A DNA stretch of 63,301 bases, filler included, from Hyphochytrium catenoides (Eukaryota > Protista > Hyphochytriomycota), in assembly GCA_900088475.1 (NCBI GenBank). It is 10 parts of 10 records of this genome, joined end to end, with 100 filler letters (N's around TTAATTAATTAA, not from the genome) between each part and the next. Parts side by side here need not be neighbours in the genome. Positions count along the whole stretch, not along the records: positions 52,990 to 58,899 come from FLMG01001084.1; 9 more parts are not named here. One strand, 5' to 3'. Positions within the stretch are counted from its first letter, which is position 1; the number at the start of each line of letters is the position of its first letter. The notes under the pieces were generated by a model. It was not told the DNA's origin. It worked only from the letters and a program-made list of their open reading frames with translations, and did not search any database. The translations under genes were made by a program, and so were the position numbers. Below, piece by piece: positions 1 through 63,301 of this stretch.

Positions 1-2406
1 GCTTCTCAGAACTCTTACGTGACGGCAGAGTTCCAAAATGGTATAGCTTGTCAGACTGTGATCCGCGCTTTTGGGATCTTCTTGCCCTGGGTGGAGAGGT
101 TCGATGTGCATTGTGGCAGGCTGCGTAACGCCTCCATTTCCTCTCAGTACTGGGCTACCGTGGTGCAGGTGTACATCAGCGGCTCCATGTACTTCTACAC
201 GATGCTGCAGATCTCTGCTGTCTTCTACGTGGCGTTCAACTCTCCATCCACCATCTCAAAGGGTACAGTCACTTCTCTCATTGCCCTTTATATCAACCTT
301 GCAACCCCTGTGGTTACTTTGGGTGGCTTTATGCGCTGGGCCATTGGAAATGCGGGAAGTCTTCAGCGTCTAGATGAAGTTCTGCTGACTCTGTCTGGCA
401 CTAGTGGACCCGATGATGCGGATAAAGACTCGATGAAGCCGCCTCTAAGACCGATGACTGACTCTCTTGAGATTGAAAATCTGCACTTCCGCTACCATCC
501 TGCCATGGTGACGCCGACACTGAATAACGTCTCAATGAAATTCCCTAAGGTGAGCGGGTCCCACCTCATCGACCTTATGCTATAGAAATATCTGACTCTT
601 CTCCCTCTTAACACTCTATTGTCTATTAGGGCTCCTACACCTGTATCTGTGGGACGAGCGGCAGCGGAAAGTCCACCGTTGTCTCGCTTCTTCTAGGCTT
701 CTACAGCCCAGAGGCTGGCGCCATAAGAATTGATAGTCAGGACATCTACCAGTGCCAGCGGAAGAGCTATATGAACACCTTGTCTGTCGTGTTCCAGGAT
801 ATCATGATTCTTAACGGGACTATCATGGATAATATCCGCTACGGATGCGTGGTAGCGACGGATGAGCAGGTGGGGAAGTGAACGAGCTGGAAGAGGAAGA
901 CTGCGCCTGCTACATTTATGCCTTTGCTAGGCTTCAACGCTAACATAGCTCTGAATCGCCTCGCTCTTGATGCCTCTCCCTCCCTCAGTGCATGGAAGCA
1001 GCTCGATTAGCGGAGATCGATGACTTCATCCAGAGCCTGCCTGAGGGCTATGATACTATTGTGGGCCAGCACTCGTTAATCAACCTCAGCGGTGGACAAG
1101 CCCAGAGAGTCTGCATCGCTAGAGCACTCGTGAGACGTCCGCAGATCCTACTATTGGACGAGGTAACCTATAAGCTGAAAGCGGCATCAAGTACTCCCGC
1201 CGGTATAAGCCTTGGCACCATAATTGACAGAAGTGTTTCTTCCTGATTGCAGGGAACGAGCGCTCTGGATCCCGAGACAGAGTCGTCCATCGTAAAGACA
1301 ATAGAGAAGCTGGCGAAGCTAGAGAAGCTGACAGTGATCTCGGTATGCAGACAGTCTCTGTCTTCCTTTGCTGTTCCACCATACTCTTTCTCTCTCCTTC
1401 TCTATTCTTTATCTTCTCGCTATCTCTCTCTGTCTATCGTTCCTCTTCCTGCTGTCTATCAAGCCAGTGCCTCTAACCCTCGATATCAGGTTACACATCG
1501 ATTCCAGACTACCGTCAATGCTGACAAGATCTACATGCTACAAGCTGGGCAAGTGGTGGAGGAAGGAACATACAGAGAGTTGACAGAGAAGAAGGACGGC
1601 CTCTTTGCAGAGATGGCATCTCTGCAGGAGAGAGGAGTGTACGAACCCTACACGCGAGACTCGGTCAACAGCAACAGCTTCTATGGCAACCAGACGAACC
1701 TGTCAGACAGAGCAGCTCTTGGAATGTTCCAGCAGCGGTTAAGGCATATGAACTCTATTCGAGGAAGGAATGCGTCTCATCCGGATCTGATGGATGGTAA
1801 GACTAGCATATCCCAAGCCTAAATCTTCGTGTTTGTCACTCCACTGGGTTGTCCCCCGACGCACTCTGTTAGCCCTCTCACACTCTATTCCGTGACATTT
1901 TTTATTGGGGTTTCTAGCTAGCTTAGCCATGCCCTCTCTGCCTTTCCCCTTTATCGCTCTTGAGAAGCTGCGCTGCTAAGTCTCATCCATTCACCCTTTC
2001 TCTCTCTCTCTCCCTCCCGCCCTCCGTCCCTCCCTCTTTCTCTTCTTACTTGGCCGCTCCCTTTGCAGACAACCTCTCCTACGTCATGTACGACGGAGTC
2101 TCCCCCAACCAGCCACACATGACCAACTTCGTTCCTCCGGATCAGTCGTTCGCCTCTCTCTACGGCGTGCAGGTTCCTCCCTACGAGCTCTATCGGAACG
2201 AGGGCCATAATGCCTCGATGATAGGCCTCAACAGAGCAAACTCATCGTTTAATAACAGCAGACCCGGTGCAGCAGTGGCCAATTCATTCCTGAATAGAGG
2301 CAACGCGAACTCATCATTTATTGGGCGGAGGCATGCAGGAACAAACGGCTCATTCAACAACCAGAATGGCTCGTTTGCAGGCGCTACGACGAGCTTCAAG
2401 CAGTGA
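1..2406 (+). CDS. ABC transporter, ABCB-like (end of TMD + NBD + low-complexity C-tail), 5'-truncated, 6 exons
   Basis: Exons ~<1-549, 630-869, 989-1162, 1252-1342, 1490-1796 and 2070-2406 with GT-AG introns. Walker [11 protein letters not shown]-loop VVFQD, signature LSGGQ, Walker B/D-loop ILLLDE-GTSALD, H-loop VTHR. Confidence 0.9.
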
Positions 2407-3169
2407 GAAGAGAAGAAAGACAAGTCTAGAGGGGAGCGAAAGTGGGGAAGCAATTCTCTTTATAGATTTTCTCAAGACATCTGATGACTGCAAAGGCGGT
2501 GGCAGTAGACCTCCATGTCTCTCTCTCTGTCTCACAGATTCTCTTCTCTCTTTCCCCTTGTGCGTGTTCTTCCAGAATATACTCTGTCGACTGGGCCTGA
2601 CTAGTAGGCTCTTATTATTAGGCTATTAACTATCTCTATTAACGTATTCACAGGTTTCCTTGTACGCTCCCGTCCGCCTGGATGAACTGTCACTATGATC
2701 TCATAGAGTAGACCTCTGTCATCCATCGCAGTCTCTTACTCTTCCTTCTCTTCCTCCTGCTTCAAGAATCTGCTACACGCCAAAAAGCTACCTTGCTTGA
2801 GCGGCTTGTGCTCGCGAAGATAAGACTATAACTCGCCATAAGAAGGGACAAGAGGCCGGCTGCTGTCTGTCTCCATCGCTGCTGATCTCTGCATGCACGC
2901 GGCGGCGACTGTGATGATCTGCAGACTTCACAGTCAGAGGGGAAAACCCAGTGAAACTCTGTCTGTTGGCAGAGCTTTCGTTTGAGCTTGGTTTGTCTCG
3001 GGTCAATTTTGACTCGGGCCTAGCTGAGACAAAGGAAAAGGGTATTATAAGGCAGAGATAGCTGTTTACTCGGGTTAGAGACTCGGGTCTTTAGCTTGGG
3101 TTAGGGTAGTGTGGTCAATAAATCTTTGCGGTGGATGGAGGATGGAGGTGGAAGTCCCTGAATCTATGG

Positions 3170-3171
<2 letters not shown>

Positions 3172-3231
<60 letters not shown>

Positions 3232-3290
3232 CTCTCTCTCTCTGTCGCTCTCTCTGTCTGTGTCTCTCTTTCTCTCCTTTCGTTCTCTCC
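3172..3290. repeat. (CT)n microsatellite, representative of dozens of CT/GA tracts across the window
   Basis: Long pure and degenerate (CT)n/(GA)n runs in most long introns and intergenic regions; the four internal N gaps (4059, 11673, 15777, 39242) all fall in or beside such runs. Confidence 0.95.
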
Positions 3291-3627
3291 CTCAAAAAAC
3301 TCTCATCCTCCTTACTCTTTCTCTCCTCTGTCTTTCTCTGCCCTTTGTCTCTACGGCTTTCTTTCCCTTCCTTTGTTTGTCTCTCGATCTCTCGATCTGT
3401 CTGTCCTGCCCTGACTTCCCTCCTCACTGTCTCACTGTCTCGTGCTCTCTTTCCTCTTCTCCTTTCTGGCCTCCCTGCACCATCTGGCTACCTCCAGTCC
3501 GTTCTTTCCTTCTATCTTTCCTCCTCGCGATAGGCAGCAGATCTTGTCCTCCTGACAGGACCGCCTCACACTGATCTTTGTATACGAAAGAGACTCAACG
3601 CTCTGCGAGACAGAGCAGCAGAACGCG

Positions 3628-4830
3628 ATGGAGAGCCAAGAAGCCCAGGCCCGTGCGGCTGTCGCTTCGACGGAAGGAGAAGGCGCCGCCACTAAGAGCA
3701 AGAACCAGCTTAAGAAGGAAAAGAAGCTAGCAGAAGCGGCGGCAAAGAAAGCCAACAAGCAAAGCGCAGCGACGGAGCAAGGCAAAGCTGATAAACAGAA
3801 GCCTGACGGAGAGAAGAGGCAGCAGAAACAGTCAGGAGGAAAGCAGAGCCAGCAGCAACAGCCGAAGAAGAAGGGAAGTGGAGAGAATAGAGCGGACAAG
3901 CAGCCTGAGGAGGCGCCTGAGGAAGGCAAGCAACAGAAAGAGGAGAATTTTCTCCTGCAGCAGTCAAAGTTCTATCATATCTACCAGCAGAGCTCAGGAG
4001 GGTCTTCTCAGGTAACGAGGGGACTCTCTCTCTCTCTCTCTCTCCCTCTCTCTCTCTCNNNNNNNNNNNNNNNNNNNNNNNNNNNNNNNNNNNCTCTCTC
4101 TCTCTCTCTCTTCCTCTCTCTCTCTCTCCTCTTGTGGCATGATTGATCTTGCGCACCTCCTTCTACTTCATCTCCTACATTCGTCTCAACGTCTATTTCT
4201 CAGTTCTAGGGCTTCGGTAACTCTCGACAAAGCTCTTAGCTTTCTCTCTCTCGCGCTCGCTCTCTCGCTCTCTTGTCTTCTCTCTTTCTCTCTCTCTCTC
4301 TGTCTTCTCTCTCTCACCCTTTCTCTCTCTCTTCTTCCCCGGCCCCTGCTTTCTCTCTCTCGTACTTCTGTCCCGCTGTCCGCGCATGTGTACTCTCTGC
4401 CTGTCGCTCTTACCGCGTCTGCCTCCTCTTCTAGGTGGTCACGCCTTGGGAAGTAGAAGCGGATGGTGCTGTGGACTATGAGAAGCTCATTCAACAGTTT
4501 GGCTGCTCGCACATCGACAGGCAGCTCATTGAGAGGCTGGAGAAAGTGACAGGAAAGCGTGCGCACCGCTGGATCAGAAGAGGCCTCGTCTTCTCTCACA
4601 GGGACTTGGAGAAGATTCTTGATGCCCATGAAAGGGGAGAGAAGTTCTTCCTCTACACAGGCAGAGGACCATCCTCTGAGAATCTTCACCTGGGTCATCT
4701 GGTGCCTTTCACATTCACGAAGTGGCTTCAAGATGCCTTCAATGTGAGAGCAAGAGGATGGGTGTGGAGGCCCTGTTTTACTTCTGTTGAGGCTCCTCCC
4801 TCGTTCACTCCTTTGGTTTCTCTCTCTCCC

Positions 4831-4896
<66 letters not shown>

Positions 4897-5306
4897 CCCG
4901 CCCCCCTCTCTCTCTCCTTCGTTCTGCATTCAATTCTTAATATTTCTATTCTCCTTCATCCTATCTTCGGAGTTCGTAGAGTTCCACTGCCGTTGGACCT
5001 GCTAATCTCTTGCCATTAACTCTCTGTGTGTCCAGGCAGACACCTTGCTCTTGCATTTATCATCCCATCGTCTCATTCTCTGACTCTCTTTCGCTTTTAC
5101 CCTCTCGCAGGCGCCTCTGGTCATCCAACTGACTGACGACGAGAAGTTTCTTTGGAAGGATCTGACACTCGAAGAGTGCCATCGGCTGGGCTATGAGAAC
5201 GCCAAGGACATCATCGCCTGCGGCTTTGATCCCAAGAAGACCTTTATTTTCAGCGACTTGGTATGCATTTTGGATGACGGCCAGAGAGAGAGAGAGACAG
5301 GGAGAC

Positions 5307-5344
<38 letters not shown>

Positions 5345-6669
5345 GGAGGGAAGAAGAAAGAGAGAGATAACTAGAGAAGTTGCAAATAGCAGCATGAAGA
5401 CGCAGCAGACCTACATTTCTCTCGTTTATCATGATAGGCCACCGTCCGTTTCCCTCCTCTCTTTGCTGTGCCTCTGGTGTGGCCCCAAAATTTCTCACTC
5501 TTACCATTCTCCTAGGAATATATGCCGCAGATGTATCACAATGTCCTCAGAATCCAGAAGTGTGTCACTTACAACCAGGCAAAGGGAATCTTCGGCTTCT
5601 CTGGAACCAACAACATTGGCCAGGCCGCCTTTCCAGCAGTCCAGGCCGCGCCTTCCTTTGCTTCTTCCTTTCCGGTGGTGCTAGGAGGAGGAAAGAAAGA
5701 CTGGGAGAAGACCAAGGAGGCAAAGAATATGCTTTGCCTCATCCCGCAGGTATGCCAATAATGACGGGGAAAGAGGGAAAGCGCCAATCTGTCGAGTGCT
5801 TAACGGGTGGATGGCCTCTCTCTCTCTCTTTCTCGGACCACAGGCCATTGACCAAGACCCTTACTTCCGCATGACGAGGGACGTCGCTCCTCGTCTTGGC
5901 TGGCAGAAGCCTGCTCTTATCCACTGCAAGTTCTTCCCCGCGCTGCAGGGTCAGCACACGAAGATGAGCGGCTCCATTGGCTCCTCGTCAATCTTCGTGA
6001 CCGACCCTCCTAACGATGTGAAGAACAAAATCAACAAGTTTGCCTTTAGGTAGGAAACGGAAAGAGACGCAAAGCTCTCCACGTACGCCTAAAGAAAAGC
6101 ATGCGCGCGAGAGGGAGAGAGAGAGAGTGAGGCTGTAAGAGAGACATGATCTTTGAGCGAGACAATGAAGGTGACTGCAAGGGGAGAGGTGGATGAATCA
6201 GAGAGGTTATGGAGCCTGAGAGTATCGGCGCCTCACAGCATTCTCAGTCTTCTCCCTACTCGTCTTTGCTTCCTCCCTTCCACCCGCTTTCGTTACACCT
6301 GTTTCCTGCTTTTCTCCCTCCGCAGTGATACCGAGTTCTCCATCTCACTATATTTCCCCCCTCCCGGGGCCTCGTCTCTCTTTCCTTCTCTTCAGTGGTG
6401 GCGGAGAGACTCTCGAAGAGCACCGCCGCTATGGTGCCAACCTAGACATTGACGTCCCTTTCCAATATCTAAAGTTCCTCCTGGAGGATGACGCGCAGCT
6501 TGCAAAGATAGAAGAGGAGTACAAAGAAGGCAAGATGCTCAGTGGAGAGGTGAAGAAAGTGCTCATTGGAGTGGTCCAGGAGCTGCTGGCAGCTCAACAA
6601 GAGAGGAGAAAGAACGTGACGGACGACATGGTCAAGGAGTTCATGAAAGTTAGACCGCTGGAGTACTAA
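3628..6669 (+). CDS. WARS1: Tryptophanyl-tRNA synthetase, cytosolic (eukaryote/archaeal type), 6 exons
   Basis: Exons ~3628-4011, 4435-4743, 5111-5261, 5516-5749, 5844-6049 and 6396-6669. Motifs [19 protein letters not shown] (HIGH), [21 protein letters not shown]. Confidence 0.96.
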
Positions 6670-7065
6670 GATTGCAAGAAGAGAGGTAGAGAGAGAAAAG
6701 AGGTAGATGGTGACCTGTGAGAGAGAGAAAGAAAGAGATAGTTTTCATGGACGAACAGGCAGTGTTCCTTCATTCCTCAATAAACCTAATTAACCAAGGG
6801 AGAAAGAGAGCCGTTGTATGGCTTCACGGTCACTCTCCTGGTTTCCATCCTATCCTATTGGGCTCATCCTTCGTCTCTCTCTCGCCCGAACAAAGCGTCG
6901 CTGCTATTTTTCATGATTCGGGAGCAGGGTGTTCTAGCAGTGCTCTCGTTCGTTTATTCATCAGTACTTACGGCACTACTGAGAAGGGCGGGCAAAGTTC
7001 TTCCTCATGGCGCTCATCTTTCTCTGGCTGCGCTGTACATTGTCTCTTAGACTGGGTACCTTGGC

Positions 7066-9499
<2,434 letters not shown>

Positions 9500-9512
9500 C
9501 TATATTCCGTCG

Positions 9513-9612
9513 NNNNNNNNNNNNNNNNNNNNNNNNNNNNNNNNNNNNNNNNNNNNTTAATTAATTAANNNNNNNNNNNNNNNNNNNNNNNNNNNNNNNN
9601 NNNNNNNNNNNN
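9513..9612. other. Artificial contig linker N44-TTAATTAATTAA-N44 (stops in all six frames)
   Basis: Identical 100-nt linkers also at 19506-19605, 22384-22483, 24841-24940, 28259-28358, 49186-49285, 52890-52989, 58900-58999 and 60845-60944. Confidence 0.97.
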
Positions 9613-11635
9613 ACCGTACTGTGGACGGAATATACAGCTTTTACACCAGATCAGCCTGTAGGAATTTGAAGAAAAGCTATATGTTTTCCCTCTCTCTCCT
9701 TCTCTCTCTCTCTCTCTTTCTCTCTTTCTTCTCATGCATCGTTTTCAGCTGTCTTGCCCCTCAAAAACCTCCTCTGAAGGCTTATTTACTACATCAAAGG
9801 ATGATGCACGCTGGTGACAATCTTCCTCTTTCCTCCATTTTGGCTATGTGCAACTGCAGCACGTGCCCGTCATAGCTAGCCGCTACTTGGTTCTCTCTCT
9901 CTTGGACAGTGGGCTGCACATCTTTCTCTCTCTCCTCTTCCCATCTGGATCCAGGAACCTCTCTCTCTCTCTCTCTCTCTCTCTGCCTCTCATTTGCCAA
10001 CCGGCTCCTTCCGCTGTCGTCCCTCCTGACCCTTCCGCGTCCTGCAAGCGTAAAGCACTCTTGGGTCTTTTGTACACCAAGAGTGCAACACAGTTCAGAT
10101 GCCTCTCTGGGCTCCATTTTCCTTCACCGACTTCTTTCTCTTTCTCTCTTTCTCTCCCTCTCTCTGTCTCTTTCCTTGTTATGTCTCAATCCTCCTGCAG
10201 GATCTCCGTTTCCCTCTTTGTTCATGGGTTCTTTGTACCAGGCTTGAGAGCCATCGCTCTCCGGGATTATCTTCTTTCTTTAGCTCTCTCTCTCTCTTTC
10301 TCCTCCTTCTCTCTCTCTCTTCTCTCTCTCTCTCATTCTCTCTCTCTCTCCATCTCTTGTCATGCTCCTACATAAAGCAGTTCCAGTGCTGCACCTCCAT
10401 AGACCCAACTTTGGATCCTGCAATTTTCTGTCCCCCATAGATTAACCACCGGAACACCAACCTTTAACTCACTAACAGCATTCTTCCTTGAGTTACCTCT
10501 TAGATTACCCTCCCCTGGCAGAAGATTGGTGATGAGATAGTGAGGGAGAGGAGCCAAAGCAAGAGAGAATACTGACAGCGGAAGAGTAACCGAGAGATAG
10601 CCACCCATTGGGAAAACACGTACAAGTTTCACAGGGAATCAAGACAGAGTCCGACGACATAGGACGCAGTTAGACAGAGTGGCCAGGGTAGGAGAGAGAG
10701 AGTCCTTTCATTCAACTTTTTTTCCACCTTCTGTGGCTTGTCGCGTACTTCAACTCCATTCATAGCTCGCTGGATTCTCTCTTCTTCCTCCAAGAGGAAT
10801 AAAGGAAAGAGAGAGAGACAATAAGCCAGAGTTGCCAAATGAGGAAGGGGAAGAAGAGAAAGAGATGAGTGGTCAGGTGCGGCAGATATCGTAATAGATA
10901 GAGAAAGAGGGAGAGCAAGAGCGCGAGAGAGAGAGAGAGAGAAAGAGAGAGAAAGAGAAAGAGAAGAAGAGAGAGAGAGAGAGAGAGAAAGAAAGAGGGA
11001 AACTAAGAGAAAGAGATAGGTCGCAACGGTAACTGCTTAGAAAACACAAAGGAAAGGGGCCAGGCGGCTAATGTTAGGGTCAAATGCTTGACGAAAGATA
11101 TATAAAGTGAATCTTATTATTCTTAGAGTATCCAAAAGGTAAACACTCTGATTGAAAGGGCTAATGTATTTGTTTCATTTCCTCAACTCTCCAAGGTTTC
11201 GGAAATTTATGGGCTTCAGGAATTTACCGGCGAAGGCTCAGGATATTCCCGATCCTTCAGTTTTCATTACTTGTGAAACGGTACTCCTCACAAGTAAACT
11301 ATTTTTGATATGAGGGATTTATTACATAATATCAACAGGCTTTCCTTCATTATTCTCGATCTATGGCGTAAGCAGTGTGGCTGGGGTGGCGTTGTTTATG
11401 GCTGAGACGGGCCAGATGCGAAAGTTCTATGGCCAAGACCTAAGAATTGGGGCGGCAGCTAGACAGAGAGAGAGAGACAAGATAGAGGATGGAGAGAAAA
11501 CAGAGAGACAGATAGGGAGAAAGAGAAAGAGAAAAAGAGAGAGAAGAGAGAAAAGAGGAGGAGAGAGAAAAGGAGAAGGAGGTAAAGAGAGAGAGATATA
11601 ACGAGAGAGAGAGAGATAAAGAGATAGAGAGAGAT

Positions 11636-11672
<37 letters not shown>

Positions 11673-13143
11673 NNNNNNNNNNNNNNNNNNNNNNNNNNNN
11701 NNNNNNNNNNNNNNGAGTGAGAGAGAGAGAGAGAGAGAGAAAGAGAGTTATTTCTTTCAGCTGGAAGGCAGATAAAAACAAGAATCTAACCGCTTTGGGG
11801 GCTGTCGCATTCTTCCAACACAAACAGTCACTGTCCTATCGTCCACCACGCGTCTCATCTCTCTTCTCACTCTGTCTCACATCCAGCGCTGTAGCTATGA
11901 CTATAGATAGGCATGGACGGGAGGAAGTAAACCTAGCGTACCTCTGTCTTTTTGCTGCACAGTTGAGCTTACAGAGCCCTCAGTTCTTTCTCTGCCTCTC
12001 TCTCTCGCTTGCACCACTCTCTCTCTCTCCTATCATCTTCAAGCGTCAACATGCATCAGTCAGTGGACGTGCTTAGTGACGAGGGGAGACAGGACAAGAG
12101 AAGAGAGAGAGAGTGAGAAGAAAGAGAGTGAGGAAAGAGAACTGTGTTGGAAGAACGACTCTTTCTTCCGCGTCAGTCCGCAGTCTCTCTCACTCCCGGC
12201 CTCTCTCCTCTTGTCTCTCTTTCTCTCTCTCTCATTTCTCGTGTCCTGCTCGCTGTCCGTCCCTTCTCTTGTGCCCCATACCTTTTACGGCCAGCGTGCA
12301 GCAGCCAAGAGGGAGAGAGAGAAAGAAGATGGTCGCGGACATGACTTGTTAACTGATAAGCAAAGGACCCCTCTCTCTCTCTCTCTTCTCTGTCTTGTTC
12401 CCCAGAACGTTTGTGCTCTCTCCTCTCTCCGCTTCCGCTAACTCTTCTGTCTCTCTCCCGTTCCCGCAAACCAACCGCTGCCAGGGCTACCCTTCAAGCC
12501 TTTTTTACAATAATGTCCTGGATACAAGCGCGCTCTCTCTCTCTTCTCTCTCTCTCTCTCTCTCTCTCCGCTCCCTCCTCTAACCCTTGAGCCAAGGCTG
12601 GCATTCACCATCCTTAACATCTCGCCTTCTAGCGCCGCAAGTCATCTCTTTTCTCTTCTCTTTTCCTCCGTCTTTCCCTCTCTTCTTCCTGCGCCTCATC
12701 GCCATTTGACAGCTTAAACTAGCGCTTGCAATTCACCTGTGAGATGAGTAGTCAAGGTCAGGAGATAGAGAGACAGATGCATCTTTGTCAGCAGGAGCTT
12801 TCTCTGTGAACTCTGGCTGCTTTTCTTCTTGAGGAGAACTCTCCTTTCATCAAAGTTTCGGTCTCTCTCTCTCTCTCGTTTCGTCTCTGTCTCACTCTCT
12901 TTCTCTCCTCTTCCCTATTCCCGCGTTTCCGTTTCTTTCTATGTTAAGCAGGAGACATCTCTAGGGATATCCATTGTCCTCAATCTCCTGTCCTTGGGTC
13001 AGAAACCTATCTCTCTCTCTCTCTCTATATATATATATCTCTTCTCTCTCTCGCTCGCTTGTATCTCTCACGAAGTCTCTCTTCTCTCTCCTCTTTGTCC
13101 CACCGTCTCTTCTCTTCAGGTTATCAATAAAGAGCCAGAGAAG

Positions 13144-14475
13144 ATGGGTCCTGAGAGACGACAGACAAGCCATTCAATGATGAATGGAAATTCTTTCTCT
13201 TCAAACGCGCACTCCTCTTTCTCTCTCTCTTCTTCTTTCTGTCCCTCCCTCCCCTACGCCACAAGACTCTCCTCTCCTGCTCCTTCTCCGCCCTACTACT
13301 CTCTAGGGGAGCAGAGAGGACGTCTGCTTTGGAGAGAGAAAGTCGCCGAGGAAGAGGCAAACTCTTTCTCTCTCCCTTTCGGAAGAAAGAGAAAGAAGCA
13401 GCATGGTGCAGAGTTTCAATCTCTGTTGCCGTCTGCTGCTTCTCTCCAAGATCTAAGCACTTACCACGCTCCTCCTCCTTCTCTCCCTTCGTCCCTGAGA
13501 AGAGAGAGAAACAGAGGGAGAGAGAGAGGACATGACGAAGATCGGGAATATACCTATCTCTCTTCTTCTGGCCCCACCTCTTCCGAGAGAGGAGAAGAGA
13601 GAGAAGACTCTCCCTCTCTCACGGAAGGACAAACAACAATGGGAACATTTTCTTCTTCTTCCTCTTCCTCTCGTGGAGGAGAAAAGACGGGGAGAGGAAA
13701 TGAAGAAGAAGAGAGAGAACCCTCTCCTCTCTCCTCTTCTTCATCCTCTTCCTCTCTCTCCTGGAGTCGAAAAGTGCCGCCTGCGCCGTTTCTCCCGCCC
13801 AAGAGACATGCTCATCCGGAAGTAACGGCCCAGATACCAAATGTACATTTAGATAGTCCGAAAGTAAAAAAGCAGAAGGCGCCAAAGCCTGCCAACTCTG
13901 AAGGAAACCCTACATCTGCCGAATTTAGGCGGTTCTTAAGCAAGATTTGCAAAGTGGACGGCTGTCAGAAGAAAGCCAAGGTCAAAGGCGTCTGTGTCTC
14001 TCACGGGGCAGTGGTAAAAAGGTGTGAAGTACCGGGATGTACCAAGCAGATTGTGAACTCGGGCCTCTGTGTCGCCCATGGTGCCCGGGTAAAGCGCTGC
14101 AGTGTGAAAAACTGCCCGAAAGTAGCGGTAAATATGGGCTCCTGCATTGCTCACGGGGCAACGGTCAAGCGCTGCTCTTTCCCAGACTGCAAGCGCTATG
14201 CGCAGCTCCGTGGGCGCTGTATAACACACGGCGGAGGGATCAAGCGGCCCTGCACCGTTGGCGGCTGTGAGAGATATGCCAAGAGAGGCGGGAAGTGTCT
14301 CCAGCATTCGAAGAGCAGTGGGGAGAAGAGAGAGGAGATGAAGGAGGACAAGGGAGGAGACGAAGGAGGAGGCGAAGAACAAGGGAGGAGAAAGCTAGAT
14401 GGAGGTACAGCTGGCGGCAAGAAGGGAAATGGAAGAGCTGGTCCCAAGGCGACTACCGTCGGGACGAAGCAGTAA
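13144..14475 (+). CDS. Protein with five tandem C-x4-C-x9-C-x2-H(G) repeats (WRKY19-like zinc-finger repeats) after a Ser/Glu-rich disordered region
   Basis: CKVDGC..CVSHG, CEVPGC..CVAHG, CSVKNC..CIAHG, CSFPDC..CITHG, CTVGGC..CLQH at ~13948-14310. Basic NLS-like RKRKK. An acceptor-like ttcag at ~13119 precedes the likely ATG (~13144), so the start is uncertain. Confidence 0.8.
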   Translation: MGPERRQTSHSMMNGNSFSSNAHSSFSLSSSFCPSLPYATRLSSPAPSPPYYSLGEQRGRLLWREKVAEEEANSFSLPFGRKRKKQHGAEFQSLLPSAASLQDLSTYHAPPPSLPSSLRRERNRGRERGHDEDREYTYLSSSGPTSSERGEEREDSPSLTEGQTTMGTFSSSSSSSRGGEKTGRGNEEEEREPSPLSSSSSSSSLSWSRKVPPAPFLPPKRHAHPEVTAQIPNVHLDSPKVKKQKAPKPANSEGNPTSAEFRRFLSKICKVDGCQKKAKVKGVCVSHGAVVKRCEVPGCTKQIVNSGLCVAHGARVKRCSVKNCPKVAVNMGSCIAHGATVKRCSFPDCKRYAQLRGRCITHGGGIKRPCTVGGCERYAKRGGKCLQHSKSSGEKREEMKEDKGGDEGGGEEQGRRKLDGGTAGGKKGNGRAGPKATTVGTKQ

Positions 14476-15204
14476 GGAGATGGAGAGAGAAAGGAGAAGG
14501 TCTCGGCTTTCTCTCTCTTTCTTCCCGGCTTTCACACCTTCCTTCACTCTTTCTTGTGTGTGAAAGAGAGAGAGAGAGAGCGAAAGAGAGATGGTTCATC
14601 ATCTTCTCGACCCCTCTCAACAGCCAAATAGAGATGCCACAACGATGAACTCTTGCGAGACGATCGGCGATATCACAGGCTATAGAAGCCAGAAGTGAAG
14701 AAAAGAGAGATCAGAGAGTGCACCAGAAGAAGGAACCAAAGCATCGCACAAGAAATGTGGACTATTATTTCATCTTGCGACGGTCTCTCTCCTTACGAAG
14801 CTCTTCCACTTCTATCCTAGCTACATACCGGCTCCTGAGAGAGACCAACGGCCCATGAAGTATAGAAAGGCAAGGCCACCAGCTCGGGGACGAGCTGCTC
14901 CGCAAGGGAAGCTTCACCTCCTCTCCTACTCTCCCTGTCTGTCTCATCGCTATCTTGTTAACTTCCTTTGCCTTGGCGGGCGGGTGAAGAGTGTTTCCTT
15001 TTTACCGCCGCCAACTACCTTCTTAACTCTTGTCTGTTACCCATCCGTGCATAGAACTGCTGCACAAGCGCGATATAGAGGTCTCCCTTTTCTTTCTCTT
15101 CTTTGTAAACTGCGTTGATAGAATATAGATGCATACTTTCTCTCTCTCTGTTCATGTCTTTTGGGGGTTTGCTGAAGAGAAGGGAAAGAGGCGACGGAGA
15201 GAGT

Positions 15205-15258
<54 letters not shown>

Positions 15259-16067
15259 TTTGCCAGGTGCATCGACAAAAAGCAGAGGTGAGAACCTTGT
15301 TTGTACCCAAGTTTGTACCTGTAAATTAAGAGCAATCGTATATCTCATCTACCTTGATGCCTTGCTAATATATTACTCTGTCTCGGCGCAAATCAGTTGT
15401 TTTTCTATGATGAAGCCCAGCGGGAGAAAGTAACGATCTACATATGTGTTGAGACTGGCAGAATTAGAAGGGCCATAGTTAACCGAAAACAATGTCTGTG
15501 AGCTATAACTCTAGGCTTACATATAGGCAGAGGTCATTGGCCTGATATAGTAGTGATTGCCGATTGTAACCGTGCCAGTGATTTTCTATCTTGAAGTTGG
15601 AAGAGACCAAGAGGAAGAGGAAAAGATCTCCTTTCTCTGAATCTTTGTGCGAGAGAGAGAGAGAAAGGGGAAGAGAGAAGAGAAGAGACGAGAGAGAGCG
15701 AGAGAAAAGGGGAAGAAAGAGACAAGAGAAGAGAGAGAGAGAGGAAGACAGAGGGGGAGAGAGAGAGAGAGAGAGANNNNNNNNNNNNNNNNNNNNNNNN
15801 NNNNNGAGAGAGAGAGAGAGAAAGGAGGGAGAGAGAGAAGAGAGAAGAGAGAGAGAGAGAGAAAAGGAAGAGCTGAACGCGAGGGAGAGAAAGAGAGGAA
15901 GAGGAAAAAAAGCAGGAGAGAGAGAGAAGAGGGCGGAAGGAGAGAGAGAGCAGAGGGAAATGACGAAGAAACAGAGCTCGACGAAGAGTGGACTGCAGCT
16001 GACACCGTTTGGCAGTCAATAGACAGAGAAAGGACCAGTGTGCCTGTGCATGCGTGCTCTTCCTGTA

Positions 16068-16114
<47 letters not shown>

Positions 16115-16509
16115 CAACTCTCGGTGCATTCTATAAATTTCTATAGCCAGAGCATCTCAGCTTTCTCTCTTTCTCTCCTCGTCCTGAGATAACTCCTGTC
16201 TCTTCAGGGCAATTGGGTACTCTTTCTCTCTATCAATAGGAGAAACAAGGTGAAGACAAGAGAGAAGAAGAGAGCAAGAGAAGAGAGTCTCCGGGCATGT
16301 TTCTCAGCCGCTGTCGAGCCTGCAGTCCAGTTCTCTCTTCAGTCTCTTTCTCTCTCTCCTCTCCCTTCGGCACACGCGTGCCCCACTTTCTCTCTCCTCC
16401 ACGCTCGTCTCCGAGGACAACTTTGTTTTCTCTCTTCTCTTCCACCACGGACAGCTCAAAGAAAGAACAAGCCGAGAGAGAGAGAGTGAAGAGAGAGAGA
16501 GATATCATC

Positions 16510-16800
16510 ATGGAAGAAGACAGCAGTCATAACATTGACGCCCAGCGACGGATCCTACAGAGACGACGGACAAAAGCTGACATTGCCTTTTATTTCTCTT
16601 CCAAAGAGAGAAGAGAAAATGTGCAGACGCAGTTGGAGCTTCGTCTCGAGGATCTTCCCGCAGGAGAAGTGACTTGCATATGGATAAAGATAGTGGAAGA
16701 CTCCTTCGGAGCGCCCGTCAGGTAGGAAGCCTTCTCTCTCTCTTTCACGCTCTCTCTTCGTTTCTCGCTCTGTAAAACTCCCTCAGCTTTTCCGTTCTTG

Positions 16801-16831
<31 letters not shown>

Positions 16832-17541
16832 CTTCTCGGAAGTCATACCCACCCGAATCTCCTCCTCTCTCTTTCTCATTGAACTCTGTCCCTTGTTCCT
16901 GTCTCTCTTGTCTCTCTTTCTCTTGGGCCAGGGTCTCTCCCTCTTCTGCTCCTCCTCCCTCAGTCCCTGATCCTTGCTATCTTTTCCTCCGGAGGAACTC
17001 TGGTCTGGTACCTCTCTCTCTCTCTTTCGTTCTCTCTCTTCCTCCTCCTCCTTCTCTCTCTCCTCAGTCTGTTTTAACCCATGCCCCTTCGGTCGTGCCA
17101 GTAACGCTTCTCCTTGTGTTGTTTCACTTTTCTCCTTGCTTCTTGTTGTCTTTGCTTCGCTGATCTATCCAGCTCTCTCTCTCCTCTCTCTCTCTCTCTT
17201 TTCTTCTCTCTCGCTCTTTCCCCCAACGCTCCGCTTTGCTCTTTGCTGTCTGTAGTCCTCATACTGCGCTCGTCCCTCGTGAGTCACTCCGTATCCTGCC
17301 TCGGCGTCTAACCTCCCGCTCTCCCCGCTCTCTCTGTCTCCTTTCCTTCTCTCTTCACCTCTCGATTCTTGGCTCTCTCGCTCTCTCTCTCTCTTACCCT
17401 TTCTCACACTCGCGCTCTGTCTTTGTCCTGCCTTCTCTCTCTCTCTTCTTTCTCTTTCTCTGCTCGCTTTCTCTCATCTTTTCTCACACTTGCACTCTGT
17501 CTTTGTCCTGCCCTCTTTCTCTCTTTCTCTCTCTCTCTCTC

Positions 17542-17592
<51 letters not shown>

Positions 17593-18906
17593 CTTGCTCC
17601 GCCATCCCTACCCAGTGTTCCCGTCATGGTCGCCAAGGGCTCCAAGCCAGGTCCTATTTTCGGACTGACCGCTGCTCTTCACGGGAATGAGGTGTCGGGC
17701 ATTCCTATCATCCAGAAGATTTTCCATGACTTAGCGCCTTACACGTCCGAACTTAGAGGATCCATTGTGGCCGTCGTCTGCGTCAATAAATTCGGGTTTG
17801 AAACCTTCTCCAGGTTCTATCAGGACGGATCGGACCTCAATCGGGCCTTCCCTGGATCTTCAGGTGTGGCGCTCAGGGGAAAAGAGACTGTGGCACATTC
17901 ATTCCTCTCTGTGTCTTCTGTCATCGCTGTGTCTTCTTTCATTTATTTGCGCCTTCCGCTTATTGTCTGTTGTATCTCTTTCTCTCTCTCTCTCTCTCTC
18001 TCTGTGTCTTTCTCTTCGCTTCGTGTCGCCGCTTTCCTAGTTGTGGTGACATAAATGCCGTCTTTTAGTCGTGTCTCTCTTCACCGCTCACTGCTCAAGA
18101 TCTACCTCCTAACCAGGGTCTCTATACCTCCTTTTCCTCTCTTACGCTTTGATATTCTCTCCCCTGGCCAATCCACTTCTTTCTCTGTATCCTCTCTCCC
18201 TCTCTCTCCTTCTCTTCCCCAAGATGGGCCAAGATCCAACCAGTTCGCCCATCACTTTATGGAGAAAATCATCAAGAAATTCGACTATCTGGTTGATCTC
18301 CACACTGCAAGCTTCGGGCGCATGAACTCTTTCTACGTCAGAGCAGAGATGACAGACCCAAAAATAGCGCGGATGGCGCGCCTTATCAGGCCCACGATCA
18401 TTGTCCATAATCCTGGTAGAGGAGGAGACGGAGGCAGTGGCACGCTGAGAGCGGCGGCAATGGCACTGGGGATCAAGTCTCTTTGTATAGAGATTGGAGA
18501 TCCATTGGTCTTTCAGACAAACCTCATCGTGGACACTTATATGGGCATTGCCAGAGTGATTGATGATCTCGATATGCTCAACATTCCTGAAGCAAGAGAG
18601 AAAGACCGACGCCCTGATCCTGTGATCTGCAAGAAATCCTACTGGATGCACACAGACAGAGGTGGAATCCTAGTGGTGACGCCTGAAGTTGGCCAGCGTG
18701 TGAAGAAAGGCGATTTTATCGGGAGCGTGGTCGACATTTTTGGATTTATTCATCGGGAATTTGAAGCTCCAGAATCGGGAATTGTTATCGGCAAATCTTC
18801 AAATCCAAGCAACCGTCAGGGCGACCGCGTGGTGCACCTGGGGGTTATCTGCAAGGAGGAGGAGATGAATGAAGATGGGACGATAAAGATGCCGGAGAAG
18901 AACTGA
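16510..18906 (+). CDS. Succinylglutamate desuccinylase/aspartoacylase (AstE/AspA, M14-like) family zinc hydrolase, 3 exons
   Basis: Phase-compatible exons 16510-16721, 17616-17863 and 18224-18906. Motifs AALHGNE, DLNRAFPG, DLHT, EIG, and a C-terminal barrel-sandwich (GQRVKKGD..G.VVDIFG). Confidence 0.9.
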
Positions 18907-18920
18907 GAGGAGAGAGCGAA

Positions 18921-18999
<79 letters not shown>

Positions 19000-19699
19000 T
19001 TGACAGAGAAGGGTGAGACTGAGAAAGGAGAGAAAGAGAGATAGCAGAAGGGAAGAGAGCAGGGATAAAACCTTGAGAGAGAGAGGACCCCGCTTCGCCT
19101 CTGTTGCTGCCTCTTGTCCTTTCAGGATAGCTCCGTCTCTTCTTGATTGACTCTTTTTCTGGTTTTGCCTCTCTCTCTGGTTTTGTCTCTCTGTGTTTGT
19201 CTCTCTCTCTGTCTCTTCCTAGACGGGTGTCCTTCTCTTTTCTTGGTAACATCTTATATTCTCTCGTTGCATCTCTCTTTCTATTTCTGTCCTCCCCGGT
19301 ACACTTGAGCCCTTCGAGAGTCTACGTCCTTAATCCCTATCTCTCTCTCTCTTCTTTTGGTCTCGGTCTCTTTTCTCTTTCTCTCTTCCCCTTCTCTAGG
19401 GAAAGGTAGGCCTCTCCATTAGTTTGCGCACCGGGGCCCTCTAATAATGTGAAGGCGCATTAGTCGTTGCTTTATTTCCTCCGCGTTTTCTCCAGCAGGC
19501 TCGCANNNNNNNNNNNNNNNNNNNNNNNNNNNNNNNNNNNNNNNNNNNNTTAATTAATTAANNNNNNNNNNNNNNNNNNNNNNNNNNNNNNNNNNNNNNN
19601 NNNNNGACTGTATCCTGAGGTAAATTGCTGTGCAGGTGTCGGATATTAAAAAAGAACGAGCGAGTCAGCAGATTGTATATTTACTGCGTAGGCGCTTGT

Positions 19700-20650
19700 T
19701 ACGAGGGCTCTACATGGTGGGTCCTAGTTTGGCAGATGACTGCGCCGAAACATATCTGATGACTTTGGTCGGAGGAGTACGTCTGTGACCCTCTGGCGTT
19801 GCTTCGCATGCAGCATGCCATCCATGGCCATTCCAAGGCCTATCGGCCATCAATCAATCAATCTCACTTGCAGTTTTTGCATTGAACTTCTTGCTAGGTG
19901 TGATACAGTTGTGCATTGTATGCTGGCTCTGTTCCTACCATTGTGTGGCTGATGATCGTCGAGTTTGACCAGAGAAGCGATTTGATGAGTGGATATCCCT
20001 GTCTCAGATAGGGCCATTAGGATCCTTCATGCCTTCTTGACGATGAAAGACGACTTCGAAAGGAGCAACCGAAGGATGAGGTCATTAGAATATCCGACGT
20101 CGTCCGTTAAGTAAGAAGCACAACGTTCAACAAACTAAACTCGAAGGATGGAAACACTGGCTCTCTTGTCCTCCTAGGTCACTTTCTTAGTGGTCCAACG
20201 CCGGACATCCTCTGTGATCCACCAGCAACAACTCACAGCGCCACAACGCTCGCGATGATGCCCGTTCTCCATCCCCGCTGTCCTCCTTACGCCCTTCCTC
20301 TGCCCGCCGCCCGCAGTCCTAGCAGACGCGTACGACTGTACGATGACCAGCCAGCAGCCGAACGGTGCAGTGTTGGGAGGAATAAACAACAGCAGCAATT
20401 CATAGACTTTTTCTCCATGCAATTTAGTCTTTGCCTCACTTGTGATGAGCCTTTCTTCAGTTCGTTACATCCTTCCCAGAGGAAGCCGTTCAGATAGGCG
20501 TTAGATGCGCTCTCGACAGGATCTTGAGATGGATCTGGTGCGCTTTTCTGATGCTCCTGGCGCTTGGCGTTCTCCAGAAGTTTAAAGCGGGAGATGAGGA
20601 AAGAGGAGAGAGCATTGTTCCTCGAGAAGAAGTGATCGAGTGTCACACTG
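19700..20650 (-). CDS. Hypothetical spliced gene fragment, divergent from the acyl-CoA dehydrogenase
   Basis: Exon-like segment ~20440-20648 bounded by AG/GT (VTLDHFFSRNNALSSFLISRFKLLENAKRQE...LWEGCNELKKGSSQ) plus possible downstream exons. No family recognised. Confidence 0.3.
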
Positions 20651-21018
20651 CAAGAGTACGAGTAGGAAGCCAGCGTCTCTCTCCCCTATTGGCCCTCTGG
20701 TTGTGATCAGTGAGATCACGGCACAAGATTGCGTGCCGTCTCTTAGAGGAGCTAGCCCTGTTTGGCCGTGGCGGCACAGCAAACGCAACGATACTCTGGT
20801 TCTATATACGATAGACTGACACCAGCAGAGAATCAGGAGACAGGAAGCTGTAGATCAACCTAATAGGACTCTTCGGCGGTGAGTGGCAGGAAGAGCGACA
20901 GACGCCCCCGGGCGCGACAGAGGTTCTCAGGACACCATGCACTTAAACTTGCCAATACCCCTATCATCGTCGAGTACTAATGATCTTGCTATCTTTTTCC
21001 TGACCATCAAGAGCAGAG

Positions 21019-22257
21019 ATGCAGAGCATCAGACGAACTCTACTCCGCAATGGCGGCGTACCAAGGACAACCTCATGCTTCTCTTTGGCTAGCCAGCAGC
21101 CCCTACGCGCGGGTACCACCATACCGCAGTTATCATAGCCCTGTGTCTGATTTTCTCACACTTCTTTGTAGCTTCCTCGTCCGCAACCGGAGCAGCGCCC
21201 GACGCCTTTGCAAACCTGCGTGATCTTAAGTTCATGCTCCACGAGGTCTGAGGCATTTGCCTTCCTGTCCCTCAGCTCACAACTCACCGCTTCGTTCGCG
21301 CTGACAGGTCTTAAATGTTGGGCAACTACTGAAGCATGACTACTACAAGGAGCATACGAAAGAGACCATTGATACAGCGCTGGAGACTGCTGTTACCATT
21401 GCCACGCAAAAGTTTGCTCCTCACAACCGGCTTAATGACATTGAGGAGCCCCAGTTCAACCCAAGCACCAACTCTGCTGTCGTCAACAAGGAGGTATCTT
21501 CCTGACCTGTCTCAGCATCGTTTCCATTCTACCATCTTTTTCTTTGGTTACAAATACACGATGCGGGAAGTCTTTCGTCTGCTGGTGTGCCTCCCTTCGC
21601 CTCTCTATGCCGAAGGTGCCCCTTTCCGGATGGCCCTTGATCCTTCGCCTCGATTGGCATGCTTATTATGAGGGTGTGCCCTTCCCCTCTTTCCATGTCT
21701 GCGAATTCGTACGGACAGTATTTTAGATTTTGCGGTGTCATCTTTAGAGTTATGCCGGTACTATAGCTGTTGCTATCACCCTTCCCACTTTACCCTCTTC
21801 TCTAGGTCCAGGAGGCCCTCAAGGACTATTTTGAAGCTGGATTTGGTGCTGTTGGTTTTGACCATGAAGTTGGCGGGATGCAGTTCCCCCTGACTGTCAC
21901 CAATGCGTTGTTCCTTCCTTTCTTTGCTGCGAATGTGGGAACTACGGCCTATGCCCTACTAACTGCGGCAGCCGGAAATCTGTTGAGGTAGGCCTATGCC
22001 TTAGACTTGTGGTTCTAGGGTGTCGGAAGATAGGTAAAGAGTAATAGATACGTGAGAAGCAGCGATGCTGATCTAGAAGAGGTTGTGCACCTAACTGAAG
22101 TTTGCCTCCTACGTCTCTGCGCACATAACAACACACCCTCTTGTCTCTAGAGTCTATGCCAAACCTTCACAGCAAGAGATGTATCTGAAGCCGATGTTAG
22201 AAGGAAGATTCTTTGGCACGATGAACCTCTCAGAACCTCATGCTGGAAGCTCACTCG
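21019..22257 (+). CDS. Acyl-CoA dehydrogenase, bacterial long type (FadE5/DmdC-like N-terminus) with putative mitochondrial presequence; 3'-truncated
   Basis: Spliced product MQSIRRTLLRNGGVPR...NLRDLKFMLHEVL...KFAPHNRLNDIEEPQF...GGMQFP...YLKPMLEGRFFGTMNLSEPHAGSSL, 5 exons. Confidence 0.88.
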
Positions 22258-24051
22258 GTAGAGGATACTTGTCTCTCCTCTCTGAGTCTCTTGGGTCTTA
22301 AAAAGCTTCGGACGACGGGACCTCTTGTCTAGCCCTCGTGGCTTCTCTCTCTCGTTTGGACCTCTTTTTGGAGATTCTGTATCNNNNNNNNNNNNNNNNN
22401 NNNNNNNNNNNNNNNNNNNNNNNNNNNTTAATTAATTAANNNNNNNNNNNNNNNNNNNNNNNNNNNNNNNNNNNNNNNNNNNNCAATTAAACTCTTTGTC
22501 AGGCAATGACGATCGGGAAGTGTATATATGTCCTCTCTATAATAATCTTTATATCGCTTAGTTTTTTTGGATTGACTCTCCGCTAGCCCTCCTAACTGGT
22601 AGTAGAAGCAATCTAACCTCATGGAGCAAGAAGGAAAGATATCTTATTCTTCCTGCTGTCACGATTCCTTTCAACACGGCTTTCAACTGTATATGGGTGG
22701 TGGCGACGATAGGTGTGGTGAGCTGCAAGTTATACGCCTGTATGCCACCACCATCACTCTCTTCTTTGTCCCTAGCATTACTCGGTAGGGGGAATGCGTG
22801 GCGGAGAGACGAAGTGAGACAGTAACATGATACCACAACCTTAATGACCAGGAGCTCTCTTTTCGAAGTAATCACCTTACCAGCGGCCATCATGACGCGG
22901 TCGGCTACCATCTTGGATGTTTGTTCCTCATGTCAGCAGGCACAACGTGGCTCTCTTCCTCACTATTATAAAGATTAATGAGAGACTGTATCATCTCCTT
23001 CCTTCCTTCTTTCTCCTCTGTTCCTAATGATGATGCCAAGAACAGCATCAACAAGCGGATGATGAAGATAATAATAATAGAAGCTAGCTGGGACCAGGAC
23101 AACTAGTTCGCGGATGCTGCTGCTGCCTCATCATCGTCGTGAACTGGATTGAGTAGGGAGGAGGATATTCTGACATGGACATTGTCGTCTTCCTCGTCCT
23201 AAGAAAGCCCTGGCCCAAGATCGATCTAGTCCTCATCCCCTTGGCTTCAACCTATGACGACCTCCTCCTCTATCGACCACACTTCTTCTCTTCTTCTTCT
23301 TCTCCCCTTCTTTCTTTCATCCTCCTTCATGCCCCTCCTATTCTTATACCTGATAAACATACATTGTGCGTTGTAGTTGCACACTTACTTTACTATGAGA
23401 AAGAGCAAGATGTATGAATGATGCGTGAACCGAAAGTTCCTGTTATTTTCTGTGATGGGCGTTGAAGGTTGAAGGGCGGTCTTTGGCCCTTCAGTTCCTT
23501 GTGCTACTGAGACTGTGAGACTGAGACTACGGGTCTGAGGAGCGATGATTGATAATGGGTTGACCTGCTGCCTGCTGCTGTCTATAGCTGCCTGACTGCT
23601 CTTGGTACGAAAAGAGAACAGACAATGATGATGCTTGATGCCATCATGAGAACGGCTGTCCTCATCAGAGGCGGAGGGCTTGCAGCTAGCCTTCTTCTTG
23701 GCTGGCTCATGAGAAGGTTGGTCCACGCCACAGCTTAGCTTTTATTATAGTACCTACTAGCAGGAAGACAGTGATTTTCCTTGCTTCTTTCCTCCTCCTC
23801 AACCTGCGGTGCAAGAGCCTCATCCTACCTTGGAAGATCCACTCCATTGTTCCTGCTCCCTCTCACCACCCAACGCCACACAAGATACGAAGCAATGCAG
23901 CCCTTGGCCTTGTCAGAACTCTGTCTCTTCAGTGTCAACTGTTCCATTGAAACAAGTGGTGCAGACCCGTCATTCTTCCAGAGCAAGAAATGTAAGGGCT
24001 GCACAGCATTCCTCTTTAACCCAATCTTGGCGCGCCGCAGCACATCGTCCT

Positions 24052-24090
24052 CACTACCATTGTGCCTAAAACTACCATTGTGCCTAAAAA
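24052..24090. repeat. 18-bp tandem duplication (actaccattgtgcctaaa x2)
   Basis: Direct repeat visible; encodes FRHNGS twice in the minus-strand ORF 23825-24175. Confidence 0.8.
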
Positions 24091-24940
24091 GTGTACGCGT
24101 ATTGGGTAACGCAAGCTTGGCTTGATTCGTCCTCCTTCTATACTGAACTAATGATGCTGCTTCTTCTTTCTTCACAGCCCATCATACCACTCGTATTAGT
24201 AGAGATCGACGGCGGCGAACCCTATAGGACTACGCTTTGCTAATAATGGTTGGCTCCTCTATCTGCCTATTAATTAGAGTTGCTTCGCTTATGACACTCT
24301 TCTCCACTATCCCTCTTCTTCCCTCCGCCACCGCTAAGTGAATGACGACACTCTTTCTTATCTTTCGTGAGATAGTAAAGAGACGATTCTAAGTGTCTCG
24401 ACATCATTCGCTGTGTCTCTACTCTTTTTAGAACTCTTAGTCAGCCTCCTCATGGTGCCTTGTGTGACCCCTTAATCCCGACGGCTCGCTCTTGTTGATC
24501 TCTAACACTTCCCTGCTTATGCCCTACTACGGCTTCCTTGGCCTCTGTGCATTATACAGTCTTCAACTACTAGGGCACAAGAACTCGCTAGTCTTTATCT
24601 CTATACCTCATCGGGCTCCAAGAAGGCGATAGAGATTCAGGAACGACAAGTCCTTCACCGACTCAAGATCAAAGAGTTTTTTGATCCCTGCGGCACCCTC
24701 TTAGGTGGGACAAAGCCTCAGAATGCAGGAGAAAGATTAAGCAGCAGTTCCTCTTCTGACCGGGTCGCCGCCTTGCTTTTGGAGTTTGGCTGCGGACAGG
24801 TCAGCAGCAGCTTAGCGGCTTATTATTTACACCGGCTTTTNNNNNNNNNNNNNNNNNNNNNNNNNNNNNNNNNNNNNNNNNNNNTTAATTAATTAANNNN
24901 NNNNNNNNNNNNNNNNNNNNNNNNNNNNNNNNNNNNNNNN

Positions 24941-27143
24941 TCTCAGTCACTAGGGCGGATGGGTATGAGAGACTATCCACGAAAGGCTTTGAGGACCCTT
25001 CCAAATATATACTGCTAGCACCTGCGAGGGAAAGGGCATACGAAGTACTTGACAGAGGACGACCCTATGCATTCAAAGCAAAGCAAACGCTATGGACCAG
25101 GCGTACAGAGATGACCACGCAGTTACTAAGGTTGGCGAGTCAGACACGTACAGTGATAACCAGCTGATTTTGCACTGGCCTCATGACATTCCGCTCATCG
25201 ACCGGGGCTAGAGCGAGGCGATAGCTGGAGAAGTGCCGGAGTTGATACGCTTCGCCTAAACGGGAGAGAAGAGATTTAACAGAGGGCCAACAACAGAAGA
25301 ACTATAGTCTCCCCATTGAGAGCCGTACCAGACACTAGAATGGAGTTCTTGAAGAGCTTTCTGAAGTCTGCAACCGAGGGATGTGAAAGCTCGGGAAGCT
25401 TTCCAGCAGAGTCAAGGCAAAAGAGGTCGTCAGCAGCTGAGCTCTACGGCCAGCACACAAGCTGGTTGATTGACACTATCGCTACTCAGAGCTCACGTAC
25501 CATGGGAATGCAGCCGATAAGTGGCACGTCCCATCGTTTGAGAGCCTTTTTGTAATAGTGACTGATCATTTCCACCTTATCGGGCTGAACTTTGTTCAGG
25601 ATCACACCCTGGGTAACCAGATGGGTGTTAGATGGCTCCTCGATGCAACCACATCTGCTCTCCCGATCTAACGAGTCCAGCTGCTTCCACAACGCTCTTT
25701 TGTTTCCAACGCTGTTTTGATTCCAAACAGCGCATCCGCAACGGCGATGAGAGGACCAGGGTATTGCTCACCTTCAACCGCACATTATGGCGGAGAAGCA
25801 TTTCTCTGCTAAGTGCCAACTCATCAAACGAAGAACCCAAGCCTCCTAGCGCAATGATAACCACATCCAAGTTGCAGATCTCTTCAGAGTTAAGGTTGAG
25901 CGCACATAGTTAGCATTCCGGTCGGCAACCAAAGGGACAATCATACGAAGCAAAGGGTCGGGGTGGCCGTTGCAGGAGAGCATGTTGAGTCGCATAAAGT
26001 AGGGGCAAACGAAATAAGAGCCAGCCCAATAGGGAGACGGACAGGAGAGAGACGATCTAACAAAGATGGGCACGGAGAGCTAGGAGCCAGTTTACTACTC
26101 GATGCGCTTGAAGACGATAATCCGGTCCAAGGCCTACGGACCTGCTACTTGAGCGTTGTTTATGTCACAGATTGTGCCAACTCCGGTATGCCCAGTCCCT
26201 TCTGCAAGGACAAAGTCGCTCTGGGCGTTGAGTCTCTCGTATGCTTCCCCCACCCGTCTCTTGAGCTGCTCCGATGTTACCTAGGCGTAATGGTTGTACG
26301 AAGAGTGAAGAGAGAACGAGCAGACATGATAACAAGGAGCATCATCAGAGCCCATAAGCGCCTAGAGAGGACAACCTATCGCCCGTTGCAGAGCAGGTAG
26401 GTAACGCACCACGCTAAGAAGGTAGAAGGGTCAATATAAGCAGAGGAAGAGGGAGGAAGGTTTAACTCGAGGGAAGGATGGAGAAGCGGAAGGCTTCACG
26501 CAAGGACGAGAGAAGGCCGGCCAAACAGAGGAACTCAATAATTGAAGAGGCATATTGCGCCACCATGGCCCATCTCTTCTTTCCCATAGTCCCCTGCTTT
26601 GCTACCTTTCCGTCTAAAAAGTCTCGGGTGAAGCCTCTTGGGAAGATAACAGGCGACATGTCCTTATAGTCGTGCTGAAGCTTGAAGAAGTCCTTGAAGA
26701 CGTATGTGTCTTTATCCACCTGAAGGCCATTGCCCACATCGATGTGCTGCTGGCCCACAGGCTTACAATACGCCAACACCTTTCCTTCCTCCTTAAATAG
26801 CTTCAGGACGCCGTTCACTATGCCTAGACAGGAAGTTGTTTTACCTGTCATAGAGAACTTAGCAAACAGAGCACAGGTAGGGGAAGTAATCTTTTAAAGA
26901 CGCTTGGCACGAGGAGGTAGTTGCCAGAAAGGGCGAGAGAGCGAAGTAGGGGGAAAGAGAAGAGAGAAGAAGAAAGGAGAGAGAGACCACGAGAAAGAAA
27001 AGAGAAGCGCAAGAAATCTACTGACAGGACAGGCTGGAGCAACCCCAATGAGGAAGAAGAGCTGAAAGGCCAGTACGGAAGAGATACATACCAACGTGTT
27101 GACCGGTCGCAGCTATAAGGACATGTCTCTTGCCCACCCTCAT
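24941..27143 (-). CDS. BioD-like P-loop (AAA_26) + DRTGG-type protein, similar to the phosphate acetyltransferase N-terminal region; 3'-truncated
   Basis: Spliced MRVGKRHVLIAATGQHV|GKTTSCLG, YCKPVGQ, DKD..VFK, EGTGHTGVG, GGLGSSFDELAL, GVILNKV..DK, WDVPLIGCIP. A longer N-terminus is possible. Confidence 0.85.
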
Positions 27144-28100
27144 CTTGTACCCTTGAAGCCCAAAGACGTCAAATAGCAAGGCCCTACTGCAAAGGCCACC
27201 GCCACACTGATTATTTTAGCTGGTCAGTATGAGGCTGGAAGCAAAGGCTTGGTTGCTGCAAGGAGCCTAGACGGAGAATTGCTGCCGGTCACACTTTTTG
27301 GAGGAGAGAAAGCTGTGAACTCCGTGGGTCGGTTGCTAAGCGAAGGAGTACTTAGAGGAGACAAGCTCCTTTACGCCCACTCCATTCACTCTTTAGTCGC
27401 TTAGCCTCAGTGGTCGGGTGCGGCTGACCTCGCTGGATGTTGGCAATGACAATGGGCAAGCCGCGGACAGTTAAGCAAGGTCGCTTGAGGTTGTGGAGCG
27501 TGCAATGGAGCTTGAGAGCATGCAGACAGCTCGAGAGTAGCAAGATGCAAAGACGGTGAAGGCGAGGTGCCGCCGTGCTTGAGCTTTGAGCTTTGCAGCT
27601 TGAAGACGAAGATTCAGCAGCAGCAGAAACCATGGAAAGGCAAAAACAACGCTCCCTCCCGGGGGAGCCCTGCACGCCACTATGCCACATTGCGACATTT
27701 ATAGGATTGCAGCCAACCTTAATCATCTGGTTCCTCCACAGACTCAATCACCTGCGAAATACATAGATGATACAGGCAAGGTGAAGAGCCAGCGTTTATT
27801 TGAATGCGTCAATTGTAGGTCCTGGCCGTGTTTTGACTGTAATTGACTGAGGGGATTGGAGATCTTCATCAGGGGCTGGCTGGGTCTTCACAGCCTGGAG
27901 AGTAACCAATAATTAGCCAGTGCTCCGTCATCCCCTCGTCTGTACAGCCTTTGATGTCCGACAGCTGACTGCTCTCAGCCCTCTACGACTTGGAAACTTT
28001 TAGAGCAGCTGGAGCTCTCTTTATAACGGAGAAGTAGGAGGCTCGTCTACATATCTATCAGGCGTGACTGTGAGGGCTGAAGGTATTCAAGGCGGCAGCT

Positions 28101-28258
28101 ATGACGAATTCTTTACTTGTCGAGGATGTTGCAGGGAACCATGAAGTGATGCCTGATGCGGAGAATGTGGCAACAGCAGTCAGTGTGGGTGGCGGATGGG
28201 AAGGGCAGGTTGGAGCGATCATATTTGATTTGGATGGCACATTAGTGGACAGTGAGCC
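28101..28258 (+). CDS. HAD-superfamily hydrolase, N-terminal fragment (truncated by linker)
   Basis: AIIFDLDGTLVDSE = HAD motif I. Confidence 0.8.
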
Positions 28259-31200
28259 NNNNNNNNNNNNNNNNNNNNNNNNNNNNNNNNNNNNNNNNNN
28301 NNTTAATTAATTAANNNNNNNNNNNNNNNNNNNNNNNNNNNNNNNNNNNNNNNNNNNNCTCTCTCGTCTTGCACCTGCATGTGAGCTTGCAATGTGAGAG
28401 GATGGCGGAGGCAGCGCCCAGGCCGTGATCTGCGGCGGAGAGGAGAGGAGGAAAGGCTGCACAGAGAACACCAGAAGGAAGGTGTAAGACAGAGAGCAGC
28501 CATTTGACAGACAGAGTCAACTCGAGAGATGACAAACAATGAGACAGACTAAACTTAATCTACCGGCTTCCTAGAAGGAGGTATTGGAAGTGATCGAGTT
28601 AGAAAATGAGGAGATGATAGGGTCATATATGACATGAAACAGGGTGGTTTCGCCTGCCGTTAGCGGCCCTGAAGGCGGAATGCTGTAACGTCCTAGCAAC
28701 CACTTTCAGAGCTTCCCCAGGACTACTGGCACAGCATCCATAATCCAGTCTATTTCTGTGGAGCGGTATGCGACAATGAGAGATCTATATTATTTGGAAA
28801 GACTCTGTTTATCATTAGTGTGCTGTATGTATGTAGTAGTTTCAGTAGCCTGCCTCTGTCTAGCCAAAAAATAAAGGCGACAATATCAAGTACTGGGGGA
28901 GATCTTTGCAGATATTTTGTTGAAGAAGGCTTCAGATTCCAGACACGCCCCGCGCTACGAGCAGAATACTGCGCTAGTTCCTCTTAGCTAGCCTAGTTAG
29001 ACAATAATAGGGAAGATAGGTAGATGATTATAGCGGACTGCAGCAGGCTTACCCAGCGGAGCATCGATGGAGCTTGCCGCATGGTCAGCATGCACCAGCA
29101 AGCAACAGCAGCAAGCCACCGCCGTGTTACGCCGCGTCATTTCCTAGGCAGTAGAAAGCAGGTAGATTATTAGCAGGCAAACTTAGCGAACATAGATGGA
29201 GCTTGCAGCATGCAGCAAGCTTCAAGCAGAGCTATACCATAGCGAGCTCGCCATATATCAGCGCGGAGCAGAAGAAGAGAGAGGAGGAGAAGGGAGAGTG
29301 AACTTCTATAAAGCGGGCAAAGAGGGGAGAGTCAACCCTAGCAGTGAGGCGAAGATATGATAGAGAGAGAGACATGTCACGACGCAGATAGTCAATAACA
29401 GAGGAGAAGGATTGGACAAGGGCATCTATCTGCTGCTGCAGCTGAGCCTCTTTTCTTCTTCCATCTCTTCCTATTTTGAAGATCCAGTGCATAGTGAAGG
29501 AAGAGATGAAAGAGATGGAGAAAGAAGTAAAGACCCGCGCGTGTACCAGAGCAGACACTCCCAGACTTTCAAAGGCAACGGAAGAAGAGAGGTCTAAAGA
29601 AGAGGAGGAAAGGCGAGCGAAAGACAACGAAAATCGGGAGGCAGTCAAAAGAGCGAAGAGAGAGGGAGCAGGACCCGGAGAGAGGAAAAGATGAGACGCA
29701 GAACAGAGAGAGGGGAGAGAAAAAGAGGGAAGAGAGAGAGAAAGAGAAATGGAGAGAAGAGGGAAGTAAGTGAGCGAGGTGATGAGGAGAGAATAAGGAG
29801 AGAGACAGGGTGCGAGGTGTAGAGGAGAAAGAACGGGGTTGCAGTTAAATGCAGTTCTGAGGAAGAACAAAGAGTCAAATAGACGCAGCGGAGAGCGTGA
29901 AGAAGCAGAAAATGGGATGCACATTGGGAGGAGAGCAGCAGCAGAAAGTAAGAATACCTTATCGCTACGAGCAGAGGAGAGGAAAACGTAAGAGGAAGGA
30001 GCGCCTCTTCTTTCTTCCTTGCCTCACTGTTCTGGTCTCTACAGCCAACAAGGTCCCAATCTTCAGCGTTGAGTTTTCCTTTTCCTTGAGACCTTTGCAC
30101 TTCTTCTACTCATTAGTATGGCTGAGTCGTCCTCTTGGGAGGGTTCCATCATCATTATTCTCCTGTTGACGTTGTGAAGATGCATGCCCTGTCATGGCGG
30201 GATGATGATGGAACTTTTAAAGAAAACGTGCGTTTCCTTCTGTCTCTCCATCGCACTTCTTCCGCTCCCTCCGTTGTTCCTCATGTTCTTCTCCTTCTTT
30301 CTTCCTCCGCTCAAAGGAAGAGACATTGCCATAGAAGAGTTCATAGATCCGAGTCTCTTCTTTTTACATTGTCCGTCCTCCTCCCTGTTCCATCTCACCA
30401 TCATCTGCATTATTAGTGGTGTCGACTAGTTGTTTGCTATCCATCAGAATAGATAAGGGTCCGCCCTTCTCTTCCTCTTCCTCCTCCTTATGTGAAAGAA
30501 GCGAAGAGTAGCTCATTCGCCTTCTTTTCTTCCCCTCTTTTTCTCTTCTTGATTCTCTCTCTCTCTCGCCTCCCCCCCATTGTCTTCTCCTCTCTCTCTT
30601 GACACCATCGTCCTCCTCAAAAAGGACAGTCATTAAGTAGACGAGGCGAAAGACCTTTCTTCAGTGGCAGCATCGACGATCTATATTTTCTCACCTCTCT
30701 TCTACTTGCCTCAGACTTTCTTCCTCTGTCGTGCATCATCTCTTCTTCTCCCTGAAGGAAGTGACTCATAGCAGTGAAGGACTCTCTCATCTCAGCATTA
30801 TCGTGGGCCGGTGATCTTCTTCTTCTTCAGCGCCAGGAGCGGCCGGCAGCAGCTGTTGCTCTTGCTTATCATCATCTTATTAACATCTCTTCTCATCTCT
30901 AGCTAGAGCTTGGAGGCCTACTTCGGTCAACTTCTAGGCCACCAGCCATGTCTTTCTCCTCCTGTTTCTCTTCTCTTCTCTCTCCTCTATTGCTCAAGAA
31001 ACAGCAGGCGTGGGCTTTGCTCTTTCCTTCTTCTTGTCTCACCCTTTCTTTCTTCCTTCCATCGACAAAGAACACGACGAAGTCACTTTTTGCTAGTCGC
31101 TCTCTTCTTTCTGTTCTCTCATACGTTAAAACATCATGTTACTACTTATCATCAAGAGCTAAGCACAAGCAGCAGCAGCCACGATTAATTAACAAGCAGA

Positions 31201-32210
31201 AAGACGGATCGACCGCAAGGAACGAAGAGAAAAAAGCAGGGAACAGCCTTCCCCTCCTACAAGTACTCACAGGACAGTTTGGACACTTCCCTTGTAGAAA
31301 GGCAGGCACCAGAAGTTTTTTTTGGCTCGTTTCTTCATTCGATGGCACCTCTTACAAAGAAGACCGCATCATCTTCAGCCAGCAGTCAGAGAAAGAGCAG
31401 AGAGACCTTTTCTTGCCTTTTACTTCCTCCTTTCTCCTCTCAAAGTTCTCGGTTACCCTGGTGTTCTTCTTCGCTCCACACGCTTTGCTCTTTGAGATCC
31501 TTGCTAAGGAGAAGAAGATTAGCTCCATCATTCATTCAACTGCACGCTAGCAGCTGTGCTGCTGTCCTGCGTCTTGCTGTTGGTGGCTATCTATGAGCAT
31601 CTGCCGCTGCTTCTGCAGCCTTCGCTTCTATTGGCTCTTCACCACGACGTTCCTGCATTAGACCTATTGTCTATCCAGAGCTCTTTCTCTCTCTCTCACC
31701 CTCTGTCTCTCTCTCTCTCTCTCTATTTTCTTCTTTTTCTTTCTCTCTCTCATAGAACTACATTCGCTGCTAAGTGAGTCCTCTTGTCAATCTCTATTTC
31801 TGCTTCTCGTGCCATCCTTTCATGATGTACATGTACACTGGTCTCATTGAAATGACGAGGCCAAAGGCGATGGACAAGCGAGAAGCAGCAGCAACAAGCT
31901 TCAATCAAAGAGAGGAGAATGCTGACTAGAGCAAGGGAGAGAAGAGAGAGAGAGAGAGAGTATTTTGATGCATATTTATCCCATCTTTGGCCTTCCTGTT
32001 GCACCGCCAAAGCCCGTCACTTCAAATATTTGCTGGGAAAGCGCCTGGTTAGGAGAAGCGGAGGTGCCAAAGAGGAGGAGAGGATGATCAGACACGTGCA
32101 TCAGAAGAGGACAGAAGAAGAGAGACATCAGCAGGCTTCCGAACAATTGAGCGTAGAGCTGCAATGGCTGGCACCTGAAGGCACATAAACTGGCTCGGTC
32201 TGTCATGAAA

Positions 32211-32256
<46 letters not shown>

Positions 32257-32330
32257 ATGTCTGTCTTCTGTGCTTCTTGGTTGGTTGTGCTAAGAAACAG
32301 CAATCTTCTAGTTCCTGACATTCTCTCTTT

Positions 32331-32371
<41 letters not shown>

Positions 32372-33499
32372 TTTCACCTCATTGCTAGCGTCCCTCTTTC
32401 TCACACAGATGCAATATCTATGTAGTCTATTGCTTATGTCTGCTTGCTCTGTCTTGCATTGGCCGCCACACTGTCTCGAAAAGGTTCACCCAACGCCGGT
32501 CAGCCTCTAGTCATTCTGTCTGACTTCATGAATTAGTCAAAAGCCGTATCCAAAGATATCTACAGAACTCTCTGTCTCACAGGTCCGTGGCTCTGTCTCG
32601 CGTTAGGTCCAGTTCGCTGTTCCCCTAACGTTCTGTTCTTCAGCCCCCCCAGCTTCAATATCTAACCGTTACAGAACACTCCAACAATGCTGACGAAAGA
32701 AACAAAACATCAAAGATGCATTCAATAAATTTCGAACACCCATATCCCTATAACCCAAGTCGGCATTGTTGCAGCTCGGAAAGCTAAAATGCTCATTTCT
32801 TTCGCCGTCGTCATCACCTTCTTGGTAGCTCTTCTATTGCTCTGGCTCGATGGGTTCATGACCGAAGTGCCATAGAAATAGGAACAGTTCCAGTCCCTGG
32901 AGCTCTGACACTATCCCCTTCCTCTGTCTGTCCAAAGAAAGCACTGGAGCAGCAAAAACCCTGTCCAGAATGTTTCAAAGACAAGAGTTGCCTCCACAAT
33001 TTTATTTGGTCCTAGGAAATCTTCTATTCTCAAACGTACGCCGCTATCTCCAATGTCTGCTGATATAATGTCGCTAAAGTAACCTGATCCTGCGCACTGG
33101 CGACCATTGTGCAGTAAGTTACAAATGGGACCACCTCCTCCCCGTATTTCTTAGCCTCGCCTGATAACCTGATAATATGCCGCCTCTAACCCTTTAACTT
33201 AAGTATAAAGTAGCTATCAAATCTAAACCTACACCGAAATACTGGTATTCTGTCGGCCATTGGTTCTGAAGCCCAAAACCTAACCGAGGTGGTGGATGGG
33301 GCAAGACAGAGTGAAGAGAGTCAAGAGACAGAGTGGATAAGAGTTTGTATAGAGTGGTGTCATAATATAGAGATCCATCTAGACAGAGCTTGTTAGAATG
33401 GTGGGCCATCACAACCTCTCTCCCATGAACAGGTGGGACGATAAAGAATGGAGGGGCAGCTGGCGCATAATTTTCCTCATCTCTCTTTCTTCAAGTTCA

Positions 33500-33557
<58 letters not shown>

Positions 33558-35003
33558 CTCTCTCAGACTTTACCTCCCTCTCTCCCCATTATGGCTCTCT
33601 CTTTGTTCCGCCTTTGTGCTTCTCACTCAGTTCTCCCAAGATACGAGTCTCACTCTCTCTCTTCCTCCTCTTTTTGTCGGGACCTAGAACTCTCTTTCTC
33701 TCTCTTCCTCTCTTTCGTGCTCTACATTGCTTCCATTGTCTTTCTCCTTGGAGCTGAGAGAGGAGAGGGATGACAAGAAGAGGAAGGAGGGCGGACAATG
33801 AGGTAAGAACGCCAGAAATCTTTCATCTCTCCGTATGTACCCGATATCCTCCTCTTCTCTCTCTCTCTTACCCATTGAGCCTGTGTAGCAGTGCAGACAG
33901 AAGCAGGGAGAGAGTGAGAAAAAGAGAAAGAAAGAGAGAGAGAAAGAGAGAGAGAAAGAGAGAAAGAAAGAGAGAGACAACGGAGGGGGAGGAAAATGGA
34001 AAGGACCGAGAGAAAGTGGCTGTAGCCCAATAATGATCTGCTTACTACCTTTCCCCCCGCGTCACTGTCCCAGAGCACTACCACTGATGAGGGGGCAGCT
34101 GAAGAGGTGCACGCTCCACTTTCCTTTCACGTGAAAGAGAGAGAGACACAAGGGCGAGGGAAGAAGAGAGAGACAAAAGAGAGAGAAGAGAGAGAGAAAT
34201 GGGGAGAGAGAGGCAGGAAAGGATATATTTCTGGTTTGGGAAGGGTTACAAGGTCGCAAGGGAAGAAAGAAGAAAGACGAAAGGTTCTGATTGGTTACAA
34301 GGCCCAGCAGCGGAGAGGCCCGCCTCTACGCCGCTGCTACCATTGCGTCTCTTCCTAAATTCTCTCTCTCTCTCCCTCTCTCTTGTCTCATTCTTTCTCT
34401 CTCTCTCGCTCTCTCTCCCTTGTGTCTGACCCTGTCTCCGCACTGCTCCTGTGCATCGTCCCCAGGCTTTTGTCTCAGTCTGACAAAGAAGCAGCCGAGA
34501 GAAAGCACCCTTTTGTTCCTTCTCTCTCCCGCCTTCCAGCCGACAATCGAGCTCAAATCCACCAAACAATCCACCAGAAGCAAGTTTGCAGCTTCACTTG
34601 CAGAGCCGCCAGCTCTCCCTTGTGCCGCTGCCTTTTCAGGAGGCCGCTTGGCCCTCGATCAATAGCCATTGTCTCTCTCTCTCTCTCTTTCTTTCTCTCT
34701 CTCTCTCTCTCCTTGCTGTCGTCGTCCCCTGTTCCCCTCCCTGTCCTCTCTTCACTATAAAGCAAATAGCAACCTGCGCGGGACCTCGCGCGGCGGTGCG
34801 TGTCCCTAGTCATTCTTCTATTGTGCAACCACTGGAAGATCCTGGCTGCGGCTTCTCGAAGATCGGCAAGCTGCGGATCCTTTGAATCTCTCTCTCTCTG
34901 TCGCCCTCCTTTTGCTCTTTTCTCTCCCTCTCTTTCCTCCTCTTCGTCTTTTTCAGCGTGCTCTTTCTCTCCTGTCATTCAGTTGATTTGTTGAGAAGAC
35001 AGA

Positions 35004-36980
35004 ATGCAGCTCTTCGTCAGGGGAGACAAAGGCGATAGCCGCCTCTCTCTCCTTCAGCAGAGAGATATCTTTGCCCCAAATGACATTGCAGAGCTTTTAA
35101 TAGAAGAGGAAGATGACGAGAACAGAGCGTTCTCTTCTCCTCTCTCTGGATCTTCTCCAACCAAAATCAAAAGCCTAACATTGACCACGCGGCGCTCAGG
35201 AAAACTGAAGACGTTCTTCAGGGACACTCTAGGACTAAAGAAGAAGAAGAGAGGAGGAAGCACCTCAAGAAGCACGTTTGACGGAGAAGAGAGCGATGTA
35301 GGAGAAGACATTCTCCTTACAAAGGCAGCCGCCACCGAGTTTGAGAACAGAATTGCTGCAGCAGACGAGAAGTCTTCTCTCTCTTCCTCTTCCATTCTGT
35401 CGTCTCTCCCTCCGAGAAGGAGAAAATTCCAGAGAGCACGTCTTTCAGAGCCTCTCTTGGACTGTCTGGATCATCCGGGATGGAGGCTGAGTGAGCTCTC
35501 TGTCGCACACAGTGAGGACGGAGGAGATAGAGAAGAAGATGACGAGCATCATCATGGAAGAGGAAGCTTCAGGAACTCTCTTGGGAATGTCTTTGCCTCT
35601 ATCATGGGGAACAAGAAAGGAGGAGAGAAAGAGAGAGACGAAGATGAAGGAGGAGAAAGTGACACGGAAGAGGAGAATGACTCACCTCTCTCTGTCAATC
35701 TGAACTCTGACTCTATCATTGGGCCTGAGAGGACTCTGTCTCGTTTCCCTACGGGGGCACTTCGTCTCCCTCAGATCCTGATAGACAGAAACCGTTCAGA
35801 CTCTTGCCAAGGATATCTATCCTGGAAGCAGCCTCGTTGGCCTGGAAGGTGGGTCCGGACCCTTGTAAAGCTACGCAATGGATCTCTGGATCTCTACGTG
35901 GACCAGCGTTCGCTGTCTGTGCTGATTTCTGAAGATTCTGCTGTTTACCGTGGCTATGAGATCTACCCAAAAAAGAGACGCTACCAGTTGGCGATCATTA
36001 TCTTTCCCAATGGCGTACAGAGCAACGACAACCAGCGATGGGTCTTCAAGGCTGATTCAGAGGAGAAGCAGGATCTCTGGGTGCGCTGTATAGAAAGAGT
36101 CATTGCGGCTAAGACGTGGTGGGCGTCTCAAGAGCTAGGACCAAAGTTAGGTGATGGCGCTACATGTGACGTTAAGGTCTGCAAGGATAAAGAGACGGGA
36201 GCGCGGTATGCGATGAAGATCGTGAAGGTTCTCTCTTCTTCCACTCCCACCGATGCCTGCGGCAGTGCTCTATCTCCTGCTCTGCAGAAAGCTTATCGGG
36301 AAGTGGACATTCTGAAGACTCTAAGAGAGGCAAATCACCGACATATCTTAGAGTTTCTTGGCGCTTTCCATCAGGATGACCACCTCTACATCGCTACGCC
36401 TCTCTACTCTGGCAGAGATCTCTTCGATTATATCAACCCAATAAGAGGAAGAGTGGGAGAGACGCGAGGGAGAGTGATTATGAGCCAGCTTCTCTCGGCT
36501 TTGGACTGTCTCCACAGCCGTCTCATCGTCCATCTCGACGTAAAGCCTGAGAACATTGTCTTAGAGAGCGAGGGACCTTCTCTCTCTCTCCGTTTGGTTG
36601 ACTTTGGCAGCGCGCGGATGTATGAGAAAGGCATAGGCGTGAAGATAAGGACGGAGCTTCCACAAGGGACAATCGGCTACATTGCACCTGAGTGCTATGG
36701 GAGAGGAGAGCGCTATTACACTCCCGCGTGCGATGTCTTCGCTGCTGGAGTGACGCTCTATGTCCTGCTAGTCGGATATCTACCGTTCTTTGGCGCAACG
36801 CGAGAGATGAGAGAGAGAAATGTTATCGGCGGCTACTGGGACAGACAGAGTCCTGAATTCCATAGACTAAGTGCGGAGGCAAAGGAGCTCATTGCCCGGA
36901 TGTTGGCGTGCAGGCCGAGGGATCGGATCAGTCTGCAGGACGCGAGGAACCATCCGTGGTTCAGAGCCAACTCTAAATGA
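35004..36980 (+). CDS. Ser/Thr protein kinase (CAMK-like) with PH-like domain, single exon, 658 aa
   Basis: GYLSWK..W..TLVKL....WVFKADSEEKQDLWVRCI (PH-like). LGDGATCDV, AMK, alphaC E, HLDVKPEN, DFG, GTIGYIAPE, DVFAAG, HPW. Confidence 0.93.
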   Translation: MQLFVRGDKGDSRLSLLQQRDIFAPNDIAELLIEEEDDENRAFSSPLSGSSPTKIKSLTLTTRRSGKLKTFFRDTLGLKKKKRGGSTSRSTFDGEESDVGEDILLTKAAATEFENRIAAADEKSSLSSSSILSSLPPRRRKFQRARLSEPLLDCLDHPGWRLSELSVAHSEDGGDREEDDEHHHGRGSFRNSLGNVFASIMGNKKGGEKERDEDEGGESDTEEENDSPLSVNLNSDSIIGPERTLSRFPTGALRLPQILIDRNRSDSCQGYLSWKQPRWPGRWVRTLVKLRNGSLDLYVDQRSLSVLISEDSAVYRGYEIYPKKRRYQLAIIIFPNGVQSNDNQRWVFKADSEEKQDLWVRCIERVIAAKTWWASQELGPKLGDGATCDVKVCKDKETGARYAMKIVKVLSSSTPTDACGSALSPALQKAYREVDILKTLREANHRHILEFLGAFHQDDHLYIATPLYSGRDLFDYINPIRGRVGETRGRVIMSQLLSALDCLHSRLIVHLDVKPENIVLESEGPSLSLRLVDFGSARMYEKGIGVKIRTELPQGTIGYIAPECYGRGERYYTPACDVFAAGVTLYVLLVGYLPFFGATREMRERNVIGGYWDRQSPEFHRLSAEAKELIARMLACRPRDRISLQDARNHPWFRANSK

Positions 36981-38962
36981 TTTTGTCAGGAGCGAGGGAG
37001 AGTGAGACAAGAAAGAGGAAAGCAGCATGACTCTCTCCTTTATTTGTAGGAGAGAGGGAAGGAGAGACTGGCAGAGAATGCTGTTGTTTGTATAGATAAA
37101 GAGCTTGCTGGACTAGGAGAGAGTGAGAGAAAGAAAGAGAGAGAGAGAGGAGAGAAGCTCGTCCGTTGAGAGAGTAAGTAGATAGATGTGATATGAGCGT
37201 CTCATTGACTAAATATAACCTAGGCTTTTTTTTGAGCTACCACGCTGACTTTGGCGTTAACAGAGAGAGAAAGAGAGAGAGGAGGACGGTGGCTAGCAAC
37301 CCACGAGCTCGCTGGTGCCTCTGCCATCAAGAGAGAGAGAGGGTCCAAGGGGCTAAGAGAGACCAAGGAGCGGAGCCTTTCTGTCAAAACGAGGTAAAGA
37401 GAGAGAGAGAGACAACAATGTGGCTCCGTAATCGGATGCAACCTTCTGCATGAATACAAAGCGCTCTCTCTCCCATCTCGTGCCCCCTCTGTCCAATCTC
37501 TTTCTCTATTGCTCTCTCTCCCTCTCTTTGTCTTTTTAAGACATAAGAAAGCTCTCTCTGTCGGCTTGACCCCCACATCGGCTTTCTCTCACTATCTCTT
37601 TCTCTCTCGCTTTCTTCCTCTCTTTTTTTTTCTCTCTTTTTTCTCTCTTCTCTCTCTCTCCCCTCTCACTCTCTCTCTCTCTCCTCTCACAAACGAAGGC
37701 CATCCACAGTTCTCTCTGGGTCGTCTCACCTACTCTTCTCGTGCTACCTTTGGCCCGCCAGTGTAATGTAGATGCATATGATCCACGCCAGAAGCTCATC
37801 CTCCATCACAACGTTTTCTTTCTCTCTCCTCATCTCTCTCTCTCTCATCTCTCTTTCTTCTCCTTACTTACAGACTCTCTTTCCCTTACCTATCTCAAAC
37901 TTTCCACTGTCTGGATGATGGGAAGGTGAAGAGAGAGCTCATCCGTTCTTCAACGACACAGCCACTCGCAGACAGCATTTCCCTGGAACGAGGGCAGAAG
38001 AAGCAGTCTTCATCCTGGGTGCCCTTCGTCCCTTCTGCCTTACAGGGTCATTGATCACTCTCTCTCTCTCTCTCTCTCTAACTTTCTCTCTCTCTCTCTG
38101 ACGGTTCGTGGGGTGCCTGACGACGGAGAACAACAGGAGGTTCCACAGTGTGGCTGTACGACTAACTGTTCTTGTGCAGCAGGACGGGGTGTCATCCCAA
38201 TGGCACCACCAAAGATGAGAGAGAGAGAGAGAGATTTAGAGAGAGAGAGACTTGGAGAGAGAGAGCAAGAGAAGAAGACGAGAGAGAGAGACAAGAGAGA
38301 AAGAGGTAGAGAGAGAGACTAGGGAGAGAGGAGGGAGAAGAGAGAGAGGGAATGGAGTAGTTCTACGAGTCGCAGTGAGCGACCTGAGAGCATTGAACAA
38401 GGACAAACGAAAATAACAGCGCCACATCCACGCAGGGCGGCGTATTATCGGCTCATGGAACAATTAGGGAAGCTTTAAATTATTGGGGGGCCGGAGGAGG
38501 ATAAGGAAAGACGAGACCAACATCAGAACCTCCTTCCTTCGGCCTTGCCGTTACCACCTCCCACTCAGAATCAGCTCTCACTACTCCTCCCTCTCTCTCT
38601 TTCTTTCTCTCTCTCTCTCTCTCACTCTCTCTCTCTCTTCTCTCTCTCTCTCATTCTCTCTCTCTCCCGTCTCTCTCCCTCCCTCTCTCTCCCTCTCCAT
38701 CTCTCTCTCTCTCTCTTTCTGACTCGCCTCTGGACTTGAATAACCTACTGCGCCACTGTCCGTCTGCTTTCAATCCTCGGTGCCTCGTCTGAGAAAGGTC
38801 TCCAGATGTCTTCCGGACAATAATCTGCAGATTTCCGCGGCGTCAAAAGCTTCAGAAAGTCGATCGTTGTCTGCGAAAACTGAGGGAAGGAACAGACAGT
38901 AGCCGAGACGGGAGCTACTTCTCTTCGGGAAGGTTGAAGAAATAAGAAGCGCGGCTGGAAAG

Positions 38963-39061
38963 ATGAGCTCCGATGTATGTTCCTCCTCTGTTTCTGTTTG
39001 TCCCCATCTGTTCAGATACTTCTAGAAGCTCTCTCTCGCTTCTCTCATTACTTTTCTCATT

Positions 39062-39096
<35 letters not shown>

Positions 39097-41248
39097 GACG
39101 GGCGCCTCTCAAAATATCGCTATCTCTCTCCTTCGATCTCCCTCCCTCCGGAACGGCAGGTTGACTCGAGTCTTCCCTTACACATGCGAGCAGCAATGAT
39201 GCTGCAGAAAGGTAGTGAGGCGCGTCTGTTTTCCCGTTCTTNNNNNNNNNNNNNNNNNNNNNNNNNNNNNNNNNNNNNNNNNCTCTTCTCTCTCTTTCTC
39301 TCCCTCTCTCTTCTTCTTTCGTTCTGGGTGTCGGTGTGTCTCTCTCACTTTCTCTCTGCGTAACGTTTTTCTTCTTCCACTAAATTTTTCTTTAGCCTCT
39401 GTCTCGGCCTGTCTGCTGCCTTTGCGTCTGTTGATATGCTTTCACGCCCTACACTTTTGCCTGGTAACCACCTGTCGTGACCCTTCTTCTCTCTCGGTGT
39501 GTCCCTATTAAGCGCCTCTCTTTCTCTCTGCTGCGTATTCTACGTCATTGCTTCTTCTACTTCCCCATCTCTCTCGCGCTCACTCTCTCTTTCTCTCTCT
39601 CTGTCGCGCACTCTCTCTCTCTCTCTCCTTTCTATTTCTCTCTCTCTTGCTGTGTTGCTCAATGGCAACTCCAACTCCACCGCACGCTCTACCGCGATTT
39701 CATGCCCCTTATTTCTCTCTTTCTCTACCCCTCTGTCTCTCTCTTTGTCTCTCTTGTTCTCTCTCTTCGCCATGTCTCCCTCCTCAGGTGCTTCTTCTGT
39801 CCGCAATAGCGTGGACTGGGAGAAGCTTCGGAACACTGTGGAAGAGAGTAAGGTTGGGAAGGCGGCTGGTTCAGCCTACGTCGTCGCAAGTAAGAAGACT
39901 GCGGATGCAGCGACATGGGCCAGGTAGATGCATCAGACGGTCTCTCTTTCTCTCCCTCGTCCTCTCTCTTTCTCGCTTATGGGCCGTTTCTTCTGTTCTC
40001 TCTCTGCCTCCTTCTGTCGCCTTGTACTGTTTCCCTCTTACTCTCTCTCTCTCTTCTTCTTCTTCTTCTTCTTGTCTCTCTTCTTCTCCTTCTTCTTCTC
40101 TCTGGTGGCCATAGCTCATCTTGTCACCCGCTGTCCCCAAGTTCAAATCCTTGCTACAGTGCTGCGCGGGTTCCCTCTCTTCTCCCTCTCTACCCTGATC
40201 TGTCCTCTCGTCTGACATCACTCTCTCTCTCTCCCCGCTCTCTGTCTCTTCGTCTCTCTCCCAGACAATACTCCACTGAGTTGCCAGAGGTGACGGTGAC
40301 GATGTATCAGGGCACCAATGTTATTTATACCTCTAGAGACCTGACGGAGCAGCTACAACGAGGCGACAGAGTGAAGGTACAGCGCCAAGGGAAAGAAAGA
40401 GAAAGAGAAATATTGGAACATTGTCTCTCGTTTGCCTACAATCCTGCTTCGGGCACCTTAGGCTCCCCTCTAAGGAGAGCGGTCTAGCTCTTCCTCTTCT
40501 CTCCCTTTTTCTCTCTCCGCTCCCGACGAACCCTGACCCTTGATCCCTTTTTTTTTGCGTGGTTCCGCTCTCTCTTCTCTCTTTTCCTTAGCTCTGTTTC
40601 TCTCTCCAGCTGCTCTAATCTCTCTCTCTCTCTCTCGTTTGAAATCTAATCTCTCTCTCTCTCTCGTTTGAAAGGTTGGGGGAGAGATTTATATGATCTC
40701 CAAAGAGAAGAGAGATCTATTCACAGCCAAAGAGATGCACGTGAAGAGCGAGTCAGGACTCTTGAGAGGAAACAGAAGAGGTAGAAAGAGACCTTACTTT
40801 TCTTTCCTGAGTCAGTCTTTTCTTGGTCATCTTTCCTAGTCATGAGTCTAAGTAATGCCGTAAGTGTCTCCTTTTGTTTCTCTCTCTCTCTCTCACAATC
40901 TCTTTTTGTCTCTCTTCTCTCCCGTCAGAAGACAACGCTCCCCAGCTTGCTGGCTTGATTTTCTTATTTGTGTTCTCTCTCTCCCTCCCTCTCTCTGCCA
41001 TTTTCTCTCTCTTTGTCCCGACTCTTTCTCCTCATTCGCTGACAAATCTCTCTCTCTCGTCCTCTCATTGCTCTCTCTCCGCCGTAGCTCCGACTGTGGA
41101 GAAAGAGAAGATTTATCATGTGAGAGATCGAGCAAAGGATGCCTTCTCTGCGGTGGGAAGTGCGGGAGCTTACGTTGCTAGTAAGTTGACGAAGGGGCTA
41201 ATGGAAGGAAAGGGGAAAGTAGAGAGCGAGAGAGAGGTTGAGAGAGAG

Positions 41249-41288
<40 letters not shown>

Positions 41289-41650
41289 CTAACGGAAGAG
41301 CAAAGCATAGAGATAGAGCCGATGGGAGCCCGAGATAAGAGAAATGGTTGATCGCTGGACGAGGAGTAGAAGAGCGTCTCAGCGAGCGTTGAACGGAGCT
41401 AAGAGCAGAAGAGAGAGAGAGAAGAGGAAAGAGAGAGGGAGGAGAGGCGTTATACATCCAACAACGTTCCTTCTTTCACCTCTCTCGTCATCCGCTCTCT
41501 CCTTACTTCTCTCCTCTGAAAGCCTATCTTGCGTACTAACCTTACCTCTGCAGGCGTGGCGACAGGATATGAGGAGGAGGTTGCTGAAGTGGTTTGCTGG
41601 AAGAAGAACACTAACAGTAAGAAAAAATGGGCATCAAGAAGATAGGACTG

Positions 41651-41682
<32 letters not shown>

Positions 41683-42349
41683 CAGAAACATCATCAGCAC
41701 AGGTAGATTGAGAGAGGAAGAGAAGGAAGGGGTGAGAGAGAAAAAGAAAGACAGAGAGAGAGAGAGAACTCTCTGCGGTACATTAAAGCCGAAGGCTTAT
41801 GCAGACTCCTGTAGAGGTCAATATTCGAGGTGTCACGCGCAGCCTTAAGAAAGGAGGATCACTGGATGGAACCAAGAGCACATCGAAAGGCTCCCCAGAG
41901 AGAGGAGTAAGAAAAGCGTGGCTACTGTCTCTTCTTCTCTCTCTCTCTCTCTCTCTGCCCGTCACTCTTTCCTCCTTCTCTGGACGTTTCTTTACCCGTT
42001 GCTAGGTCTTACTCATCAGTGGCTGGGTGGTCTAGAGAGGTGTCTTGCTCTCTTGTTGTCTCTCTTACTTTGCACTGAGCTCTGACTCTAGACTACTCTC
42101 TCCTGATCTTTAACGGCCTGATCTTTAACGGAATGTGTCTTCTCTCGCGCTTTAGGCGCAGTCTGTCAAGGTGTTAGAGGCGCTGAAGAGAGGTGATAAG
42201 ATTCGAGTGAACGGTCAGCTGTACACAGTCAGCAAGGATACGGCTTTAGAGTTTTCGGAATACATGGTAGCTAATCCTATCCTTGTCTCGGTTTCTCCCG
42301 CTTCTTTCTCTGGTGTTCATTCTCATCCACACTCTCTCTCTCTTCTACA

Positions 42350-42384
<35 letters not shown>

Positions 42385-44132
42385 GTCCCCATTTGACTCT
42401 CTTTGGTGTCTAGTGGCTCATTCTCCCTGCCATTGCCTCAAAACTGTAGCACTGTACCTGCTAAGGTGTCTCCCCAAGCCTTCCATTCCTTTCTGTTTCT
42501 CTATCTCCTCTTTTACCTTTCGAGGGCCTCTGCTTGCCTTACTCTCTTATCTCTCCTTCCCGGTGGTTCCGCCCATACGGGACACCTTGACTGCTTGACC
42601 CCAGGGACTCTAAACAACCATCGATCTCTTTCTCGGTCTCTCTCTCTCTCTTTCTCAGCTTCCCCTCTCGTCCCCCAAGGGGCAGCACCCCGCTCTCAAC
42701 ACTACGGGAGCTGATATTATCAATGGAAAAGTTTGCAAGGTCCAAGAGCGGAGCCTCACTTCAGTAGCGGGCACCGTCGCAGGGACTGTTGCTGGGTCTG
42801 TCGGAAGCGTCGCCGGGAAAATCTGGTCAACGAGGGTAAGGACCGGGAGTAGAGAGAGAGAGAGAGCGAAGCGTCGAGAAAGACAGAGATGGGCAGTTTA
42901 GCTACGATAGTAGGACTGTAGGCCGACCGCGAGTCACAAATAATGAGAGAGAGGGTGTGGGTGTTTATGTGGGGGAGAGAAAGGAAAGAGACAGACAGAC
43001 GGGCAGACAGCGACCAAAAGTAGCATCGGACTCTCTCGTACCCTAAGGGGCTTTGGATTACAAGGAAACGAGGAACGGAGATACTCCTTGGCATGTCCTC
43101 TGCTGGGGGTAACGATAGCCAGCAGTCTTCTCTCCTTTGCAAACGCCTCTCCTTGTGCTATAGCTTGCTTGAGCGCTAACTACTCTCCCTCCGACCGCCT
43201 TCCTCGTTAGACGCCGATAGGAGAGATCGACCTGTTTGCTGCGGGCAGTAATCGCGTGTTTGTTAATGAAGATCTCAGGGCCAAACTGAGATCTGGTGAT
43301 CAGGTCAGTGATGAGTCGGGTTAGTAAGTTTTTGGTTGTCATTCTCACTCTTGCTGTGCTTTCTCTTCGTGCCGTTGCTCTTTCTTCATATCGTTCTCAC
43401 GCTCTCGTCCCCTTCTCTTCCTCTCTTCTGCACCCTTTGTTCGCTTTCATTGAACCTTCGTCCGCGGCCCTCTATAGCCATGTCTGTCTTTTGAAAGCTC
43501 TTGAACATGAAGCTCTGTCTCCACTTCTCACATACTCTCTCTTTCTCTCGGTAGATCACAATCTGTGGTAAGGACTTCACTGTGACAGAAGTGAGTCGGG
43601 ATGTGTTCACAGTGGACAAAGCGTGGGAAGGAGGAACGATCAGCAGACAGTCAAAGGCCCTCACAGCTAGGGTATGGGGCAACTCCTCTCTTCCATCTCC
43701 CTCTCTCTGTTCGCTGCTTCTCTGTGTCTCTCTCGTTCTGCCGGTGTTTGTCTCTCTCGTTCCTGTACAATAAAGTAAGCGATGCCTAACGTTCTTAAAG
43801 TCTTCCGCTGCTAAGAGGTCTCTGTTCGTTTTTCTCTATCTTCTCTTGGTCTCTCCTTCTCGTTGGCGACGTCTCTAGGTGAAATTTTTTGAGAAGGGCT
43901 CAAAGACGGTAGTGGTGGACTCGGACCTTAGGTCCAGACTGAGAAGAGGAGATTCTCTGGTAAGGTGGTCGCACGCACCTATATTTCTCAATTCTCCCTC
44001 TCTGCTCTGTCTCTTCTCTCCTTTTTCTGCCTCTTCTCTCCGTCCTCTCACTGCAACTTGGCTAAGTCTGTTTGATTGTTTAACGTGCCCTCAGTCCCGC
44101 ACGGTTCCAGAACTCACTCTCTCTCACATCAC

Positions 44133-44181
<49 letters not shown>

Positions 44182-46501
44182 GCCTCTCTTTCTCTCTCTC
44201 TTTCTTTTGAATTGTCCTCTCCCGCGATTTCTGCACCGTGTCCCTCTCGCCTTCTTGGGCCTGTAACTCTTTCGTCAGATGATTGGTGGGGAGACGTATA
44301 TTATATCTCAGGAGCAAGCAGATCCCTTCACCCACTCTGTAATCACTCTCAGTAAGGCGAGGACCATGAGCACATTAAGGTGATAGGAGGACTCGACTTT
44401 CATTCTCTCCCCAAGTCGTTCAATATCCCTTTCTCACTCTCTCTCATTCTCTCACTATCTTTACCTTCTCTATGCTCTTACTATCCGTCTCTGTCTTCAT
44501 GCACTGAGATCTTTTCGCCAGTCTATTGCACTTGACGTCAACGTATCTCTTACTGCCCTCTTTCTCTCTCTCCACCGGATTATTTCGTCTCTTTTTAACT
44601 AGCGACAAGGAGTATGCCGTCCCTGACTGCTCGGTCATCCTCGAGTCCGGTTCTTCCTACGCAAGAACTTCCACAACGCTTGTGGGAAGAGTACCCAGGG
44701 GTAGCACAGTGGTAGGGAAAAGGAACATCGCCTGTCTTATCCTGCCGACATCGTGCTTGTCGACGGCATTCTATCTCTCTTTCTCTAGTTTCCTCCCTTT
44801 GACTCGTCCCCATTCACCACTCATTCAATCGATGGCTGACAACTGGTCTGTTGGCCACTCGGAGTATCTTCTTCCTGGCGTTCTGTTCATCTTTTCCTAT
44901 TACGTCTCGCTCCGTCTGACAACTCCCTTCGGCCTTCCTCTGACTTGGCTTCTTCTCCTCTGACTGCTCTCTTTTCCACGCACTCGCCTTTTACCTCCAT
45001 CGCAGATCATTGGTGGGGAAGAGTACACAGTATCGACCAGCATCTTCCGCCGCTTCACAGCGACGCAGCTACCCCTGGACCAGGTCTGCAAGACCTCGGT
45101 CTACAATGTGCCGGTCAAGGTACGATCTCGAAGCTGAAGTTCAAGTCTCCCTTTTCTCTCCCTTACACTCTTACCAGACGTACGACTGCTTCCTTTGATG
45201 CAATCACGCTGGTCCAACCTGGGCTTGCTTGCTAGTCTCTGAGCTCTTCTTTCTCTCTCTCTCTCTTCTGCGCGAACGTCTCTCTTCTACGCGCAGGGAA
45301 AGCCATCACCACCAGACCAACTGAAGATAGAAATCCCCGCTGTGGCAGATCCGAAGATATATTTACACGGTGGATCCAAGAGGTAACTAGCCCTAACCTG
45401 CATGTCTTTGTTTCAAAGCTGCGCATCCTCTTTCTCTCCCCGCACCAGTTCCTTCTATTCCGATGACTCTCTCTCTGTCTCGTCCAAATGTCCCTGGACG
45501 CGCCTTGTACTCTATCTCCTGCGTACATCTGCGTTCTTCTTGGTCCAAAACTTACCTCTGTTCCGATCATTGTTGTTGTCTTCTTCTTTTGCTTCACTGA
45601 CGATTTTTTCTTAACTCTCTGATCGCCTCAGTGACGCTGAGTCCAGTGGTTCGGGAGCAGCACAGGCAGGCGGAGTGGGAGCAACAGGTGCGTGCTTTCC
45701 TTCTGTCTTCTCAGTATCTTGCCGCTGCTAACCAGCATTGTAAACTTTCACTCTGTTGTACGCCAATTGTCTCGCACGCAGGCTTCAAAGAGAGAGCAGA
45801 GAATGGGCTAGTCAGCGCGGAGCACGGATTCAGGCGAGGTACTCTCTCCCCTTTCTTTGCGAGACACTGTCGATCTCTCTGTTTCTGTCGCACTCCGTTC
45901 TCTTCCACCATTTTGACAGGGATCGCTCTCCTTCACTACTTCCATACAAGGCTGCCTGCTAATTATCTAATTATCCTCTCACACTATTCCTGAACAATAG
46001 TCTTAAGGCCTTCTTTCTCTCGCTTTCGGACCCTCTTTCCCCTTTTCCTCTTCCCTTTTACTCCCGACTCCTCCTCTCTTTCTTTCACTCTTCCTTTAAA
46101 TGGTATCTCGCTCTCTCTCACTCTCTCTCTTCGTCCTCGCCCACACATGCTCACCTTTGACTGATATAGCTGGAAGCGCAGCTGCCCGTGCGGGAGGAGC
46201 TGCCGCCCGGACAGCGCAGCCCTATGTTAGCACTGTAGCGGAACGGTCAAGGCCCTACGTCTCCGCCGCCGGGAGGACAGCAGGAGCGGCAGCCTCAACT
46301 GCAGGGAGAAAGGTGTCGGACACCTATAGAGCTAATGAGTACAATATTCAGAGAGGAGCAGCCAGGGTAAGCCGTTTTTCTTTCGCGTACAAGTACGATA
46401 TGCTTCGTTGTCTCTCTCTTCCTCACCACTAGCGCCGCTTGCAGACTGGCAACCTCGTAAGTGATAGAGTTGCGGCCTTCCAGAAGAAGAGCAGCTACTA
46501 G
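38963..46501 (+). CDS. Uncharacterised multi-exon protein with five ~70-aa beta-rich repeats and Ala/Gly-rich spacers
   Basis: About 20 short AG/GT-bounded exons within CT-rich introns. Repeat cores LQRGDRVKVGGEIY, LKRGDKIRVNGQLY, LRSGDQITICGKDF, LRRGDSLMIGGETY, VPRGSTVIIGGEEY. Ends RRLQTGNLVSDRVAAFQKKSSY*. Some exon junctions unresolved. Confidence 0.7.
40615..40674. repeat. ~30-bp tandem duplication of an intron 3' end (tctaatc(tc)n gtttgaaa x2)
   Basis: Direct repeat immediately upstream of the AG acceptor at ~40674; includes a branch-point-like ctaat. Confidence 0.7.
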
Positions 46502-47343
46502 GCTTCCTCGCTGTCAAGAACAAGGCAGAAGAAAGCGATAGACTGTTGAGCACTCGAAGGTGGAAGGCGACAGAAGCAGAAAGAAGAGAGAGAAGCAAAA
46601 AAGAGAGAAACAGAGAGAGAGAGAGAGATTTAAATAGGAGGTCTTCTGGGAACAAGTGCAGCAGAATTTATTCAGATAGGTCCTATGTATATATAGCCTG
46701 CAGGATCCTTGACAGAGAGAGAGGAGCAAGTCACCTCTCTCTCCCACTATATATGGAGCCTATTACTATATAGTCAGCCTTTAAACATGTACATCGAACG
46801 TCTCTTGCGCTCTCTCTCTCTCTTACAAGTGACCTTTCTCCAAAAGTGTCAGTGGCCGATCTGGGGGGTTAAGGCAATATTTTTACATAGGAAGAGAGAG
46901 AGGGCAAGTGCCTTTTCTCTCTCTGACAGAGCGGTTCTCTCTAGTAACATCAGTCACTCATTCTTGCCGCGGAGAGAGAGAGCAACAGACTTAGATAATC
47001 GAGGGACAGAGAGGATCATAACCAGCAGACGAAGTCCTGGAATGCGATGCAAACGCTAGACAAGAGAGAGATGGGCCATATAGCTGAAAGCCTTGAGAGT
47101 TAGGTTTAGCAGGACGTCTGGGTCTTACATTCATTTTCTAGTTTACATCAAGGTGCGACCGAAGGGCGAGAGAGTGGAAGAAAAAAGATAAAGAGACTTA
47201 GAGTGAGAACAAGGGAGGACTGGTGTTTGAAGGGAAAGAGAGAGAGAGAGAAAAAGAGGAGAAACGGAAAGAGGAGACTAGGAGAATTAGGCCCCCTTAT
47301 TTCGTCTCTCATCAACCTCTCTCTTATTCCTCGTCAAGCATCT

Positions 47344-48076
47344 TCAGTCTGCTTTCTCTCCTGGCTCCACCCGCTTGGGGCTATCGTCTGTGACGCCGTC
47401 TCTATCTGTATCTTGGTTCTTATCCTCTTCTCTCTCTTCCGTTGACAGCTCTTTGGTTGTGATTCCTCTCGCCTTCAGCCACTCTTCATACACAGGCTTG
47501 CGCTGAGCTCTCTCCTTTAAATGCCTATGTCAAATAGCATGGTAAGAGGAGTAGAACCAAAATAAAAGAGAGAGAGAAAGGGAGAGAGAGAGAGAAAGAG
47601 AGAGACAGAGCAGAGAGAGAGGGAGAAAGAGAGTCATGGAAAGGGAGAGTGCCTCCAATGGCAAGATGACTAAGAAAGGCCGTGGCATGCCACAGGAGAA
47701 GGAGTGCCATGCGAGCGGGGACCAAGAGAGAAAAGAGTTAGAGAGAAGTGTCCGTAGGATCCCATGAACCATGAACAGACAGACAGCGTGGAACATAGCT
47801 GAAGAGTTGAGACAAGGGGAAGGATGACAGAAAGGAGGAAAGAGAGAAAAGAGGAGAGACTTAGAGAAAGACGGAGAAGGGAGAGAGAAGGAGGGGGGAA
47901 GTGCCTGACGGTGCAGTGGTACGTCTAACCATTGGCGGACTGCTCTAAAGTAGATGAGATGAGATCGTAGAAGGAGCTCGGGAGAGACGCCGCTTAGGCT
48001 GTTTACGATATCCTGATTGGAGAGCGAAGAGAGACAGAGAGAGAGACAGATGCAGAGATAAGAGAAAGAAAGACCG

Positions 48077-48120
<44 letters not shown>

Positions 48121-48760
48121 CGTCAGACAATAATCATTGAAATGACCCTGACAACAGGGAGAGAACGAGGGAGGGAATGACCCAGAGAAGAAGGGTCTTA
48201 TCATGCACCCAAAGAGAGAGACTGGCCCAGGCGAGAGTACTCCGAAGAAGAGAGAGAGAACGTCCTCACATCTGACAAGAGATCTTTCTCCACCGTTGCT
48301 CTGAGTCGCTTTCGATGCGGAGCAACTCGCCGGTTCATATTCTCAGAAGTTGGCGCGGAATCTGAGACAGAGCTCTGTGGAGAGACAGAGGGAGAGAAGG
48401 ATAATGAGATGGTAAGCAATACACGAAGAGAGTCTGACGCAGAAAGAAGGAGCGCAAAGGGATACCACCAAAGAGAGTGGGCGGACAGATAGTGAAGGGT
48501 GGGTAGAAAGAAAGAGAGAGAGAGAGAGAAAAGAAAAGGAGAGAGAGAAAGAAAGAGAGAGAGAGAGACAGAGAGAAAGAGAGAGAGAAAAAGAAAGAGA
48601 GATTGTGAGAGAGAGAGAGAAAAGGAGACTAGAAGATCCTGCAGAATTCATACTTCCGTGGCTGCAATTTTCACTACTTCGCGGGCAGGATTGTCCTCCA
48701 TCCAAGAGCGGACCAAGGCGTAGGCAGAGACATGCTTGGAGCGCGGAGTAAGGCGGATTC
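47344..48760 (-). CDS. LIN37-like (DREAM/MuvB subunit) protein, 5' end unresolved
   Basis: Phase-compatible exons give SAYALVRSWMEDNP (cf. LIN37 LYxLCRxWMxNxP) and SPELLLRSHLIYFRAVRQWHLKERAQRKPVYEEWL (cf. LIN37 C-terminal helix). Stop at 47344. Confidence 0.55.
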
Positions 48761-49400
48761 TGGCCACAGAAAAGAGAGAGAGAGAAAGTTGAAGAGAGAG
48801 AGAGAGAGACACACACACAGAGGTGTGTCAGAGCTATAAGGAAAGAGGTTATGTAGAAGGCATTACTACGAAGGAACAGGCTAAGAGAGAGGGGAAGGAA
48901 GAGGGCCAGAGAGAGAGAAAGAGCGAGATCAAACCAAGGGAGAAAGAGCGAAATCGGATAGGCAAGGTAACGAACTTCCGAAAGCTAGACGGGACGATTT
49001 AGGAAGACACCCGGCCTAGAGAGAGAGAGAGAGGGAAAGAGAGAGAAAGAGAGAGAGAGAGAGAAAGAGAGAGAGCGAGAGGAGCTAAGAGGAAGAGATT
49101 GCTAGCGGGGAAAGGTTAACGATGGCTCCGCACTCGAGCGGCTGCCTGTCAACCAGAGAGAGAACGAGAGAGAGAGAGACAGAGANNNNNNNNNNNNNNN
49201 NNNNNNNNNNNNNNNNNNNNNNNNNNNNNTTAATTAATTAANNNNNNNNNNNNNNNNNNNNNNNNNNNNNNNNNNNNNNNNNNNNCGAAAGAGACACATA
49301 GAGAGAGACGGAGAAGAAGGGTGAGAATGGGTTACGACACGGAGCCAAGAAACTCAACAGCAGAGACTAGAGAGGCATTCTAAACGGTGGGTCTCTCTTA

Positions 49401-49682
49401 CATCTGGGCGTTGTGATACAGATCATGCAGGAAGACAATGGGATAGGGACTCTCCTCATGCCCGGGGAGCAAGATGTCCGCACTGGGTTCTGCCTTTATG
49501 ATCGTCTCAATGGAAGAGGAAGCAGGAAAGAGAGTAGACATCCGCCGCTGTGGCGTGTCTCCTGGTCTCCTTGCTTTCAACTCGTCCCCCTGCAGGCCCG
49601 CTAATGCTGCCACTCCGACGCTTGACCAGAGGCCATCGCTCCTCCGCACGCATCGGTGAAAAGCGCAGATCCTCAGCATGAT
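49401..49682 (-). CDS. Probable alpha/beta-hydrolase first exon with Arg-rich targeting-like N-terminus; 3'-truncated
   Basis: Ends ...ESPYPIVFLHDLYHNAQM followed by a GT donor; resembles the PIVFLHG....W strand-3 motif. Confidence 0.45.
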
Positions 49683-50009
49683 GGACGGTGCTTGCTCTCG
49701 ATAACCTTCTCGGTCTCCAAGTCTCAGCCACGGCAGCGTGTCATACAGCTGCTGTGAGCTGACGACAGGGCAAAATGATAGGCTGCGTGAAAGGTGGAAG
49801 AGACGGAGTTGCGATGGCTCGCCTCTGTTCCCCTTTCATCTCCTGACACTCAAGGAACGGAAGACTGCCAGGCTCCCTCACATGGTCAGAAAGATAACTC
49901 CCTCTCCCTTGCCCTCTCACTTATTATGTCATTTCCTTGTATCTTGCTTTTCTTCGCTCCCACCCTTTCTCCTCTCCCCTTCTCTCTCTCTGTTCTCTCT
50001 CTCACTCTA

Positions 50010-50050
<41 letters not shown>

Positions 50051-50456
50051 CCTCCCCGCTCTTCCTTATTTATACTCTGTCTCGGTCTTCCTGCCTTATT
50101 CTCAATCTTCTTACCAAGCTCCTCATCATAAGAAGGAGGCGTTACCGGCCTATATTCAGTTATCAATACGAATGATTCTCCCTAGATTACTGCTTTATTG
50201 TTATCCCAGTTAGTCGTATTTGATCTGAGATTAGATCTGGGTTCTGTCCTCTAAGAACCTTATCCTATTCCGTCTTGGTTGAAGGTAGGGTCACAGGCTC
50301 TCTGGGCTTGTGGACGACCCCTAGATCTGAAGATTCGCCGGTCTGATGCTTTCTGAAGCTGCAATAATATTTCTTCGCACAAGCTCTGCATCCGAACTCT
50401 CCTAGAAGTGCACTCAGTCTGCCATCGCTATTGAGCTCGTAGGCTGGATGATAGAA

Positions 50457-50508
<52 letters not shown>

Positions 50509-50843
50509 AAGAGAGAAAGGAAGATAAAGAGATAAAGAGAAAGGACTTATCTCCCTCAAAACCACCTATCCCACATCTCATTGGTAAGTCAGCGTACTTA
50601 GGCTAGGAGTCTGCAGCAGACAGCTGGTGGCGTAAAGTTGCCCCTGAGCACAGCCGGCTCGCCTAGTCCTTGGCTTCTGGCTACCGTCTTTGCCTTGTAA
50701 CCAGTGCCCTCCTAGCTGTTTCTCTAATCCTGATCTTTCTCTCTCGCGCACACATACGACCATCGTCTGAACACCGGTTGGATACGGTCCTGTAGTCGTT
50801 ATCCTTCGTCCGTGAAGAGTGTGATAACGTCAAGCAGAAAAAA

Positions 50844-52889
50844 ATGTTCAAGTTTATGAAGAAGGAACCAAAGATCCCTCCTGAGGAACAAGCAAAGGCA
50901 TGGATTCGAGAGTTAAACAAGGAGCAAAGAAGCATGGAAAGACAGATCTCAAGTAAGTAGCCTGGCTGCGCCGAAGAATGCCGACTGGGAGAAGTTATAA
51001 CGTGAGAGGGAGAGACGAGGGAGGTAAGGATGGTGCAGTGGAGAGAGAGAAGAAGGAAGAGGGCAGGTCAGGTTAATCTAGACGGTCAATAGTAGAGAAG
51101 AGTTTTCAATAATCTAAGGACGCAGACCGATCGATCGCTTAGGGGTAACGGGGTGTGGAAGAGGTTTGAAGAGAAGTCTAGCTAAGAGCGTTATCTGCCT
51201 AACTCTTGCTTTTTTTCTGGTCTCTTTGATGTTAAGAAACTGAGCTAGAGGAGAAGAAGCTCCAGCTTGAGATAAAGCGGCTAGTCAAGAATGTAAGATA
51301 GGCGAGAGAGCCAGAGAGATCAGATGAACGCAGTCTCATTCTTCTCCCCTTTTGACTGGTCCTACAGAATGATTCTGCATCGATAAAGATTCTCGCCAAG
51401 CAGCTGGTAAGAAGAGACTAGTCCTCTCGTTCTGCTGTGGTCTTTACACTCGACCTTCCTTCTTCTTTTCCCAGATCCAGGTGCGCAAGCACAGAGGAAA
51501 GCTAATGGAGGCAAAGAGCAAGCTGAATAGCGTGCAACTAACTCTGCAAGCCAACAAAGGTGAGAGAGCAGTCTAGGGTTAGTAACACGACAGAAGAAGA
51601 AACCATGCTGGAAAGAGGAAGAGAGATGGGGGATAGATGTGACGGGCTCTCTTTCCACTGTTGACCTTGGTGCTTTTCCAGCCCAGTTCCGCGTCGCTGG
51701 CTGCATGCAGAGAAGCGGAGAGGTGATGAAGGCAATGAATAGGTACCGCTCAAGGGGTCTCTCCCTCGTGCCGCTCTTCGAGCTGCACTCTTCTTAAACT
51801 TGACTTCTCTTCTGCTCGCATCAACGCTGAGTGTTCTCTCTTCTTCTTCCCAATCATCTTCTCAACTACTCCTGAATGCGGAACTGTTCTCGATGAAGCT
51901 CTTTCTCTCCTGTCACTCTTGGACTTGTAAAGCAAGGGGTATCTTATGAATTCTCTACGGTGGCTTCGTGCGAACAGTATGATGAAGCTTCCGGAGCTTA
52001 ATGAGAACCTTAGGGAAATGTCGAAGGAGATGGAGAAGGTATTTCTACCCTGCTACTTTGTCCTTTTACCTCGCCCGCTCTTCTCCGCCATCCTGCTTTT
52101 ACCTGTCTGTTCTGGCACCACTCTGAACCTGATCTCTTTCCCCACTTGCCCGGACCAGGCTGGACTGATAGGAGAGATGATTCAAGAGACCTTTGAAGCG
52201 CAAGAGGTATAGCGTGGCTGCACGCTTTTTTGACAGTCTTCTCCTTAATTATCCCCTTGAAGTTTCGAGTGCTTTGCAACTTCAAGCGTTTGCTTGAGGA
52301 ACTGGCCTTCTGAGCATCAGCTCGTTATACAGGGCTGGCGATGTTTTGGCACTCCTCCCGTCACCTCCAGAGCCTGCCACTTTCGGTGTCCTTCTTTTTC
52401 TTCCTATCTCTCTCTTTGCTCTTTATATCTCTCTTCTTTCTCGCTAAGACTTCCATCTCTGCTCTTCATATGGCCCTTCCTTTTCCTTGTCACCATAGGA
52501 AGAGACGTTGGGTGAGGATGTGGACCTGGACGCGGTAATCAGTGAGGTCACTGGAGTTCCATCAGCAGTTGCCACCAAACCAACAGCTGCAGCGATTGGA
52601 GGCAGGCCCCAACCGGTAAGGCTACAAAGCTTCCGTTCTCTCCACCTGTTCTTCAGCTGCCGTTGCCTCGTACATTGTATGTTCATGTCCTACCCTTATT
52701 TTCACTTAAAGCTGACTGAGGTTCTCAACTACTAAGTGCTCTCTCCTTTCTATGGCCTCTCTTCCAGTTAGCTTACAGTTCTTGCCTCGCAACTTATCTG
52801 TCTTCCATCCTTATATCCCGACTTTTGGTCATCTTTCCCCCAGATTGCAGCGGCTGCTCCGTTTGATCTCCCTGAGGCACCGAGTAGCC
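50844..52889 (+). CDS. VPS24: ESCRT-III subunit Vps24/CHMP3 (Snf7 family), ~9 exons, 3'-truncated
   Basis: Spliced MFKFMKKEPKIPPEEQAKAWIRELNKEQRSMERQI...KILAKQL...SKLNSVQL...VAGCMQRSGEVMKAMN.MMKLPEL...MSKEMEKAGLIGEMI. Confidence 0.88.
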
Positions 52890-52989
52890 NNNNNNNNNNN
52901 NNNNNNNNNNNNNNNNNNNNNNNNNNNNNNNNNTTAATTAATTAANNNNNNNNNNNNNNNNNNNNNNNNNNNNNNNNNNNNNNNNNNNN

Positions 52990-53061
52990 TTGTCTTCACG
53001 GTGATCGGATGTGGGCTGATGGGAAGGTCAGAAGCCTTTCTTCTCTTCTCTTTGTCTCTGG

Positions 53062-53095
<34 letters not shown>

Positions 53096-54894
53096 TCCCT
53101 TTCTTCAAAGGCCATCTTACCGCCGCCGCTCATTCTCTTCTCTACTCTTCCCTCTCCCCTCGCCGCGTGTTGCTCTCATGACAGCCGGATAGCCCTCGAG
53201 GCGGCTCTCTTAGGCTTTGACGTGGTGGTGGTGGACACGGACGAAGCAGTTATCGGAGGAGTGAGCCCCCTCAGTGCTTCCAATGTTCCCTCGATCCCTC
53301 TGATTCTTACTCTTACAGCTCCTTACTTGGCCCAATCACTCTCTCTCTCTCTCCCTTTCTCTCTCTCCACATCGCGTTTGTTGGTCTCTCTCTGCGTCTC
53401 TCTCTCTCCTTTCTCTTTGTTTCTCACTCTCTTTTTCTCTCTGTCTCTCTCTCTCTCCCTTCTTCACCCCCCCTTCTCGCTCTTCTTCTCTCCGCGTCGT
53501 TCTCTTTTCTATCTCTCTCCCCTGCTCTCTCTTCGGACCCGTCCCTAAGCTCTTTGTTTACCCCCGTCTCCTCTCCTCGCTGTTCCATGGCTGCGTTGCG
53601 TGGCTCTGCAGGCCTTGGACACAATGGAAAGCCTGGCGCTGGAACTCGTACAGGGCGGACTACTAGCGGACGCAAGGAAAAGAGAAGCACTGCGTCGGAC
53701 AAGGACTGCTAGATCTCTAGAGGAGGCAGTCAGAGACGCTACTCTCGTCCTAGAAGCTGTAAGTCTTCTTCTCTTTCAAGCAGATGCATTCCTCTCTCTC
53801 CCTCAGCTTTCAAGCTACTTGTCTTCTTTACTCACAGTCTTTCCACCTTGTGTCGAGTTACCGCCGCTCCAAAGCCTTTCTCTCTCTTGCAATCTCTCTC
53901 GTTTGGCATGCATTTTTTGTCCTCGTCACCTCGGTCTCAGGTGTTCATTCTTCTCAAGTTGGACTCTCTTTTGATCGGGAGGAGAGAGAATCTCTTTGAA
54001 TTGGAATCATTGGATCTCTCCTACAACCTCTCGGTCTACTGGACTCTTTCAGCTATCTGTGTCCCTCTTCTGCTGACATTAATCTGCCACGGTGTCTCCT
54101 GGATCTCCTCGTTTTCCAATGTCCTCTCCGCCCTATCCGCTTTTGGCTTGCCCCTTCTCTCTTTCTTCTCTCTCCTCTTTTTCGCGCTGACTCCTCCGCT
54201 TCTCTCTTTTTATGATACGCAGGCTCCTGAAGATTTGGCGCTCAAACAATGGATCTTCAGAGCTGTCGAGGACAGTGCACCGTTGAGCGCAATCTTTGCC
54301 TCGAACTCCATGTCCATTTCGATAGAAGACATAGCGTAAGGACACTTTCGTATGCACTAGCGCCTCGCGCCGCCTCTCCCTTTCGCTTTCTCTCCTCCCG
54401 TTCTCTCCTTTATGACGGAGTATAGAATTGACATCCAACGTTCTTCTCTCTCTCGGCCCGGAAAACTCTCTCTCTCTCTCTCCCTCTCTCTCTCCTTCTC
54501 TCCCTCTCCCCTTCTCCCCTTCTTTCGCCATCTCTCTGCGCACTTCTCTCTCTCCTCTTCTTCGCCTTCCCTTCGTGCTCCTGTATAGGCTTGGCATGCG
54601 GCACGGTGATCGTCTGGTAGGACTGCGGTTCCTCTTCCCCGTGCTGCTCATTCCAGAGGTGGTACTCACTCTATGGCGGAGCGCAGCACAAAGTGCTGTG
54701 CAGAGAGTAAGGGCAGACGCACACTTAGTCCTTCCATCACAGTCATGAGCCATACTTCTTTGCCCTTTTCTCTCCCTCTCTTCTTCTCTTTCTCTGTTCC
54801 CCTCCCTTTCTTTCTATCTAACTATTTAACTATCCATAGAGCTACCCATCTCTCTCTCTCTCTTTTAGCGAGGTGGTATTCTCCCTTTCTTCTT

Positions 54895-54930
<36 letters not shown>

Positions 54931-55808
54931 CCTCTTCGTCTGCACTTCCCTCTTCGTTCTCGTCCACGTACGTCTCTCCCTACACTTATGACCTTTAGTG
55001 TCTCCTTTTCTCTCTCTCTCTCCGCTCTCTCTGTTTATGTCTTCAATCCTGTGGCTCTCCAGCCTTCCTCACTACCCTGTCTTGGTCTCTGTGACTTCGC
55101 AGTGTCTTGCGGTGCTCTCATTCATGAACAAGGCACACGTGGGCCCTAATCGTGGGATGATAAGCCAGAGAGAAGCAGGAGACAAGCAAAGAGGTGCGTG
55201 AGAAGCTTTAACAAAGTGAGCGATAGCTGAGAAAGAGAGAACTCAGGCCGATGAAACCACACACCAAAGAAAGAGGCCACAGGAAGACCTAGGAGCCTTT
55301 TGTCCACTTCTAAACTCTCTGTTTTTCTCTCTCCCTCCCCTGCCCAGCGGAAGCGCAACGAAGAGCTTTAGGTAAGTCTAGCTCTTTATGATATTGTTAA
55401 TGTGGGCCATGGTCATCTCTTCTTCCTGTGAATGCAGCTTGCGTTTGCTCTCTTTGGGTCTGATGTCATCTCACCCCAGCCTTCTCTTTTTGACTGATCT
55501 TCTCATCTCTCTCTCTCTCTCTGGCTTGCAATCCTGTGTAGAGACCTATGAAGAGCGAATTCTGCGGCATCGCGTGCTGGTCGATGCCCTTTCTTATTCT
55601 CCCTCCATCTTGTCCTTCTCCTCTACCGTGGCAGACGACTCCTGCATCGTCTGCTATGAGAGGCCCAGCAACACCCGACTTCTGCCTTGTCGTCACCTCG
55701 CATTGTGCCCACAGGTGAACTGTGATGGAATGGGGAAAGTGCTGGAGGAAGTCTCCCAAATGCCTTAGAGCACTTTAGCCGTCGATTAGTCGCTCTCTCT
55801 TTCTCTCC

Positions 55809-55880
<72 letters not shown>

Positions 55881-56021
55881 GGGCCTTCTTCTAACGCTTC
55901 TCTCTGTTATTGCCGCGTCTGATCCCTTCTTCAGTGCACTCTTCACCTTATAACAAGCTCGGGGCCTTCGCTCTGCCCTCTCTGCCGAGAACCCATCCAG
56001 AGAATTTCTCTCTCTCGATAG
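52990..56021 (+). CDS. 3-hydroxyacyl-CoA dehydrogenase NAD-binding domain fused to a C-terminal C3HC4 RING finger; 5'-truncated
   Basis: VIGCGLMG (GxGxxG), VVVVD, EAAPEDLALKQ, FASNSM, GLRFLFP, then phase-compatible linker exons and CIVC-x11-CRH-x3-CPQC-x12-CPLCR. Stop at 56019-56021. Confidence 0.85.
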
Positions 56022-56722
56022 GACGGCCTCTCTCTTCATGTTCATTGTTGCTCGCCTAATGACTGGAAGAGAGCTGCCATTGCTCTTGTAGAGGGCATTG
56101 AGGTACGCTTACGTCGTTGTCAAGGTCAATGGGATATAAAGGCTATTCCGAAGCCCACTGGGAAGGAGAATGGATAGTGGGAAGAGAATAGAGGAAGAGA
56201 CTCAGAGGGATGGGGAACCCTGATAACCAACACGAGGAAGATAACTGAAGGTCTGAGGCTCCACCAAGAGACAGAAAGTGCTCGCTGATTGACTGAGAGC
56301 GAGGAATGAGGCTCATGTGGCGGTCTATTGGAACTAGATCATCTCCCCCAGGGCGAGAGGGAAAGGAAAACGACAGTAGGGAGAGAGAGGTGATGCACAG
56401 AGAGTGAGAGGAAAGGGCATGTAGGTACGACTGGGCATCTGATGTCCTTGAATATTAACTTTACAGGGCTGCAGAGTCATCAGCAGCTTGTGGGCAAGCT
56501 ACTTTACTGGCTGTTGGAAGGATTGGTGCACAAGGCCACGAGCAGACTTTTCAATCGGTCAATGCTCTCCCCTTCTGGGTCCACTCCTCTCTTCACTCAC
56601 GGCTTCTCCTTCCTTTCCCACCAGCCTGAGTGTCATCGCTCTCTCTCCATCCCTCAGCTCATCTCCGCACCTCCTCACTCGTTATCGTTCTCTCCGCCTC
56701 CTCTTCATTGCGAGCGGCGAGG

Positions 56723-57172
56723 TCAGGCAGTGGCAGTGATGAGCGAGGTTAGAGCTGCGGCACTGAAAGGCACGTTCTTTCCCTTCGCGCCGTCCTCTCT
56801 TCTTTTTGTTCTCTCCCCTGGTATCTTTCCCCTTTCTTCGGCGATCGCAGTGACTCTTCCAACGCAGATCGTGTTGCCGTCCCAGAGAAGCAGCTTAGAG
56901 CCGACCTCTAGATATTCTGCACAGTAGACAAAGGAGAAGTGACAGAGATGCGGTCGCCTACCGACGCAATAACCAAGGAGACACGTGGGAGAAGAACGGA
57001 GAAAGAAGGAAAGAGAAAAAGAAAGAAGAGAGAGAGCACAGACTTCGTCAAGAACTATCAGCTACGCATAAAGATGCTCCCTCCCCCAAAAAGCTCTCTT
57101 TCTCTGTCCCTCTCTCTCTCTCTCTCGCGCGCGCGCGTGCTCTGTCTGTCTGTCTGTCTCTCTCTCACTCAC

Positions 57173-57208
<36 letters not shown>

Positions 57209-58790
57209 AATGTCCCTTTGCTAGAGCATTGAAAGCCTGTTTCTTTTGGATCTAACAGAAAGCGAGACTCTCTCCGAATGGTCGAGACCTTGACTCCATA
57301 TAACCTCCTAGGCTGAGACTCTACTCTTGTTCTCCCAGAAAAGCTTCTCCATCCTCTTCCCTCTCCTGCCCTGAAACTCTTTCTTTTTCTCATGCTTCTC
57401 CTCGGCTTCGTTTACCTGTGGCCAGAGCTTTCAGGCTTCGTCTTGCTGACCAGCCTCACGACTTGCCGTATGTTCCTGCTGTAGAGCACAGGCTCATAGC
57501 CGGCGTCCAAGCCTTCGTCCTCATCCCCTAAGAAGTCTACCTCCGCCTCAAAGTCTAGCACTAGAGGCGGAGCCTTGAACAGAAAGTGAAAAAAGGAAGA
57601 GAGACATGAAAGGACGAGTGCCGGCTGGTCAGTCAGGAAGGAGCTACATAGAGATAAGCAGAGAGAGAGAGAGAGGAACAAGTGACGCCCACTCACCTTG
57701 TCCTGTTGCTTCATCAGCACCATCCCCTTCCTCAGCACCAACCTTCCTCCTTCTTCCTCCTCGTTCTCCTCCGCTCCGCTTTCATCCTTCTCAAGCGCTA
57801 GCTGGAGCGTTCCGCTCTGCTTGGGCAAGAGATCTGTCGCTTGCGCGCCTTTGACCCTAATGTCTTCTATGCGAGCTGGCACGAACTTTCCTAGTTTCGT
57901 AGGCCCTACCACGACTTTGTCGTCTACTCTCAGCTGGCCCCTAAAGCAATAGAAATGACTTAAGTCAGGCACATAACCTTAGCAGAGCTAAAGAGAAGGG
58001 GGAGGGAGAGAAGAGAGAGAGAGAGAGAGTGAGAAAGAAAGAAAGAGGGAGAGAGAGAGACAGTATGGGGATCGCATGTCGGACACTTTTCACTTTCCTT
58101 GGTTTCAGGAAGGGAAAGATAATGCAATGTTAGCGAGAGACATAGAAGAGGTTAAGAGAGAGAAAAAGAAGAGAGAGGCAGGAACTACCTCGACATAATG
58201 CCTCCGACGACGGTGTCTTCCTCTTCGTTCCGGTACGCCTCTAGGATGCTGAAGGCCGGAGAGTTTGATCGTTCTTCATTTCCTATTGATGGTGCTTCTT
58301 GCTGTCTCTCCTTATGAGCCTGTGGAGCGAGAACAGCAGCAAAGCGGATGAGACAGAGTGACACCGTCGCCGAGCTCGGGGAGGTTGCTAGGCACGCGTT
58401 ACAGGGAAGAGAAGAGAGAAGTAGCGCCCAAAAGGAAGAGAGAGGTGGGATGAAGATCCGAAAAGTCATCTGTGCTTACATTTGGCTGAAGAGATCGCAG
58501 GAAGCTCTGCAGGACAGCCATCCTAAAATGAAAGAGAGAAGTTATTTACTTGAGCCGCAGGAACGAATAGAGCGCGAAGCAAGAGAGAGAAAGAAGGAAT
58601 AAGAAAGAACGAATGGAGAGAGATATTGAGAAGGGGAGGAGGCTAGAGAAGCTAGTGATTGAAGAGGTTATACCCTGCGCCGGTGACGCTTGAAACTGAG
58701 AAGAGAGGAAGAGCCGTCCGTAGACTCTCTGGTACTGCTTGATCTACCAGCGCCACACGTCGGGGACATCCCAAACTCTATAAATCAAGA
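56723..58790 (-). CDS. GTPBP1/GTPBP2-like translational GTPase (end of G domain, domains II and III); 5'-truncated
   Basis: PLFSVSSVTGAG.AVLQSFLRSL, TVVGG..RGQLRVDDKVVVGP..GKFVP, LRKGMVL, FEAEV, YEPVLYSRNIRQ, HFSFVYCAEYLEVGSKLLLWDGNTICVGRVT. Confidence 0.85.
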
Positions 58791-58850
58791 TGATTAAGTG
58801 CGGTGAATGCTGCGAAGACAGGACGACAGGATAGGAAAGAGGAGGGGGGA

Positions 58851-58881
<31 letters not shown>

Positions 58882-60559
58882 AGAGAGAAAGAGAGAGAGN
58901 NNNNNNNNNNNNNNNNNNNNNNNNNNNNNNNNNNNNNNNNNNNTTAATTAATTAANNNNNNNNNNNNNNNNNNNNNNNNNNNNNNNNNNNNNNNNNNNNG
59001 GGAAGGGAGGGAGGGAGGGAGGGTGACGACGGTCATCACCCCTGCGAGGCCGGAGCCAGTCATTCCTGTATCAGGAGAAAACGATTCTTGGGTTTGGAAG
59101 ATACCACGAGTTAGTATTAACAACCTATAGGAGTAAAGAGCGATGGGTGTGAGGTTGTGGTTGTTTGCTGATGAGTTAGTGGGTATGTCTATTGAGAACA
59201 ACGCGGGTGGGGGCAACTGCTTCTTACTTATTTATGGTGGGGATGAAGCTTGGGGGCGAAAACCCCCCCCAACCATGATATGGGTTAGGGGTGTCATCAC
59301 AGAGACTAAACGACAGACCCACGCATCTGTACGGGAGGGCAAACCTCTAACATATATACCTACATCCCTGGGTCATACACACATCCTTCCAACATGTTGC
59401 CTGACCGTTTATCTAGGGTTTGGTAGTCAACCCCAGAGCGTTTTATACAGCGTTCGATTGGCTGGTTCAGCTCCCTGGTCAACCGGACTATCCAATCAGA
59501 ATAGCTCACATGTGCTGTGGTAGATGGTGATTGGCTCAGGATCTTAGGCGGGGTAGGTTTCACCCGCTCCCGTGTTCTCTTCACCACCAGTCAATCGGCA
59601 AAGAGGGAGGAAAGTACTCCTCCGACGGGGGGACATAACCTAATCTTCTTACCCAGATCTAGAGATTTAGCTCTTCGTGGGTTCTGTGTCCACCGGGAGG
59701 GGTTTCCGCCCCCTTCACCCTTGTAATATCAAGGCCGCTCTGCCTCTTTCCGCTATTTATCTCTTAGGGTTTCCATCGTCCTTTTCAATACTCTTTTTTG
59801 GGACGAAAGGAAGAGAATCTAATCTGGTGCATCCTCGCAGGGCTGTTATCTCACGCCCATTGGGGTGCAGAAAGGTCCATAGAAAAGCCCGCGAGGGCCT
59901 GCTAAGACACTGCAGTAGCCAACCGTTCATTCTGATCGATGGGGGTATATCCTGCACCACGTGTCACCAAGGCAATGCACCGTTCCCACCCACATGCGCT
60001 TGGCCAGTGATAGGACTGCCATGTAAAACTGCCTACCCATCATGCCGTCACACACCACAAGTAATGTGAGGTTTCTCTCGAAGACATTCACCCCCGCATT
60101 GGTGGTCATGAGGCTTGGGGTCAATGTGGGCGCAGGAGGGCGGGCGAAGAGAGAGACGAAGAGAAAGAGAGAGCGAGTAAGCGGGAAGGACAATGAGAAA
60201 GGCTACTTTACGTGGTAGAAGTGGCTTTTGGACTGTACCTCTCTCTCTCTCCGTCCTGACAAAAGAGCTGAGGACAACCAAGGGTGGGACGTCTCATGGC
60301 CAAATGTTACACATGCGGCTTATGTTTAGAAATGAAGTGACAGAGATAACAATCTCTATGGCTAAGGGCGGCTAAGGATTGGCGAATGTGGTAACTTTCT
60401 GCTACACAAACCGGCAAAACTAGACATTAACCGCTTCGCTTGGCTTTGAACTGGTATGGGAAAGGAAAAAACCTAATAATATGCCGCACTAGCCCTTGTG
60501 ACTGTTTGTGCCACTTTGCACCCGTCAACTCCTTTCTGTGCTCTCTCTCTCTCTCTCTT

Positions 60560-60608
<49 letters not shown>

Positions 60609-60944
60609 TTCCCCCAGTTTGAAAGGCTTGGTTGCTGTTCAAGCGCCCCATCTGTCTCTTCACTTCTTCAGCTCTACTTCCACATGAGCAAGGCTCCTGC
60701 TGGTGCCACTGCTTTGTGAGCCATTCATCACGGGCTTCGTCAGCGAAGGAGAGAAAAGAGCTGTGTGTCTGCGTCTCTCTTTGTCCCCTTTCCTCCTTCC
60801 CGCGCGCTCATCAGCACCACTCACTCACTTTTTCATTTCCTCCCNNNNNNNNNNNNNNNNNNNNNNNNNNNNNNNNNNNNNNNNNNNNTTAATTAATTAA
60901 NNNNNNNNNNNNNNNNNNNNNNNNNNNNNNNNNNNNNNNNNNNN

Positions 60945-61112
60945 TTAGTCAAGAGTACGTTTGGTGTATGGTGCATACTGGTTAGGGTGTCGACATCAAA
61001 GAAAGAGGTCCTGGGTTCGAATCCCGGAGCGTACAAAACTATTCCCCGGTATATCTCCGACTCCCCCCAATATTAATTCAAAGTGCTCACCATCCATTGA
61101 TAAAATCTAACA
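60945..61112 (+). mobile_element. Short LTR-like element containing a tRNA-like sequence (Helenus/TRIM-like solo LTR or tRNA-SINE), copy 1
   Basis: Acceptor stem gtacgtt/agcgtac, T-arm ctggg-ttcgaat-cccgg (B box), A-box-like tggtgtatgg. Ends CTAACA; the contig starts TTAG. Confidence 0.7.
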
Positions 61113-61134
61113 GTTACTGATTCGAACTAGACAA

Positions 61135-61474
61135 TGTTGAGTGCTACCAATGTTCGTTGTCAGTAGAACAGTAGTCACTCTCTATACACACCTAGCTCTC
61201 AGGGACATAGACGTCACGGGTACACCTGTGTTATGGGAATAAGTGGTGAGAAGAATTCCTGAAGAACGCTGGAGCAGCACAGGAGGCGAGAGCGAAGATG
61301 AGGGAAGCTGGGCCGAGCTAAAAATCTTAAGAGCAGACCACACACACTCATGACTCAGTCATTCAGAGAAATCTCAATCATATATCAATACCAAGTCCCT
61401 TTGTTAACGTTTCATCTAGATTGAGCTCATACAGAAGCTTCAGGCATTGCCATCCAACTCTGTAAAGTTCATCA
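61135..61474 (+). mobile_element. Ty1/copia 5' LTR (~340 bp)
   Basis: Begins TGTTGA and ends CATCA, immediately followed by the PBS. The 5' boundary is inferred because no second copy is present. Confidence 0.7.
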
Positions 61475-61487
61475 GGTTATGGGCCCA
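61475..61487 (+). promoter_or_regulatory. Primer-binding site GGTTATGGGCCCA (internal/half tRNA-iMet type)
   Basis: Matches the PBS used by Drosophila copia/Ty5-type elements; lies directly after the LTR CA. Confidence 0.85.
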
Positions 61488-61564
61488 CACTCGCAGTTGG
61501 TCGTGACTGTTTGCTTCTCCTCTTCTCACTTGAGCTGCTAGAGTGACGATCCTGTCGCATGCCA

Positions 61565-61952
61565 TGCCATCAAAGGAAGGCGAAGTTCATCCGCACAATA
61601 GCGCTGTTCTGCACAGCAAGGACCAGTATCCTGTCTGGTCAAGCCGGGTACGAAGTTACCTGGATGAGTTAGACCTCGTCGTTCACATCGAGGATGAGAG
61701 TCAGCAGACACTGCTGGCTGATGGCAAAGACCCGCTCATCAGTAAGGATTTCACAGAGACAAGCAAGAAGAACTGGAAGAAGAATGATCGGAAGACGATC
61801 AACAAACTGGTTCCCCTAGTTTCTGATGAGTTCCTGTCGCTGCTGGAATGGCAAGAATCAGCTTTACGCGGGATGGCTCAAACTGCAAGAGCAGAACATA
61901 AACAAGAGTGTCTTCAAATCCCATACATTGTGACAATTGTCGTTCTCACTCA
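61565..61952 (+). pseudogene. Copia gag fragment (frameshifted, truncated)
   Basis: QYPVWSSRVRSYLDELDL...WKKNDRKTINKL...; after a frameshift AGWLKLQEQ...KS with a stop. Confidence 0.75.
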
Positions 61953-63182
61953 TTCTCTCCCCTGCAAACGAAGCTAGGTGGGTAGTGGCAAGAAGAATAC
62001 TGGTACTAGGAGGGAGGACTCCAAGTTGAAGACACAGTGTCCGAGAGAGAGGAGCGGGTAAAGGCTTGGTGGGTGAGGCATTCAATCGGCTATCATGGCT
62101 GCAGAGGAATATAGACAAGCTTAATTCTCCCATTGGCTACCTTCTCTTGCGGGACACGGTGCTTGACATCTAGAGTTTTTGACTTTGCTCGTGAGGATGA
62201 GCAGAAAACAACCGCGCTCTTGTTGTCCTGGCTAATGGAATGGGCAGCTGGTTGGAGAAGCCATGCTCGCTCAGGAATACGCTAAAATGCTCTGCGACCT
62301 GGCTTGCGGACCAAAGCGAGACGCAGTCCTCTTCCGTCGTTGACGACGCTCGAAGAGATTCCTTCTTTGACTTCCACGACGCAAAAGCACCGGCGTTGCG
62401 GCTCAACAAATAGCCTGTGATAGACTTGCTGTCAGCTGGGTCACTAGCCCAGTCAGCATCAGCCTGCCACCGACATAGAGTTGAATAGGAGCAATTCCTC
62501 CTAGACACAAGGAGTAGTCTTGAATGGCCTTCAGTAGGTGAAGATACGTTTGACAGCCTCCCAGCGGACGTGGCGGAAGGCAGTTACATGTTGGCTCCTC
62601 ACAGCTTGCACTCCATAAGCGATATCATGCCGCGTGCACACCGTCACATAGAGCAAAGACCCTACTGCTTGGCGATAAAGGGTGCGACCAACCGGTCAGC
62701 TTCATCATCAGAAAGAGGAATGGTAGAAGAAGCTTTGAGCAAGTGCGTCTTAGGCACCTTTGGGATAGGTTTGGGTGGTCGGGATTAAGTAGGTTGAAGC
62801 GCTCCAAGATCTCGGTGATATACTTCGACTTTCGAAGGTAAATTCTCCTAGCAGCTCGATCCCGCTTTACTTGGATGCCCAAGTAGTACTCTAACTCCCC
62901 CAGATCATCGGTGATGGAGAAACGAGCAGACAGCATAGTCTTGAGACCTGCAATTTGCTCGGTGGTGGGAGCAAAGAGGAGCATGTCATCAACGAAGACG
63001 CCCACGATCTCAAGGTTGGCAGGAGCTGCGTTTAAACCCTTGTTCAATCAGATAATGGTGCAGCGTGTCATTCCACATCTTGTGGCTCTGGCGAAGGCCA
63101 TATACCGACTCCTTCAGCTTCCAGACGTGATCTTCTTGTCCAGGAGCTGCAAAACCGGTTGGATGCCGCATGTACTCCTACT
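61953..63182 (-). pseudogene. Copia pol fragment (RT + RNase H + PPT), degenerate, antisense to the gag fragment
   Basis: EYMRHPTGF..VWKLKESVYGLRQS..WN, VFVDDMLL, DLGELEYYLGIQV, DADWASDPADSKSITGY, SWKSKK..SSTTEE, QDNKSA, TKPLP. PPT aggggagag at ~61955-61963. Confidence 0.92.
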
Positions 63183-63301
63183 TGTTAGATTTTATCATTG
63201 GATGGTGAGCACTTTGAATTAATATTGGTGGGTGTCTGGATATACCGGAGAAACGTTTTGTACGCTCCGGGATTTGAACCCAGGACCTCTGCCTTTGATG
63301 C
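63183..63301 (-). mobile_element. Second, inverted copy of the tRNA-containing LTR-like element, interrupting the copia RT; runs off the window
   Basis: Reverse complement closely matches 60994-61112 (catcaaag..gaggtcctgggttc.aatcccggagcgtacaaaac...aatattaattcaaagtgctcaccatcca.tgataaaatctaaca). Confidence 0.85.

What the first reader, a model, noticed from the sequence alone, without database searches (positions are those of the whole stretch)
52990..56021. Catalytically altered hydroxyacyl-CoA dehydrogenase domain fused to a RING finger: candidate NAD(H)/acyl-CoA-sensing E3 ubiquitin ligase
Seen: one phase-consistent exon chain joins a Rossmann domain (GCGLMG, acidic D after strand 2, EAAPEDLALK) through a short helical linker (CLAVLSFMNK...AEAQRRAL.TYEERILRHR) to a complete C3HC4 RING. 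Known: active 3-hydroxyacyl-CoA dehydrogenases have SNTS and G-x-H-F-F-N-P...VE (catalytic Ser, His, Glu) plus a C-terminal dimerisation domain. Here these read SNSM and GLRFLFP...EVV, and the RING replaces the dimerisation domain. Inference: a pseudoenzyme that keeps dinucleotide binding and could couple redox or fatty-acid status to ubiquitination. Similar architectures may exist in databases as uncharacterised proteins; I know of no functional description.
Basis: partly seen in the sequence, partly recalled or inferred. Interest (0 to 1): 0.85.

Follow-up and report, generated by a model that had tools for sequence, protein, structure and literature searches.

The report
Dead dehydrogenase domain fused to RING
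An intron-rich eukaryotic gene appears to join a hydroxyacyl-CoA dehydrogenase NAD-binding domain that has lost its catalytic residues to a complete RING ubiquitin-ligase finger, an unreported architecture that could link NAD(H) binding to ubiquitination but has no transcript or orthologue support yet.

Summary
Nine + strand exons (52992-56021), all with GT-AG introns and consistent phase, give a 287-residue product whose 5' end is cut by the piece edge. Residues 3-177 match a hydroxyacyl-CoA dehydrogenase (HADH) profile I built (101.7 bits, E 2e-33) with no insertion or deletion at any exon junction. Exons 8-9 encode the two halves of a zf-C3HC4_3 RING with all eight zinc ligands. The three invariant catalytic residues Ser, His and Glu read Met, Arg and Val. 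Conserved positions are kept 12/14 in the dinucleotide-binding half and 4/12 in the catalytic half. No 3HCDH_C exon exists in the piece.

The weak point is the link from exon 6 to exon 8. It is in frame with or without the 24-nt exon 7, and exon 8 has no in-frame ATG before the RING. However, intron 6 is compositionally odd, and a stop lies two codons past exon 6 if that intron is retained. No RNA run was listed. No orthologue was found among 1.84 billion representative proteins or in the contig collections, and no paper describes the architecture.

Most likely this is a RING E3 ligase with a pseudo-dehydrogenase module that binds NAD(H). The sensing role is inference, and acyl-CoA sensing is unlikely without the C-domain. 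It is a new variant of a known kind.

The parts
52992..53026 (+). Exon 1 (partial; the 5' end is cut by the piece edge at 52990). Encodes strand beta-1 and the GxGxxG motif (VIGCGLMG).
   Evidence: The donor GT is at 53027. It aligns to HADH profile positions 5-14.
53185..53260 (+). Exon 2. Encodes helix alpha-A and strand beta-2, ending in the acidic residue (VVVVDTDE).
   Evidence: Joins exon 1 with no indel against PaaH or the profile.
53612..53758 (+). Exon 3. Middle of the Rossmann domain.
   Evidence: 3HCDH_N positions 40-85, E 0.059.
54223..54335 (+). Exon 4. Carries the EAAPEDLALK motif and ASNSMS, where the catalytic Ser of N-T-S reads Met.
   Evidence: 3HCDH_N positions 87-122, E 5e-6, 27 bits against a cut-off of 22; (alignments to diketoreductase, Hbd and human TFP-alpha).
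54589..54706 (+). Exon 5. Degenerate active-site segment GLRFLFPVLLIPEVV (His to Arg, Asn to Phe, Glu column reads Val).
   Evidence: exon 5 alone scores 3.4 bits and 0 of 500 shuffles reach it..
55103..55193 (+). Exon 6. End of the 3HCDH_N domain (…MNKAHVG, then GMISQR in place of GFxVNR).
   Evidence: exons 5+6 score 11.7 bits against 3.5±1.2 with exon 6 shuffled, and 0 of 1000 shuffles reach the observed value. MAFFT places GMISQR under GFIVNR.
55194..55347 (+). Intron 6, which is atypical. It is 48% C+T against 68-81% in the other seven introns. If it is retained, an in-frame TGA at 55199-55201 ends the protein two codons after exon 6.
55348..55371 (+). Exon 7. A 24-nt micro-exon (AEAQRRAL) that can be skipped without losing the frame.
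   Evidence: AG/GT flanks, phase 1 to 1. There is no statistical support for homology.
55542..55714 (+). Exon 8. Charged helical linker, then a Ser-rich stretch, then the first half of the RING (C-x2-C-x11-C-x-H-x3-C). No in-frame Met precedes the RING.
   Evidence: zf-C3HC4_3 positions 2-27, 34.4 bits against a cut-off of 27; CGRRF1, MGRN1, AMFR, cIAP1.
55935..56021 (+). Exon 9. Second half of the RING (C-x13-C-x2-C), an 11-residue tail, and the TAG stop at 56019-56021.
   Evidence: (zf-C3HC4_3 positions 29-49).

Best explanation
One eukaryotic gene of at least nine exons encodes a protein with three parts. The N-terminal part is a complete 3-hydroxyacyl-CoA dehydrogenase NAD-binding (Rossmann) domain. 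It keeps the dinucleotide-binding signature but has lost the invariant catalytic Ser, His and Glu. A roughly 50-residue charged and Ser-rich linker stands where the 3HCDH_C domain would be. The protein ends in a C-terminal C3HC4 RING of the MGRN1/CGRRF1/IAP kind.

It most likely works as a RING E3 ubiquitin ligase. The RING would recruit an E2~ubiquitin, and the dead dehydrogenase domain would be the non-catalytic module that binds NAD(H) and/or a protein partner, setting target choice or activity.

Shown in silico: exon structure, domain identities, loss of catalytic residues, absence of the C-domain, and an intact RING. Inferred: that exons 6 to 8 are spliced together, that NAD(H) binds, that the protein has E3 activity, and any coupling between the two.
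For: - All eight introns are GT-AG and the chain is in frame.
- Pfam hits per exon are collinear with both profiles, and the RING is split exactly at profile position 27/29 by intron 8.
- The spliced product scores 101.7 bits (E 2e-33, Z=1) against a 13-sequence HADH profile over residues 3-177, with no indel at a junction. Against PaaH it gives E 1e-15.
- Exon 6 significantly extends the match (0 of 1000 shuffles).
- Conserved columns are kept 12/14 in the NAD-binding half and 4/12 in the catalytic half (p 0.014). Ser, His and Glu, each invariant in 13/13 references, read Met, Arg and Val.
- No 3HCDH_C exon lies anywhere in the piece.
- The RING has all eight ligands, an Ile after C1, a Pro after C7 and an Arg after C8.
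- Exon 6 ends in phase 1 and exon 8 starts in phase 1, so the link holds with or without exon 7.
- Exon 8 has no in-frame Met before the RING.
- The only upstream in-frame ATG (55388) lies in sequence that is 67% pyrimidine and carries a (CT)n microsatellite, which looks like intron.
- The pyrimidine skew of the sense strand runs from 52990 to about 56100 and flips just after the stop codon.
Against: - There is no transcript evidence: no RNA run was listed.
- No orthologue or other protein with this architecture was found, so there is no test of purifying selection.
- Exon 7 and the first 30 residues of exon 8 resemble nothing.
- Intron 6 differs in composition from the other seven introns. 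Its purine-rich start resembles the stretch downstream of the final stop codon, and a stop lies two codons into it. A short RING-less product or two separate genes therefore remain possible.
- NAD binding is judged from motifs only. The full spliced protein could not be folded or searched, because it has no reference in the tools.
Confidence: 0.6

Rival explanations
1. There are two products rather than a fusion. The dehydrogenase-like gene ends at the TGA two codons past exon 6 (55199-55201), giving a stand-alone truncated 3HCDH_N protein. The RING exons form a separate small gene starting at ATG 55388, with about 52 hydrophobic residues before the RING. Alternatively they are used only in a minor isoform.
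For: - Intron 6 is only 48% C+T against 68-81% for the other introns.
- Its purine-rich first 100 nt resemble the purine-rich stretch after the real stop at 56021.
- An in-frame stop follows exon 6 at once.
- An ORF from ATG 55388 runs in frame into exon 8.
- Small stand-alone zf-C3HC4_3 proteins exist.
- Nothing beyond exon 6 is detectably HADH-derived.
Against: - Only 187 bp separate that stop from ATG 55388. A 3' UTR, intergenic spacer, promoter and 5' UTR would have to fit there, whereas the neighbouring convergent genes leave about 1.3 kb.
- The stretch 55388-55541 has intron-like composition (67% pyrimidine) and contains a (CT)n run, which is unlikely in coding sequence.
- Canonical GT and AG sites with a polypyrimidine tract flank exons 7 and 8, and the phases match.
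Confidence: 0.17
2. The fusion gene is real, but the dehydrogenase-like domain no longer binds any nucleotide. It would be a protein-interaction or scaffold module. Alternatively the gene is a young, lineage-restricted exon-shuffling product with little or no selected function.
For: - No relative of the linker/RING exon was found among 1.84 billion representative proteins.
- No relative was found in the metagenome, viral or prokaryote contig scans.
- Two conserved positions in the NAD half are changed: the Gly after GxGxxG reads Arg, and a conserved Asp reads Thr.
Against: - Nine exons are intact with no stop or frameshift.
- Conserved residues are selectively kept in the dinucleotide-binding half and lost in the catalytic half. 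That pattern is expected if binding is maintained after catalysis is lost.
- The searches could only use single exons, so orthologues with a divergent linker would have been missed.
Confidence: 0.2
3. The protein is still an active dehydrogenase that uses other catalytic residues, and simply carries a RING.
For: The Rossmann core is intact. A Glu lies two positions before the usual catalytic Glu, and an Arg replaces the His.
Against: Ser, His and Glu are invariant in all 13 reference enzymes and all three are replaced. The Asn of FFNP and the Asn of GFxVNR are also changed. The C-domain that completes the substrate site is absent.
Confidence: 0.03

Closest known systems
3-hydroxyacyl-CoA dehydrogenases (Pfam 3HCDH_N + 3HCDH_C; for example E. 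coli PaaH, FadB and FadJ, human HADH, bacterial Hbd)
   Same: The N-terminal Rossmann domain is homologous over its whole length: 34% identity to PaaH and 101.7 bits to the family profile. GxGxxG, the acidic residue after beta-2, the EA..E....K motif and the Asn of S-N-T-S are kept.
   Different: Catalytic Ser, His and Glu are replaced by Met, Arg and Val. The Asn of FFNP and the Asn of GFxVNR are changed. The whole C-terminal dimerisation and substrate domain is missing and replaced by a linker plus RING.
C-terminal zf-C3HC4_3 RING E3 ligases (MGRN1, CGRRF1, cIAP1/XIAP, AMFR, MEX3C)
   Same: The RING has the same spacing, C-x2-C-x11-C-x-H-x3-C-x2-C-...-C-x2-C. It shares the LLPCRHL core, sits at the extreme C-terminus, and has the Ile, Pro and basic residue used for E2~Ub contact in characterised RINGs (the roles of these residues are from general knowledge).
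   Different: The second loop is longer (13 residues). The tail has no aromatic residue. The N-terminal partner domain is a metabolic-enzyme fold not seen in these proteins. None of the 18 nearest database RING proteins carries 3HCDH_N.
NAD(P)H-binding pseudo-dehydrogenase regulators (CtBP, NMRAL1/HSCARG) and ligand-gated RING E3s (RNF146, whose WWE domain binds iso-ADP-ribose). Analogues by function only, cited from general knowledge.
   Same: The concept is the same: a dinucleotide-binding or nucleotide-derived-ligand-binding module without normal catalysis that controls a regulatory output. In RNF146 that output is the RING itself.
   Different: There is no sequence relationship. The Rossmann families differ (D-2-hydroxyacid dehydrogenase, SDR or WWE against 3HCDH_N). 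Nothing was tested here, so this is a 'works like' proposal and not a membership claim.

Membership tests
3-hydroxyacyl-CoA dehydrogenase family (HADH/3HCDH) | 3HCDH_N Rossmann domain with GxGxxG and an acidic residue after beta-2 | tested here: met
   Exon 4 scores 27 bits against 3HCDH_N, above the 22-bit cut-off. A custom 13-sequence profile gives 101.7 bits over residues 3-177. GCGLMG and VVVVD are present.
3-hydroxyacyl-CoA dehydrogenase family (HADH/3HCDH) | Catalytic His-Glu pair and the Ser of N-T-S | tested here: not met
   Ser, His and Glu are invariant in 13/13 references. They read Met116, Arg137 and Val149 here. BLAST can place a Glu at the Glu column only by adding a 2-residue gap.
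3-hydroxyacyl-CoA dehydrogenase family (HADH/3HCDH) | 3HCDH_C domain (dimerisation and acyl-CoA site) | tested here: not met
   tblastn of full PaaH against the piece finds nothing beyond noise for residues 190-475. All conserved C-domain columns are absent. No PF00725 hit on exon 8.
3-hydroxyacyl-CoA dehydrogenase family (HADH/3HCDH) | NAD(H) binding and dehydrogenase activity | not testable with these tools
   This needs protein biochemistry. A fold with a docked ligand could not be run because the spliced protein has no reference.
RING-type E3 ubiquitin ligases (zf-C3HC4_3) | Eight Zn ligands in C3HC4 cross-brace spacing | tested here: met
   The pattern is C-x2-C-x11-C-x-H-x3-C-x2-C-x13-C-x2-C. 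All ligand columns align with four database RINGs. Pfam positions 2-27 and 29-49 are covered by exons 8 and 9.
RING-type E3 ubiquitin ligases (zf-C3HC4_3) | Pfam score above the gathering cut-off | tested here: met
   Exon 8 alone scores 34.4 bits against a cut-off of 27. Exon 9 adds 16 bits. The joined domain was not scored in Pfam.
RING-type E3 ubiquitin ligases (zf-C3HC4_3) | E2-contact residues: hydrophobic after C1, Pro after C7, basic residue after C8 | tested here: met
   C-I-V-C, C-P-L-C and C-R are read directly from the sequence. The roles of these positions are from general knowledge of RING structures.
RING-type E3 ubiquitin ligases (zf-C3HC4_3) | Ubiquitin-ligase activity with an E2 | not testable with these tools
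   This needs an in vitro ubiquitination assay.
Single fusion gene (HADH-like domain and RING in one transcript) | Transcripts spanning the exon 6 to exon 8 junctions | tested here: inconclusive
   No RNA run was listed. In silico, the phases match and there is no in-frame Met in exon 8. Against this, intron 6 is atypical and a stop follows exon 6 if the intron is retained.

The most novel reading that the evidence does not exclude
This is a new class of metabolite-gated ubiquitin ligase. A beta-oxidation dehydrogenase domain has been stripped of catalysis but still binds NAD+/NADH, and is wired directly to a RING, so cellular redox state sets ubiquitination output. A RING-less short isoform from retention of intron 6 might act as a competitor.
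Probability: 0.2. Interest if true: 0.8.

Novelty: new variant of a known kind. Interest (0 to 1): 0.55.

Why it matters
Few E3 ligases are known to read a small metabolite directly. A RING ligase whose only other folded module is a catalytically dead NAD(H)-binding domain from fatty-acid oxidation would be a compact natural example of enzyme-to-sensor conversion. It would give a directly testable link between redox or energy state and protein turnover. It also shows that the 3HCDH_N domain can persist without its obligatory C-domain partner. If the fusion is not transcribed as one unit, what remains is an ordinary degenerate HADH fragment next to a small RING gene.

Tried and rejected
- **RNA evidence.** The look-up of sequencing runs listed no run, so read laying could not be used.
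- **Word-indexed protein search, exon 4.** Using the exon 4 open frame, no candidate was found. The search sees only proteins of 114-364 aa.
- **Representative-library search, exon 8.** It returned 18 hits, all similar at RING level only. None carries 3HCDH_N. P0010 looks MGRN1-like by eye.
- **Metagenome scans.** Exon 8 found nothing. Exon 3 gave one hit that is a chance match antisense to a bacterial ORF that reads like threonine dehydratase. Exon 4 was too short for the tool.
- **Viral and prokaryote contig scans.** Nothing found.
- **Exact look-ups.** Four window ORFs were not on record, so the organism stays unidentified.
- **Neighbour-gene exon search for taxonomy.** Nothing found.
- **Third protein search.** Diverse references were taken from plasmids instead.
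- **Aligning exons as fragments to a PaaH backbone.** MAFFT piled them on top of each other, so this was unusable.
- **Vestige of the C-domain.** The idea that exon 7 and the start of exon 8 are a remnant of 3HCDH_C (EAxRxALE, VDAL..P) was rejected as not significant.
- **Other checks.** Rfam found nothing. Five literature searches found nothing on this architecture.
- **Left out.** Pfam, database, Atlas and AlphaFold runs on the full 287-residue spliced product were not done.
Full report
**What is there**

The piece (52990-58899) is eukaryotic DNA, 51% G+C, with many (CT)n runs. On the + strand, nine segments join into one 864-nt reading frame ending in TAG at 56019-56021. They are 52992-53026, 53185-53260, 53612-53758, 54223-54335, 54589-54706, 55103-55193, 55348-55371, 55542-55714 and 55935-56021. 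All eight introns are GT-AG and 154-464 nt long. The product is 287 residues. Its N-terminus is cut by the piece edge, and the frame is already open at the first base. Exons are 55% G+C and 50% pyrimidine. Introns are 73% pyrimidine on the sense strand.

**Is it more than chance?**

Single exons scanned against Pfam hit two families only, and in profile order:
- Exon 3 matches 3HCDH_N positions 40-85.
- Exon 4 matches 3HCDH_N positions 87-122 (E 5e-6, above the curated cut-off).
- Exon 8 matches zf-C3HC4_3 positions 2-27 (E 1.9e-8, above the cut-off).
- Exon 9 matches zf-C3HC4_3 positions 29-49.

The feature search of the ESM Atlas gave the same families for exons 4 and 8.

In a script, the spliced product aligns to E. 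coli PaaH (L001) at 34% identity over residues 4-170, E 1e-15. I then built a profile from 13 real enzymes: PaaH, FadB and FadJ of E. coli, and ten plasmid-borne bacterial and archaeal HADHs. The product scores 101.7 bits (E 2e-33 for one sequence) over profile positions 5-178 and residues 3-177. There is a single one-residue insertion inside exon 3 and no indel at any of the five exon junctions crossed.

Exon 5 alone scores higher than all 500 shuffles. Adding exon 6 raises the score from 3.4 to 11.7 bits. With exon 6 shuffled the mean is 3.5±1.2, and 0 of 1000 shuffles reach 11.7. Exons 1-6 therefore encode a complete 3HCDH_N domain, and these splice sites are right.

**Catalytic status**

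I took the reference columns conserved in at least 11 of 13 enzymes:
- In the dinucleotide-binding half, 12 of 14 are kept. These include GxGxMG, I-A, A, G, the two Glu and the Lys of EA..E....K, and the Asn of S-N-T-S.
- In the catalytic half, only 4 of 12 are kept. Fisher p is 0.014.
- The three residues invariant in all 13 enzymes are all changed. The Ser of N-T-S reads Met, the His of GLHFFNP reads Arg, and the Glu of LVEV reads Val.

MAFFT adds that the Asn of FFNP reads Phe. It also places GMISQR under GFIVNR, so the Asn there reads Gln. A Glu sits two residues before the usual Glu column, and BLAST aligns it only by opening a 2-residue gap, so I count the Glu as lost or at best displaced. 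PDB alignments of exon 4 agree on the Ser position.

No exon for the 3HCDH_C domain exists anywhere in the piece, on either strand.

**The RING**

Exons 8 and 9 together give C-x2-C-x11-C-x-H-x3-C-x2-C-x13-C-x2-C. Intron 8 falls between ligands 5 and 6. All eight ligand columns align with database RINGs. The closest solved relatives are CGRRF1, MGRN1, AMFR, cIAP1, MEX3C and RNF123.

Three positions that contact E2~ubiquitin in characterised RINGs are of the active kind: Ile after C1, Pro after C7 and Arg after C8. Their roles come from general knowledge and were not tested here. The RING sits 11 residues from the C-terminus.

**The weak link**

Between the end of detectable HADH similarity (residue 177, in exon 6) and the RING (residue 234) lie the rest of exon 6, the 24-nt exon 7 and the first 32 codons of exon 8. 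None of this is significantly similar to HADH C-domains.

In favour of one gene:
- Exon 6 ends in phase 1 and exon 8 begins in phase 1, so the frame holds with or without exon 7.
- Exon 8 has no in-frame Met before the RING.
- The only upstream in-frame ATG (55388) lies in sequence that is 67% pyrimidine and carries a (CT)n run, like the introns.
- Only 187 bp would be available for a gene boundary.
- The sense-strand pyrimidine skew runs unbroken to about 56100.

Against one gene:
- Intron 6 is the one intron that is not pyrimidine-rich (48%).
- Its purine-rich start resembles the sequence after the true stop.
- If it is retained, a TGA ends the protein two codons later.

A RING-less short product, or two genes, therefore cannot be excluded. 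I give that about 17%. No RNA run was listed for this sequence, so the decisive test could not be made.

**Relatives**

- Exon 8 searched against 1.84 billion representative proteins gave 18 hits at RING level only, and none carries 3HCDH_N.
- The word-indexed search with exon 4 found nothing, though it sees only proteins of 114-364 aa.
- Metagenome, viral and prokaryote contig scans found nothing real.
- Four window ORFs are not on record, so the source organism remains unknown.
- Five full-text literature searches found no description of a 3HCDH_N-RING protein.

These blanks are weak. Only single exons could be used as queries, and orthologues with a diverged linker would be missed.

**How it most likely works**

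This is inference. The RING recruits an E2~ubiquitin. The dead dehydrogenase domain is the specificity or regulatory module. Selective retention of the dinucleotide-binding positions, after all catalytic residues were lost, argues that NAD(H) binding is still under selection. That makes an NAD(H)-responsive E3 the best single reading. It would be analogous in logic, though not by descent, to CtBP or HSCARG as NAD(P)H-binding pseudo-dehydrogenases, and to RNF146 as a ligand-gated RING.

Acyl-CoA sensing is less likely, because in HADH the acyl-CoA site is completed by the missing C-domain (general knowledge). Loss of the C-domain also removes the HADH dimer interface. Whether the C-terminal RING supplies dimerisation instead is speculation.

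**Verdict**

The single-transcript claim and the sensor function are unproven. This is a new combination of two known domains, hence a new variant of a known kind. Interest is moderate to high, conditional on transcript and orthologue evidence.

The full-length spliced protein could not be submitted to Pfam, the database searches or AlphaFold, because it has no reference. Those steps are listed as next steps.

Noticed in passing
window 52990-58899 (introns of both genes): There is strong strand asymmetry tied to transcription. Introns are 68-81% pyrimidine on the sense strand of the + strand gene, and GA-rich on the + strand (so CT-rich in sense) for the minus-strand gene. There are 14 TRF rows, mostly (CT)n/(GA)n. 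The stretches just downstream of both stop codons are purine-rich in the sense direction instead.
   Followed up: partly
window 55194-55347: Intron 6 is the only purine-balanced intron (48% C+T). It starts two codons before an in-frame TGA. It might serve as an alternative 3' end giving a RING-less short isoform.
   Followed up: partly
window about 57311-58800, minus strand: A convergent neighbouring gene with several exons. One ORF gives a weak EF-Tu domain 2 hit (E 0.0029). By eye it resembles the C-terminal half of a GTPBP1-like translational GTPase (…FSVSSVTGAG…, …LRKGMVL…, …FEAEV…). Its 5' part runs off the piece. Database and PDB searches with one exon found nothing useful.
   Followed up: partly
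window 56022-57310: About 1.3 kb lies between the two convergent stop codons. It holds a 161-codon ORF (56442-56927, +) with no match on record and a long imperfect (CT)n array at 57094-57206. There is no Rfam family in the whole piece.
   Followed up: partly
L002:3468-3590: The only metagenome 'relative' of exon 3 is a chance match. It lies antisense to a 608-residue bacterial ORF that reads like threonine dehydratase (by eye, not tested). It is not a homologue.
   Followed up: yes
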